Source: Catajapyx aquilonaris
Taxonomy: Eukaryota
Assembly: GCA_000934665.2 (NCBI GenBank)
Contig: JYFJ02000197.1
Span: forward strand, 186,001 to 248,428
Reading direction: 5' to 3'
Length of the DNA: 62,428 nt
Of this stretch, positions 1 to 62,428 are shown piece after piece. The notes beneath the pieces are model-generated. The model saw nothing but the letters and a program-made list of their open reading frames with translations, was not told the origin of the DNA and made no database searches. The position numbers and the translations under genes are program-made. How positions within the stretch are numbered: position 1 is the first letter of the stretch; the number at the start of each line of letters is the position of its first letter.

Positions 1-3000
1 CCAGAATTTGATGTGGAAAGAACGTCTGTGTTTGGGCAAGATGAACCATGCGTGACTCACAGAACTCGTATATATATGAACAACCGGATCGATGTTCAAG
101 AAAGGTTTTTCCTCCAAATACAAAGGTCGGTTCCCTCTGTCTAAACTTGCATCCAGCTACATTATGGTTGCGTATGAGGGTGAGAAACGCTGGCAGCTGC
201 GGTTATAAATTCCAGCAATGAACGAAATGAATGCGTGCTCCGGTTAATACCCTCTCTTCTGATGAGCTGCGAAATTCCCCCAAATTATTCACGCGTATTC
301 CCCAATCTTCCCCCCACACTAATTCTCCCTTTGGCTTTCCTATCTTGTACATATAGGATTGCCGGTAGCCCTCGGGGTTAAAAGGGTGGCAGGCAAAATT
401 AGAGGTGACCCCAAAGGTCGCCCCGGGGGGTGTGAATATTGCCGGAACTAATCCTTCTTAATTCCAGATAGGGGTGACCACACGTCTGATCCTATTCAGG
501 GTGACAACGGGGTGGGGAATAATATTAAGAAAAAAAATCAGATCAACAAATCGGGCTTGATATTGACATTTGCAAATCATTCCTATTCTCCGAAGAATCC
601 ATGCGTTGATGAGATCTTCCACTTCAACATCTCACGCCGCAAACGAAATAAATCTCAATTCTATTTCCCGAGGTAGGAGATAGAAGGGCTAGACTAGAGG
701 GAAAAAAAGCTGCAGTGATCCGAACCAATTCAGCCCAAACCCTGTCAAACTTTCTCTGCTGATCAGGTCGAAAAGCGAAGGCACGTTTCTCTTCTCCAAT
801 AGAGCATCCCTGAACGTTAAAAAAAAGAAAAAGGGTTTTCCGGATTTTCTCGGGCAATCTCGCAGCAGCCGGCCAGCAAGGAGATTGATTGATCTCCAGG
901 GTTCAAAGGCCAAAGCAGACGACTGATCGTCTCCTGTCACGTGCTGATTGGTTGCAACTCGTCCTTTCCTGATTCGTAAAAAAAATCACTTTCCTAGGAT
1001 TGTCCAATACATGTTCACGTTTTTTTTCTCGATTTCACATGAGACATGTTGCGTGTTGGAGTCTCAAAAAATGCGCCAGAATCGATTTTCGTTATCATCT
1101 TTCCCCCATATGGTCTCTTCAGAAAATATCGCAGGGGATGGGGGAGGGATCACGCGCGCTTCATGGGGTGGTAGCAGCATTAGACGTTCATAGTTGCTGA
1201 GTAATTCAGAGGGGTTAAAATCTCCAGAGGAAATAGAGCACACATACTCAATTAACAAAAAGGAAGCAAGTTCATTCGATAGTGTCATAAAATTTTCTGT
1301 GAGAAAAATTACTTCCCATCCGGAATGAACATATTATTTACAATAAATCATCCTTCAGGTACTATTATTCGCAATCATTTCATGATCCTAATTTCAAACA
1401 AATTCATCGGAATGCAACGATATGACCCTATAGTCGACTCCCTTTTAAACACAAACATTTTCCATTCCCGAGTACAAGGCCTAGGAATGGCGTGGTACAG
1501 GACAAAATTAATGATACACCTGAAACCCGCCCCCACAGACCCTGATTGATCCCCATTTTGATGCTAACGAGCCAAATGTCATTGCCGCCAAATGACGAAT
1601 TTGTGGCGTATACCAATGAGCAAGTGGATTAAACCACGGGGGGGCCTTTGAGCTGGTTCTGGGCAGAGACAAAAGGATGTGACTATAGGGTTTAGTTTCC
1701 CCCCCTCCCTCCCCTACCCCTCTCTTTTCTCTTTCTCTCCCATATTCCCCAACCCAACATGACGCCGTCTGCCCGGGCGTGTTTGCGCCACATGCTGCAG
1801 AACCCAACACCCTCTCCATTTATCACCACAGACAGCCCCAGGAATAATAGCCGCACTAACCAAATCCACCCCATAACCCAGCCCACCCAGCACCCACACA
1901 CTCACGCCCACCCACACACCCACTCACCTACCTGATCCCTGTCGACGGTACATATGCAATAATTATGCATCGATTCTGAAATGCACGTATGAAAAAATGG
2001 GTAAGCAAACTATCACCTGTTGTGGAATTCATGGAATTATGGTACTTTTTATCAGCGTCATAACAGGATGTAGAAGTAATGTCAGAGAATTAATTTACTT
2101 TTTATATGGAGATATATGCCGTATGTGCATGACTAGGTGATAATACCTGTATGTTCACTCAAACTAATTACTCTCGGTTGGTTCCGAGTGGGCGATGAAA
2201 ACTGTCAGAGAGTCAGTTGAAAATATAATATTTCGGTGCTTGTTTTTTTTGCGCTTATATGGGCATGGAGCACAACATACTGTCTGGTGAATGCGGATTT
2301 TCGGAATCAATAATGAATTCAATTTAGGATCTTGAAACAATAGGGCTATAGTTGCAGCACTCTCTCATCACAAACACTGCATAGAAAAGCAGATTTTCAT
2401 AAAGATAATGAGTAAAAACCATACATTTGAAACCATGGAATATACCAAATTGGATAGTTGGTGCTGTCCACTTTTTTATTTGAAAAGGGAAAAAGAAAAA
2501 GTCAAAAAAATTGCGTCGATATGCCCAATTAAAAATTTTAAAAGCAAAACAATCAGAATCGCATATATGACATAATTATGAGGGTTTAAATATTGAAACA
2601 TCCTAAGATAATCAGCTTTTCCAGAATTTATTTGCGGGACTGTATAACTGATTTGAAGTAGAAAATTGACTTGACCCCCAGAAAAGAGTCCCGGACTGTC
2701 CAAAAAAGTTTTTGTTACTTAATTTTGACAAATATTTGACTCCGGACGTTCGTATTTCTGGTATTCGTGTTATTTACCATGAAAACTACTCTTGGAGCAG
2801 TGATATTATGATATAAGTAGACCCGAGTAGACAATTAAATTAAATGACATTTCATTACGTCCGAAGAAATAACGTTCAGTTTGATAAAATGTGTCAGTAA
2901 AAATATTGTTACCAACAAACTTTCCTGACAAGCCATAACAGAGGCCCCCCGCACCGATACATTAAGGTGGCAACAAATGTTCATCTTACTTATATTGATT

Positions 3001-6000
3001 ACTTGGTAGCTTCTAATGCACCCACCATTCTTGTGAAATGTCAATATTAATGTCAGCATATCAAAAAAATCTATACAGGAGCGAAACCTTTCAATACACT
3101 GCAAAACGGCATGTCACCCATACGATCATGTGGTAAAAATCATATGAAAACGGGTTTATTTATAGCCTCATTGTGCCTGAAACTATGTGATACAAGTATT
3201 ACCATATTATTCAATTCCCAAACTGTGCAAGTTCCGAATTCCGCTTAGTTAGCCAGATAAGGTTGACATATCATGCTGTCTGCGTGTCAACATTTCTGAC
3301 TGTGTCACTGTTGACTCTCAATTTCAGCCAACAACCTCCTCCTCCTCTCTCGTTTATTTTTTTATACCTCCTCAATTACAATGACTCCTATGTTGGAGAG
3401 CACTGAACGCACTCCGAGACGGGTCATCCATCTCCCCGTTTTAATTTTTGATTAGATCAGTAAATAGCGCCACGTGGCAGAGCAACGCAAACACTCAGCC
3501 GCATTTAAATTCATTCCTCCCAAACTCACTCTCTCAGACCCAAGGCACAGCAGCATTCAGACTGGTCTCTCTCGAATCCCTTTATCGGATTGCAAGCACG
3601 TATATGTGCGTGAGGCCACGCATCCAGCCCCGACGAGTGCGTGCCAGTTCAGTAAAGGCTTCCAGACGTAAGCAGCGATACGACGCTTCAACTCACTTGA
3701 AGGACGTCTCCAACCTGGGGAGTGCCATAGGAGGGGGACTAACACTCACAGGGGTGAAACTATGTAAGGGATGAATTACAGGCTTACACGCTTGTACAAT
3801 TCCCACGTGCTGGTTGGACGCTTGCCTTGATCACTATCTTGGGTTCACGCACTTTGCGTAGTAGTTTGCCCCTGCCTGTTATGTGGCCGGTTGGGAAAAG
3901 GAGGCACATGGGTTATCTAACAGCCAGGATGAAAGCTAAAGCAACATGGAAATTAACAGCATTGCTAATGAACATCAGTACATTAACGAACACAAGTGAA
4001 TACCTACAGGCAATCGCAGCGATTGTTGTGTTCATATAATCTGGCCTATAGTAATATGTGGTATGTTCAGTGGGTGGGGTGGTATCAAGCTGGGGGTATT
4101 GTTGTGAATTTTAATAGTGTTATTAATGATGAGTCGGCTTATGCTTCATTAAATTTTGAGCGCACTTCATGGCTCATTTGAGTTCGATTTGTTGGTGGAA
4201 ATGGGGCGTGAAATATCTAACAATACACAAGTTTGACAGTAATCAATATGTGAGGGGCATGTAGGGCAAAAGACGATAATTTTCAGGGAATACGGTTAAT
4301 TAATTTGGATTAGATGTTGACTTGCTCTATAGTGTAAGCCTGTGACAAAGTATATTTTTAACCACAGCAAGAGACTCGAGTGTTATTAGTGAAAAATTAG
4401 CAAAGTGTGCGAGCATAATAATTATGCTAACAAGTATCTCGTCATGACCGCGATGGATGGAGAGGATGTGATTGGCTTTAGACACTAAACAACAACCTGG
4501 GTTTAATATTCGTTTAGCCGTAAACATTCCGCCATGTTCATGCTAATAGAGTAATATTGGGTTGAATTAAAAGCCAGAGGACAAACGCCGAGAAACACTG
4601 TTGGCCATTCGTTGATTTGTGTCAGTGTTTTTGATTACCAGCTTGTTCGACATGTCAACATTTTATATACCCCCATTTCTAATGTGCAAATGTCGGCAAA
4701 TATTTTCGTACTTTCCCCATGGTCAGAGTGCAAATGTTTTTACCCCCCACCATTAATGCATGGTTGATGAGTCAGCTTGATGGCATTTTAGTGTCGAATG
4801 TTTTCCCGGACTCCACCATCAGAATTATGATCTGTAGCATCAACCTATCATCGCCTCTACTGCAATAAACACTAACACATTCTGTCACGAGTCCGAAAAA
4901 TCGCATTTTCCTGGCTGATGGAAGACTGCCAAAAAGTGCTCCAACTACCCCCCATTTCTCCTCTTATTATGACATAAAAAATGCGGTTCCACCTCACCCA
5001 CCCCCTTCCCCTCCCGAAAAAACGTTGGACGTGAAACTTCACTTTGTCGCTATTAGGCTTTCCCCAAGGCTTCTTGTGTCGCTGCATCCGAGATTGGGTG
5101 GATGGTGTCGGTTGGAAAAACCTGGCCTGAAATGTACTCTCCGGATGAGAGGCGACAGGTACAGAAGACTGCATTAAGAGGGGAAGAACGCCCCGGATCT
5201 AAATCGAATATGTCCATCACGAAAAGGAAACGGAGGGGGGTGGAGGGGATGGAAGGAGAAGACGTATTTGATCGATACAGCCATCGATGCAGGCTTTGGA
5301 GCGAGGAAAGTATATAGGGATGGAAAAAAAAGTCTCAACTTTCACTTCCGTGAGACGCCATCGGAGGAAGTATCCGGATGTAAATGTGCCAGACCGCAGT
5401 CGAGCCTCAGGATGAATTGTCGTGCATTCGGGACTCTCTGCACTGTCCAATTTCGGCGACCTTCATCATTCGTAATCAATAGGTATTGATCTTCATTCTA
5501 CCAGCATCCCTCCGACGTCTTAGCTTCTCCCCTACTTCCTCCTGCAGTGAAAGTTTTCCAAAAGAAATCCTAATGCAAACATTCAACGGTACGCACTGTA
5601 CCATGGTGAAGATCTGGTATCAGTTACGTGGGTTAGGTTTTATTGGGTATTTTTGTTGATCAAGACTGTTTTCTGACAGCGCAATTACAGTGTTATCATG
5701 ATTCTTGAATAATAACTTGCTGTGAATATGACGGAGAATAAATTTCAAGAGTGGTGGTGCCAGGACATCCACGCACTTTAGGTGAGCAAACGCCCTTCCC
5801 TGCATATAACTATAGCAAATCTCCTCCAATGCGAATATGACGGCAATAATCCCGCCAAATCCTGGGCAAGGGAAATTCCCCGCTCGCATGAAAATCCCAA
5901 GATCACCGCTCCCGCGAGTGGAGAAATCCACTGGCATAATATTTGCGTGTGCATAGCGATCTGGAATTAACCCTGCTCTGTTAGAAATGTATACATACGG

Positions 6001-9000
6001 CAGGGGAATTATACATGAAGCACTCCCACAGGCTATTCTTGCATGACGAGTGTATATAGGACAAAAAAAAATGCGATTGGTTTTCTGGCAGATCAGTGTT
6101 GCAGAAAATCATAGTGCAACTAGAATATACCGTAATAACTTTCTGATTTAAAATTGCATGAAATTAATCTGCTATATATGAACAAGTGTGGGGTTATGCC
6201 GAGAATTAAATAATTTTTGTGTACATTTCATATCGTTGTGAACTTGCAGTATGTGCAATAATAAACTGTATTAAAACTTCTGAAAGTGACAAAATAATTT
6301 ACGAGTCGAAAAACCACCACTTCATAAAAAGAAGTCTTACGTGCATAATATGTCAAAGCTGTGACATGGACGCCACTATAACCTAAACTGAATAGCTGCA
6401 GGCTTGAAGAAAGGAACCAGCCAAGTGCACAAAATTTGATTCATGAGTCATCCGCCAACATAATACGAAAGTAGCCTATCTCCCCCTCCCTGCTTTTCTT
6501 TTGGAGGGTCTATAGACCCCGAAGTGATCTAGATGCGGGTGTGACACTCCTTGTGTTTGCTCCCAAGCCGTTATTGAGTGTCGAGCGGGCCTTGATGAGC
6601 AAACAAGGACCCGGGTCCGAGATCACCCCAAGATCACCATGAATGGGGAAACCATGCAGAAGGACATCCAGGCATCGGGAAAGGACATCATATTGGATGC
6701 TAAGGAAATCTGCAATAAGGTGCTGGAATTGGCAATAAAGCAAACATAGCATGACAAAATGAACTATAGTGATTGGGAGACATTTCATGTATGTGTAATG
6801 AACGTACTGGATCTTAGTGAATAGAATCCCATTTGCATTATTGTTGCCTTGCAGAAGCCCATGTGTCGCATCTCTTGACTCCTTTTGTGGTCTGAATTTT
6901 ATAAGAAAACTTGGCAGAGGAGCAAAGAACCACTTATCTGGAGAGCCATCCAGACTGACATTTTCTACGTTTGAATGCTTTCTATTCAACTGCTAAAATG
7001 GACGCAGGAGTAGATTTGGACCATGCTTCAACTTTTTCCTCCACCACCACCACCCTTCTTCCTCAGCATCACCAAGCCGAGCCGCCACAACCCTTCGTCT
7101 CTTTTAAAAAAATCTAGACGCACTTTTATTCCGTCCTTTTTCCAAAGGTTGGCAATCTTTCAGTAGATGCTCACCATTACTCTAAAGCTCTCAAAGCGAC
7201 GAGGAATATCGGGCCAAGAAATGATCTCGGAGAAAGCCTGGCAAAAGCGTGGCATATGCTGGGAAACATTTTGAAATATGTGAGAATCGCGAATTCCGCT
7301 AAGTGTGCAGTATAAATTTTGGAAAAAGGGCAAGCACGACATGCACATGCATGAATAAAAGATGCGACTAGAAAAAACTAGGTTTTGTTGACACAACTTT
7401 TTGGATCATGCTAGATTCCAGGAAGCAGCAAAACCGCTGTGTTAGCAATCCTTGGAATCTAGCTGACTGTGAATGGAATGAAAGGCCATCTACCCAGTAC
7501 ACAGAGTTTGAACAAACTTTGCGTAAGAAACTTTGGCAGGATCTCAACCCCTGTAGGTATGCAACCTACTGCTCGCCATTTGTGAAGAGTCCCACCAAAA
7601 ATAACGGTCTTCTCACCCCCACCACTTGAAACACGGACTGAAAACTAATATTGGAGGAACCTTCCCTAATGTCCCTGGGAGGCTGATAGAATCCGTGTTT
7701 TCGACTCTCACGCAAGGTGATGCCTCCTGAGACATTTTGAGAAGGGAGGTAAAGAAAAGGGGTCCCCTTTTTTCAGCAGAGGTGGAAAACCGTCGAGAGG
7801 CTTTTAAGGGAAGTGTTGAGAGGGTCAGAAAACGGGACAAGCAACCTCCCCAAAGGAGACTTCTAAGAGCTCCTCCGGAACAAAGCGAAAGGAAGGGCTT
7901 TATCCGGTGCCTTCTCCGGATCAACTGGCGCCACTCTCCAGACGACGAGGTCATACTGACCGTAAAGAGCCCAGGAAGTAAAAGACCACCAGCCAGGATG
8001 GAATGGCCGCAATTGGCTTAGGAGAAGAGACTAGAGTAGTAAAAAAGAAGAGTATAGAAAGAGGCAGAGAAGAAATCCGGATCTACAGAAGTTGCCAATC
8101 CTAAACTAGCACCACGGGAGCTGGAAATGTCCAATCTTGTTGATTGCCCAAGATGACGACCGCAATACGTCACCGCAATCCAGCAGTAAACGACGATCAC
8201 GTAATTACAAGGCGTGACAATGCATTCCGGTTGAAAATTTTTGCAATTAGAGAGCAGTTAGTAAATGGCGAGCGGTTAGGAGAGAAAAAATCGACTCGTT
8301 CTTCCTAAAAAGCACCCGTGACACCTAAAAGTGCAAATCCGGAGTGGAAGTCTCCGGAGCGAGTAAAATTACCCAAACTTTTCTCCCCACCTCTCCACCC
8401 CCCTGCCTTCCCTCCCTGGGTTTTCAGCTTCCCTTCCCTTTTCCGGTAACCAAGGCAACAAAACAGCCGTTTCGGTGAGAATTTTTTTCCCCCACCCCTC
8501 CTAGTTCGAGGGAAGCGTTGTCATGGCCACCCGAAATTTTGTTAGCAGCTGGGGGTACTGAGGGTACGTGGGTTTGAGGGGAGGGAAGGAGAGGAGGGGG
8601 GGGGGGGGATTCTGACGGAGGGGATTACAGAGAACAGCGGTGGATGCAAATCGAGGCTGAAAGATGGCGAATGTACCAGAGTGGTTGGGTAAAGGGATGG
8701 AACTGGGGAAAGAGAAAGGAGGTGGGTGGAGTGGGTGGGAGGGAAGTGGGTGAGATATTGCTGAGTTAGAATATGTTCGTATTGAGATCATGTTGGGTTG
8801 AGTTCAAGCACGAACGAGGAGAGATTAATATGGGTGCGCAGCTTCACAGCCAGAATTCTAATTTACGTATTACAGATTTTAAATTATATTAGGCTACTAA
8901 AGAAGAACTCTTCACTGTAAAATATGATTTCTAAATTTTTGTCTGGAAATATTCCCATATTATGTATTTTGTTTATTCTATACTTTGCCCATGTGGAAAC

Positions 9001-12000
9001 AATAAGGCATAGACAACCCTCTATTCCTAGAAGGCACCCCATTCTGGTTGGTAATAAATATGCAGAGGCCATCATATTTTATCCTGATAGGACGTTTATA
9101 TCACTATCTGATGCTATTCATACAAACACAAGCGTTCTAAATATAATAGCGTACCACGTTTTGATTGCATGCTGGAGGGTTGGTCTGAAGCGATATGGCT
9201 TCTGGAACAAGCTTGTATTTTGAAGCCCCTTGCTTGCTCTTGCTCTCCCCCGTAAAGTTTCCACTGTACATAAGAGAGGGGGAGATGCGGGAGGTTACTG
9301 GACCTTCTTTGAAAACCATCGGTGATTTATTATTAAACTTTGGAGAAATGGAAATTTGGCATTTTTTACATTCACATAAGAAAAATATCGCAAAATATGA
9401 CGCATGCTAAGATATCAGAAAATAATACTTGTTTTCTTCAAATGCAAGAATTCTGTGTGAAAAGGGGACGAACAGTGTTGCACTTTACGAACCTTTTGCT
9501 AATTTTAGAGACCATTAGGCGTCCTCATTAGAGTACGCCATAGAGGCGGTTTCCCAGGCTTGTTTCCACACTTCTACCAAGTACACTTAACTTGCAATCC
9601 ACTCCCATTATGGAGTAATATGCTTAGCCCTTTCATTTGATCCTATCCCAAGACACCTTTCGCGACAAGGTCGTCACGAATCGATGACCTTTTTCCCCAA
9701 CCAAGAGAGCAATTAGAGTCAGCGTGAAATTATTCCCAATCAAGCAGCCCTACATCCTTCACCCACAACCCTTGCATTCATAGTAAGTCTAATCACAGGG
9801 TTATTGGAATTCCTGACACGCTAATTTCCTCCTCCCTGGATCTCTTCCACAGCCTGCAGAACCCATATAGCCAGGTGACCAAGTGAAGGGGGGCGCTAGT
9901 TTGCAATAACAATTAGGAGCAGCGGAGTCAGCTCTTCTCGAAAAAAAAACTAATATTGTACCGGTACACGTTTCAGGTACGGGAACTTTCATGCAAACTG
10001 TGCTCCACAAAAGCCCAAACTTAATTTGAGAGACGAAGAGGTCACGCTCCAGCACCCGTGGCCCCCGCAAAAGTACAAAATTCTGCACTCCGGGCTCCGG
10101 AAATGAGCCCGGAGTCAGCTTGTTAGTCGGCACGAATATTACTCCCAGATTGCTTAAGTGCTAATCCTGGCCTGTGCCTGGCAGATTTATCGTGTGGGCA
10201 GAAACACCGACTGCAAACTTCAAATTAACACCCGACCCTGCCCGGATTCATGATTGGCGCTGGGTATGCAGGGGGGCCGCAAAAAAAATGGATTTTCTTG
10301 ATGTGTGTCGAGGACAGTTTCAGCGTGTGATTAAAAATTCCGATTCAAATTTTCCATGCAGTTTTTTTGATGACAAATTCACTGTGGAGTCCTGAGCGTA
10401 ACGTCACATGTGCAGGTATGCGTTGCATATATTCAAGGCGGATGATATGCAAATGTCAGCATGCTAATTGGTGGGAAATGTGCCAGAAATTTAATATATC
10501 TGCTCAAATTCACAACGGCAGAAAATGTAGTTATAGCCAATCTTGTTAATATTGACTTTGTGAATATAGACCTGCTGCTAAAATAAACCAGGTGCACCAG
10601 GTGCTCCTAATATAATCACCATGACAAGTTTCATGCTCGGCTAAAAGCTGTCGCTTAATCTCCATAACTAGAGACGCTAATATGATTTCTGATTAATTCT
10701 TGTTTCTGTTGTTTCCAAACTTCCCAACCTGTAGTACTGTAATGCCCCATAAGGAGCACTAGACCAATTATACAGCCCCCTCAGTGAACATCATGCGCAC
10801 CTAAGCACCTTCTATACTCTATGCAAACCATAATCCCGTTCATGTCAAAGTCACTAATGAACTGCATTGGCCTACAGCCAATAGACAATGAGGAAAGTCC
10901 TCTAATGCTACAAATGCCTAAAGACAAGACGCCAACTCGTATTTAGAGCCGGTATAATGCGGCAACCGCAGCCAATGACTTTCCTCTTAACTACCATTAA
11001 GCAAAAACACAAGACGTCGGAAAAGCTCCCCCCGCTTAGCAAACACTATTAGGCCAAAAATTGGGTAATGGGGAAAGACTATTAGGTTAAACAAGCGCGT
11101 TTGCTGGCCGCCTTTTATCCTAGAGAGAACAATAGCGGAGCCCAGATTTTCTGCTCTGGAGTAATCGGATGCAGGAGATGCAATTGAGCGGCTAACCTGT
11201 TTGCGATTCATAGCTCAAGTGCAGCTACGAATTAAAATTCTCTGCATTTGATGGTTACTGGCCTGTTACTCGTTACGTACAGTGTATTGGAAACCTTACA
11301 GCGCCGCAAATATGCCCTGCATAATAGGACCGCCAAATTATTTCAATTGCAAAAACTAGCCTGGTTAAGCCTCTCAATTTTTAAAAAAACTGGTTGCATG
11401 TGTTTAACCCCCGCTTTTCGGGTGTTTTCACGGCATGCGTTTTTGAATTACATGCGCATGCTAATATTGACGCGCCCATTGTAATTCGAAAATCCTTCCT
11501 GAATATTAAAACCCATGCGCACTGTCCATAACAAAACGGGGGACTCCCTAGAGACCCTAGTTTTGTTTTTACCGATATTTGCGGTAACCCCCAAGCACTT
11601 CAATATTTTAAACCCCTCCAGGACCGTGCATGACAGCTGTATTTATGCTCCTAATCCTACAGTGCATTACTTTAAAAATACTAATAACACGGTCGCACTT
11701 CATTTTCAGTCCATAATCAGCTCAACTATTTATACCACCCCATAAATCCGGTCCAATGTCACCAGTTTTGACACCCGGTAACCGTGAATGACGGCCTTCC
11801 GATCCATCCTGGCACATATGCAATCCTCCACGCATTTCGCACCACAAGAGGGTGGAAATTCCACTGTTTCCATCCGAATGAGCACACGCCCACAGGAAAA
11901 CTGGCCAGATTCCCCTTTGGTTTCACTGCGTTTATGGGCTAATAATCGTCAACCTCTGCACCCCCCAGCGCCTTCCCCCACTCCCATCAGCCCCTTTTCC

Positions 12001-15000
12001 AAAATGCCATCAACTCGCACTTTGGTGCTCGGGGCCAGCCCCTGGGCTGTTGGCCCCAAGCTGAACTGCATCTATAGGGGGAAAATTGGACATTCTTATA
12101 CAAAATAGATCACCTTATCAATTGTGCTAATAATTTTTTGCGGTAGTATTACTATTTGAAAGTAATGTTGACGTTGTGGAGTTTTAGTGCTTGTGCAAAG
12201 TCGGTTGCGAGTGAGTAATTGCCGCATTAATTAGGACAGGTAATAAACTTGGCTGGATGGTACTCGTATTTCAAAGCAGGCGTTTAAATCCACCCCCTTT
12301 CCAACCCTCGTCCCCACACCCTCTAACCCAAACATGGTCAGGGTTTTGTTCCTGAATACCAGAGCACCAGGGGTACACATGAATTTCTGTACCGTGTCCA
12401 TTACAAAATTCCTGTTGTCCATTACCACTGGTACAGACTCGTCAGATGGGAATGCCCACCTTGTAAAATATGCCAGCCTGAAGCGCATTTTTAAAAACTA
12501 CAAGCACGTTAGAAACGTCGCTAGCAAACGGTACAACATTCATATCATATTTGAGGATTCCGTTGCACGGAGGGATCTGAATAAAATTCTACGGATACTA
12601 CCAAAAATATTTTCAAAATTAGTCTGTCCTGATTTTATATCGTTGTAAAACTTGCCAGCACGTTACTTTCTCATACCACAAAAATGTGGCCTAGCAAATT
12701 GCGATCTTGCAAAATCAGTTCGCAGTTCGACACCTCAGGCCTAATAATTTGAAAGCGCAAGGTTTTGCAGAAAAGTCCTCACCATATTTCCCTTCCAGGC
12801 ATTCTCTTCAGATTCGATAACAGTTCTGGATGAGGATTTTGTTTGTGCTGCTGCAGAGAAGTTAGTAGTAGGCCTTTCATTTTCGCCTTTGATAGCACAG
12901 CTCCATGATTGTCGCCCGTACTCTGTGCAGTTTTTTTTCTCCTATTTTTATTGCCAAAATGAGAAAAGTAATGTAATTTCCCAGTTGGCATGTCAAAGTT
13001 CGAAACAATAATAACTTTCCTTTAGAAATTGTCTTGAAAAAACTTTCAGTAGTTTCAGCTGTCGCACAGCAATAAAGAGAGACGGGATGGCATACACTTT
13101 GTGACCCGAGTATGGACAGGTCAGAGGTCAGATATTAGGAAATTTATTCGGTTTGCGCATCATTAATTTTGACTGTGTAAGTGTAGAATCTTTGTAGGAA
13201 TAACTCACAGGGCCGGCCATTCCCCAAATTATGTTTGTCATACCAAGGAGAAAACACGGCACTTTCGGAAGATGATTTGTCCCGGAATGTCCGTGGCGCA
13301 TCCCCAAGGGCCATTGATCACATTGCCTGGGGACAACTCCCCCACCCCTTTCCTCTCCATCCCCCTCTCCATCCCTCCCTCGACACCCACATACCCACTC
13401 GACCCGTTTCCCCCCACCCAGTGCAGTGATGGGAAACAGACGAGTGGTCGCCGGATTGGCAATTAGCGCCACCGATACAAAGTGGAATTGCTCCGGTGAG
13501 GGCGCCGCCATCCGGTAGACTCAAGTGACCATTGTTGCGAATACATACCTCATGTGAAAATATGTACTCTCTCCCTCAAAAGAACCGGGTTTCGCTATAC
13601 GTTTCATGTCAGGCTCAGAGGTGCACTTTGCATGCAGCAGTATTTTCACGCTCTAAGCATCAAGCAGCATAAGTTCTCATAATTACTGCCCATTTGAACA
13701 ATGTACTTGCAACAGAATTACATACCTCCGACTGCTTCGGATTGCCCTTAATTACCTCCTAATTGGCAGATCTACGTAGGGTCCGCACTACTCTTTGAGC
13801 CCCTTCAACACTAAAAAGCTTCACTCCCTAGGAAATTACAGGCAGATGGAAACTGGCGCCTGGCCCTACTAATTCGAGACCCGCCCACTGCAGCCAAAAC
13901 GCGGTTCTAAATTACGACTTACCCAACTGTTATACACTAATCAAGGTGAGGGCGAGGAAGAAAACAGTGGAAGTAACCCAACCATTTACACATCCCAAAA
14001 AAAAAAAAAATCCTCCGGGCCTCGAGCTTTTCAAAGGAAGTGGTGGCGGCCATCTTGGAGCGGAAACTGCGGTACAAATGCGCACGTGTTAAACGGTTAT
14101 TTATTGCGTCTAGTAACGTGCGCCTGCAAGAAAGATAACCGCAAGCTTGCAAATGTCTGCAAAGTGCAGGCTGCTAGGGAAAGTGCAAAATTATGCAGAG
14201 CTACAATAAAACGTGGGGAAGTTGCGTCGTTTCGCAGAGAAATGTGTCAGGGTTGAAATAATTCTAGATATCGTGTTGAAATTGTGGAACATGGTGTCGT
14301 GTAAAACTAGGGACCTTTTTTAGATCATGGCTGACATGTAAGCATTATTTCTGGTATGGATTAAGCATCACATTGCTAGTAATTTAAAATCATGAGTTCC
14401 AAATCTGGTCTGCTGAACGAAAAAGCCATTCGGAAAAGTTCATGGCGAACCGCCGAAATCATATATCTTGCAGCAGTACTAGCTAAAATAATCAATTCAG
14501 AGTCATATTAGTGTCACCTGCAGTCTGCCAAACCTCGGGAGATTCAAAACTTGTGTAAGAAAAATGGGCTCCATCCGTGTAGAAGGTGCTCTTTCCAAAG
14601 CCACTATCCCTCTTTTCTAATGGCCAACTTCCTTCACTTTCCAGCCTCGTCTGCTCTTTATACAGCACATCCTGGGCTTAAAAAGAGTATCCAACATTTC
14701 TTCCCCTTGGTCCATCCTTCCCTTTTTTTCATCTTAGATTCCCCCACTTTTCTGCAAGCTCCATCTCCTGTGGAGGCACCTTAATGGTCAAAATCTTGGA
14801 GTCCACTTCACTCTTGACCCTCCTTCATTAGTCCACAAGAAGCGAGCACCAGGCGATAATGGCTCTTGCCGCCATCATCAATCTCTAATAAGATGATGGC
14901 TCCCACGAGAGAGCCTGGTCCAAAGTGCTGGAGGAAGCTTTCCTTTATTAGCCAGAGAAAGGTTTTAGTGATATCTAAAATTCAGTAGGTCCGACAGTTG

Positions 15001-18000
15001 CAAAAATTATTAACCAGATACCTCCTTTTTAGCTTTAGTTTCAGCTAATGGAACGAGTGTTGGGATAGTGTCTATAGGTTTAATTCAGCGAATTAGAGCA
15101 TAGATACATTCTGTAGACTATTCCTTCTTTAAAAATTGAACAGTGCAGCACAAAAAAATTGGCGTACTTTCGACTGCGAAAAACTCAAAAATTTAAAAGT
15201 TGCGGTGTAGTCATTTTCGTTACTGCAGTTGAAATTTAGGGCTACTGCAATGTGGCGAGAAATATGTGCATGGTACACCCGTTTTGCTGAGGCATTTCCA
15301 CGCAAACGGTTCCCGATCATATCACATTTTACGATTTTCGGTCTGGAGGAAAAAAAAAAAATCATGGAGATTGTATACGCCAAGTATTAACTTGCGTAAA
15401 CATATGTGACATTTATGGTAATACATCTAGCTGGCGGTGATAAAAGTCCTGCATCTTGGAAAATCCTACCGTGTTTAAGAAAACTTGGAGTATAAATCAC
15501 AGTAAGATGTCGTTTCCGCCACGACAAAATGGGCTTTCCTTTATAAACGGATGGAACGTAAACTAGTCCAAAAGTCTGATTTTTGGGAGAGGCGGAGGGA
15601 AATGTAGTGTAATTCCTCTTGGTACACCATCATTCACTGGGAGAGGTCATCAACATGGATGAAAACAAATCCGCAAACTAGAAGCCTGGAATCAATTAAC
15701 GCACTCGCAATGTTGTAATTACTTCCTCCTGTGTATGGATTACATGCATTCATATTCATGGTCGCATGCAAATTTTCCCCCTGCAAACGTATCTGCAATT
15801 ACCGTTCGTCACGACTGATTGGCAAAAATGATTAAGACAAATAAACTTCCATGGTTAAACAGGGTGTGAGAAACTTCTTGCCGTAAAAAAATTACGTGAC
15901 GAGCTAAATTTTGCGCTATTAAATCGTAAATCATGCTGCTGTCGTGATAGCTCATTTAATGGTAATTTTGAAACCTGTTTATCGCCGAATATTTTTAACA
16001 GCCTGCTATGACTTAATTAGAGGATTAATGCATTACAAATAATCAAATCTTCATAGAAACGACCTGACATCATTTGCATGGATAATATCGCTCTGGTTGC
16101 TAATATCATTATTTTTGAATCGGATGCTCTGTCATGTTTCGTTCGGTTTTTGCAAATAAATTTGCCGAGCATCATGCCGCAATAATTAACACAAACCGTC
16201 CTGCAAATATTAATGGTCGTCTTTGATTACATCGAGTAAAGGTGATACATCTGTTAGTTGATCTCCAGAGGTATTGTCCCTTTAACTTTGGAATCAACGT
16301 GAGGAAAAATTAGTCAATAAAATCTGCATTAGCAAAAAAGTGACCACAAGTAGTTTCACACTCTATGGCAATAATGTGATTAAATTACAGTCCAGCCATA
16401 CAAATGACGATGAGTGATTAGGGCAGAGTTGGACGTATGGTATCGCACATTTCACACATCCTGATCACGTCTAGCTCCCCGTATTACCTGGCCGGCTTAT
16501 CTCGCGGGTAAATTATCCGGAAAAGGTGACGTAGTGAAGCCCAAGTTCCGCTTCGACTCGTATCAGAAGGCGTGAGAAGCCTAATTTTCCGATAAGCGGT
16601 ATTAATCATCTGAGGCTGTCGGGGCTTTTCGAAGGCCCTCCAAAATTGGGCCCGGTGGATTCTAGACCACCTGAGATATACTCTTTAATCCTGCGCAAAA
16701 TTATTCATAGCACGATGAAATATTATGTCATTAGCTGGTATTAAAATTATTACAACAGTAGGCTGTAAATTTGCAATATAAATTTTTCACAGATTGTCAA
16801 TTTGACTGCTTTCAGCGTATACACTGTTGTCGTACCTCTTTATTAATTTATAAAAAGCCTTGCTTTTATCATAAGGCAAAGGACACTTGACCTTATTTGG
16901 CCCACGCCTTCGTCTATATCGTATTTCTCCCTCTAATATCACCAGGTTTACAGTCCTTCGCTATTGGGTGGCAAGCCATAAACGGAGATAAAACAATGCC
17001 CTTCCTTTCTCAAGACCCAGAATGCCTGGCTGTTAGGTGATATTACTAATTAGGTTTAAGTGCTGTACGTCCATTTCTTCCCCTCTGATAACTAAGCCTC
17101 ACTATTAACAAATTGCTAGGCTGCATTGCTTATACACATATTTTGATGAAAAAAAAGCATAACCCCGTGAAATTTCCTTTGGGCCATAGAGTTAGCTGTC
17201 GAATAGACGGCAGCCTCCGGATATTTCCTCCGCAAAATGCCTTCTGGATTACAAACCCTTTGAAAGTAGCTGAGCCACGATGCAATTCCAGCCATTTTGA
17301 TCCATTTGGGGTGGGCGAGAAAGCAACATCTGGTCCAGACGTTTCATATCCACCAGCAGTGTACAGTACGGAGCAGCAGACGGCTCTGATGTGAAAGGGA
17401 AACGCGTACCTAGCTAGCTAGCTAAAGCTATAGCCTAACTGCAGAATGAATTATTCCGGGCGTATGTTTGCCCCCGAAAAGGGTCACTTGGTTTGCCAGC
17501 AAGAGCAAAGCAAACTGAGTAAATGTCGCAGCAAAAGTAAACTCCAGGACCATTAGCTTTAGCAGCAATGACACGCGCATTGCTGTGGAAAATCAACACT
17601 TTTCAATCACACCCCCTTTCAAAAAAAAAAAAAAGTCCAACCCATCAACGCTAGGAAAGCTCTTCAGATAATTCAGAGGATTGGATGTAATAACCCAAAG
17701 GGCTGCTCGTTGGTGTTATTACTTTTTCAGGGATGGGGAGTGTATATTCCAAAACACTTGTCTGACAAAGAATGTGGCCTCAAATCGCTTTAAACTCTAG
17801 TTCGTTGAGTGAACGTGACGGACGACTCAAAAGAAATGAGCATCCCCCCATACCATGGATGCCCCCATCTTTTTCCCCTTGCTCGCATGAAAATTTCCGC
17901 ATTTTCTGACTCTCCCTTTCTCTCTCTTTCATCCCCCCACCAAAGACGAGGCATGTAACCAAATGAGCTGTCACTCACGTCAATCCCCCCCACGTTTGTG

Positions 18001-21000
18001 AAGAAGGTAATTTATCCGGCCATACCCGGCGCTGCATAAAATATACGAGTAATATAGTGTGTTATAAAATAAGGACAAGAACTAGGGTCGTCAAATAGCT
18101 GGATGTGAGAGGAAATATTCAGAAATCACACGGTTGGAACGTGGGGGGTTTTCAAAGAATGATGTGGAATGCGGCAATAATATACAGGGTGTGTCGTAAT
18201 GACTCTTACAATATTATGGAGTCAAGTCATCAGAGGAGCCTCGACAGTGGTGTACTGTAATTAATAAATTGGCGAATATCTATTAAATCAAAATATATAA
18301 AGTTGGAAATTACATTGTAAAACATATGTAATTACAGTATTTCAAATTTATAATTCAAAAATTAATATTCAACAAATGATGCGGAAGTTGCAGGATATTT
18401 TGCACCTTCCGTCTTAATAACAAAATTGACACTTCAACCTGAAATGGTGTCTGAATCAGTCCATTGTAATCGTACTTTCTTTTATGAGCATCGCTTTTAA
18501 AACCACAATATTAAATGCGAGCGGAATTTTTACAAGTCGAGACTCCTAAATTTTGGATGAAATTATTCCGGACTGAATCTGTAATCTTGTAAAACAGCTG
18601 TTAAAATTCAAACCACGGCTCTTCTTTTGTTACTGGAGCAGGGGTCTTTTTACCCGTGATTCACTACTTTTGTATCCGTGGGAATCGTTCCTGAAATTGG
18701 ACCAAACTCGTGAGTCATTTATCGGAGTCATTAGGAAACGCTAAAAAGTACTTCCGAAGGATAAGTATCCTGGAACGTGAGGTATCTCACTGATGATGTC
18801 GACCCTTCTCTTCTCTTGTGTGTATATGTGTCCAATCAACAGCTGGAAGGGGCAAAGGTTCTATCATGACTCATGTCACCCAGACAGCTGTGCTCATCAC
18901 TTTAGTGCCCTCCATTCGTGAATAAGTGGGCAATTTCCAGGAGCCATGTCAGAAATCCGCAAGACGCGGAACGATTCGTAATTACAGGCTGGTAAGTTCA
19001 TATATAGCGCGGACAAAAATTCAATCATGAGGTGTTGGCGATGATAATGATGGTCTTGTGATGAATCGTAATTGAGAGCTCGTCAGTTCCCCTCCAAGAG
19101 ATGCTTTCATCTCATCTTGACATCGGCAACGAAGCCAATTGGACAAACTCACTCCCGGCGCCCTTTTGCAAAAGAGATTTGACTACTGTACAGTGTACAT
19201 TCATTCGGACCAATCATGGCAGTAAAAAGGCCCGTTGGATGATTCCATCGCTGTTCCTGTGAAAGGTTGCGCCATGAACTGGACTGCCGGCAGCGATAAC
19301 CAATTTCAAACGTCTGGCTTGTCTCCGGATATTTTTTTTGCAAATGAGCAAATCCGGCACGTTCGCCAGTGATAAATGAGCATTTGGTCAACTAACGTGT
19401 GTACTGCCTAACACGTGTATGAATTTTTTTGTCACGCCTTTGCCTGCTGCGTGCAAAGTTTATAATGTGCAAGTCATGCAAATAATTATTTCCTGCAAAT
19501 AAATAAACATAACATAAATTTGGCACATTGTAAGTATTAGCAGAAATAACACTGCATTAAAATGCGTCAACTATAGGAAGCACAAAAATTGTGAATAACT
19601 TTGTACTTGTTTTCAGGCTTCCGTCCTAAATTGAATAATACAGTGTTTGGCACTCCCATGAGGTGGCTTTTGTCTTCTTTCCAGGAAAATCCCTGCCTCG
19701 CCGAGATGCAATTAGCAGCAAAGTGCAGAGTACATGCTCCATGTTTTGCATTTCACTAACAAGGGCATTAAACGGGACACTTCATTATCATCGTGGTTGA
19801 ACGGCTGCCACATTTTGTCCCAACATAGAGGAAATGGGCGGGGAATTTCCAGGAATCTTTAATCTTCAATGAAGTCTCAATTTGACAGTAGCATGTCTGC
19901 TGTACTGCGCGCTCAATATTTTTCGCCTGCTTTTATTTAGGCCATTTATTATCTTGTCATGCTTATTAAGCGTCAGTCAGGAGCATTGCACAAATAACTA
20001 CCTCATACTCTACATGCAACAAAGGTTGAGAGACCTTTGCATAACATTCGCGTCTCATTCACTAGTCATCACTTAGCTTAAGTGATTTCTTGCAAAGCGC
20101 TCATTGGTATGTCCAATGATGGACTGCTCAACTTGTTGAGCCCTTAATGAAGAGTGGCAACATCATTGTGCAGGGTGTCCATGTCCTCCTATTGCCTCGG
20201 ACATAAGATAAATGGGCGCATTAAAGAAGCCAGTAGCAGAAACAGGCCAGAGGTCGGCCAAATGGGCTACCCTGGCCTTAATCACATCGGGTGATTTCTA
20301 TACAAATTCACGCTAAATATTTACTTGCCTTAGAAACACTCGTAGTCCCGAGAAATCGAGCTCTGCATTATTCTCCGTACAATTTATTGTCAGCCGAGTT
20401 CCTCGAAAACACGCCTATTATGCAGTGGGTGAGCCATATCCGCACTCTGTACTGTACAGTATTGTACAAACGTTTTACATTACGGTCTGATAGAGTGGTA
20501 TATCCCAGTGGCGAAAGCATATTCTAACATAAGCACAATCTACGCATGCTATACCGGTATTCAGCACAAACACGCTGGACTGACATTGCAAAAATTTCAA
20601 ACCATCTCAGTACACTATCACTTCCTGGGCTGGGCACAAAGGCAGCATAATAATTGTGTTACTAAAACATTGTCATTTATCAATTCTGTAACGATATACT
20701 CATGCACCAATATTTGTAACTATCGTGTTGCCTGTACTGCGCAATCAAACCACTTATCTCACCTACAGTTATCTTATCTCTCTGGGTCACAAACTATCAC
20801 CAGAGTACTTGTTCAGCGCTGTCAGTACACGCTAGTAACATTGGTAACAAAAGAAACCCTACAAGCAAACACTGTCAGGTACAAGCTCCTGTTTGAAGAG
20901 TCGCGACTACTTCGCTCTATACTTTGCGATAACGCATTGTTTGTTGTCCTATCAACAGTAAACAACACTGCTCGGGTGTGATTTGAGGTGTGTATTTATA

Positions 21001-21858
21001 ACGTGAGCTGATGAAGATTTTAGTCAAGCCGTATCTTTGCCTTCGCGAAATTGCTCAAACTTTCGCATCCAATAAACTTGGTTCCCACCCCCTCTGAAGT
21101 GGATAGACCATATTGCCAGGCAGCTTTGGTTATCGCAAATCAACACCCTCTGCGGATGTGTACGACAAGAATGCATTAACAGAGCTGAAATAATGGCTCG
21201 TGACACGTATACGAAGACACTGCAAGGATGAGCCCAAATTAGCTCGCAATAAAGTAGGCATTGTTATGGCACATTCCAGCTCACGAAAGTAGCAGGACCT
21301 AGCTCTACTTTTCTTTCTGACAGCAGGTCTGGGCTGAAGCACGCTGTTCCTTGAGGATTAAAATTAGAACATATTCAAACCCTACCTTTATATATTGGAG
21401 GGTGTTATGCAATCATGAGTCAACCCACATATCTACAAGTAGATCAAATACTTTGTCTTTTAGTCGAGTCTGCAAACGAAAGTGGGTATTGCGTTTGAAA
21501 ATAACTTCGTACAAAGAAGTGTTTGAAAATTCCACTCGAAAGGGGGTGAAATCAAAAGGAATAACTCCCAGACCCCTGTTTTCCACTCCAACGCCACTGC
21601 CTTCATCTGAATGCAAGTGGCGAGGTTTCCATCCTTTAGAAGAAGAAAAAAGGCTTTCTACTCTGGAACCAATCACCCAACAAAACGGTGAGCAAATTCT
21701 GGTCCGGAGCCCAGGCAAGCTTGGTCTCTCTTTAACGCCGCGACGTGAATAGAAAGTAGGTGGCAAATGTTTCTCCGGAGTGAATATCAAAGTGCCATTG
21801 GAAGATCGCGCTCGTTTTTATATATATTTTTTTAAATTCTGGAATTGAAATGGCTGAC

Positions 21859-22184
21859 CTGGCCATGAGTATGATTCGGTGAGCGTAGACAGGAGCCTCT
21901 TCTCTTCCCATGAGGAAGAGGACATCGGCCGAGTCTCGGTCTTCGGCCAGGCGCTGCAGGTCCTCCAGGAGCTTTGGCACTCCTGCCTGGCTCTTGTCTG
22001 TCACGTGGACGCGGCTGCCCATCACTGGTGCTGGTGCTGATGTTGCTGCTGGTGCTGCTGTTGATGATGCTGATGCTGCTGCGCTGCCACCACCACCTCC
22101 GCCTGCACCACCTCCTCTTCCTCCTGCCGTCGACGCAGCAGGTTGACGGGGATGAGGTGGTGCTGCACGCCTCCTGATGGTCAT
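21859..22184 (-). CDS. First coding exon of a BTB/POZ-domain protein; resembles the arthropod BTB-BACK-TLDc (Drosophila CG7102-like) family from memory; partial gene
   Basis: Translation contains MGSRVHVTDKSQAGVPKLLEDLQRLAEDRDSADVLFLMGREEAPVYAHRIILMAR, with the BTB N-terminal signature (L..L......ADV.F.......AHR.IL.AR). Similarity ends exactly at a phase-2 donor AG|GTCAGC (GT at 21858-21857). ATG 22184 is the first in-frame ATG after an in-frame TGA, and a second ATG lies at 22022. Candidate acceptor ttttatctgcag| puts the exon start at 22284. Confidence 0.88.
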
Positions 22185-22471
22185 TGACGGCCACAGAAGT
22201 ATGCAAGAGGAAGGATGGTCAACGCCCGGTATGCCACGGTAAGTTGAGGTACTTATTCAAAATGCCAGTGACTCTCTTGAGTTGCTGCAGATAAAATGAT
22301 CGAGTCAGAATTGCACTGCAGCACAGCACAATCGAATTGAATTGGCCACTTAGAATCTTAGATGATTGCCTAGGTCCTAGTCTGCTGGACATCGGAAGTA
22401 ACTGGGTTATGAAAAGGTGTCTAAAATATCATAAGTACACAAGTTACCCATGACAGGTTACCTCCGATGTC

Positions 22472-22889
22472 CATACAGCACTACACTGGTATTCAGGGTA
22501 GTCACGAACTCGTCGTCTGCCAAAATGATACAGGTGGTAGCGAATGAGCATGGAAGAAGCATGGTATGGGCCCGAAAGGCCGGCGACGACGTCGACGTCG
22601 ACGATGTCCATCCTGACAAGTATGGATACCCCCGTACATGCCAGCATCGCTGGTTTCCGGGGTCGGGCAATGGTGTATAGGCGGGTGTAGGAGTGCGAGC
22701 GCCTGGAACCGGCAACCAGCAATACAGGCATGTATCCATATTTGCCAGGATGGACATCGTCGATGTCAAAGTCGACATCTCCTAGACATAGCGTCGACGG
22801 CCATTTGGGCTCATGCCATGCATTTACCTTATACGCACCCGTATCATTTAGGCAGACGAATTCGTGACCACCCCGTATATGGCTGTATG
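22472..22889. repeat. Long imperfect inverted repeat (fold-back), arms 22472-22660 and 22709-22889
   Basis: The left arm matches the reverse complement of the right arm in colinear blocks. Examples: gggtagtcacgaact vs gggtggtcacgaatt; tcgtctgccaaaatgatacaggtg vs tcgtctgcctaaatgatacgggtg; tcgacgatgtccatcctgacaagtatggatac vs tcgacgatgtccatcctggcaaatatggatac; gctggtttccgg vs gctggttgccgg. Confidence 0.9.
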
Positions 22890-23465
22890 TCGCATAAAAT
22901 CGACTTTACGCGTATAGTTTGCAATGAGTGGCGCATGAATAATACGGCGATATAAACAGCAATTCCACATTCCAGTGTAGGAAGTTGTTTGTTGATATTT
23001 TGATCAAGTCGATGAACTGTGCATGGACTAATAATGTAGACAAAATAGTGATGAACAAGCTGCAATAAAGCTTTAAATATTTGCTTTTTCAGCATGAATG
23101 CCCAAGTTGGCAATAATTTATTATTGGATAATGTCCAAAGCTTTCGAAGTCCTTACTTATTGTTCGCATCATGTGTTTGTGTGGCAGTGTCGTAATAATT
23201 TATAATGACAATATGATTTACACGCATTCTACATCAATTGTAGAACTGCAATCTAGAGAATACAGACACGCCTTCCCTCATCTACTTACACACTCCCCCG
23301 AAGCTCTGCCGGTGAAGTAGGCAGGTGCCCAGAGGGTGAGGGAGAGACTTCAATGCCCTAATAGCACCCGGTCCTTCCAGCCCCCAACCAACCAACCAAC
23401 CAACCGCCTCTCTTGCACCTGTTTCAAGGACAAGACACTGGCCCTCTTCAAATAATACAACTCAC

Positions 23466-23583
23466 CTTTGCGTCTTCGTTTTCTCGGCTGAAATGTGACC
23501 TCGGGTTGGAGACTAGCGGCCTTCTTGGGCTGCCTGATGATGCTGCTGTCAGGCTCGATTGACTTCTTAACAGGCGCGTTTAC
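23466..23583 (-). other. Putative non-coding 5' UTR exon of the BTB gene
   Basis: Strong minus-strand donor AAG|GTGAGT (GT at 23465-23464). A tgttgcag acceptor-like site lies at 23584. The segment is a GC-richer island about 1.2 kb upstream of the coding exon. The 5' boundary is uncertain and could extend to about 23800. Confidence 0.4.
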
Positions 23584-26500
23584 CTGCAACACACGTCCGA
23601 TTCACAAGAGGCGAGGCCTCCATTGTTCATGGTTGCCAGCTCCGCAATAAACTGAAGAAAGTGGCATTGCTGGGGGTCAAGCAGTCTTGGAACTAGAGGC
23701 CGGTCTGGGTGGGATGGGTCGGCCACCCTTGGAAGGAAAACTGGAAGTTGAGGTGCTCTGGGCTGGAGGATGAGGCAGCACCGGTGGGTAGACGCGGCCA
23801 TTACAAATTTTCCTGTTTTAATATTTCAAATTGTCAATAACTCCCGATTTTTTTTTCATTTCCCTACCGCCCTGTAAAAAGGACACACGAAGATAAGCAT
23901 CTTCAAGTGCTCTTTTTATTACACCATATCCTTCCATTCCAAGCGAAAGGCTATTTTTGAAACTGCCGTTCTTAGTGTTAGTGGAGCTTCCCCTGGTCAA
24001 GGCCTTAAAAGGTCATGTGTCAGCGTTTAGGCTGTCAATCCTGACTAGCAAAAGCACATAAACAAGCGAGAATTCGAAAACAGAAGGAGCAGACTTCCTG
24101 AGAGATATTTTCCGAGCAAAATTTGAAGAAAGCAGAAATTATCAGGAGCAAGTTCTCAAAATCGCAGTGTTTGCTGATTATGTCCAAAGGCGCTGATCTT
24201 TTATTCATGAATGTAGGGTATAAAATCAGGAGTCCTTGGTGCGGAGAAAGGGGAGGAGGGTTGCAGGGGAAGGGTGTCGTCAGCGGTCATCATGCCTCAT
24301 TTCGCCCCCTCGTTTTCTCGTTATTTTTTTCTGGAGCAGGGTTCCAAGATATGAAAAGGTTGGGGTGAAAATAATCTAAATTTGATCTGAAATTCCCTGA
24401 TCTATATCTAATATTTGGGAGGAAAATTACGTAGGTTATTTAATTTATACTAAGTTTACAGGTAAAAAAAGCACAAGAATCCGTAAAAGCAAAAAAAAGT
24501 CAATATAAGGTAAAACATTAACAATCAACACCACAACAAGGCAGGTGAAATAAGGACGACTTCAATTAGGCAGGTGGTTTGTGCAATCAGCAGTGGGTGG
24601 ATAGGCCTACCTCAATCTTTGGAAAGTTGAGAGACTTCTGGCGTCAATGATTAGGTTGATTATAGACTCTTCTGTGGATTAGCGCAATAGCTATATAGGG
24701 TACCAGGTTGTAGTTTTTTTTAGAGTAGACCCAATTTAACCATATATCATGCCATACTTCCTACATATATGTAACCGAGTTTTTAGTTTTGACATGTAGT
24801 CTAAAATTAACTTTATAGTTTTCTAAACACCATAGCAGGACTGTTAACCGGAAAAAAACGAGCAGGCCAAAAAGTCCTAGGTTATGTGAAAATATGCAGG
24901 TTGAATGAAACGCACCCGGGGGCTGTGTTACGGCCTCTTTTGTGGCCGTGGGCGTGTTCATAAGTAGGGTTGGAGAGGTAGAGAAGTGGAGGGTGGGGAG
25001 TGGTGGTTCGCTGGAAAAGCGTTGACATGGGAAATGTCAGGACCAACTCTGTCCGCGGTCTCCACAAAAGCAGCGGGCAGTATTAGCCTCAATCTTGTCA
25101 GAAGCTGTCGCGCCCAGACAGTTAGTTTCACACTCTGGGCCTTCTCTTTTGTGCACGACCAAAAACTCCAGTGTTGTATCGCCCTCCAACCTCACACATC
25201 CCCCCATACATACCCCCTACTGGGCTTTTAGGGGAAGTGATGGCAGTTTCCAGCTACGGGCACCTAACATGTTGCCATACTGGTGACCGCAGAAAATAAT
25301 TTCCAACTGCGGTATATACGGAACAAAATTCACTTGCTGAACATTGTCGAAATTGGGTGCAACGTGCCTCCAAACTTGAATAATGGAGAAAGTGTGTAGG
25401 CAGCAGGAGAGGCAAAACCACATCGTAATATCTGGTTTCCCAGGAGGAAGTTGTTGAGCTTCTGGAAATGACAGTCATTCTTCCGCTATATTTGTTCTTC
25501 CCAAGGTGGTACTCAAACCCGCCTTTTTTCTGAATTGTCTGGAGAATAAAACCACAAGCTTGTCGCGTTGCTGCTTCAAGACACGCGTAAGGCTAGTGAC
25601 AGGGAGTGACATTTCATTTCATTGAGGGTCAAGATCTTATAAGACTAGCTGTCCGGTAACATGTGCGCATCACCTAGCTCATCGGTGACTTGGAAATGAA
25701 AGACAGAGGACTCTTGAGCTGAAGTGTAGTCCCTGCGAGAAAGTGCTTGTCACTTTCTAACTGGTAGATATTGTAATTACTGTTATGTTGTTGTTGAGAG
25801 ATTCGTCCAGGTGACAACAAGGTGTGCGGCTGAGTGCCCGTTCTAGCCATCTGTGCCTCTGAGTAAATACGTGTGTCAACAGGAAAGGTTCCAGTTAGTC
25901 CCAAAGAAAACCTATCTCGAGAGGCCCTCGAGGACTGTCTCCTTGAGAATAATGTAATGACTCGAGAGAGTTGCCAAAACCTTGTCATTCACACCAACCC
26001 TAGCATTCACGTTATATTTTAATGACTTTTAAATGTAACGTGAAATTCAGTATATAGCCAGAGGAAATGTATAGACTCGAGTCCACGAGTGAATCCTGAA
26101 TCCGAAGTGGAGATTGTAAACCTAATCGCAACTCGGCAATGGCGAACACAAGCGGAATAAACCGTAATCGGATTGACGAAACAAGTTTCCGAGGTCCACA
26201 AGTCCAATTATGGTCCAAGGAAGATAAAGGAACGGTACGAAAGACTTGGCCATTCCGACAGCGTCCGAATGCCATTTCCTAGAGAGTAACTAGAGTTGTG
26301 GGCAAATTACCCTACTCAAAAAAGGTGAACACGAATGTCGCTTCTTATTTCACAGCATCCATCCATCCTTGCATTTGCATAGCAAACGACTTAGCGGAGC
26401 CGCAACTATCAGGAAATGCCAGCGGTTTTCCCCCCCACCTTCCCCCGCCCCCTCCTTTTATCAAATCACTTCATTATGGAGCATGCATAACAATAGGGCA

Positions 26501-29500
26501 GAATCCAGTGGCCATATTTCCCCTGGAGGAATCTTTTCTCGGCGTGCATCCGGGAACTTTGTAACCCGAAAAAAGGTTCTGCTCTCCCCCGTCTCTTTTG
26601 TCTAATCCGCCCGGGAGGATGCCATTAAAAGGGCATTACGCTGAATTACTCTTATGATGATGGCGGCGACATTCCTTGGAGTAAAAATAATGAAAAGAGG
26701 CGGTTCGTTTGCATGGGGATAGACCTAGCCGCAGGCCATTTAAGTTTGGTGATTTGTCTGGGAGTGCCTAGTTGAAAGAGGACAAACGACATGGCCTATA
26801 AATGATGCGATCCGAGCGCTCCAGGTGGAAGCGTCCTGATACTAAATATGAGTAGGCCTATCTCTTTAACCTTACCAAGGTATGCAACATGAGCAGGTAC
26901 TTTTTAAATATATTCCTCCAGTGTCGTAAGCTGGTTGACTTTGGTGTTCCGCTTCCCCCAACAGCTCCCTCTCCCTGTTATACCTCCCACCACCATACCT
27001 GCACCCCCCACTTGGACCATCTCCCCACCAGTCGCCGCACAGCAAGCACTAATTGAGTAGTGGGAGTAATAGGAGATAGGGGGCTTTTCCTTTGACAGTC
27101 CCCCTCTTCAAAGGAGACGGAGTTGGGGCTGTAATGTTGGTCTCCTTGGCAACGCCAAACTCTCCCCCCCCCTCCCTACCCTCTCCCCCTCTCCCCACTT
27201 TCTGGAGCACCTTGCAGCACCCCCCTCCCCTCGCCTTTGACTTTACCAATGCCACTTTATTCAAAGTTGTCAGTGCTGTAGGCGCTGATAGGGACATAAT
27301 GGAGAAAATCAGTGTTTTGGTGTCCTTTGCAAGGTATTCGCCTGTCTGTATTATCTGCATCTACTTTCCTCTCCAGCCGTTTAATCCAGTTGTCTTTGAG
27401 CACACTTTCGCGAGACATAAATTACACCTACTTACATCTAATCCCTAAATCAGTAAAAGTTATTTGCCCAGGTGTCTCGTCAGGTTTAGGGTTATTGACT
27501 TTGTGTTCCAGGCTAAACTGGAAAAGTTTTACGTACCCTTGAGTGGTAAAATTTGGCCCGGTGCCGAATCATTCATATTAGATTTCCTTCTTCCTTGCTC
27601 GACACCCAAACAGAGAAATGCCTTTGTCAAAATTTCTTCAAAGGCATGCAAAAAGGGAGCAGCCGTAAGTTTTTTGGAGGAAGAAAACTCTGTACAGTCA
27701 ATTCCAGACTGAATATTCCTCTGTTCTAACATCCGCCGAACTTTGGTCAAGGCTTTGCCAGTGGTGATGTGAAAAGTTTTCTCTCCTGGAAGGAAAAACT
27801 TTCCCACATTTTTTTCCCTCTCTAAGGAAGACGGAAATCATAATATTCCTGCTTTCACTTTAGTTTTTAAAGGTGCAGGAAATGATGATAACTCGAACAG
27901 TACATTGTGGTGAGTTATCTGAATGTGTGTGATAATTGTACTTCAAAATTTAATCATTTGGCCCTGATTTGGCGTGCCAGGGTGCCCCAATTTTTCATAT
28001 ACAATATTATACAATATACTTTTAGCCAAGTAAGCAATGTTTGACATAAGTAACATCAGTTCTCTCTTTTGAAAATGTCAGTAAAGAGCTTGCGCATTAT
28101 GTAGAGGTCTGTGGGCCAAGACAATGGGCGCCACTGGTCTACAGCACTACTCGGCGTTTCGCCAGTTAGTTGAGCCTCCCCCTTGAGTCAGTTAGACCTG
28201 ACGGAAAGTACAGTGTAATCTCGTTGAAATGCAAACAAGCCCACGGAGCCGGTGAGGGAAGGAGGGTGGCAAATGACAAGCTCCCAATTGGTTGCTGGCC
28301 AACTAAGGCCTGCAACCCCTTTACGCTCTAAAAGCCCAGACACAGCAATCCTCCTCCACGGCTATAAAAGGGGCATTTTGCCTTATTATGTCACACGGGG
28401 AAGGGTAGCAGTGGACAAATATGAAAAAACACTAGGTTCGATACATTTCCTTTGGTATGGACTACATACGTATTGTGTAGTAGGCATACATGAACTTATA
28501 AGACAATGGCATTTGGCTCAATATAATTTGTATGGTATGAGATTCAAATGTGCAGTACCTTTTTAGATAACTCCGCACGAGTCTCGAACACAAAGTATAA
28601 CAATATCCGTCCTTCCAAAGGTTTTTACTTATTCAAAAAGTCTAGCCATAAACTAAAGTTATCTGCCGTAACCCCCAATTCTTTCGCTCCGCCTAAGATA
28701 AGTGCTTAGTAACGCCGGTCGTAAACCTGGTTATGAGATGACGCCAAAATTTAGTGAACAGGGAAACTCGTGCGTGAATAAAAAGAAGGCTTTGAATTAG
28801 CATACGAGTTGCCTGCATTTAAAATTCATTAAACTAGACGATACCACGGAACACACAATATGATGTTTCCTGCATGTTCCTGATATCAACATAACTAACT
28901 TGCATTACTAACTTACGAAAAATATGTAAGACTGCATGCTTGTGAAGCATGTGACCAAGAAGGGCACAAATTCTCTCAACGTGACCTTTTGCTCCACACT
29001 GCGAAGCGTCGAAGTGCAAAAGTAGATCACCAAGTTGTATCCCCACCGACCGTATCGTGTTATCTACTTCTTCGGTCAGTTCTTAAAATAGAGCCTAATT
29101 AATTAGTAGCCCATATTATAAGATTCCCCCCTCCAACGCCCCGCTTAATTGACACAGTATCATAGAGTATGCGAAACGAAGCGGGGTCCACGTCACGAGC
29201 CAATCTACAACCGCCAAGGCGTCATTAGTGGGATTAATACAGGGCCGGATATTAATGAGGAATTTTCGTCAACCCATAGGAGAGAGAAAGGCTCGCGTGA
29301 TGAAACTTCGTTCCCAGGCACGCTAAAATGTACTTCACGAGCCTCGGTGCGCAAATTTGGAACAACAATCCCGACACTTGTTGGACGACTTAATGAGGAT
29401 TTATTTTCTCCGATAGTTCGGTCCAAAGTTGGGCGCACATTCCGACGGTTCAATGGATGCATTGACCTGTGGCGCAGAGACAACTGTTGCCTTGTTTCCC

Positions 29501-30510
29501 GTGTTGGCCAGACTGTTTTAATTGGAAGCTGATTTGACATAATAAGGAGCATTGCCCTGTCAAATATTGGGAACCATGCAAAAGGTGTCGATGAATTTAT
29601 GGAAGGGGGAGGGGGGGGGGAGACAGTCTACTTTTTTTTCCACGTTGAAGTGAGATACAGTGCACCACTCTGTACAGTGATGCTTGTGACAGCTGCCTGC
29701 GCCCGTGTTTTCTAAGTTCCTCAAGTGTTACCATGTCCATTGAATTCTGTCACATCTGAAGATGATAATGGCGGCTCGGAGCAAACCCTTCGGTGCCGGC
29801 CCCACTTTTCTTTTCACCATTTCCCAGCCCCCCATCCGATCAGAAGGCCACGCTCTAATTGTCGCAGCCGCCATTATTGTCCTCGGATGGAGCGTCACGC
29901 CCCACGGTCGCGCTCATTTTCCGCTTCGCTACTCCTATTACTCCTATGTCCCAAAATAAAGGGTAGGTGCAGGGGGGGGGGGGGTGGAAGATGGTAAGGG
30001 GGGATTCAGATTTATATACTCGGGGATCCCCATCAGTCCATCCTTTCTCGCTGGTCGAGCTAGGGATAACTAATTATATGGATAGGGTGGTCCAGCACGA
30101 AAGCAGTGATTTTATATAGGTGAGTTTGGTATACTAGTGAAATAGGTACGACGATCTGTTTTTATATCAACCAGTGGTACTGTAACTGTAAAACTTTAAT
30201 AGTACAGCACTACCACACTGGCAAGTTGCAATCCGGCGGAGTATTCTCAACTGTCGGGGAGGAACTAGGACTCACGTACTTTCGCGGGTTGGGAATGGTC
30301 CATTTGTAACCCCCGAAAGCATGTGCACTCTGGTTTCTCCCCCACAGTTGAGAACACGCAACTTGCCAGTGCACAGTTACTGTGGTCGGGCTAATACATC
30401 TGCTCCATATGATGCGTAGGTTCAAGTTACTTAGTAAACACAACGTTAATTACTGTCTTGTACTTGCAGAATTGCCTTCAAGTGTAGGATAATAATATGC
30501 TATAGTCGAA

Positions 30511-30513
<3 letters not shown>

Positions 30514-30566
<53 letters not shown>
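30514..30566. repeat. (AT)n microsatellite
   Basis: Uninterrupted AT dinucleotide run of about 26 units. Confidence 0.98.
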
Positions 30567-30570
<4 letters not shown>

Positions 30571-33500
30571 TACAGTATTGTACAGCATTTAATTAAAAGC
30601 AACTGTGCTTATTAACTATAGTCACTTAAGCCTTGTTACGTGTAGGCTACGTTATGCGTATAGATGTCAAGTATTTTCTTCTGGGCTTGGTGATACCATT
30701 TTTCTTTCAAGTATTATTTCTAGCAAGAGCAGAAGCCACTTCTAAGCCATATCTTGCCAAATGTGATGGAAATCCATCAGATGAAATATGATATACGCGC
30801 GGACGATAATTAAATGACTAAAGTTTGAGCCTTTGCATATGGCCTCACGCACTTTGCATCAACTTTTTAGATAATTCTCTTTCCGCCTTCATTTCCTCAG
30901 GAAGCCAACAAGAATCATGCACGAACTTCTCCCTGCCACCGATGGAACAAACGAGAAAACAAAGACTGAAAGTCTCTCTCTGTCTCCTCCGCCATCCTTT
31001 TTCCCCCGCATGTTACCACGAGCCACCAGATGGAGCGCCATGTTGCAAGTCAAATAAGGACCATTCATGTGGAAATGACGACCCATCGATTACAAATTAG
31101 ATTTTAGCGTATGCTGAAAATTTATCACTTAGGCGTGCTATTTAATTTTTGGAAAATTCTAGCTGAGCCTGCTGCATACTTTATGGTTGTGTTGACATTT
31201 TTTTAGTAAACGCTCGTTAGGGTTAGCTAATTAATTCGAATATCCGAACGGAGGTGGTAGTTTTTTTTGTGTGTGTCGGAAGCCAAGTGTCTAATTCCGG
31301 ACGGGATCTATAATTTGGCCGTCACTGAGCAACCTAATTTCCTTCTGCCCAATTCATTAAAACCTGTTTGGCTTCGCACCACAGTTGAAAGAAATGGCAT
31401 GAAATTGCAGCCCGTTGAATTTTTTTTATCAGTCCAAAGGGAAATAATCATAACGAGCGCAAGCGCCATCTGTGATATTGCCCTTTTCCTGTGATCACTA
31501 ATAGCTGTAATTACTTCAAACGTGATCTTTTGACCACTCCGACTTCCTCCTGGCTATACTGAATAAATAAAAACAAAAAAATAAAAAATAACATAATTCG
31601 GGTGTTGAAGAGTATATCGACAAATTATGAGTTTGCTTTTTTCCTTTTCCGCCGAGTTAAAGGCCAATCAATTGTGAAGTACCCTATTCAGACCTGCTGC
31701 AACAATTAGAATAATGGTCATTGTGAAAATATTGCCGTGTAAACTAGGTTGTAAATCCTGTGAATGGCGGAGGGACAACGGCGCTTTTTATGGCGGAGGA
31801 TCGGAGGGCCTCTACTTCTGAATAGCATCCAGAACAATTTATTTGCTATCTTCAGATTTGATATGGGAATCAAATGAAATAACCCAGTGTCATGTCTAGG
31901 CTCATGAAATATAACTCAGGTCCAATCGGGTCCAATCATCCTGCGCGTTGATGAATTGGCATTGATGATAATAATAGGGATACTTCTGATGTTGATTAAT
32001 TTAATTGCGTATTAAAATATTGCTAGTTAATTGGCATTGTAATTACGGTTTATATATTCTTGTTAAGTAATACATTGAATTAATATTGTTGGTATTTACT
32101 AAATAATAAATAATACCTGTATCAGTTCCAAATATTTACACAATGTGACTTTGTTGTTTACTGTATAAAATGTATGCTATGCTAACAGGATTGGTCACAT
32201 AATAAATTATTGCAGTCATGCTGAACAATAAATCGTAGCGACTAGAATCAATAAGCCATCAAATTATTTTGGTCTTCCCTTCAGAAGGTTTGAAACTTGA
32301 AACTCTGCCAGGTCGTGGCCCCTGCCTTTATACAGTACAGCTCCTCTATTCGTAATATTTTTGCCCCAAAGGAACAGCTGCAATAAAGTTTCTCAGGATG
32401 TGCATGTGCACATGCAATCAGAGAATAACAATTTAACGAATTAAATTTTCACATCCTTGTACTTCTTTGGGCTACATATCCTGGGGCTGGCAAAGGTAAA
32501 TGTACGAGTTATTTAGAAACACCGTGTTGTAGACATTGTATACAGTAGTCAGTAGGCCTTCTTATGTTCATTTTGCCAGGAAAATAAAACTCGCAATCCT
32601 ATGTGCCTATACAAATAAAACAAAAAAGCATACATATTTTAAACGAGTCAACCAAATATGGGAAATATATCACTTATATTTTGGCCATAATAGTGATTCA
32701 TTTTTTGCAATAAATTCACAAAGTTTTGATAACAATGTTTTCCCTTAGCACAGTCATGATCTTATGCAAGCCTACAACTGCTGTACAAAATCAATGGTGC
32801 CTGTTCCATCAGTGAGGTTAGACAGATTTATCAGTGTATTGATTTTGGTTTTCAATGCATCGTAATTATTATTAAATTATATAATTATTTCATTTTTATT
32901 AATTTAATCGAGTATGTCGGGCGAGATTTATATCCATTTTGAGTATACAATGAGCGGAGGGGATTATTACCTGGCATATTGTCCTATACGTATTGCGTAT
33001 AGGTTTATTGGGATGGTACACATAGGCACTAATTCACGTTGTACACGTTTACCGAGCGTAACCATTACCCTGTTAATTAATTGCCTGGTGGCACAAAACG
33101 GAAGACATGCCGCATGTTTACAATACGTGACCATCACTTACATTAGGCGTTACAAATTTACTAGTGCTCATAAATAGGCTAACCTCACCGTCAATCTTTT
33201 GTTGGGCAACCCCATTCATGCCTTTGTTATTATCTCGCATGAATTTGACACTAATCCGGACGGCTGAAAAGCATCCTTTCACACAATAATAGCCTTGACG
33301 CTCATTTTGGAAGAATAAAGGGTCGCCGCAACACAAAAATGGTCGGACGCATAAATATTTCCAAATCTGGTTGTTCTAGAATCCAGTCATCCGGGAATTG
33401 AAACCTGGAATAATAGAACTGCAAAACAGGCTCCGAGGATATGATCCGTGCAAATCGTAATGATCCGTTTTATTACTATGCGATTCAATTTGCCCATAAG

Positions 33501-35945
33501 GATCGCCATTAGCCTGATTAGAGGATGAAGCAGCCTGGCAACAATGGTTTTATTGGAAGTAGAATACCAGGGCTTTACCAATTGTATGTCCTCCGAAAGA
33601 GAACAGACCCTCACTGCAACAACAAAAATAGCACTTTTTCGCCTCAATACAACGTTCCACCACGGTATGCCCGGAACGTTCCAATAGGAACAAACTGTAA
33701 AAAAAAAAACGCGCGGAACGTTCCGAAAAAAACCTTACAATACAATTAAATGTACCTAAGAGCAAGAGCCATTGAGGCCACAGTATGCACACGCCACACA
33801 CCCATACCAAATCCTCCCCCCATTTTCTTTTTTCCCCAACCAGTTCAATAAGTGCTCCCCCAGCTTTTGCAATCTGCCGTCGCTTTGATTAATGAAGTCA
33901 GTGTGCATCTTGTCTCGAAAAACCCTCCCCTACTATTCTACGCATGTGTCACATCGATCCGACCAGAGTTGGCTGGGGTGGGAGAGAGGGAATGGAGAGG
34001 ATGGGTGGGGGGTAGAACCGGCACAGAAAGTGGAAGGTCCATAGCACAGTGGCGATAGACCAGCAACCCTGGGCGCCATCACTGGAATTGGGGGATCTAC
34101 ACCGCACCCTTGCAACTACCACGATTCTTGGGGGGTAGATGAGATAGAGAGGACTGTTGTGTACAGCGGGTTGTGGTGACTGGGGGGTGGAGCTGGTGGC
34201 TGTTGAGGTCACGCGAGCGCCGATTGGGAGGAGAGGTAAGGGAGGTCATTTGATGTCAATGTCAGGGGCTGGAGGTGTGTACCTGTTCGCATGCACCACG
34301 TTTAGATTGAATGTGGTGGTGGGTCTGGTACTGTACGTCAGCTTTATGCAGCTGCACAGTCCTGAGCGCGTAATTAAAATCTGCATTTATTATAAGCATA
34401 TCAAATATTTAATAGCGTTTGTTATTTCGTGCATAAAATTATGTTGGGTTCTTCGATGAAAAAGCTAACGTTTGAATGTCTCCAGGGTCAATGGCACTTC
34501 GCACTTGTTTCAAGACTGGCATATTTTTAAAGGAGATATTAAGTTTGGTACAGCCGGCAGATTATTTCACACATTGTCACACGTTGTCCCGTTGTCAGAA
34601 ATTTAATGGATGCCGTTTTACTTCGTCTGTAAAATATTTATAACCCTCACATGTGATGTAGCCCTATATGCAACCCACAGGACAATCTGATACACATTAT
34701 TATGTTCAGCGAGTCGTTAATACACTTAATAATACCGAAACATACGCAATTCCTCTAGTGCAAATCATTGTTGAGGAGGGCACCAGTTATGCATCAGGTC
34801 TAAAGAGTAGGTCTGCACGGGTGCAATTTCAATCTCATAAACTTACTCGATATTGCATTGTACACAACTGTCAGGACGGAGAGTGTTATTCTTGTGCCGG
34901 GCTTTTTTCATATAAAAACCAGAGATATTACACGGCGGAGAATATTCACAAAGGCCACAGTATAATATTATTTTGACTGTACAGTAAAAAAAGAGCTGCT
35001 GGGTCTTTGGATAAGAAATGAATAGAATGTTTTTACTATATTATAACAATATTATACTGTCACCGCTATGTAGACGTTAATATAATGTAGCCTTTCGAAT
35101 TTTTCTGCGTAAATGAATCATGCAGCAAAACACTGAATAAATGAGGCAATGATCACCCTGAATCAACTCATTTAAAATTAACTGTCAATTAAAGTTGATA
35201 TTTTAAATTCTTTTGTTTGGTAAGTTAAATATTTAATTTACTTTCATTTTTATTTTTGGTACATCGGTTTTTTTTACCGGAGGTTTAATTGTAGGACATG
35301 GTGAAAATAATATTTTTTCTATGACGGGCCTTTTTTCATACAAGCTATTCTAACCTAATAATGATGAACATTATGTTCGAATTTTGTCCAGGAAATGGCT
35401 CCGAAACTACATGTAGGCTACAGACTCTGTGTAAATACATTATCAGAACATATATGGAAGTATGAATGAAATAGTAATGTCTTCATTCAGAATCTCTTTT
35501 GCAGTACTAGTGGAACTGCAAACAAGTCAAATATACTGACTTTTCCCACAAAGGAGGCTGTATTCGGTATTCATAGGGCACCCACTGCATCATATAGGCC
35601 TACTGTAAAGAAGTACAAAAGTAAATGTTGGATCATGCGCAATTAGGAACAATATCATTATTTTGGACTGCTTTTAGTAATGATCAGAATTAATTTTCCA
35701 TATAAATGACAGTTTTATACCAATACTATCATTATGCGGTCATGTAATTGAGATAAATAGGAACTGTTAGGGGCTGCAAGATAACTAATAATGGCGCCCA
35801 TAGTTGCAATTGACGTGTTTTTGTATCTATATATAGACCGGTATGTTGACATTATAAAGTTGTAAAACACCGCAAAATTAATTTACAAAGAGGATTCACA
35901 TATTGAATGTAACTGAAAAGTGCACACTAAATTACAGATGCCGTA

Positions 35946-36007
<62 letters not shown>
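35946..36007. repeat. (ATT)n microsatellite
   Basis: Uninterrupted ATT trinucleotide run of about 20 units. Confidence 0.98.
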
Positions 36008-36009
<2 letters not shown>

Positions 36010-36230
36010 TGGTACAGTAATAGCACACAAGACCACTGCACCACAGTTTATTAAGAAATGATCATAACTACGTGAATACCCTGCATGCCCATTCATTAGG
36101 TGAGAAAGATAGCAGATATCCGCTATCCGATACTTTCTTTTGCAATTACGGCAGACAGGTTGAGAAATCCGTTATGCTGAGAGCCCCGGTTGATTAGACA
36201 AGGGCGAAAAGAGGCTACTTCACCCGAACA

Positions 36231-36303
36231 GGGGGCGTAGCTCACATGGTAGAGCGCTCGCTTAGCATGCGAGAGGTACCGGGATCGATACCCGGCGCCT
36301 CCA
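36231..36303 (+). tRNA. tRNA-Ala(AGC)
   Basis: 73-nt cloverleaf. Acceptor stem GGGGGCG/CGCCTCC carries the G3:U70 alanine identity pair and discriminator A73. D stem GCTC/GAGC; anticodon stem CTCGC/GCGAG with AGC at 36264-36266; T stem CCGGG/CCCGG with the ATCGATA loop typical of metazoan tRNA-Ala(AGC). Confidence 0.97.
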
Positions 36304-36309
36304 CTCTCA

Positions 36310-36321
36310 TTTTTTATTTTT
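36310..36321 (+). terminator. RNA polymerase III oligo-T terminator of the tRNA-Ala gene
   Basis: T6-A-T5 starting 7 nt after the tRNA 3' end. Confidence 0.85.
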
Positions 36322-39300
36322 ATATCCCATTGTTTTGCACTAATCATTCTTACCTCTTGTCGCATCGTACCGTATTGAATTCGCGATATAATATTTTTTC
36401 ATGGCTATTTTTCCCTCCGAAATTTAGCGCTAACGGGTACGCTCTGTGAGCATCAAATATGTTAAACGGGATATAGTTATCCTCACGAAAATCAATAGCT
36501 TCGGTACGGTATTTGATATTCAAGCAGAAAACGTGCTGAGTCTGCCCCCTTGAAAAGACTTTCGGCGGAAAAGGGGTTGCAATGAGGGCGGCACCGATTT
36601 CAGGTCTGGGGCGATAAAATGGCCCCATTAACGTCGCTCCTTGCTCTTCTCAAAGCTTCTCTCCAATAGAAAGAGAAGTGGTTAAAAAAAGAGAGCGAGG
36701 CCCAAGAGTCTGGAATAGGAAGTGACTAGATTGAGCCTGAAGCGTATCTGCCTATCTAGGGTATATGTACTGGTGTGCTAAGTGGGCTGCTTCATTACCA
36801 TTTTTGTGAGGACATTATAAGTGGTCGTTTGCACACCAAGATTGATGGACATTCAAGTGGACATATTGCACCTCTCTTTCTATTGTTAGAACATTGCAAC
36901 ATTTACTTGTGAGGATAATCCGCCTTGACTTAAGTCGCTTTCTGAAGACCTCATTACTTAGGGTGCCAAATGACTGCTCACGGGGGTCCGACTTGATATC
37001 GCACTTTCCCAGGCACGTAGACTGGTAATCAATCTTTCTCCTGACACATGAATACGATCGAAGGGAAACCCACCAGAGAGAAGCAGGAGGGGGAATATAG
37101 GGAAGAAGTAGAAGAAGAAGAGGGTGGAATTGAGGGTGGAAAAAAAAGAGAGCCCAACCACCCCTGGCTCCCTTAGGAATGAGGATTTTTCTCTTTGCCC
37201 GTCCTTCTTAGACCTGCTTTGGTCTTTGATGAGCAAATTTCCAAGTGGAATCATCCCTCCAAGCTCTCCCCCCCCCCCCTCCCCCCACAAGCCTCAATAT
37301 TGCAAAAGGGAAGCCATGTCATCAATATATCATCGGAGGATGTGGACATTGGGCGCAGAAATATGGGGGGAGGTATTTGTTACAAAAAGTAGTGGATTAG
37401 TTCTTGTAGAGGATTAGTGTTGCTGACAATGGATGCTGAAGTTGTATTTTGTCAAGTTTACTGAGAGGTGGAACATTATTACGGTATACTGGAAATTGTT
37501 ACGGAAAAAAATCGACAATATTTTCCTAACATGCGATTTTATTTTGGTCATATTGTGCAGCGGCGTTGGAAAAAATGTTAGTGTTACTAGACGATACCGA
37601 CGCCATCTGTAACGATTTATCGAAAGTCGATGGTGAGAGATTCTCGAAAGACAACTGCGGATCCCTTAACAATAAATATGGTTTTGGCTGAATTCCTTTT
37701 GGGACTTCTGGCTTTTTTTTTTTGTAGGGAACAACATCCCAGGATAAAATAAGAGGAGGATTTAAAACCCATTTACACGTGTTTAGTATATAGTCTGGAG
37801 AATAAGTGTCAGGGTTTTAGGCTTCAGACAGTTGAACTCGGTTTGACGGTGAGACTTGCCTTACTCGAGGACTTACCTTTGGGATGCCTGGCTCGTAAAA
37901 AGAAAGTTTCAATTACGGGTTGGCTGATGGAAAGTGTGATGGCAGCTATCTTTTATACGGCACCCCAGAGACTTCACGTCTATATTTCCCCAAAAAAATC
38001 CCTGTGGGCAAGGATTTTGGAACCAGTCATGGTGAGGAAATGAAACCTTCGGTAAAATTATCCAACACCGTAATTGAATATAAACTTTTGGCTGGCTTCA
38101 ACTTTGTTAGAGCATGAAATCCTTCAGGGTCCGCCAACTTCCTTAACAAAACGTGCCAAACTTTTGTACAATAGGCCTACACTGCCGCAGCCTACAGTGC
38201 AGCATGTGCAGCAGTGTCACGTTGCAGCAGAATTTGCCAAACTAGAGCCGAGCCATCCTAGCGACAAAGCTTAACTTGATCAACCTCACTGAACAAGATT
38301 TATTGGTATGATTTACAGCCCCTTGGTAAAAAAAGTGAAGAGCAACTAAGATATGGAATCCCTCAAGTTCTTATTGACTGCTAATCGCTTAATGCCGTTA
38401 CATCGCAGTTTTATGAACTTCCCGAGTCCCGGGTGATTTACACACTCTGCGACGCCATGTTTGGTGCCATATATCTAGTGCGAACGACCTATTGTGCCTA
38501 TAGTCTGGATTATGTGGAGTCAAAAATATCTGACCTCTGAAGATTGGTTACCCTGGTAATTATGCATATTTCAAATTAGCAACTTGATGGAAACAGCTGT
38601 TCCAGGATAAGGCCCCTGTTAGAACCACCACTTATGTAAACAGCGTTAATCACCAATTTACACCCAGGCCGAAGGGTCAAGATAATGACGCATTCTTTAT
38701 TGATAGGGAAACTTTTCTTGTCAGAAATAAATTATCGCTAGTTCAAGTGTACAAGTGTTCGGGTGCCACGCAAGTGTCAGGAAGATCGGGAGAAGTGATG
38801 GAAAAAAAACTGCTAGTCTAGAAACTATGCACTTGTACTTTGATCATAACAACTATCAGCAGTGGCTACCATGAACTTATGAAGAGGCACTCAGAACCGA
38901 TAAGAGTACCAGGAGAACACGACTTTATCTGACTTTTGACTGGCAGATGGGTCGAAAAATTTTGTCTCCTGACTAGTGATAGGCTGGAAGCTAAAGGTGA
39001 AAGTTGTGCTGTTGGCATCGGTACTACACTCGTAAGTTACAAACCATCCTTTTATGCAGTGACTGATTCAATTGAAAAGTCAAGAGCTTTGTTCCTATAC
39101 TGTTGTCTCCTGCATCTGAGGCAAAAAAAAATGCCATTGTATTCCTCTGGGGTTGCTGCTATGGGGATTATCAGTTGCAGGGACTCCCGATAATGTAGTC
39201 TCGGTGGAGACGAAGGAACAGCTGTTGTATTCCACACTGTGCCAGGGGTTTTCCGGCTGAATCCTCCTGATGTCTTTAGCATGCAGAAAAGGCTTCTTTT

Positions 39301-40957
39301 TTTTCCCTTCCCTCTCTCCACCGCTCGTTTTCTTTCACTGGGGGTATTGTCAATGGGATGCCTCGTGTTGTCTTTAATAATATTATTTTTATGTCGCCCA
39401 CCGCAAAACTCTTTATTCGGTGGAGGTGCGTGGGTGGGATGTTTTCTTAACCCCCGCCTACGTCACTGTGGATAAAATTGGAATGAGAGAGGGTGTTTCA
39501 TCTCATTTTGAGAGAATATCTTATCAGAAGCTCTGGGAATTATGTTGCTTTTAGAGCAAAAATAGCAGTGCTTAAGACTTTTCGAAATCCATTATACTGA
39601 AATAATAGCTTAAATTATGGTTCTTGGCTCATTATAGGAGCCACAATGGCAGTGAGAAATAGACGGACGATTTTAGTCGTAACAATTACAGCAAATAATA
39701 AAATGTTAATTTTAAAATATAAAGGTCAGTACCCTGCCATGACCAATTTCGATGGCCACACTACCTTGGTGATAAAACGCCTATGATAATAACCTCATTG
39801 CACTTTTAGGAATGAGACAGAAAAGAAAACACTGGAGCGAAAAAAAGTCATTACGAGTTAGATGACTGATAGGGCATCATCTGTAGGTCTGGAATGTGGG
39901 TTAAGTAAAGGTCTCGGGCTTGCCTGCTCTAATGATCAAGATTGGTAAGGGCAGACCTGCCACAAGAAAGCCTTTCTCATAAAGTCCATGCCCAGGCGCA
40001 AAAACAAACAGGAATCCTTGATGGAAAAAGCGAAGACAAGCCCTGAAGCTGCCTCTCTTATTTCTCTTCCCTCCTTCCATCCACCCCACCTCCCCCTTCC
40101 CATTTTTCCCTTTCTTGGTTACCATGGTAATCCCCCTCCATCCTTCTTTTTCTTCCTTCCCTTTTTTCCCTCCATGCATCCGAAATCCCCCCCTACTGTA
40201 ATAGCTCTCGGAACTACAAAGTAATTAAGAGTGATAAATTACGTAGATTACTGCAGCATTATTAGAGAGTGGCGATATGGGGAGTAACGGAAGTGCCTCT
40301 TGGTTATATGACACCACATTTGTTTTCAAGCCAATGAATGACCACAGGTAGCCCATACATGGCGAGCTCATAAGTACATGACGCTCCAGAAAGGTGGCAG
40401 CAGTTGGATCCCCCCCTAAAAATGTGCATCATGTGCAACCATATTTTTCCCCCCAAAAGGAGTCCAGTGCCTCAGGCTTGGGGATTTTCATGGAGATTAG
40501 TGTAGGCCCCCATCCTTCCGCTGTGCTGCTAAATACGGAGGCTCTCTAATAATACTCTTCCCTCTTTTCCACCCTGTAGTGCAGTGACCTAGCTGGAAAT
40601 TCCCAATAACCTGCTCAGTCCCCCTCAGTTTTCGTACTCTTCCAGCACATTTTTTTTTTCTTCTTCTCACCCAGCAATCCTCCCTAGCAACTGAAACCAA
40701 CCTCACACGAGCATCAGGGAAAAAAAGGGAGCTTGGGAATTCATTAGTGTCACTTGTCCGTCCGATTGCCAAGTGAGGGGATCGTCATTTGTTTTGATTA
40801 CATGGCGTCCGTGCTGCTCGATGGATCGATACATATACAGTTTGCTGGTGTCGTCACTTTTCCGGATAGTACCCGGGATGATAACCATCTAAATTTATCC
40901 CCTTGATTTTGATTGCGACCTTGGATGTCAAAGTTCGTGCCATGTGTTGCACAATGT

Positions 40958-41593
40958 TCAGGGTACAATTTTATTTATGAAATTATTCCAGTAGGATTCA
41001 AGGATCTGCTGGACACGACATGGCCTAGCCCTAGATCTGCTCTAGCCTAGGACCCTGTCCGCATTATTAAAAATAAAATCTACTCCGCGTGCATCGAAAT
41101 GCCTACTACTCAGGATATATACGGCTAGTTCACGCTCCACGCCATGTTTATTACCTGGTTGATAGCATGGACCATGAAAACGGTCATGATAGTAGCTCAT
41201 TAGGAGTGGCCTGGAATTCCCACTAGTACTTTTATCTGATTGGTGTGCAGACCACAAGATTGGTGAGAAAAAGGATTAGTCTAGCGTAGCTGTGCAGGAG
41301 AAAATCCGCTCAGTCAGATTACACCTGTCAGTTTAGACCACATTCCGGAGACGACCTGTTACTACTAAGAGCAACTGGACTAAGCTCTCACTAATAGTCA
41401 AGATCTGCTCTAGGATCTAGTTCAATGTACAGTATACCTGTGGGTGTAGTACTCTGCATGCTTCGCCTAGCAGGGTAACTGATACGACTAAACAACTTCA
41501 TTAGTCTCAACGTGGTTCACCCTTTGCATATTGTGGGTGTCTCGAAACAACAGTCGCGTATCCTCTAAACGCTTACGTTACATTGTACCCTGA
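40958..41593. mobile_element. Possible non-autonomous DNA transposon (MITE) with CAGGG-type TIRs
   Basis: Perfect 12-bp inverted repeat tcagggtacaat (40958-40969) / attgtaccctga (41582-41593). An internal direct repeat agatctgctctag occurs near 41034 and 41402. No target-site duplication is recognisable. Confidence 0.4.
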
Positions 41594-42596
41594 GATAATC
41601 TAGCGGAGTGGTATCAAAAATGTTAATCGCCTTCATGAAGTTACTTAGGCAGAATAAGCACTTAAACGCGATTAATGCAGAAATAGAGAATGAACTGCAT
41701 CAAAGCTCTAAAATTCAACAGGTGCAAATGCTAATGGCTGTATAGGGTTGATGGTAAACGTAGGAAATTAACTGCTGTTGCACATTTTGCGCACTAGAAA
41801 TGTGCTTATTTTCTCTGATGGTCCTTGAAGGGCTCATCATGCAGATTAATGAGCATCATCAAGGCTTTCATAAATTCGCTGTATCAATAGAGCTATTTGA
41901 TTTTACTCTAAGCGTCCCGGTAGAGGCAAGGCGTTTCCCCATTACACTTCACTTATAAAATTAGTATTGTAATAGGCTGATAGCGGAGCCTGTCATTTAA
42001 GAACGATAGAATACATCATACGGCATACAGTCTTGCATGATTGACATCACTTGCCAGTCACAAGTCATAAACCTGCCATTTGTGTCACGTGTGCTGAAGC
42101 CAAGTAGCTTCACTGAGGCGACACAATCAGTGTAATAAAACAATATAATGATTGTTCATATAACAGCAGGAAAATAATGCACAGATTTGTCAACGTGTCA
42201 GTCACATCACTTCTAAGGTCTGAATGCATTCTATATTTACAAACTGTTATTTATCTGTCCCTGTGATTATCTTCGACGAGATAAATTGCTTCACCCCACT
42301 TCATGTCACACTGTCCACATATCACTTTCACATATTTCCCCATCTTTCCTTCTGCAATGTTGCTAAGGCGCTCATACTCAGTCTACCTCATTACAAACGC
42401 GTTTCCCACAGTAGTTGACTGCCCCCACAAATAACCCTTATCCGACAGATCCGACAATACCCATCAATAACAATAATTGCACTTGGAGTACTGCACGCTT
42501 CAATTTCATATTGCAAAAAAAAATACATATCAAGGTGATGATGTCGGGGCGTGGCGTGTCGTACGGTAGGTGTAGGGAGAACCTCTGGATCTATGT

Positions 42597-42628
42597 CCCC
42601 CCCCCCCCCCCCCCCCCCCCCCCNCCCC
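42597..42628. repeat. Poly-C tract containing an ambiguous base
   Basis: About 31 C with an n at 42624. A similar tract with an n lies at 47163-47183. Confidence 0.9.
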
Positions 42629-44655
42629 TACCCCCCACCCTTATCGATCAGACCTAGGTTTAGGTGTTGCCCCAAAAGAGGGAGGGGGGAGAGGCGGGAG
42701 GGCTGGCTGGGCTGGCCAACACTGCATGGCTCAGAGCGAGAGTGGTCTCCATGAGAGACGGGTCGGTCCGTGGGTTTCTCTCGTGTACTAGTGTTTGTGA
42801 GGTCAACGATGTGGCCGATTGGTTCCGGTTGCTGGACTCATTTGCTGGTATGGATCAACAGGCACGTATGGGGGAAATTGGATTTGAAATTGCCGCGCCG
42901 TATTTGGGGAGGGTTAAATCACTGTTTGGCACGTTTTGGCTAGGTGTGAACAGTCATAATTCATGGAGGGAAAGTTTGACCTGGTGACCATGTTCTGTTG
43001 ACACGGTGGCGAGGGCGATTTGTTTCACTGCCGTTTCGTAATAGGAACTAATTAATCGTGGGGAGGCTGTGAGACTGTTGGGGTTGCCGGTAGATTTATT
43101 TTAATGTGTAGGTTTCATGTGGAGTGACGTTTAATGGTGGGTTTGGTTTGAAATAGTTGTTAAATTTAGTTACACAGACATATTTCAAATCGGTGGTGTT
43201 TTATCAGTTTAGAGTGGTTCACTAAGAAGCGACAAAGGTGAGTGGCCTATGGCCTATGGCCACTGAACCCTTTTTCTTGTAACTCATATACTTGTTTATT
43301 GCTGGGGTGATAGTGGTTTATTGACTGTTAAAATATATTGAATGCATAGGGCGCATATTTTTGTCACTATTTGGCAGCAGAATTAATTCAAACGTAATTT
43401 GTAGCACTACCAAAGCACCCGTATCATTCATTACCAAGTATAAAAAGAACGTGATTTCATTAGTTCCCGTCCTGTTCTGTTTATAATAATTATATATACG
43501 CTGTTATCAAGGAAAGAAACGACCGCAGTCACAAACACATCGCGAATGCTATAACAGCGTTACCGGATAACCGATAGTACATATGCGAAAAATGCTGCCA
43601 CAATTAATGCAAATAACACTGACTGACAAATCACCATAACATAATCATCATCCCTATAGTAACAATTAATTTAAATTTACGGCCCAAATATTTACGTTGT
43701 ATAACTGCACGTTTACGAGACTAATATTACTCGAGTGAAATAGTGTGGACTTGGGACATATTTCTGTCTCTAGACATACTTACAAGCCTCTCCTGTCGCC
43801 AGAGCCATTAGCTGGATAACGATGTAGGCGACATTTGAGCACTTTGGATAATCCAATCTATTTCAAGCTCGCCTGTCTGAGAAGACTGGAAAATATGCGA
43901 TCATAATCGACGCTTCAACCTTGAACGCCATCACGTCTTCTGACAATGCCCTGATAATGTCACCTTCGTCTCTTGTCTTTTTAGAACCCACAGGTGCATT
44001 TTTTTTTAAAGACAGAAAGAGGAACAACAACAAAAAAATTCCAAATTTTGCTCTCCTGATTTGCCCTGGAAGTTGTGGTGTAATTTCCACTTGTCAGACC
44101 ACGTGCTTAAACAGGCTGTGAATATTTATGCAACAATATAACTCCCTCCCATAAATCAGACTCGATTTGCCTCTTTTTTGGGGGCCACGTGACACTGATG
44201 AAAATTCCACCTTGTAATGCAATAATCACAGGGCAAAGCCGCGTGAAATTGTGAACTGTCGCCAGAAACTTGGCCTCAATTTATGGCGCTTTTTGTCATT
44301 GCCAGGCCAATAATAAGACACCCATAAAACGGGGATGTGTAGCATGCGTGACGTTATTACACGCGCTGACACTGCCTGTCAAAATTTTTGCAGAGCTGGA
44401 TTCATTGCAACGTCTGTCATGTTTCGGAAGTTCGTTTATCCACCAATTATTGTTGTATCATTTGCTCATGCTGGGAGGTATTTACATTTGGTACAGGACT
44501 GACAGCGTAATTGTGCGTCAAGTTTTATTATAATGCGGACCTACCAGGTGGTCCAAATGGTTTATTCTAACAATTTTTTTTCTAATGGGAAAAGCAGGTT
44601 AATTAGGCGTGTACTAAGAAATGTGTGCAACAAGTCCGGGGTAATTGGAGCAGTT

Positions 44656-44700
44656 TGCGCACGCGCGTTTTCAGACGGAAGTGACGTCACCAGCATGCGC
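44656..44700. promoter_or_regulatory. Motif cluster: ETS-CRE composite CGGAAGTGACGTCAC flanked by NRF1/Ewg-like GCGCACGCGC and GCATGCGC
   Basis: Motifs read directly from the sequence (composite at 44676-44690) in a small CpG-rich patch about 5.4 kb upstream of the fz2 coding exon. Function is not shown. Confidence 0.35.
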
Positions 44701-47700
44701 GGATGGGTTCGTGGAAGGGTCAGATTTGCATTGCGCATACACAGGCCATACACGAATCTTAATGTTTTTCGCATATTAAATTTTAGTGCACGCAATCAAT
44801 GTACCATGAATAATAATTAATTCATTTTGACATGAATGTGGACGCATTTTCAGTCACAAAAATGTATAGTCACTGACCTGTAAAATTGTTATTTTTTTGT
44901 TCAGTATGGTTCTGTCTGTCTGCATTAGAAAGGACAAGCAATACCTGACCGCAACCATATATCACATGGTCAGCGACAATTAAATCCTCAATCTGCCATT
45001 CCAATCCTCGCCCTCCGTTTCTGGTCGGTCATAAAAAGACTTCCCAGTGTTCAATAAACCAGCACTAAAGCCGTAATTGCGGCCCACTAAATTCTAGTTA
45101 ACGAGAACCAGAAGGACAAGGACCACTACACCTTAATAGAGAACTAGTTCCTCGCACATCGTTTGCTCTTGGGCGATGAGATCGTTTTTCAACCCCCCCT
45201 TTTTTTTTCTTAAACACTTCAGCAATTTTGCAAGCTTATTTTAGGCCTGCATATTTAAAAAGGATGTAATAGGTTCAATGCCTCGTACTACCACTTTTTT
45301 TTAGCCCAGTCAATTTGGGGTGGAACAGAACTCACATAATAACGCAAAAGTGATATTGACGAAACAACCCTCCCGGTTTTAACACAATAATATGAGCACG
45401 GAAAATACGGCTCGTAATTTATCGTTCAATGTCGTGCTTTATGGCAATGCAGTGTTAACAATTACAGTCTTTTATGACACGCGGCCATAAATACCTGCGC
45501 ATGGAAATATTGCAGCCTGAGAGCAAACTATTTGTTCGCTTGTACGTTTTAAAAAATCGGTTTGGAAGCGATCCAAATCAAAGAAAGAAAAAAAAAGACT
45601 GAACCCAATTGCTGTCGAGTTTAAGAAGAGAACAAATGGGGGCGTTGGTCGGATAATCTTGTTGTTTGTCAATCCGACGCCGGACTTTTCTACTTCCAGT
45701 CGCCTGAAGCTGGTTGTCATTCCGTTAGATTCTATTGTTTCACGATAAGAGTTTATAAATCAAACTGGAAAGGCGTTCTAGATAGTTCAAACACTGGATT
45801 GGAAACTGGAACATTAACGTAGCGTTATCAATTTAAGTGAGCGTGTGTGTTGACCGTGTAACTACTATAAGAAGCGTTCATAAATTAGCGTCTTGGCCAT
45901 AAAATGTTTTTTTTCTATATTAGGTCAGGTGCTACCAGTAGTCTCAATAACCTTGACCCTAACAAACGGTCATCGTGGGAGTGTTTTCTTTATTGCTTAA
46001 ACAACCACAGATTTACTACTCAGTGTTTCAATAATACGGCGTTAATTAACACCAACTCTGCAATATAACACCTCAGTCCAGGCACCATACCAGTGATTTA
46101 TGCAGAGCAGTTCACTAACCTCACACTTCGAACCTTCATTGTGCCATACCACTAGAGCACAAATAGGCATCGCCCGTCGTATCTAAATATGGAACTTAAC
46201 ATCCAGCACTCTCGCCACTTAACCTCTTTTCCCTGATTATGGGACCAATCCTGCAACTTTCCTTCCTCTGCCTATTCTAGTCAACCTTACTCTACTTTCT
46301 ACTTTCTAGCTCTATACAAACAGTTTTCAAAGAAGCACACAAAAAATGTCTCAACTATTGGAAATGCTCTGCCATTTTGGCTTTGAATTGTGTGTCCACC
46401 TGTGTTAGGCTGCCTATTCGTCATGGCGGTGACCATTGAGTAGTATCGTGTCCCCCATCTTAACTGCCCCTAGCAAAACGTTGATCAAGGACGAAAAATT
46501 CAGGAGTGGAATGAGAGCGCTTTTTTTAATTCCCCCCACTCCACCTTTCCCCTCAACTTACCCCCACCCCTTGTATTGAAGATTTTACGTGCTTCTCATT
46601 CAGAAGTTTGCCGCACAAAGGCCAGACTCGGTGGCGTGAACCTATCGACAAGGATTTTACTCGAATCGATCGCAAACTCTGTGACTCATCAGCAAATGGA
46701 AAACCTGTGCTATTCAAAAAAAATTTGTTTGAAACCAGCCGCTGCCTGACTCTCTTTGTCGCAATTTATGTGCCGTCCCATGTAATAACAGTATTTGTAA
46801 AAAAAAATAACTGGTTAATTAGCACCCTATTTTTACAATTATTTAACGCAAACAGAATGCGAATTCCATGTACATATTGTAAATTATTGATTACAAATTC
46901 GGGTTAATAATTAACTTTCCGGATCATAAATGTCGTTATTACTGCCGCATTGTCCATCAAATTATTACATGCTCGTAATACCTGGACGCCCTTTCCTTTT
47001 CAAGAAACCCCCTTTTTTTCTTTTTAAAAGCATAATTTGCCGGATGAGATTGGCCTGTTATCACGTGAAATAAATGGCCTGGGCACCCCGTCTGGCGAGC
47101 TTCTGCTGAACATGTTGCCGCCCTGTGATCATGGTCTCTTATACAAACCTGGCGGGCATGCTCCCCCCCCCCCCCNCCCCCCCTTGCTCAGTGTGGTACA
47201 AAAAAGGGGTTACCGGTAGATTTTTATTATTCACGAGGGAATAACGTGTAGAAAACAAGAGCTTTTCGGACCCACTCAGGGTGGTGTACAAGCCCCATTA
47301 AAAGTTGTAGTCGGAACAGTCCGGCAACCATAGGATGAAACCCTCAGAGGCGTCGTAGTTGACATTATGGCCAAAGTTGGAGACACGTAGGGAGAGTTAC
47401 GAGGTTTGGACTAGGAACGTGTACTGGGCATAATAGGTGTACCTGTACAGTACAGGCCTGTGAGGCTGACAAATCCAGTATACGTGATCCTCTTCAGTAA
47501 GGCTGGAGAAATAGGCGAAATGCCATAGAGGGTGCCAGTCTCCTCCATATTGACACCCACCCTGCCAAGTCAATTCCAGTAGGAAAATCTCTCGCCCATT
47601 TCATCTGGTAAGTCTGGCTGGATGTGAGGGGTTGACTGGCTCCTTGGGGTGCGCGTCATTGGGGCTTCCCTAGGATCCGACGTGCTCGGAAAGCCGCGGC

Positions 47701-50073
47701 TGGCATGCTTCACCCATTAGTGGGGTAGTTTCAGGGCATATACCCAGGAGCGAGGGGGTGCACTGGTAGGAATAAGGTGAGGGAGCAAGAGGACTAGACG
47801 AGATCACGTTCTAATGCAACTTTCAGAATAGGTTCAGAATGATGGGTCCCAACTGCTGTTCGGTGGGATATATATGTCAGTGTTGACTGCGAAAAGGACG
47901 CTCTGGGGTTGTTGCTACCAGAAAAACACTTGTAGGGCTGGGCGTGGGATTATTCAGTCTGAAAATTACGTAAACATTTTTGGTGTAAAGGGTGCTGGCT
48001 TGGAATGCTCATAACATATTCATTATAACTTATCGAATATACCGTATGCGATATTTTTCTCCATATAGAACCTCGGGCGGACCTGCTTTGCTCTATATAA
48101 CGCCGTACTTACATATGCAAGGCTCTAGTGCAACGACCTGAATGTTCATATGTGTGGGTCCAAATAATAGGCTATGTGTCCATTGTAATGGCATACATAT
48201 ATACGAAATAAGGATTCTAACAAGTTTTCTATCTTGTTCAGGTTATTGGGTTTTTTTCAGTAATACATTTTTAATAGCTGTTTCTTTCATTTCCTTGAAG
48301 GTTTCATGGGAATAATTTCTAAACTTTTAAATCTCTCCCCAGATTGTGTGTGAGTTTTTATAGCGATGGTACATTGCACAAACTAACGATGTTCCATTCA
48401 CACAATGAAGATTTTATAGAGTTTGCGTTGATATTTTTACAGCATGAGCTGTCACAAAGGTCAAGAACCTTCCAGTTCCAGTAATTCTCAGGAGGGTGGG
48501 CGTTTTTGTCGCTTAACCTAGCACATGAAGTCGTCTGCTTGATTATTTACATTGCCAGAAAGCGACTTTTAATGCCTTTTACTGCCTCTTCATTCATGTT
48601 TCTAGCATTTGCCTAATGCCATGCAGTTGCATGCGTAACATTTTTTCAATACCCTAGCTTTGATATTTTACAAGTGTAATAGACTATACCTAAGTACGTA
48701 ACCTAAATCAAAAATTTTATCTAACAATGACCTCTTTTTGATCATGAACCCTCGCTGATGTCATATGTATACTGTAGATGGGAAGGTCTCAGCACTTTTT
48801 CCATATGCATAATCGGTTAACTATTCCGTTGGCGTGCACGACATGTCTGTGAGTAATACGAACAATAAGCCGCGTCATCATTCGCCTTCTAGGCCGTACA
48901 TGCTGCAGTTCTATTTTCTGTCCACAATGCCGTGTTCGTCCTCTTCACCTGGGCGTTGGAAACATCCTCCCCTCCCCTACCAGCTTCCCAAAAAAGTCCG
49001 GCGAGAAGGTCTCGACACGCGCTGATTGGGAGACCCCCAACAGGGACATTTACACACAATATGCCCACCCGGGTTTAATGAGCAAACCTGCGGAGCCCTT
49101 GTCATCCTCTTGGGTGGGAACCTGAAACAGATTTTGGTCCGGATATGGTCCTGCACGTTTCGATTTTTTAAGCGCATTGGCAGAGAGGGGCCCAGAGTTA
49201 GTTGGCAGTAATGGAGATAAAAATGCATTCCACTGTCAGTTTTTCAATACCAACAGACACCAGAAAATGCGGGCAGCATTTGAAAAATTAAATAGCAATT
49301 AATACATTTTGGTACTATCCGGCAGTGTGACTATTTTAGTGCAACCAGCCAAGCGGCACTACAATAACACTGATGGTAACTGCCCCAGAATATTTATAGG
49401 ACCCTGTCACTATCAATCCCCAATTGAATCCAAATAATCCTCGGCGTTCCGAGCGACAAAGATTTGTTTCACGTGCCGCCCCCGAAAAGAGGGGCTTTGA
49501 CTAGATGGAAAGTGTGGTGTGGTCATCAAGCTCCCTTTGGGCTCGCGTGGGGGGGTGTTCATAAAGCGGTCATTATCTCCCCGTAACTTGTCACGTGCGA
49601 GCTCACCAAAACCGACATGAAAACGGAGTGACAACTCTCCATTGGAGTGGAGCGCACGAATACGCTACGTTTCATTCGGTAACCACGGTCATTTTTTTTG
49701 CCCGTGAGTGAAAAGGGAAGTGTGCCATGGAGGTGGGGTAACTCGAGCTTCCAAAGGGTGTTTTTATACCTGATGGGATTAGCCAGCAGAAGGGAAGAAA
49801 ATTTGGATTTCATGAATGTGGTGTACGCATTTAACACCTTCCATTATTGGGGGTGCGCCCCTCTGAATTTTCCAGGAGAAGTGGCATTCAACACCTCCGG
49901 GGCCTCGTCTTTTCAGGGGGTTCTCTCAGAATTAATTTACCTGACCCGTCAATCAAGCCATTGACATGGTGGTGCCCTCCTGGGGTCACATCCCCATTGT
50001 CCTAAATCCTCCAGGCTTGGAAAAGTCCTCAAGAGAACTCCCTCCACTGTCAAAATTGTAACCTGACATTGGA

Positions 50074-50102
50074 CTAATCTCCTCTTTCTCGCCTCCTTTC
50101 AG
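50074..50102 (+). other. fz2: Branch point, polypyrimidine tract and 3' splice site opening the fz2 coding exon at 50103
   Basis: ctaat followed by ctcctctttctcgcctcctttcAG|. This implies one or more upstream non-coding exons. Confidence 0.75.
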
Positions 50103-50225
50103 ATCTCCCTTCTGATTTGGCCTTCTGGCATTTGAGAGAGAGACCAGCAGTCGCCCCCCAGTGCCCACTCCAGGTGGTTGGTTCTTCCTGCTGCATGTAG
50201 TCATGGTGTGAACTGGGTGTGCAAG

Positions 50226-51968
50226 ATGGGCTCCTTACCGCTGGTGCCGCTGGTGACACTGCTGGTGGCGTGGCTGCCATGCTGGTGTGTCGCCAACAAG
50301 GGCAGCCGCTGCGAAGAGATCAACATCCCGATGTGCCGAGGAATAGGGTACAACCTGACCTCGATGCCGAACCAGTTCAACCACGACACGCAGGAGGAGG
50401 CAGGGCTGGAGGTGCACCAGTTCTGGCCCCTGGTCGAGATCCAGTGCTCCTCCGACCTCAAGTTCTTCTTGTGCTCCATGTACTCCCCGATCTGCATGGA
50501 GGACTACCACCAGCCGTTGCCGGCGTGTCGCAGCGTGTGCGAGCGCGCCAAAGCTGGTTGTGCCCCCCTGATGCGGCAGTACGGGTTCGCCTGGCCCGAG
50601 CGGATGAACTGCGACAAGCTGCCCCTGTTCGGTGACCCACACCATCTGTGCATGGACGCCAAGAACGGGTCCGGCCCTGAGGAGCCGGCGACCCCCTTCC
50701 CCAACGTGCGTCCTCCCTCCACGACGCGCCCTCGCACTGGCCAACAGGGGCCCAGGGCCAAGAACCACCCTTGCCTGTCCAGCCGAGAAGGGTGCCGCGA
50801 TATGAGGGACAAGCAGAGCTGCGAGTGCCGGTGCAACGGACCATTGATCAACATCACGCAGGACAGCCCCTGGTTCAACCGCAGCGTGACCGTCTACAAT
50901 CAGGACAACTGCGGTCTGCCTTGCGGCGGAACCTTCTTCGAGCCTGAAGAGAAGGAGTTTGCGCAGTGGTGGATCACTCTGTGGTCCAGCCTGTGCTGCA
51001 TCTCCACCCTGATGACTCTGACCACGTTCCTGATCGACATGGAGCGGTTCAAGTACCCCGAGAGGCCCATAGTGTTCCTGTCGGCCTGCTACTTCTTAGT
51101 GAGCGTGGGGTACTTGATCCGGGTGATCCTGGGTCCGGAGGCCATAGCCTGCGACGGAGGCATGATCCGGTACAACTACACGGGCCCCACCTTCTGCACA
51201 GCCGTCTTCCTCTTGATCTACTTCTTCGGCATGGCCAGCTCCATATGGTGGGTGATCCTGGCCCTCACCTGGTTCCTGGCAGCCGGGCTCAAGTGGGGCA
51301 ACGAAGCCATCGCCAGCTACTCCCAGTACTTCCACCTGGCCGCCTGGCTAATACCGACGGTCAAAGCCACGGCCGTCCTCCTGATGAGCTCCGTGGACGG
51401 CGACCCTGTGGCAGGCGTGTGCTACGTGGGCAACCAGAACGTGGACAACCTCCGCGGGTTCGTTCTGGCCCCCCTGGTGGTATACCTCCTTCTGGGCACC
51501 ACCTTCCTTCTGGCCGGATTCGTCAGCCTGTTCCGCATCCGCAATGTGATCAAGCAGCAGGGACGCACCAAGGCAGACAAGCTGGAGAAGCTGATGATCC
51601 GCATCGGCATCTTCAGCGTCCTGTACACGGTACCGGCGACCATAGTGATCGCGTGCTATTTCTACGAGTCGCAGCTACACGACGTGTGGATGAAGCCCCT
51701 GGTGTGCCACTGCGAGGAGAAGCAGAAGCCAGTCTACTCAATCCTCATGCTGAAGTACTTCATGGCTCTGGCCGTGGGCATAACCTCCGGTGTGTGGATA
51801 TGGTCGGGCAAGACTCTCGAGTCGTGGAAGCGCTTCTACCAGAGACTGACCGGGAAGCCCACCTACCAGCCCCAGCACAGGACGCTCAAGCAGGTGAACT
51901 ACCCGGCCACGAGTGTGCCTAGTCACGTGGGAAGCGCTCCCAAGCAGCCGCCCCTCAGTCACGTCTGA
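50226..51968 (+). CDS. fz2: Frizzled-2 (Fz5/8 subfamily) Wnt receptor, 580 aa, intronless CDS
   Basis: ATG at 50226 starts a signal peptide (MGSLPLVPLVTLLVAWLPCWCVA); the ORF-track start at 50178 is a TTG. The protein has a Frizzled CRD (CEEINIPMCRGIGYNLTSMPNQFNHDTQEEAGLEVHQFWPLV...), seven TM segments with RFKYPERPIVFLS, WFLAAGLKWGNEAI and KLEKLMIRIGIFSVLYTVP, the Dishevelled-binding KTxxxW motif (KTLESW) and a C-terminal PDZ ligand LSHV, as in Fz5 and Drosophila Fz2. Confidence 0.97.
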   Translation: MGSLPLVPLVTLLVAWLPCWCVANKGSRCEEINIPMCRGIGYNLTSMPNQFNHDTQEEAGLEVHQFWPLVEIQCSSDLKFFLCSMYSPICMEDYHQPLPACRSVCERAKAGCAPLMRQYGFAWPERMNCDKLPLFGDPHHLCMDAKNGSGPEEPATPFPNVRPPSTTRPRTGQQGPRAKNHPCLSSREGCRDMRDKQSCECRCNGPLINITQDSPWFNRSVTVYNQDNCGLPCGGTFFEPEEKEFAQWWITLWSSLCCISTLMTLTTFLIDMERFKYPERPIVFLSACYFLVSVGYLIRVILGPEAIACDGGMIRYNYTGPTFCTAVFLLIYFFGMASSIWWVILALTWFLAAGLKWGNEAIASYSQYFHLAAWLIPTVKATAVLLMSSVDGDPVAGVCYVGNQNVDNLRGFVLAPLVVYLLLGTTFLLAGFVSLFRIRNVIKQQGRTKADKLEKLMIRIGIFSVLYTVPATIVIACYFYESQLHDVWMKPLVCHCEEKQKPVYSILMLKYFMALAVGITSGVWIWSGKTLESWKRFYQRLTGKPTYQPQHRTLKQVNYPATSVPSHVGSAPKQPPLSHV

Positions 51969-52118
51969 CAGAGTGAGGACCCCCAGTTGCAAAGCGTGCC
52001 CACTCCCCTCCTAGGGGCAGCAGGCTCAGGGGCCACCCCGGGGCATGGGAAAGGGATGGGCAGCGCCTTTAGCAACGTGGAGGGTACACCCACTCTTAAT
52101 AACTATGGCCAGTTCTAG
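51969..52118 (+). other. fz2: Candidate stop-codon readthrough extension of fz2 (49 aa) overlapping a long stem-loop
   Basis: Stop context is TGA-CAG. The frame stays open to TAG at 52116-52118 (QSEDPQLQSVPTPLLGAAGSGATPGHGKGMGSAFSNVEGTPTLNNYGQF). Positions 51970-52013 pair with 52046-52096. Confidence 0.6.
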
Positions 52119-52542
52119 CTAGATATCTAACTAGCAGTGCTTGCTGATGCGATTGCCCATCGCAGATATGTATACATACATATACTTGTGGTCCCTCTCT
52201 GTCTGCTGACACATTGCTCTGGAGATTTGCTCTGGTCAGAATTATGTATACGATACGGTCGTGTGGTTTTGTGCGGGAAAAAATTGTTTGTTATTGCGTA
52301 CAGTGGAACTCGATTCATTCAAAATGGAAATATTTCGTACCGAGAATTTGGCACCTATTCAGCTACTGCGTGTGGAGAGTCCTAATGCTACAACTTACAT
52401 GTCATTTCCAGTAAGATTGCGGCTTTAGAAATTCTTGCGAAAATTAATAATTAATTAATCGGACTTGTCATGTAGATCTGCTAGTCATAAATTAATGAGG
52501 TAACTCTCCACGAGGGCAGCAGGCATAGGGACTGCAGACAAC

Positions 52543-52548
52543 AATAAA
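52543..52548 (+). promoter_or_regulatory. Candidate polyadenylation signal for fz2
   Basis: First AATAAA I noticed downstream of the CDS, with a U-rich tract near 52618-52630. The real 3' UTR may be longer. Confidence 0.3.
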
Positions 52549-55500
52549 AGATACTCAGAGGACTTCAAGCATACATATACACACATCCTCCCCATCTGTA
52601 CAGTACACATAAAAAATGTTTTCTTTTTTTGTAATTTTGATACCAGCTTTCGATGGAGCTATGATACGTACTCGGTGTTATATACATTGTTGGACATTTT
52701 TTATGCGTCAAATTCTTCGATGTGTCCTTCCCCAAGTCATTTCAGTCCATCTATTTGGTCAAGACTGACTGTGTTGTTAATTCGTTGTTCCTAATTTCGT
52801 CAGATTTTTTTTTAAACTCCTATTTCGCCAACTGTGTGTTCCCGTCATGTGGTGCAAAGATGTGAGTGCGGATTCGAAAAGATGATGGAATCGCAAGAAA
52901 TGTTTAACATAACTAATTGAACGAACGCATCTTCTGGAATCAGCAAAAAAAACGTTTGCAAACGTTTTTCGTGTGGGAAAATATGTGCCATATTTCGTAG
53001 CTTCTCTAACTGTATAATAATAATACATTAAGTTATTACAGACATATCCGTTATGCAATCACTTTACACAAATGCATATCAAATCTGAAAAATTTTGTTA
53101 CATAATTATATGATCAGTGAATCGTTTTCAGTTGATCAGCAAATCATTGTTATTGTCTGTTTGCCAACGGTCGATATACGTAAAATTGGTGATAGAGTAA
53201 TAATTCTACGTAACTTACAGCCCATGAGAGTTGACTTAAGGTCTCGTTACATTGAGTGGAAGTAACCAACTTTCTCTGCATAATAAGCGTGAAAGACGTG
53301 CAGATGGTCCCATGTGCATTAATTACCCTCATTTACGTAATTAGCTGATGTATTCCACGAATCTTGGTTGCATGGTACGTTTCCTCTTTAAAATGTATCT
53401 ACCTGCTCATTAACGCCACTCAAATTTTTTTGCCCAAATATTCACATTTTGCTCGGTTTCTGTCCACGACTGTACGGGTTATCAGAAAAACGAATCAGCC
53501 CCAAGCGAAATAACCATTTCCGACTACCAGCCAAGCCGTGTTAGTAAAGCACGTAATTATCGGTCTTACGTTCCTGAGGTGTTGCGCTAGAAAACATAAT
53601 GCGCCCTTTATCGATTATTGAAATTCACTTACCAACTTTACCCAATTCCTACACATTTTTGCTCTTACCTGCCCAAATATTTTTTCACCAAAAAAAAATT
53701 ATTGATCTAATTAAGAATCTGGCCAAACATTCACGAACCAAACCGGAAAAATTGGGGAGGAAAAATATTATACATAACGGAGGTGGTCCTTTGATAACGA
53801 AATAGCCCGCCCCTCTTCCTTTCTGAATCATAAATTCCCTTCACTTCCAAAAGCACGCGATCAACAGAGCAGATTGAGCTACCTCCCACCCCCACCTCCC
53901 TGCTCCTCCCCCCTTAAATCAATATCGGCATGTGCGCTCCCATACCCACTCACTCAACCCAACATGACATATTTGGTCTCGGCAACAATCGTAAACAAAA
54001 TAAAATATACATGAGTACCAGTATGGGGGGTGGCGAGAGGTGGGGTGGGTGGGTGGGTGGAAAGATACGGATTTGCGATTCGCGTTAATTGCGGCACCTA
54101 TAAAATGGCTGGCCAGACCCCTTTTTACGATGCGACACGTTTATGACCACGCGAGTCACTGAAAATGGTGGCCCATGTGAAGATTTCCATCGTTGTTCCC
54201 AGCTGGTGGTATCGATTAGTTGATATCCAATTGTTGTGTAGAAACACGATTCCTCACCTGGTTGGTCCGGTGGCTTACCATTGCAAAATGGGGCAGTTCT
54301 TTGGCAGATGACCCACCAAATGTTACAGTCGTTGTCCCCAATTCGACCCTCCCTTTTGCCCTATACGGTGCTGATTAAACCCAGTCTGTCCCCTCCTAGT
54401 CTTCCAAAAGGGTGGACAGTTGAATGCACTCGGTATGGTCCGCACGCCCCACTACATCTCAATACCCCCCATGGCTATCCTGGAAACAAAGGGTTTGGTC
54501 GGATTGTCAACCCTGTGCGACAGGGGGACAGGGGGCGGTGGAAGGGGGAGTCAAAAGGCCATTCATTCCAGTTTTCCAAGAGAGGGGGGGGCGGGGGGCG
54601 GAGAGAGAGATGGAAGAAGGGGTTGAATTGTTGTCAAAGTGTAACAAGCATGGGAAAAGTGGGTCCCAAAATAATTATTTTTGCCTGGGTGTTTGAGTCC
54701 GTTGATCCTCAGGATCTGGGCTAAATTGAGCAAAATGTGATTTCAACAAGCTTTTCGTTGCCTAATGACTATTGACACTCCAAAATTGAGCATAAGAGTT
54801 AGCACACAGCACCTAAATTTTTCGTACAATTTTGTGTCTGGGTAACAGTTATTCGAAAGTAAATTGCGCAACATGTTCCCCCCTTCTTTTCACCCCGTTT
54901 TTAACGTGCTCCACTCGAGGGAATGAGAAACCCAGCCGGACTCTCCAAGTCCCACTCATCCTGTGACACATGACAAGCAGATGCTGTAGAACCAGTAGGT
55001 GGTAAATTGCAAACCTGAAACTCTCAGTAGAAAAAAAAAGATACAGACCTGTGTCCACAGTGCGTAAAGTAGGGGGAAGGGGACATACTTTTTATGTGTA
55101 TCCAACAGCCTCTCCGATTCGCATCTCGTTTCGGAGACAATTATCCAGTTGATTCAGTGGAAGAGGGGCTGATGTAATCTGGTAGGGGTCGAAAATGCAT
55201 ATAAAGAGTGGAAATCGATAGGGATGAAGAGGATGGGGGCAAGCTTTCAAACTGAGAATTTTTTTAAAAAAAGTAGTGTTCGCAACTTTTCATGATTAAG
55301 CTGTAGGTGTGTATCTGGTGGCTAATGATGTTGTGCTAAAAAGTATGGAGGCTAGCGCACATGGGATTTGATGTTGACATTTTGAGGACGAATCGATGCG
55401 GGTGTGTATATCCCCAGTCGTTAATTTCACCATGTGAATATTCGTGTAGTTTAAATATTGGTCTGTGGGCTGGTGGTCTGATTAAGGGTCATGGACTAAT

Positions 55501-58500
55501 TATCTGCCATTTTTTACTACCATAATTTTGTGTAGTAAGTTGGATACTTCCACCATGGGCTAAAGTGCTAGTCATCTTTTTTTAAATTATTGTTTTACCA
55601 GCTGCATCTAATTTATTTGCATCTGTCATTATATAAATTTGTTGCGTATAAATAATACCTGTTCATTTCCAGGCGTATAAAATAAGATGTATACGATGCG
55701 GTCTGTGTAAAAGTGAATAGTTCTAAAAATATATATCTAAAACATTTTAAAGCTTATTCTGTTCATTTTGACAGGGTATTTTCCAATCTATTGTACTTAA
55801 TGCTCGTGTTAACATATCATACTGTATTTCGCATAAAAATTTGTCATCCTTTGTAGACCATATTTCTTACAACAAACAGGGTAGTCTGGAAATGTTCTTT
55901 ATGTGAATAATCTCTGTTGTACATAAACGCCGAAAATAAGTCACTGCATTAAAAGTGTTCTTTATATCTAAAACATTAATTTCAATCCTTGCATTAATGT
56001 AGGTGTCACAAATGCATGAAACCTCGTCCCAGCATTGTTGTTGTCTAGAAGTCAGTTTCCTCTCTGCAGGCCTATTCTTTCCTCCCACATTTCGGGAGCG
56101 AACTGGAGTGCATCACGCCAGGCCACTGTTTGTTTGCCTGGATGGCAGTTTGACAAGACATTCACCGTCCTTCCTTCCTTTCAGGTTCTAGTGGCTAAAG
56201 CAAAACAAGGGAGCTTCTTCCATTAGCAGACCAAATTGTGTTTCATTGTCACACTTTTCCGAGTTCTTATTGCTGATATTTTATGGGAAAAACTGAATAT
56301 CATACTTCAATAACTGTTAACGACTTCTTCGGTAACAGTAAGCGACATTGGATTAAATTTTCAAAGCATATATTTGTCATTTTAGAATTATCTAGTAACA
56401 AAGAAAACGCTCTGGGGTGTTGTTAAGATTGCAATGGCAATGTAACAGAATGTACTGTGCCCATGAGGGCAATGATGATTTTTCTCAGCTAACTAACATG
56501 CCCTTCATAGATTTAAAAAAAATCAATTTGTTAATGACCAAAATAACCAGCCACATAAATAAGTGGAACATCTGGATATTTTCTGAGCAGCTAGCTCATT
56601 CCGCGGTTGCCTCAAGTCATTCTCTTCCTCTCTTCTTGGCCTTTGCTTTTCCTCAATACCGTTCATTCTGAATGAAGATCTGCAGATTACAAAGGCAGCT
56701 GTTTACATTCTGAGGCTCAATAAATATTAACAGGTAGACATTTAAGCCAACATCCGTGATAATGTTTCAAGATAGAACAACAATAAATACAGTTAGAAAA
56801 TCCTCACCTTGTAAATTAATATCTGGAGCTGTTTAACTGTTTCAGTTCAATCTGTAAATATATCCAAGCAGAGTATAAGCTTGAGGCATGAAACTGCTGT
56901 ACTGGAGGATTATTTTATGTCGCATTGCAGTGACCCGTGGGCCACGTGAAGACTTATCGTGCGAACCAGTATGCTGTAATGAATGCTGGTATTTTTAGAA
57001 GAAGGTGATTTTCCGCATACTTTACCTGCTGCAAGAACTGAGACTCTGATTTTCTGCTGCAGTGCTCGTAATGAGCTACCCGCTACCATGTCAAGTGCCT
57101 TTCTTTATTAAGCTGCTTCCACTTCCTGTCTACTAATGCTTAACATAAGGCAAAGGCATGAAATATGAAGCTACACTAATTTTGTGATAATGAATTGTAA
57201 TTAAAACCAAAAGGGTGAGTGTTTCTTTCTTGCAGTCGTCATTGTCATCCGATCCGAGGTGACCAGAAACCAGTCGAACCATTTGGCCTTTCTTAGCAGG
57301 CATGTGTTGACCTCTCCACTAAAAGGAAGCCCCGTGGAGTTGGTTCGTATTTCGTTTCCACGTTTTGCATCGCTCCTTCACCATACCAGAATGACAGGCA
57401 GAGAGGCTGGTGCCAGTATAGTCTGAGTAGAACAAAGGTTTTTTTTTTCTTCTTTTCGGCGAAATGCAGACGGTATATTGTGATTATCTTTGCAACTAAC
57501 TCGAGAAGATGTGAATAAGGACACGCGTGAACATTTCGCCTACATCGCGTTACATTTGAAACGTGTTGATGAAAATAGTGTTAGAAGAGTTGTGTGTATA
57601 CGATTTCAGTCATATCAAGGGCCTGAATATACAATCAGAGTCTACTGATGCAGACTTGAAGTCACCACGATTCCAAATGTTTACTGAACAGAGCTGGCAC
57701 ACCCTTGTAGGGCACTCCATCTGCATCTTATTTTATCGGTGTGATTCCGGTGTGATCTGACACAGGGTAATGGCAACATACACTGGTGCCACTTGGTTTT
57801 AAGGATGAATACGGTTTGTCCCTTGATTTCTACGATGTGGACTAGATGACATCTTTGAATTTTTGACAATCTCTTTTGGTAGCACTAGAACGGAAGAATG
57901 TCACAATGCCGGAAAATTTATAATGGTCACCGCCCAGTAGCATTCATCTTCCTATCAGCATTCGGCTAAATGACAAGATTTGAGGCCTGCATAAGATTAA
58001 TACATGACATATGATTGTGAATTACTATCATTCAAGAATATGGTTATCACCGGAAACCAAATTATTTCCAGGAATAATGCCAAAATACTGTGTAGAGCAA
58101 AAGACGTGCGGAAGCTGTACATTTCCGGCACGTAATTTAAATAAACCTCCAAACAAATTTTCATATTGTCAGCCTGGAAGTAGTTAATTAGACTAATGGA
58201 TACGTTTGAATTTATACATTCCTCTCATTCTCAAAATGTTTGTGGCTTTCAGAAGCCCTCTCTAAAAAAATGGGCTGTTTTGACCTGCTGTTGACAAACC
58301 TGTTATCAACGGGAAATGTTGATTTAAATTTTCCGCTTCTGTCTCTTAAGTTTAGTTAAGATAATACGGTTCAAATCCGCTCTGATAGAATCTTCAGCCT
58401 TTGTCTTGGTTCAAATGTGCGCGGCGGATAATGATGTCACCTTTCCATCTGGCAACCCGTGCACCATACCACCTGGCCACCCTGCTCTACATTTGATGAT

Positions 58501-59398
58501 TTGAAACATCTCCAACATGGCTGCGGACACGGGGTAACGAGAGGAATGGTAGGTGAACTTGTGATATAGGCAGCAGTTCATGTATTCATACCAGCACCAC
58601 TTGCAGGGAAGGAGAAACCAGTATGGCAGCTTGAAGTTCAGCACATGTTAGGGACCGAAGACCATTGTTGTCTCCATCTACACTTTCAAGTTGGTCTTCA
58701 GGTTACATCAAACTCTAGTAATTGGATACCTTGAATGTATTCTTGTGTAAGTTTACCTGGATATTGATGTCATAGATGGGAGACAACTAGTAGTAATGAA
58801 ATAAGCAGTATTACAGCTTTGCCCCATAGTTAGAACATCACTAGTGTGCAGCAGCACATCTAGGAATCATCAATATTGCCACGAATGTATTTTGTGTCCA
58901 ATGGCTTCACCTTTGTCTTTCCATGTCATCAGAAGAGTGTGTTCCTTTAAGTCACACTGAAGTGTTTCATTGGACATAACATTTTTGAAAAAAAGGGATG
59001 TAAGAAACCTGAGAGTGTACAAGTTACACTCCACTTTGTTGCACATTGGAATTGCAACATTTTAGGTGGGAAGCCCCTTTTCAATGCCTTTTCAACAATG
59101 AATTTTTTTCCCCCGTGGGACAGCAAATGCAAGTGGGAACTACAAAAATATGAACACCTCTAAAGTAATGACACCCCTGTAACCTAAGGCCATCTGAATA
59201 TCCCCATAGGTCCATCAGTGGGACCAGATTCTGCTGGGGTCAGGCCATAATTTAGTCACAGTCAGTCAGGTACACCAGAGAGGATAGTTTGCCCATTCAA
59301 CTAGCACCTGGCACCCCACAGGAACACACCTGCCATGATAGCCTCACAACTCCCATCTTCCTAGGTTACCCTGTCTCCTTCTGGGCTGGTGGTGTGTG

Positions 59399-59480
59399 CA
59401 AGGCCGGATTATCCACGGTCCCACGGAGCAATGGAGCACTTGCTCCAGGGTCCTAGCTACGTCCAAGGGGGCCCTCGCTC
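59399..59480 (+). mobile_element. Possible left end of a hAT-type MITE
   Basis: CAAGGCCGGATT...CCAGGGTCC...GGGGGCCC resembles CAGGGCCGGATT-type hAT termini. No matching right end was found. Confidence 0.3.
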
Positions 59481-59672
59481 ATGAAGAAAATGGCAACACA
59501 TGCAACAGAGCCAGGTGCTTATTGGGAAAAATCGAAATCCTGAATACCGATTTTATGACTACCTTGTGGTTTACAGTGCTGTAATGCACATATTGATATT
59601 GTTATTGTAAAGTCATGCGTCACTGTTGATGTTAAAGTGTATTGATTATTCTGGTTGAGTATGGTAACGTGG

Positions 59673-60815
59673 TGTAACCAGGGGTCTTTCGTTGTTTGTT
59701 TTACTTTCCTTGGTTATCGTTGCTCAGACCCCTGTGTTGCCCCACGGTACTGTAAACGAACCGAGGTGTAAATAAAGCTATCGGTGCCTCGGTAAGGGCA
59801 GTCAGTGACTAGCAGTCCAGGAGGAAGGTTCTCTGAAAAGGGAGCTCTCCCCTGCGACTAGTGGGCTCACTGATCCACTTGCCACTCCGTAGTGAAAAAT
59901 AACATTCTTGTGTTTTATTTCATACAGAGTACGGCATAAATAGTAAACTGACCAGGGGTCATAGTTGGGTAGGCGCCACCCAAGTATACTCCCGGCAGGA
60001 GGAACGGATACCTGGGCCAGCAGGCTCGCGCCGCCTGGGTCATCCAATCCGACTATTTATTCCGCTTAGGCAATCCCATACAACCTCCGTTAATAATACT
60101 TACAAGCATCATACTTGGGCCAGCAGGCCGCGCCGCCTGAGTATACGTAAGTAAGGTAAAGGGAATGATGTCTGGGCCAGCAGGCTAGCGCCGCCCGGGT
60201 TATCGGACCCAATTATTTCGGAAGTGCTTCCTCCTCACGATTTAAGAATCGCCGGGAGCCGCCCGGACCAGGGCGGAGTAGGTGCCTATCAGTCAACACC
60301 TTGTGTACCTACTCCTGTTACCTTTGTGATCGCCGGAATGTAGAACCTGACGTCACAGTGCTGGAAATATTCGACGCGACAATTGCAGGACAAAACCTGG
60401 ACAAAACTCTCAATGTGTATGTTGCAGTCAATCTCGTCAAGTTGATGTCTACCCGACTGTATCTGTGTGATCGTTTTGACACATTTGAGCAGCAAGCACT
60501 TGTTGGCATTGACCCTTCATGGCCCCTGGTGTTGCCTCTATTGGTCACTGCCAGCCCATGGACACTTCTATCCCAGCGCAATAGAAAAGGCCGATCCGTT
60601 ATTCCTTCCCGCAGCGGCGCTAGTAAAACAATGGAATCTCGCTGTGCGTGTCGTTCATTCGCCATAACAACTATAGCGACGATAGCGACCCTCCTCCCGA
60701 TTACTAGGTTTATCAGCGACCCCCCTCCCGATTACTACCGATCACGGTCTTAGCCGCTACCGATAGCGTATACCAAGATGGCCGCAATATGGAGATGTTC
60801 ACGATCCAGGTCACA
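59673..60815. mobile_element. Solo-LTR-like element (1143 bp)
   Basis: TG...CA ends form imperfect inverted termini (TGTAACCAGG vs reverse complement TGTGACCTGG, 8/10). Flanks acgtgg/tcatgg match 4/6, a possible decayed TSD. AATAAA occurs on both strands (59771 +, 59914-59919 -). Internal tandem duplications are present (23-bp unit at 60684-60706 and 60715-60737). No coding capacity or PBS seen. Confidence 0.5.
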
Positions 60816-61672
60816 TCATGGCCACCTCCAGTCAGCGCCACGGCGGGAATGAGTAACGGAACGCAAAATGGCGGCGAGTTTCCCGACCTCTCCTTCTAAG
60901 ACCGTGGTCACTGCACTGCTGAGTCTGACTGCTTGACTGGACTGGACTGTCTGCCTGCCCTGTACTCTCCTTTTATCCCCAGGTATGCAAGGCAGAACAG
61001 GACCCTGCTGTTCCAGAAAGTTGTCACTGGGAATGGTTCCTTCCTGCCTCCATAGTCTTTTCAGCTCTACGTTGCTCTTGGTTTCTCCTACTTTTATCCT
61101 TTGAGCTGTACAATACAGCTCCATGCTCTTAGAACTCCAGTGATTCATGAAAGTGTCCCAAATTCATGGACGATTTAGGCACCATATGTGTCTTACGGTT
61201 ATCAAATTTTGGCACTATCCTTCGGAATTTTTTTCGCTAAGCACTACGAGGGTACACTTGGGTACAGTACTAATATTCAATATGGCGAATGACATAAGCT
61301 ATGTTCAATGAATTAATAATTAATGTATTTAGTGATTTAGTTGTGAATTCATTGCCAATCACTTGGTGAAACAGCAACTTCCAGTGAAAGGAAAAAATGC
61401 AAGCTGGTAACATTAAGAATTAATTTATCAGAATTTTTAAAATCATTGCAAGCAGAGCAGTCCAATGTGGGAAAAGGGTGCACCTGGATGACAATGTTCA
61501 ATGATTCCATATATGTCGCCTGAAATTCATTGCAACTATACAGGGACCTAAAAATGTTTTCCTTTCCACCCAATTTTTGGAGTTAATAATTACCAGTATC
61601 ACTGCCATAAAACCTGCCCAATTTGTGGCTTGACAAGCATGGCATCACTCCGTGCATGACATTACTGGTACA

Positions 61673-62400
61673 CAGTGTTGGGCAGGATCTAGATCAAATG
61701 ATCTAGATCCCAAACGCGTGATCTATGATCTGATCTAGGTACTTTTAAAACAGAGTATCTGTACTTGTATCTAGATACTTTTTTCATGGGATCTATGATC
61801 TAAAGATCTGAATTTTCCAGATCATGTCTTTTTTTCCACATATATGTTCCTGATGCTCAATTCATCTTCAAAAGATTATGTCAAGTCTAGGTAAAAAAGG
61901 GGACCGAAGATGGCAAGTCAATGTATTATGTCAAAATTTGAAAGTTTATATTATTTTTTAAATCACTGAATGTATTTAAAAAAAGAACTGTGTAGGCCTG
62001 GCCTATTAATAGGATAAGTTTGTGTTTTTCAATTATACAAGTTCTCGATGTAATTCATACTTGTCAAAATATAGACTAATTTATTACTAATATGTATGGG
62101 ACATGCTGGGAATTTTATGATTTATTGACTAGGCCTGTATGTTTTAACTATTTTTGTGTGTGTGAAATTATTCTGTGTACTTATTATAATATTTTCAATT
62201 GCAAGGTCATTATTTTTGACACATTCATCAATGGATCTTTTCTCAGTGTTTTCTCTTGCACTTTAGCAATATGCCCCTGGGGCGGGTGGCAGACAATATT
62301 CAAATTCCCTGTATCCCTCTTCACTTGAACTAAACTGCTAATTGACGTAAATCACTTTAGGTTGTGTGATCTGAAATCTGATCTAGATCATTACCTAGAT
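61673..62400 (+). mobile_element. hAT-like non-autonomous element with GATCT/GTATCT subterminal repeats; right end interrupted
   Basis: Starts CAGTGTTGGGCAGGATCTAGATC. Dense GATCT(A/G) and GTATCT repeats at 61685-61825 and again at 62368-62400 surround an AT-rich core. Confidence 0.6.
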
Positions 62401-62428
62401 CAGTGCCGTATCCAGGGGGGGGGGGGGG
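62401..62428 (+). mobile_element. Left terminus of a second hAT-like MITE nested in the previous element, truncated by the window edge
   Basis: CAGTGCCGTATCCAGGGGGGG resembles the common CAGTGGCGTAGCCAGGGGG-type terminus. It is preceded by ACCTAGAT, similar to the NTCTAGAN target preference of some hAT elements. Confidence 0.5.

Follow-up and report, generated by a model that had tools for sequence, protein, structure and literature searches.

The frizzled-2 (fz2) gene in the window (the whole stretch of DNA that was analysed, 62,428 nucleotides) very probably undergoes the conserved stop-codon readthrough already catalogued for its orthologues in Drosophila and Anopheles; its own lineage branches off outside the winged insects that were sampled. 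Readthrough is not new for fz2. What is new, judged from sequence comparison, is its probable presence in an earlier-branching lineage and a conserved Y-x-x-hydrophobic motif at the C-terminus, where it would take the place of the receptor's PDZ ligand SHV.

The receptor gene and the frame beyond its stop

The fz2 coding sequence lies at 50226-51965 on the forward strand and is of the Fz5/8 type, an assignment based on the open reading frame (ORF) call, Pfam matches and colinearity with orthologues. The ORF including its stop (50226-51968) gives a 580 aa product ending in ...KQPPLSHV, and these 580 codons form a single ORF; the gene is intronless, as the earlier note had described. Pfam places the Fz domain (PF01392) at residues 29-133 with an E-value of 1.9e-33 and the Frizzled seven-transmembrane region (PF01534) at residues 237-540 with an E-value of 1.1e-132. 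When aligned to 14 orthologues (alignment A1), the product is colinear from M1 to V580 at 64-72% identity, and its best protein matches are insect frizzled-2 or frizzled-5 proteins at 61-76% identity. In a tree built from Fz2 sequences without other Frizzled paralogues, the gene joins insect Fz2 with an SH-aLRT support of 100 and splits off outside every sampled winged insect (pterygote). The gene is the orthologue of insect Frizzled-2, a Fz5/8-type Wnt receptor. Pfam searches of 14 other long ORFs in the window retrieved no family.

The two short tail motifs named in the earlier note are both present. The juxtamembrane KTxxxW motif, KTLESW, is encoded at 51810-51827 (residues 529-534), and the KTLES site within it is linked to Fz2 cleavage in Drosophila; KTLESW and the Frizzled nuclear import pathway are treated in PMC10560568 and PMC7944400. 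The canonical C-terminus S-H-V (51957-51965, residues 578-580) has the class I PDZ-ligand form S/T-x-V; it forms the C-terminus in 102 of the 124 database proteins collected, and alignment A1 shows no variation at P576, S578 or V580.

The first stop is TGA (51966-51968) followed by a C at base 51969, the UGA-C context that had been proposed as a leaky stop. The frame then remains open in frame 0 for 49 sense codons (51969-52115), again as claimed, with an interior rich in Gly, Ala, Ser and Pro that matches no Pfam family, and closes at TAG (52116-52118), which is also followed by a C. Three codons further on, the same frame meets a TAA (52128-52130). Counting one residue at the first stop, the readthrough product would have the 630 aa that the earlier note gave it. 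Its last seven residues, L-N-N-Y-G-Q-F (52095-52115), place a Y-x-x-hydrophobic motif at the new C-terminus.

Taken by itself, the open frame is weak evidence and unremarkable by chance. It had been conceded that 49 open codons can arise by chance in GC-rich DNA, and among 5000 dinucleotide-preserving shuffles of the 147-nt extension 16.8% contained no in-frame stop; the other two frames of the extension contain 1 and 4 stops. The claim that GC richness like that of the coding sequence persists through most of the extension held in part: GC content in 150-nt windows is 0.64-0.68 up to about 52100 and 0.43-0.47 just beyond, but GC at third codon positions (GC3) is 0.67 in the extension against 0.87 in the coding sequence, and the codon positions are not CDS-like. 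The RNA following the stop has a predicted minimum free energy of -66.6 kcal/mol with a z-score of -1.62, which is not significant (12 of 200 shuffles fold equally well). What exceeds chance, on the sequences compared below, is conservation across species and not the open frame.

Conservation beyond the stop in relatives

The comparison set for the 3' end of fz2 consisted of two other DNAs, an ant-like contig (L006) and a cockroach- or termite-like contig whose coding sequence has affinity to Blattodea (L024), together with two protein calls (P0141 and P0223). Of the insect-like contigs, these two extend as far as the 3' end, and both keep ...PLSHV followed by TGA-C, so the UGA-C context is present in all three insect-type DNAs when the window is included, and in each of the three the second ORF is open in frame 0, for 49 codons in the window, 32 in L006 and 52 in L024. 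The probability of such an open frame among shuffled sequences is 0.17 for the window, 0.40 for L006 and 0.086 for L024. Two loci that are not arthropod-like (L002 and L033) have TGA-G and lack the motif. A further Frizzled locus from the search of genome contigs (L038) has an intron, is not insect-like, and has its 3' end outside the reach of the search, and the search of viral contigs gave no match.

Directly before the second stop the three DNAs encode LNNYGQF (window), LSNYGPI (L006) and LSNYGPV (L024), with position and frame in agreement. The dipteran database proteins P0141 and P0223 carry a W at the position of the stop, which we take as TGA decoded as W by the gene caller, followed by 45 residues that end in LSDYGPI. 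The pattern L[SN][ND]YG[PQ][IVF] therefore abuts the second stop in all five sequences, and among 429,690 six-frame codon positions (214,921 bases) the strict motif occurs at the three DNA sites and nowhere else. Its codons differ across the three DNAs where the amino acids do not (Gly GGC/GGG/GGT; Tyr TAT/TAC/TAT; Leu CTT/CTC/CTT), and of the seven motif codons, 5 differ synonymously between L006 and L024, 1 is identical and 1 encodes a different amino acid. Change within the motif, as read from these codons, is synonymous and of the protein type.

The remainder of the extension behaves differently. The 42 codons that precede the motif in the window can be aligned to none of the other lineages, so that in the window's lineage constraint is shown for the last seven codons only. 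The synonymous bias that had been suggested as a check is clear in those seven codons; for the codons before them in the window's extension, no relative could be aligned in which to look for it. A second block, R-x-V-x-V-V-V-x-L-x-G, is common to L024 and P0141 despite the affinities of their coding sequences to Blattodea and Diptera, respectively. A search with the extension peptide against 1.84 billion representative proteins returned 3 matches, each a long protein of repetitive, low-complexity sequence that is not a Frizzled; a word-indexed search with residues 531-630 (tail and extension) gave 139 candidates, none at an E-value of 0.01 or below. The conserved part would be the seven C-terminal residues, which include a tyrosine motif, and the linker that joins them to the receptor would tolerate changes of both length and sequence.

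Probable readthrough and the competing explanations

Readthrough of fz2 is listed in flies and mosquitoes. Supplementary Data S1 of Jungreis et al. 2016 (PMC5100048) gives D. melanogaster fz2-RB with an extension of 112 codons after TGA-C and an entry in the 'Jungreis 2011 Transcript' column, and A. gambiae AGAP010442-RA with 45 codons after TGA-C plus a 21-codon third ORF; the pair is marked there as stop-orthologous and 'Ancient'. According to supplementary file 6 of PMC4528330, FlyBase annotates a readthrough isoform, fz2-PF (112 aa, UGA). The 807-aa fz2-PF is absent from the best 120 of 551 matches and from the 15 listed of 86 members of the Drosophila cluster. In the literature collection that we searched, no paper discusses fz2 readthrough, which has stood in candidate lists since 2011, and the main text of a 2026 preprint on Drosophila readthrough (PMC13278127) contains no mention of fz2, frizzled, PDZ or Wnt.

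PMC5100048 counts two stops as orthologous when the ultimate or penultimate residue before them agrees. The residues concerned are ...LSHV in the window, ...ASHV in D. melanogaster (P0192) and ...LSHV in the A. gambiae cluster (P0206), and by that published rule the window's first stop is orthologous, at the level of these residues, to the readthrough stop of fly and mosquito. The window shares with both the gene, the stop after ...SHV, the TGA-C context and a second ORF that is tens of codons long. It differs in the length of the extension (49 codons; the fly has 112 and the mosquito 45), in a third ORF of 3 codons as opposed to the 21 in the mosquito, and in its position outside the sampled pterygotes. 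The 45-residue extension of P0141 has the length listed for Anopheles, and the window's tail would be connected to the fly and mosquito tails by stop orthology and by the dipteran P0141 only.

Under readthrough, most ribosomes would terminate at the UGA at 51966 and release the 580-aa receptor with its PDZ ligand S-H-V at the end, while a minority would decode UGA-C by a near-cognate tRNA and continue for 49 codons. In the resulting 630-aa isoform S-H-V would be internal, as the sequence dictates and as the earlier note had reasoned, and the new C-terminus would read ...L-N-N-Y-G-Q-F. Both translation past the stop in the window's animal and its frequency are predictions. The earlier note had also read YGQF as a YxxPhi motif; the same place holds YGPI in L006, YGPV in L024 and YGPI in P0141 and P0223, so each extension ends in Y-x-x-bulky hydrophobic, and the reading gains weight because this motif is exactly the part that is conserved. 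The motif is presumably cytosolic, given Frizzled topology, and we infer selection on it as a putative sorting or adaptor-binding signal. With such a signal at its end, the long isoform may therefore escape PDZ-dependent (GRIP-type) handling and be trafficked otherwise.

Of the other explanations, alternative splicing fares best, though we consider it unlikely. Splicing from a donor in the tail to an acceptor within the second ORF would attach the motif to the receptor and leave the intervening DNA untranslated, which would suit a lineage in which demonstrable conservation is confined to the last seven codons; moreover, the P0158 and P0159 clusters, from another insect group, run past SHV with varied tails that may reflect splicing or unspliced reads. 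However, the intervening 42, 25 and 45 codons are open in frame 0 in the three DNAs, as a spliced-out stretch need not be, and TGA-C is conserved. PMC5100048 left out Anopheles candidates for which a predicted 3' splice site offered the better explanation, and AGAP010442 appears on the list, labelled 'Preliminary', from which these were removed.

It is very improbable that the region is not translated, its open frame being an accident of GC-rich DNA in the proximal 3' UTR and its heptapeptide in truth a conserved RNA or DNA element. The shuffle probability of about 0.17, the lack of the GC3 bias of the coding sequence, and 5' flanking DNA that is moderately GC-rich too are all compatible with this, but third codon positions vary while the amino acids of the motif stay, the motif lies in frame 0 and adjoins a stop codon in every case, and its strict form was found nowhere else in the codon positions searched. 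No more credit can be given to a separate small downstream ORF, from which reinitiation or leaky scanning at an internal ATG would yield a free peptide carrying the motif. The extensions of the window (at 52059), L006 and L024 do contain one Met codon apiece, but the Met positions do not align and all 3 DNAs preserve the receptor's frame 0; reinitiation is generally not expected after an ORF of 580 codons, which counts against this explanation.

That the UGA encodes selenocysteine is the least credible of these explanations and can practically be set aside: the codon is UGA and conserved, yet Rfam at E<=1 on the forward strand of 51500-57500 gave no SECIS element (5.5 kb downstream) and no other family, and the residue would fall in a poorly conserved linker without redox context. 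The one signal of that Rfam search was an IRE below threshold, on the minus strand. A recent nonsense mutation was rejected, as the C-terminus ...PLSHV is ancestral.

Comparable systems and a possible function

Readthrough of fz2 would resemble a known case in mammals. AQP4ex is the readthrough isoform of a multi-pass membrane protein that normally ends in a PDZ ligand; the extension added by reading through its UGA alters the anchoring site. The window's fz2 shares the membrane topology class, the PDZ-ligand end and the UGA. The stop context of AQP4 is UGA-CUAG, unlike that of the window's fz2; the proteins are unrelated, and readthrough of AQP4 is experimentally proven whereas the Fz2 case is built on comparative evidence. 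AQP4 is among the four mammalian readthrough genes named in PMC4132726.

An extension that carries its short signal at the extreme C-terminus, behind a linker free to vary, also resembles peroxisomal targeting signals (PTS1) exposed by readthrough, and the abstract of PMC5100048 refers to 'readthrough control of peroxisomal targeting'. The putative Fz2 signal differs in having the Y-x-x-hydrophobic form and in belonging to a plasma-membrane receptor. Signals of that form, G-Y-x-x-hydrophobic, act in lysosomal sorting at the C-termini of LAMP-1, LAMP-2 and CD63, where, as in the putative Fz2 motif, the hydrophobic residue is the last of the cytosolic tail. The residue before the Tyr is Asn or Asp in the Fz2 extensions and Gly in LAMP-1, LAMP-2 and CD63, and the motif lies about 90 residues from the membrane in Fz2 as opposed to about 10 in those proteins.

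A wider reading that joins these elements is tentative, and we think it somewhat doubtful as a whole. The readthrough would have arisen well before the split of flies and mosquitoes, at the latest in the common ancestor that winged insects share with the window's earlier-branching lineage, and selection would keep the terminal N/D-Y-G-P/Q-hydrophobic-COOH, not the whole tail. One intronless mRNA would then give two differently handled receptors: a short form ending in SHV, subject to GRIP-type PDZ handling including the route to KTLES cleavage and nuclear import, and a rarer long form that buries its PDZ ligand, exposes a tyrosine-based adaptor signal and might thereby be sent to another membrane domain or to degradation. 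Wnt responsiveness would be set by the rate of readthrough.

For the study of readthrough, the window's gene adds evidence, from one gene, on the age of individual events within Pancrustacea. It also turns an entry in a list into a sharp hypothesis testable in Drosophila, namely that a Wnt receptor could be tuned at translation termination. If this is true, what could be tuned is the trafficking of the receptor, its apical-basal placement or its synaptic nuclear-import route.

The fz2 gene and the open frame past its stop

The only recognisable gene in the window is frizzled-2 (fz2), an uninterrupted forward-strand ORF (50226-51968) encoding a 580 aa protein in which Pfam detected both the Fz cysteine-rich domain (E 1.9e-33) and the Frizzled seven-pass region (E 1.1e-132). 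A Pfam scan of 14 further stop-to-stop ORFs (130 aa or longer) in positions 1-50000 and 52500-62428 matched no family, and fz2 appears to be the only gene in some 60 kb of AT-rich sequence, where G+C is 0.27-0.45 on the downstream side. The protein carries KTLESW at residues 529-534 and ends in ...KQPPLSHV, and its forward-strand stop (51966-51968) is TGA followed by C. Beyond this stop, 49 sense codons follow in frame 0 up to a TAG at 52116-52118, with an in-frame TAA three codons past it. The extension ends in ...LNNYGQF, and the read-through product would be 630 aa long with one residue counted at the stop. The earlier note, which proposed readthrough from the sequence alone, was right in each of its sequence statements (TGA-C, the 49-codon extension, 630 aa, KTLES, and the YGQF end).

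Taken on its own, the 49-codon open frame is not beyond chance, as the note had also cautioned: the 147-nt extension is 62% G+C, and 16.8% of 5000 dinucleotide-preserving shuffles likewise lacked an in-frame stop. The claim that CDS-like GC richness persists past the stop stands for overall composition, with G+C at 0.64-0.68 until about 52100 and 0.43-0.47 thereafter, but not for codon position, as GC3 is 0.67 in the extension versus 0.87 in the CDS and the extension's G+C, unlike that of the CDS, is not concentrated at third positions. A hairpin predicted right after the stop did not reach significance (z -1.62, with 12 of the 200 shuffled sequences folding equally well).

Conservation of the stop, the frame, and a terminal motif

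The best protein matches to the window's Fz2 are insect Fz2 proteins (61-76% identity); the protein searches found no near relative, and the window's own protein is absent from the collection. An alignment of 15 sequences shows almost no variation in the ...PLSHV end, and 102 of the 124 proteins collected terminate in SHV, so that the annotated stop is ancestral; the near-invariance of this end among relatives also led us to reject a recent nonsense mutation as its origin. A 30-row maximum-likelihood tree, built from the window and 29 proteins chosen from about 190 collected (mostly named representatives), places the window's Fz2 as the sister group of every winged insect sampled, with SH-aLRT 100 for the two together and 99 for the insects alone, and apart from the millipede, the onychophoran, and the other phyla; this position is only bounded, as the tree rows include no crustacean, entognathan, or wingless-insect sequence.

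DNA of relatives came from 37 loci on metagenome contigs, of which 35 were followed in frame past the matched region (the weak partial matches L036 and L037 were left out); two loci ran off the contig. Four of the 35 carry the ...PLSHV tail. At L002 and L033 the stop is TGA-G, and the second ORF, 32 codons long in L002 and 1 in L033, lacks the window's terminal motif; among the proteins collected, those closest to L002 cluster with a mollusc rather than arthropods. The other two are L006, with a CDS 97.8% identical to an attine-ant Fz2, and L024, with a CDS 88.9% identical to Blattella Fz2. Both have TGA followed by C and open in-frame second ORFs, of 32 and 52 codons respectively, and the residues adjoining the second stop are LSNYGPI in L006 and LSNYGPV in L024, compared to LNNYGQF in the window. 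The three thus share UGA-C, a frame 0 that is open but varies in length and sequence, and a seven-residue end. Across the window, L006, and L024, the motif is encoded with different codons for Gly (GGC, GGG, GGT), Tyr (TAT, TAC, TAT), and Leu (CTT, CTC, CTT), with CCC and CCA for Pro; between L006 and L024, the seven motif codons show five synonymous differences, one identity, and one amino-acid change. The conserved UGA-C and preserved frame that the note had looked to orthologues for are accordingly present at these two loci, as is, for the seven motif codons, the synonymous bias. The strict motif followed by a stop was found nowhere else in 214,921 bases (429,690 six-frame codon positions).

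Two Logan-derived proteins of one cluster, P0141 and P0223, are placed within Diptera by the tree and have W called at the stop position, followed by 45 residues ending in LSDYGPI; their extensions differ by one residue. A second block, R-x-V-x-V-V-V-x-L-x-G, is common to P0141 and L024. As judged from sequence comparison, the motif is conserved in the manner of a translated peptide that is under selection and shares the receptor's reading frame. The conserved terminal motif excludes a chance ORF, and a conserved nucleic-acid element was rejected, as the motif codons vary synonymously while the frame with the receptor holds.

Catalogued readthrough, rival explanations, and other tails

Whether such readthrough had been described for orthologues, left open in the note, can be answered from existing lists. 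Supplementary Data S1 of Jungreis et al. 2016 (PMC5100048) includes D. melanogaster fz2-RB (FBtr0075028), with a 112-codon readthrough region after TGA-C and an entry in the 'Jungreis 2011 Transcript' column, so that it was on the 2011 list already. The same file places A. gambiae AGAP010442-RA (45 codons, TGA-C, with a 21-codon third ORF marked 'Double') on the high-confidence 'Preliminary' list and marks the pair as stop-orthologous and 'Ancient'. Supplementary file 6 of the FlyBase 'rule-benders' paper (PMC4528330) lists fz2-PF (112-aa extension, UGA) and also fz-PC (31-aa extension, UAG), a readthrough isoform of fz, the other main Frizzled of Drosophila; thus both Drosophila Wingless receptors are listed with leaky stops. 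In the literature searched, with hits judged by title and abstract, we found no main-text discussion of fz2 readthrough. Abundant readthrough has been inferred to have arisen in Pancrustacea after the split from Myriapoda (PMC5100048), and the window's placement is compatible with this. At L006 (4541-4721), 59 more codons are open in frame past the second stop (TAG-C), in GC-rich DNA (0.69), which recalls the 'double readthrough' listed for Anopheles fz2.

The main rival, a less probable reading, is a splice that skips the fz2 stop; it would leave unexplained both the 25 to 45 intervening codons that are open and in frame in three lineages and the kept TGA-C. A free downstream peptide started from an internal Met is unlikely, as the internal Met codons of the extensions are not aligned. 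Decoding of the UGA as selenocysteine has no support, with no SECIS at E<=1 within 5.5 kb downstream. According to its methods, the 2016 study (PMC5100048) dropped candidates for which splicing, downstream initiation, the opposite strand, or selenocysteine gave a better explanation.

We would like to note other tail arrangements. In one insect group (P0158, P0159, and the members of their clusters, P0225-P0238; tail ...HHHVLKHPMSHV), the database proteins run on past SHV with S, replaced by C or R in two members, and from there into several differing tails, some short and some of 40-180 residues. An exon boundary after SHV, unspliced reads, or loss of the stop would each look like this, and this lineage could extend the receptor by another route. 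Other insect Fz2 sequences (L001:2510-2552, P0007, and P0008) break off after ...KQQYQV into unrelated residues, which suggests that in those lineages an intron interrupts the cytoplasmic tail, unlike in the intronless window gene. L038, a 60-kb contig from a Metamycoplasmataceae MAG, has an intron-containing animal Frizzled gene and microsatellites; it is evidently host DNA that ended up in the bacterial bin.

Proposed consequence for the receptor

UGA-C is a leaky stop context, at which a near-cognate tRNA would insert a residue into Fz2. Class I PDZ ligands require a free carboxyl end, so SHV, held internally in the read-through product, could not work as one. The new end, Y-G-[P/Q]-[I/V/F]-COOH, matches the Y-x-x-hydrophobic pattern seen in sorting signals that bind adaptors and, being the only part kept in all lineages, is likely the payload of readthrough, with the Gly/Ala/Ser/Pro-rich stretch ahead of it as a putative linker. 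TGA and a 3' C are both enriched among readthrough stops (PMC5100048). Fz2 trafficking in Drosophila depends on the PDZ protein dGRIP, and the Frizzled nuclear import pathway on the KTLES site (PMC7944400, PMC10560568), which suggests that a long Fz2 isoform would escape this route.

The fz2 readthrough candidate is real and would use a known mechanism rather than a new one; the note's reading was right in kind, the window very probably holding an orthologue of a catalogued 'ancient' readthrough. What is new is that the event extends well outside Diptera, being shared by an ant-like contig, a cockroach/termite-like one, and the earlier-branching lineage of the window, that a conserved terminal tyrosine motif has been identified, and, as a hypothesis, that readthrough would swap a PDZ ligand for a putative sorting signal on a Wnt receptor.

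Follow-up and report, generated by a model that had tools for sequence, protein, structure and literature searches.

A long, bulged hairpin filling the linker behind the leaky stop codon of an arthropod frizzled-2 gene: possibly a lineage-specific modulator of read-through

The 3' end of a frizzled-2 (fz2) gene in Catajapyx aquilonaris raises the question of what a long RNA hairpin might be doing immediately downstream of a stop codon. The gene lies in a stretch of 62,428 nucleotides of contig JYFJ02000197.1 (hereafter the window), and the original prediction on this DNA held that the stop is leaky, that an in-frame extension follows it, and that the hairpin is the cis-element controlling read-through. 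The protein of 580 residues combines an Fz cysteine-rich domain with a Frizzled seven-pass region (Pfam PF01392 Fz, 1.9e-33; PF01534 Frizzled, 1.1e-132), and its closest relatives, at 65-70% identity, bear the names frizzled-2 or frizzled-5. Among arthropods the relatives are called frizzled-2, and outside the arthropods frizzled-5 or -8. Its domains and relatives identify it as an arthropod Wnt receptor, Frizzled-2, of the FZD5/8 type, and the name fz2 by which it had been designated from the DNA was a fair one.

The stop codon of this gene, TGA at 51966-51968, is followed by a C at 51969, and the sequence is indeed of the leaky UGA-C type that had been proposed. Beyond it the reading frame remains open for a putative extension of 49 codons (Table 1), and the remaining two frames of the same segment close after 14 and 1 codons, respectively. 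Taken by itself, the coding signal of the extension in the window is weak: its GC3 of 0.67 lies between that of the CDS (0.87) and that of the UTR (0.38); its codon log-odds are best in frame 0 among the three frames yet negative, at -9 bits; and an open frame of at least 49 codons arises in 573 of 5000 shuffles (11%). Given this weak signal, the case for read-through rests on the terminal motif of the extension and on its orthologues.

A metagenome scan with the window protein recovered 47 loci, none of them closely related to it, and the stop could be located in 44. Four lineages, namely the window, L002/3, L006-8 and L021-24, end in ...PLSHV-TGA-C, and these, unlike any other locus, are followed by in-frame extensions of 49, 29, 32 and 52 codons, respectively. 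In all four the extension ends in N-Y-G plus two residues, the terminal motif being LNNYGQF in the window, ISNYGPI in L002/3, LSNYGPI in L006-8 and LSNYGPV in L021-24; the N, Y and G are invariant and stand at a fixed distance from the second stop. The linker between the stop and this motif comprises 22-45 residues and varies freely in length and sequence among the lineages. None of the seven other loci with proteins ending in SHV, THV or SHC possesses such an extension; their stops are TGA-A, TGA-G or TAA, and their nearest named proteins are non-arthropod or remote. A further insect-like locus, L001, has an apparent intron before the last exon and is uninformative on the extension.

Over the last exon L021-24, the cockroach- or termite-like copies, are 89-90% identical to the Blattella protein. 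Among L021, L022/23 and L024 all five substitutions within the extension are at third positions and synonymous, and past the second stop the sequences diverge with indels. When a profile of the four extensions was compared with longer proteins, the sole match was P0148, a related gene call of cockroach/termite-like character; a single complete codon distinguishes it, and it shows W at the stop, reflecting either a TGA called as W or a true TGG. A protein search limited to residues 520-630 gave 33 matches, of which none covered the extension, and a profile search of 1.84 billion representatives gave three, all of them unrelated repeat proteins. In a quick, midpoint-rooted maximum-likelihood tree of this single gene, L003 and L006 fall within the winged insects, and the window protein falls outside that clade (support 99), adjoining the branch to krill, millipede and onychophoran.

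The stop of fz2 is also present in the published catalogue of fly and mosquito read-through: Data S1 of Jungreis 2016 lists it as a candidate with TGA-C in both Anopheles gambiae and Drosophila melanogaster, with the fly entry also standing in the column for the 2011 list, and gives the two stops as orthologous and of the class 'Ancient'. The proposal of a leaky fz2 stop is strengthened by this listing and by the coding behavior of the extension in other insect lineages, and on these comparisons fz2 read-through is well supported. It is probably old and common to insects, and for the species of the window we infer it from the shared signature. Read-through of fz2 as such was already known from flies and mosquitoes; what seems to be new is its reach beyond Diptera and the common terminal NYG motif. 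In the literature covered by the search, no report of wider fz2 read-through or of a shared NYG terminus came to light, and fz2 goes unmentioned in the main text of PMC13170385, PMC5100048 and PMC13278127.

The segment between the stop and the terminal motif is predicted by RNAfold to form, on the plus strand from 51970 to 52096, a single hairpin of -63.7 kcal/mol, whose centroid structure is nearly identical to the MFE structure and whose pairs are retained in a 301-nt context. The two arms given in the original prediction are the same as those in this fold, and their mutual alignment could be reproduced. The main stem has 41 pairs, 40 of them Watson-Crick and one G-U, which from base to apex are distributed over helices of 6, 2, 4, 3, 5, 4, 2, 6, 4 and 5 bp, the longest uninterrupted run being 6 bp. 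Its nine interruptions consist of six pure bulges of the 3' strand (five of 1 nt and one of 3 nt), two pure 1-nt bulges of the 5' strand and one 1x2 internal loop. Bulges had been described as recurring every 3-6 bp and lying almost all on the 3' strand, which is roughly right, the measured spacing being 2-6 bp with 6-7 of the nine on that strand. Global alignment of one arm with the reverse complement of the other contains eight one-base gaps and three substitutions, the latter being transitions. At the base, a 6-bp helix (51970-51975 on the 5' arm) is followed by a bulged A51976, and the upper helices begin at 51977; the stem base thereby begins 1 nt after the stop and the other 35 pairs begin 8 nt after it. 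A hairpin truncated to 51977-52090 still folds with -54.8 kcal/mol. As had been noted from the sequence, the hairpin is nearly coextensive with the extension, covering 127 of its 147 nt, and the LNNYGQF codons lie just beyond its 3' end. A search of the window with the hairpin arm, allowing up to three mismatches, found no second copy, and on account of this uniqueness a repeat family within the window was rejected.

Table 1. Coordinates, in the window, of the fz2 gene, its putative read-through extension and the associated hairpin
Feature	Coordinates	Strand	Basis
Frizzled-2/FZD5-8-type receptor, single-exon ORF, 580 aa, C-terminus ...KQPPLSHV	50226..51968 (including stop codon)	+	ORF list, Pfam, relatives
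Leaky stop context UGA-C	51966..51969	+	Sequence; same TGA-C after PLSHV in L002/3, L006-8 and L021-24, and in the fz2 entries of Jungreis 2016
Putative read-through extension, 49 codons, QSEDPQ...TLNNYGQF	51969..52115	+	In-frame translation
5' arm of hairpin, 44 nt, C-rich	51970..52013	+	Pair list
Apical region: 10 unpaired nt, then 8-pair mini-hairpin (52024-52044)	52014..52045 (32 nt)	+	RNAfold, pair list
3' arm of hairpin, 51 nt, G-rich, bearing most bulges	52046..52096	+	RNAfold, pair list, arm alignment
Terminal peptide codons LNNYGQF	52095..52115	+	Alignment to (L/I)SNYGP(I/V); N, Y and G invariant, at equal distance from the stop of the extension
TAG closing the extension	52116..52118	+	Sequence; GC falls from 0.645 to 0.42 right after

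How far this fold exceeds chance depends on the measure applied. Dinucleotide shuffles of the 127 nt gave z -2.63, with 2 of 200 shuffles as stable, and z -2.65 in a second run (14 of 1000); for the 150 nt of 51969-52118, that is the extension plus its TAG, the corresponding figures are z -1.87 (39 of 1000) and, in another run, z -1.81 (10 of 300). In two sets of 1000 dinucleotide shuffles, a continuous stem of at least 41 pairs, with gaps of up to 3 nt, was reached by none of the first and by three of the second. Because C prevails in the 5' arm and G in the 3' arm, nulls confined to segments were used as well: dinucleotide shuffling inside each arm and the apex gave z -2.99, with 4 of 700 shuffles as stable and a single one attaining the stem, and codon shuffling inside each part gave z -3.39, with none of 700 as stable. 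The excess over composition is moderate by MFE and stronger by stem topology. Comparison with dinucleotide-shuffled controls, which the original prediction had proposed as a check, accordingly has a mixed outcome: stems of at least 41 pairs are rare (0-3 per 1000), but the MFE z is modest (-1.9 to -2.7) and is matched by three frames of the CDS.

These three frames emerged among 46 that tile the fz2 gene (60 shuffles each), where they are on the plus strand and have z values at or below that of the hairpin (-2.9, -3.3 and -3.6). Across the whole window, a scan of 4964 frames of 127 nt on both strands, with a step of 25 and a register set on the hairpin, which favors it, ranked the hairpin second most stable of the 2482 plus-strand frames by raw energy and 21st of the 4964 after GC correction; three other hairpins, at 30245 (z -9.1), 13395 (z -6.4) and 59770 (z -4.9), are far stronger. 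The minus strand of 51970-52096 is itself more stable than the plus strand, with -70.2 kcal/mol and z -3.88 (0 of 200 shuffles), and over this interval it has 7 G-U pairs compared with 2; given identical pairs, the two strands are about equal (-63.7 versus -62.2). In sum, the hairpin is real and non-random, yet it is no unique object in this DNA. Covariance models of Rfam matched either strand of the hairpin at chance level only (19.5 bits where the gathering score is 100, and 17.6 bits where it is 67.9), on which ground a known RNA family or miRNA was rejected; over the whole window a single match attained the gathering score, and this was a tRNA.

If the hairpin were an integral part of fz2 read-through, it might be expected in the lineages that share the leaky stop. 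Relative to shuffles, the extensions of these lineages fold with z +0.13 in L002, +0.49 in L006 and +0.30 to +1.15 in L021, L022 and L024, and frames of 0..100 and -30..100 around the stops of the three lineages have z values of -0.03 to +1.47. No exceptional fold was found in any of these three PLSHV-TGA-C lineages, and their stems cannot be aligned with those of the window; in L022, two synonymous changes alter a small local stem that is predicted in L021. In the catalogue of Jungreis 2016 neither the fly nor the mosquito entry for fz2 carries anything in the RNAz-structure column. The RNAz test frame described there comprises the stop and 97 nt, and in a frame of 100 nt even the hairpin of the window vanishes (z +1.69), since such a frame excludes its 3' arm. 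The hairpin exactly fills the variable linker, extending from 1 nt after the stop to 52096, with the conserved terminal codons at 52095-52115, and on this comparison it appears peculiar to the lineage of the window and to lie outside the conserved read-through signature. The idea that it is the cis-element controlling fz2 read-through is hence not supported, given that three lineages keep UGA-C and a conserved extension with no exceptional structure and that the RNAz column of the catalogue is blank; the conservation that would have spoken for the hairpin is absent from the three lineages, their z values being about zero or above.

Given that the hairpin is peculiar to one lineage and the read-through is conserved, the former may tune the latter without being needed for it. 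We tentatively favor the explanation that it is a lineage-specific 3' structure raising or tuning read-through, which we regard as plausible, if not quite probable; both the formation of the hairpin in the mRNA and its effect on the rate of read-through are here inferred. At the leaky UGA-C a fraction of the ribosomes would decode UGA with a near-cognate tRNA and thereby add 49 residues, so that the PDZ-type C-terminus ...LSHV would be buried and ...LNNYGQF would become the new end. If the spacer argument of Firth 2011 is extended to this mRNA, a ribosome holding UGA in its A site would enclose ~8 nt downstream of the stop in the mRNA channel. These nucleotides take in C51969, the 6-bp helix at the base of the stem and the bulged A, and the basal helix would consequently be melted. 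What is left of the structure, ~35 pairs (-54.8 kcal/mol), would then be positioned at the channel entrance, where it might slow the ribosome or disturb termination and in this way favor near-cognate decoding. The proposed geometry would be that of kelch, VEEV and MuLV, whose stems follow a spacer of 8 nt.

In favor of such a modulating role are the excess of the structure over composition, the independent support for read-through of this gene and the position of the hairpin at a site chosen a priori, 1 nt after the UGA-C stop and with its upper helices beginning after 8 nt. Its general premise, that 3' stem-loops stimulate read-through, was already part of the original prediction and is borne out by published work on headcase, kelch, alphaviruses and dfr. 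A spacer of 8-12 nt between leaky stop and 3' stem is the rule in Firth 2011 (PMC3159437), whose examples come from alphaviruses, a number of plant viruses, kelch and headcase. According to PMC13170385, unrelated stem-loops beside a leaky stop raise read-through in S2 cells in proportion to their stability, with distance also mattering, and the proximal stem-loop of dfr raises it in both S2 cells and larvae. As unrelated stem-loops work in S2 cells, a hairpin so stable and so placed would by analogy be expected to act whatever its origin. Jungreis 2016 further reports that structures associated with read-through are gained and lost while read-through persists, which is the pattern found here. 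Counting against a role in modulation are the lack of conservation in the three other lineages, the modest MFE z, the absence of a signature specific to the mRNA strand, the stem base lying 1 rather than 8 nt after the stop and the weak codon signal of the extension. To these may be added the several stronger hairpins elsewhere in the window, from which it would appear that this genome makes long inverted repeats readily.

This last point leads to the main rival explanation, namely a non-adaptive inverted repeat produced by template switching, small inverted duplication or drift in a poorly constrained, GC-rich, low-complexity linker. The hairpin would then be tolerated since only the terminal motif matters, and any effect on read-through would be incidental. 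We take this to be a distinctly possible explanation, though short of probable. It agrees with the presence of several stronger hairpins in the same 62 kb, with the absence of the hairpin from all three other read-through lineages and with a linker whose length and sequence vary freely; moreover, the de novo origin of perfect RNA hairpins through template switching has been reported (10.1101/2021.04.15.439925 / PMC8794818). The near-equality of the two strands when given the same pairs, with the minus strand better overall, and the Watson-Crick nature of 40 of the 41 main-stem pairs are likewise what a repeat formed at the level of DNA would display. It is less easily reconciled with the differences between the arms, where eight single-base gaps are accompanied by only three substitutions. 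Neutral decay should yield more substitutions than indels, and each single-base indel within the extension would break the frame leading to the conserved terminal motif. Pairing built up by substitutions on a coding sequence whose frame must stay open fits these differences better than does the decay of a duplication. In addition, the stem is exceptional even under nulls that preserve local composition and codon content, and it stands exactly between the stop and the conserved motif. The original prediction had read the bulges as a sign of selection rather than of recent duplication, and this reading survives in part: the predominance of gaps in an open frame sides with it, but the almost pure Watson-Crick pairing and the lack of any advantage of the mRNA strand, as in a DNA-level repeat, do not.

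Other explanations would place the function of the hairpin outside the act of read-through. It could be a dsRNA platform acting on the mRNA and not on the ribosome, whether as an ADAR substrate, as a Staufen-type localization or stability element or as a Drosha/Dicer-type cleavage site, and as such it would exert its effect chiefly in those transcripts, the majority, in which the hairpin is part of the 3' UTR. An imperfect duplex of ~41 bp is long enough for dsRNA-binding domains, the structure is well-defined in that its centroid is close to the MFE fold, and the lack of any perfect run above 6 bp would limit RNAi-type processing. We nevertheless consider this improbable, since neither strand matches an Rfam family, miRNAs included, the hairpin has no counterpart in the other lineages, and one-sided single-base bulges are unlike those of miRNA precursors. 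G is the 5' neighbor least liked by ADAR, and it is a G that precedes the A of the UGA stop; editing of UGA to UGG is thus an unlikely source of the extension, and as such it was rejected on this general ground. The higher stability of the minus strand invites the alternative that the selected structure belongs to an antisense transcript, especially as a second minus-strand hairpin is adjacent, opposite the final 150 nt of the coding sequence: at 51820-51946 the minus strand folds with -65.7 kcal/mol (z -3.98 or -4.83 in two runs) as compared with -45.2 (z -1.75) for the plus strand, and the two intervals have the best minus-strand z values among the 46 frames of the gene region. Such an origin is nonetheless very improbable in our view, in that no Rfam match accompanies it, the G-U excess of the minus strand is small (7 versus 2) and the complement of a C-/A-rich coding strand is G-/U-rich and pairs easily. 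Finally, an in-frame UGA with an adjacent stem-loop recalls the neighborhood of some selenocysteine codons, such as that of SEPN1 (Firth 2011), with the hairpin as part of the insertion signal. This alternative borders on the impossible, as the UGA is listed as read-through in the fly/mosquito catalogue (Jungreis 2016) and no SECIS was detected at E <=1 in 51900-57000 (5 kb after the stop) or at the gathering score in the window; selenocysteine recoding was rejected on account of the latter result.

Returning to modulation of read-through as the favored explanation, it may be carried one step further. In this extended form, a read-through predating the winged insects swaps the PDZ-type ...SHV end of the receptor for a conserved ...NYG(P/Q)(I/V/F), and in this lineage the evolved 41-pair hairpin sets the amount of the alternative receptor or makes it conditional. 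We consider this combination rather unlikely as a whole; if true, the hairpin would serve in the cell as a riboregulator that governs which isoform of the Wnt receptor is made. What is known already is that 3' stem-loops can act as read-through stimulators, and what is new is the hairpin of the window, unusual in its one-sided bulges, long, fitted exactly to the linker and putative in function. If it should be inert, it would exemplify the ease with which unconstrained GC-rich linkers give rise to long stems, and would counsel caution in structure-based prediction of read-through. In either event it offers a natural test case for a question now current in the field, whether cellular read-through depends on 3' structures or whether these are accessory tuners, gained and lost over time, for in one and the same gene the read-through signature occurs both with and without a strong structure. 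As for the receptor, fz2 read-through had earlier been predicted only from alignments of fly and mosquito genomes; the combination of UGA-C, in-frame extension and NYG terminus in three further insect lineages and in an arthropod placed outside the winged insects by a quick tree points to an alternative Wnt-receptor C-terminus of great age, by which the PDZ-binding end would be hidden.

Among the closest known systems is fz2 of D. melanogaster (fz2-RB, FBtr0075028) and A. gambiae (AGAP010442-RA) in Jungreis 2011/2016, which is the orthologous gene and shares with the window the TGA-C and an in-frame conserved extension. According to Data S1 of the 2016 paper the extensions are of 112 codons in the fly and of 45 codons in the mosquito, the latter followed by a second read-through of 21, as against 49 in the window; the blank RNAz entries of both have to be read with the 100-nt frame in mind, which would miss the hairpin of the window too (z +1.69). 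In sequence character the hairpin resembles those ascribed to template switching by Monttinen and Loytynoja (PMC8794818), which are near-perfect Watson-Crick inverted repeats that arise de novo in the DNA and, as here, favor neither strand; the arms reported there are perfect, whereas those of the window differ by eight one-base gaps.

The read-through gene dfr/vvl (PMC13170385, 2026) resembles the window in having a proximal stem-loop beside a leaky stop, and in the account given there stability and distance set the rate of read-through and heterologous stems work. It differs in its UAG stop and in a stem-loop that lies within ~60 nt and is nearly invariant in 31 dipterans. The screen described in the same paper used frames of 60 or 80 nt, loops of 3-10 nt and bulges of at most 2 nt, limits under which a 127-nt hairpin like that of the window would be missed. 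The stimulators assembled in Firth 2011 (PMC3159437), from alphavirus nsP3/nsP4, tobra-, peclu-, furo- and pomoviruses, kelch and headcase, consist of a UGA, often UGA-C, followed after a spacer of 8-12 nt by a stem with an asymmetric 1-nt bulge; as described there, the stems are of 10-14 bp, close loops of 50-270 nt and are backed by conservation and compensatory changes. The hairpin of the window departs from this type in being one continuous stem of 41 pairs with nine interruptions and a 32-nt apex, in having its base 1 nt after the stop and in being known from a single lineage. It resembles this type in following a UGA-C and in having asymmetric 1-nt bulges, and its helices above the basal 6 bp begin exactly 8 nt after the stop.

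The read-through extensions of Frizzled-2 in four lineages share a common end, (L/I)(S/N)NYG(P/Q)(I/V/F)-stop, whose positions in the window and in the metagenome Frizzled-2 loci of three other insect lineages (L003, L007 and L021) are listed in the table. The linker upstream of this terminal motif varies freely in both length and sequence among the four lineages. The NYG-type motif looks like a second conserved C-terminus of Frizzled-2, which takes the place of the PDZ-type ...SHV end; no published description of it was found in the literature searches made. P0148, a public cockroach/termite-like Frizzled-2 gene call recovered with a profile of the four extensions, has W at the stop position and reads on to ...LSNYGPV. 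This W reflects either a TGA taken as Trp by the gene caller or a true TGG in that copy. Relative to L021, of the cockroach/termite-like group, P0148 has one Gln codon fewer, which is an in-frame difference.

Positions of the Frizzled-2 extension terminal motif and of the tRNA gene
Feature	Sequence	Position	Strand	Support
Frizzled-2 extension terminal motif	window	52095-52115		
Frizzled-2 extension terminal motif	L003	3364-3384		
Frizzled-2 extension terminal motif	L007	3520-3540		
Frizzled-2 extension terminal motif	L021	2497-2517		
tRNA gene	window	36231-36303	+	Rfam, 56.1 bits

A quick tree places the Frizzled-2 of the window on a branch outside the winged insects, and none among 5.8 billion clusters exceeded ~70% identity to the protein (50226-51965); the source organism appears to belong to an arthropod lineage thinly covered by the protein collection.

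Antisense to the last ~150 nt of the fz2 coding sequence, the minus strand of 51820-51946 is predicted to form a 45-pair hairpin (-65.7 kcal/mol; z against shuffled sequence -4.0 and -4.8 in two runs), as against only -45.2 (z -1.75) for the sense strand. The minus strand of 51970-52096, the span of the predicted stem-loop just after the fz2 stop, likewise folds better than the plus strand, giving two adjacent antisense hairpins.

Elsewhere in the window there are two more strong predicted structures, a pair of hairpins at 13395-13521 (-; -67.7, z -6.4) and one long hairpin at 59770-59896 (+; -56.0, z -4.9). Neither matches an Rfam family at the gathering score, the tRNA gene being the sole such match across the window. 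At 30245-30355 (+) there is a near-perfect predicted hairpin of ~110 nt (-69.0 kcal/mol, GC 0.54), likewise without a match in an Rfam search and single-copy within the window. With z of -9.1 and none of 200 shuffles as stable, it is statistically far stronger than the fz2 hairpin; it resembles either the precursor of a microRNA or a foldback repeat.

Follow-up and report, generated by a model that had tools for sequence, protein, structure and literature searches.

We found that the analyzed stretch of Catajapyx aquilonaris DNA (62,428 nt, referred to here as the window) contains an array of related hairpin motifs within a mobile-element insertion, a copy of a non-coding interspersed repeat (Table 1). 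In the three complete copies, H1 to H3, the core of the motif is conserved over its flanks, the changes within the stems preserve pairing, and the wobble pairs favor the + strand. We tentatively favor a reading in which the + strand would be transcribed and would act, single-stranded, as a protein-binding module.

Table 1. Features of the repeat copy and its hairpin array, in window coordinates
Feature	Position	Strand	Description
Non-coding interspersed repeat copy	59582..60354		773 bp, flanked by an exact 9-bp direct repeat
Probable 9-bp target-site duplication ACAGTGCTG, left copy	59573..59581		Boundary-pair search
Probable 9-bp target-site duplication ACAGTGCTG, right copy	60355..60363		Boundary-pair search
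Long imperfect hairpin upstream of the array, same element	59657..59761	+	Weak Rfam match; also in the whole-element fold
7-bp hairpin ACCGAGG/CCTCGGT with AAUAAA in the loop	59760..59793	+	Forms partly in the whole-element fold
H0, shortened motif copy	59961..59987	+	6-bp plus 3-bp stem, 7-nt loop AGGCGCC, without CAGCA
H1	60006..60045	+	4-bp plus 8-bp stem, C bulge; unpaired CAGCA at 60018-60022; GGC/GCC tip; loop TCGC
H2 inner hairpin	60111..60144	+	10-bp stem; CAGCA at 60121-60125; GGC/GCC tip, loop one base shorter
H3	60167..60204	+	H1-type architecture; CAGCA at 60178-60182; loop TAGC; three to four G-U pairs

A repeated motif with a conserved core and paired stems

The four hairpin sequences and their coordinates in the initial annotation were all exact on re-reading, and our alignment confirmed its claim that CAGCA and the GGC..GCC tip are invariant across H1-H3. 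The three copies share one fold: a lower stem leads to the GGC/GCC tip, CAGCA stays unpaired between them on the 5' side only, and the tip ends in a loop of 3-4 nt that reads UCGC, CGC or UAGC at the RNA level and varies in length by one base between copies. The core of H1 occupies 60013-60025 and 60028-60040. Exact occurrences of the 12-mer GGGCCAGCAGGC in the window are limited to 60014, 60117 and 60174, while four other matches carry one or two mismatches and are scattered. MAFFT aligns H0 with this motif, and the 8-nt gap it opens in H0 takes out the CAGCA bulge together with the 5' arm of the tip. A covariance model built on H1-H3 found no further copy in the window; its best other matches were 52003-52051 (E 0.084) and H0 itself, with a score of only 11.5 bits (E 0.52). 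No array was detected in the hairpin region by Tandem Repeats Finder. The three cores are listed by a repeat finder, together with an in-register pair (60000-60058 versus 60160-60218, 78% identical) at a spacing of 160.

Two parts of the proposed architecture fared less well. The outer stem drawn for H2 (TACTTAC/GTAAGTA, 60097-60103/60147-60153) has no counterpart in H1 or H3, is changed in other genomic copies without a listed change in the partner, and is probably accidental. The array had also been described as a duplicated unit of 150-160 bp. The alignment around H1 and H3 spans only 47-59 nt, which does not bear out a unit of that length, while five derived states in paired columns are common to H0 and H2 and fit an old duplication of a two-hairpin unit.

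We compared the core of the motif with its surroundings by anchoring H1-H3 on one another. Each pair of copies differs at one or two positions of the 26-nt core versus 28-42 of the 50 flanking positions (25 nt on each side), with a Fisher p of at most 1e-5 for all three pairs. Since the core is far better kept than its flanks, some constraint or homogenization acts on the core. The 26 core bases are near-invariant with the stem bases included, which structure alone does not require.

The stems had been proposed to differ by compensatory or wobble-preserving changes. Standard pairs fill 43 of the 45 cells in H1-H3, two pairs being altered in both partners and three in one partner; when H0 is included, 52 of 57 cells are paired and three pairs (four cells) are changed on both sides. 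One of the double changes, C-G to U-A, lies in H2 at alignment columns 10/36. When the 3' partner is slid by 1-3 columns, pairing falls to 27-53%. A column-shuffle control with H0 included reached the observed values in 3 of 500 shuffles for pairing and 17 of 500 for covariation. The same control on H1-H3 reached them in 37 of 500 shuffles for the percentage paired and 114 of 500 for covariation, i.e., not significant.

We also simulated the divergence of the copies, holding H1 fixed and placing the observed numbers of substitutions randomly in paired columns along the tree ((H0,H2),H1,H3). With H0, the probability of pairing at least as high as observed was 0.013, that of at least as many double changes was 0.014, and that of both was 0.002. 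Without H0, the probability for pairing was 0.006 at the observed transition share of 0.55 and 0.059 at a share of 0.8, the probability for double changes was 0.023-0.046 depending on the transition share, and the probability for both measures was 0.002 (share 0.55) or 0.014 (share 0.8). The claim of compensatory or wobble-preserving changes is modestly supported by the pairing counts and the simulations; the column shuffles for H1-H3 are weak in this respect. Overall, conserved pairing on the + strand is supported at about the 1% level, as measured on four related copies at one locus from which the structure itself was derived. Both arms of the stem hold CCTGGG-like words that pair with themselves through G-U, so a direct repeat could account for some of the stem and for both ancestral wobble pairs. 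Furthermore, two transitions at both sides of a Watson-Crick pair always yield another Watson-Crick pair, which makes double changes easy to come by in a copy as diverged as H0.

The G-U pairs favor the + strand, with 8 G-U cells on the + strand versus 1 on the - strand. Read on the - strand, the same pairs fill 36 of 45 cells, or 46 of 57 with H0; the - strand has fewer pairs because the 8 cells that are G-U on the + strand are lost and only 1 would be G-U on the - strand.

Single hairpins are modestly more stable than their dinucleotide shuffles, against which the z-scores of the individual hairpins were measured. For H1, minimum-energy folding of the + strand returns the fold that had been proposed (-22.2 kcal/mol, z -2.1; 5 of 200 shuffles reach this energy), and H0 also takes its drawn form, in which a 7-nt loop holds GGCGCC (-8.7 kcal/mol, z -1.6). 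The fold of H3 has the proposed architecture with one difference of register in the lower stem (-20.7 kcal/mol, z -0.8), while that of H2 has the proposed lower stem and another tip (-17.6 kcal/mol, z -1.7). The drawn + strand folds were thus recovered for H1, H0, the architecture of H3 and the lower stem of H2, and were not recovered for the tip of H2 and the one register of H3. On the - strand, H1 and H2 give poorer alternatives and H3 does not give this hairpin. Folded as one piece, the array has no extra stability over shuffles (z -0.96 on the + strand and +0.16 on the - strand). Given the modest z-scores of the hairpins and an array no better than shuffles, thermodynamics alone do not make the case.

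The element that carries the array

The limits of the insertion were sought as direct repeats over 101 x 171 = 17,271 boundary pairs, for which we calculate that approximately 0.07 exact 9-bp matches would be expected by chance. The exact 9-bp repeat ACAGTGCTG lies on both sides, and we therefore place the insertion between its two copies. A neighboring high-copy element at 60552-60905 has its own flanking exact 9-bp repeat, GGTCACTGC, and its limits match loose contig ends at 60551/60552 and 60906-60909; a process that duplicates 9 bp therefore acts in this genome. We consider the 9-bp duplication the probable reading of the insertion ends. A solo LTR with limits at 59580-60357, TGT...ACA ends and a 4-bp duplication GTGC is possible, less economical and somewhat unlikely. 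With that split the ends read TGTAATG...CGTCACA and match by eye at 5 of 7 positions in inverted order, but these bases are equally explained as part of the 9-bp duplication, and the solo LTR needs five further flanking bases to match by chance (approximately 1 in 1000 by our arithmetic). The initial annotation had called the surroundings of the array an LTR-like element, which is not established given the 9-bp duplication and the window's lack of a partner LTR or gag/pol.

The genomic setting of the array is that of an animal and is arthropod-like. An uninterrupted open reading frame at 50136-51968 holds Fz and Frizzled domains; its product is closest to human Frizzled-5 among solved structures, and, among named relatives, the best are frizzled-2/5 proteins of arthropods, to which it is about 60-70% identical. 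The element lies about 8 kb downstream of this Frizzled gene. Among the window's 92 open reading frames of at least 90 aa, the domain scan covered 84 (the other 8 overlap the Frizzled frame) and found no gag, pol or any transposon domain in them. The window holds no second copy of the element, as judged by direct repeats of at least 60 nt.

Contigs from three DNA runs of one sample, aligned at a likeness of at least 80%, provide a view of the copies elsewhere. Their summed depth is 300-550 across 59629-60195 versus 26-38 for the flanks, which corresponds to roughly 10-20 copy-equivalents of the repeat, summed depth not being a copy number. Depth cannot rank the parts of the element; it declines toward the right end, the opposite of the trend that 5' truncation would leave in a + strand retrotranscript. 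The alignment of the single-copy contig runs out at 59607, and those of other copies begin at 59580 or 59596. No contig covers 60358-60519. One contig joint connects 59622 to 60336 with 20 other letters between them at a depth of 21-30, which is not the clean empty site expected for a 9-bp duplication.

Variants in these other copies bear on the stems in H2. Four were seen there: 60129 C>T, which lies in the loop, 60142 T>C, which would break an A-U pair, and 60147 G>A and 60148 T>C, both of which fall in the outer stem drawn for H2. No partner change to 60142, 60147 or 60148 appears among the 40 of 132 variants listed, and none of these 40 lies in H0, H1 or H3. Contigs with 12 differences over 59870-60000 exist, so further variants cover that stretch. 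The listed variants neither confirm nor refute the inner stems.

Local hairpins are unusually frequent across the entire element, on either strand. The element folds at z -4.8 on the + strand and -4.4 on the - strand; in a separate run its z-score was -4.5 versus +1.2 to -3.3 for 13 of 14 other 773-nt segments of the window, the exception being 30000-30772 (z -11.2). G-U pairs comprise 38 of 261 pairs in the + strand fold and 25 of 234 in the - strand fold. The long imperfect hairpin upstream of the array matches a plant miRNA precursor model of Rfam at 21 bits against a threshold of 80 (E 0.25), a match that we read as a sign of a long stem only. The adjoining 7-bp hairpin has its 3' arm altered at four positions in one diverged genomic copy, with no partner changes among the variants listed.

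We asked which kind of element could carry such an array. LINE-driven insertions have target duplications of variable length, with which 9 bp is compatible, and Foldback transposons make a 9-bp target-site duplication. Mutator-type DNA transposons also make duplications of 9 bp, according to PMC2774946. The 9-bp duplication that marks Mutator and Foldback insertions is present here as ACAGTGCTG; the terminal inverted repeats that mark them were not found when the first 150 nt of the element were compared with the reverse complement of its last 150 nt, the best local score of 16 lying within the range of shuffles (mean 14.7, maximum 21). Several hallmarks of SINEs were likewise sought. ARAGORN finds no tRNA-like structure in the element, Rfam at E <= 10 gives no tRNA, 5S or 7SL match in 59500-61000, and there is no A-tail at either element end. 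The - strand ends in an A/T-rich, ACAATA-like stretch that is only suggestive. Across the whole window, Rfam 15 at gathering thresholds reports only a tRNA at 36231-36303, and at E <= 10 it reports three chance-level matches in 59500-61000, none of them on the array. Resemblances seen by eye were dropped: a tRNA primer-binding site at H0 and likenesses to 5S rRNA helix IV and to the initiator-tRNA anticodon arm found no support from Rfam or ARAGORN. As it stands, the array fits no named family.

Readings of the array

We reason that in the preferred reading the + strand of the element would be single-stranded, most likely as a transcript, and would fold into three near-identical stem-loops of approximately 40 nt and the shortened fourth copy H0. 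In each stem-loop, a lower stem of 10-12 bp with G-U pairs would be joined to a 3-bp GGC/GCC helix, with CAGCA left unpaired between them on the 5' side, and the terminal loop of 3-4 nt would have its first positions free. The repeats may form a multivalent platform that binds a protein from an autonomous partner element, with a Gag/ORF1-type nucleic-acid-binding protein or a reverse transcriptase as the candidate binder. Such a protein would read the CAGCA bulge between two helices and thereby mark the RNA for mobilization or packaging. The one-sided interruption of 5 nt and the variable loop length would be harmless in a hairpin and awkward for a fixed double-stranded site. The hairpin richness of the whole element also counts in favor of this reading. 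A bolder form of it is unlikely, in which the array would be a structured RNA module not described before, belonging to an arthropod mobile element, and a protein of the autonomous partner would read the CAGCA bulges multivalently for packaging or reverse transcription, with the GGCGCC loop of H0 adding RNA-RNA pairing. Several observations count against the preferred reading, besides the modest z-scores and the cautions on the pairing statistics: there are four copies only, at one locus, and the structure was derived from them; once composition is allowed for, the two strands of the element differ little in how structured they are; the core is kept even in stem bases; 60142 T>C would break a pair of H2 in other copies with no listed partner change; depth declines toward the right end; and a cut-and-paste DNA transposon would make a role as RNA less natural.

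The main rival, which we regard as rather doubtful, is a cluster of double-stranded DNA binding sites, with the 26-bp core as the putative target of a sequence-specific protein, e.g., an insulator protein or transcription factor with multiple zinc fingers, or the element's own transposase. As in the gypsy insulator, occupancy would be increased by having three to four copies within 250 bp. A core that is near-invariant in its stem bases as well, set between randomized flanks, fits sequence read-out over a long footprint, yet the variable lower-stem bases stay complementary beyond chance, which a double-stranded site does not need. The core CCAGCAGG plus GCGC may resemble the first half of the CTCF motif, in which two of the conserved G positions would be C. 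Read on the - strand, the motifs would sit upstream of a TATTTAT/AATAAA pair, which would count for DNA sites. The palindrome, however, is interrupted on one side only, the spacing within the core of H2 is off by one base, and all wobble positions favor one strand. The 9-bp duplication also speaks for DNA sites, being the length made by Mutator-type DNA transposons (PMC2774946), and the gypsy insulator is a precedent for clustered binding sites in an arthropod mobile element, as far as the relevant part of PMC2374998 describes it.

Pairing and + strand bias apply also to hairpins in single-stranded DNA, in which G-T wobbles are tolerated. Such hairpins could be extruded on the + strand during transposition or replication and be recognized by a transposase or nuclease, and a DNA transposon is compatible with the 9-bp duplication. 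The hairpins, however, lie 380-630 nt from the left end of the element and 145-390 nt from the right end, whereas such signals are normally terminal, and the element has no terminal inverted repeats. Internal single-strand hairpins are not known to be used by any eukaryotic family that makes a 9-bp duplication, and this reading is very improbable. It is also quite unlikely that the array is a functionless remnant of a short palindromic segment duplicated within a decaying copy of a transposon, where covariation would appear by chance. The number of copies (four only), the weak shuffle control for H1-H3 and the modest z-scores leave room for such a remnant, CCTGGG-type words that pair with themselves through G-U would give a hairpin for free, and other palindrome-rich segments exist in the window, e.g., the one at 30000-30772. 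Equal neutral decay, however, does not produce the contrast between core and flanks, so that very recent copying or conversion restricted to the core would be needed, and the simulated probability for pairing plus double changes is 0.002-0.014.

If the preferred reading of a + strand RNA signal is true, the array would give an arthropod mobile element a compact recognition module, a repeated bulge plus two helices, that is simple to test, and it would help to match non-autonomous repeats to the element that mobilizes them. If the motifs are DNA binding sites instead, each of the roughly 10-20 copies could bring a small regulatory or insulator block to new places. In either reading, this is a family-level detail of transposon biology that opens no new question.

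Comparison with known systems

A full-text search of the literature for the 12-mer found no description of the motif, its matches being on unrelated mammalian topics by title. Matches to a 22-base pattern in viral contigs comprised 33 loci with one match each and no array, and we took them as chance in G+C-rich phage DNA. A 24-base pattern matched three metagenome contigs over a 28-nt motif only; one of these has a G+C content of 59-71% and bacterial-type open reading frames, and we attribute these matches to chance as well.

Several systems nonetheless resemble the array in part. The leaders of retroviruses and LTR retrotransposons contain hairpins such as the MLV psi GACG hairpin pair and the HIV-1 DIS kissing loop. 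Like these, the array groups short stem-loops at close range on what would be the genomic strand, their unpaired bases are conserved, and H0 has a 6-nt palindrome in its loop. Unlike them, it is accompanied by no LTR pair, primer-binding site or gag/pol in the window; the loops read UCGC, CGC and UAGC rather than GACG, and the conserved part is a 5-nt bulge rather than the loop. Retroviral-type integration produces duplications of 4-6 bp in the relevant passages of PMC10045372, in contrast to the 9 bp found here. A retroviral kissing-loop hairpin sits in the 5' leader, and its palindromic loop pairs two RNA copies with each other. The analogy of H0 to a kissing loop would rest only on its GGCGCC palindrome, which fills 6 of the 7 loop bases. 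Since H0 aligns as the H1-H3 motif shortened by the 8-nt gap in the MAFFT alignment, this palindrome may be a by-product.

Stem-loops at the 3' end of LINEs and SINEs are recognized by the reverse transcriptase of a partner element, and they are single and lie at the 3' terminus. The array shares with them conserved hairpins in a non-coding, non-autonomous repeat, but it is internal and repeated, and the element has no A-tail and no tRNA-, 5S- or 7SL-like head. Mutator and Foldback elements share with the element here the 9-bp target-site duplication, and this element is palindrome-rich too; it differs from them in having no terminal inverted repeats, and the window contains no transposase.

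The Su(Hw) site in the insulator of gypsy, a Drosophila retrotransposon, is not known to be palindromic, in contrast to the interrupted palindrome with kept pairing found here. What the two have in common is a short motif in the non-coding DNA of an arthropod mobile element, repeated within a few hundred bases. Su(Hw) binds the gypsy insulator, whose function required four copies of the site in the transgene assay described in the relevant part of PMC2374998. Taken by analogy, the array may be a cis-acting repeat inside a mobile element, comparable to the leader hairpins of retroelements or to clusters of binding sites.

The neighbouring high-copy element and its target duplications

Downstream of the 773-bp mobile-element copy that bears the hairpin array lies a separate high-copy element with an exact 9-bp duplication, GGTCACTGC, on either side. 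Summed depth of contigs from three DNA runs of one sample ranged from approximately 800 to 9,850 over the bins of this element, with most bins between 3,700 and 9,850, compared with approximately 30 for single-copy DNA. In these contigs both of its ends were joined to many differing flanks. The element contains a subterminal inverted repeat approximately 41-72 nt in from each end (score 35; shuffle maximum 24). A stretch of 23 nt is also repeated directly within it, at 60684/60715, and its two AAGATGGCCGC / AAAATGGCGGCG boxes resemble YY1/Pho sites.

We found that CAGTG is common to the 9-bp target duplications of the two elements at 59573-59581 and 60543-60551, at the same offset and in one of them in the opposite orientation (CACTG). 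This may reflect a target preference common to the mobiliser of both elements. Between the elements, positions 60358-60519 have zero contig cover from the three DNA runs while there is cover on both sides, and filtering, polymorphism or the dropping of short contigs could account for this gap.

Features of the window discussed in the text
Feature	Position	Strand	Description
Near-contiguous inverted repeat	30241-30357		58-nt arms, 76% complementary, 1 nt between
tRNA-Ala (AGC) gene	36231-36304	+	found by both ARAGORN and Rfam
Frizzled ORF	50136-51968	+	610 codons, uninterrupted; Fz and Frizzled domains
AAUAAA hairpin	59760-59793	+	AAUAAA in loop of 7-bp hairpin
TCAGT word	59802-59806	+	approximately 30 nt downstream of AAUAAA
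High-copy element	60552-60905		354 bp; flanks 60543-60551 and 60906-60914
GATCTAGATC-type clusters	61680-61800 and 62366-62400		palindromic words

Other transposon-like segments and genes

The near-contiguous inverted repeat could represent either a transposon of the foldback or miniature type or the precursor of a long hairpin RNA; the 773-nt segment from 30000 has a fold z (fold energy relative to shuffled sequence) of -11.2. Another small transposon probably accounts for the GATCTAGATC-type clusters, which contain a 14-nt inverted pair (61686-61699 versus 62376-62389), and fold z is -3.3 for the segment starting at 61600. A run of approximately 13 G closes the window (62416-62428); it could have arisen artefactually, through assembly or at a contig end. 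The nearest relatives of the Frizzled ORF, which is held within a 60% G+C island, are Frizzled-5/8 and arthropod frizzled-2.

A candidate transcript start upstream of the array

The AAUAAA hairpin and the TCAGT word could together serve as a TATA-like box and start site for a + strand transcript taking in the array. The TCAGT word resembles an insect initiator.
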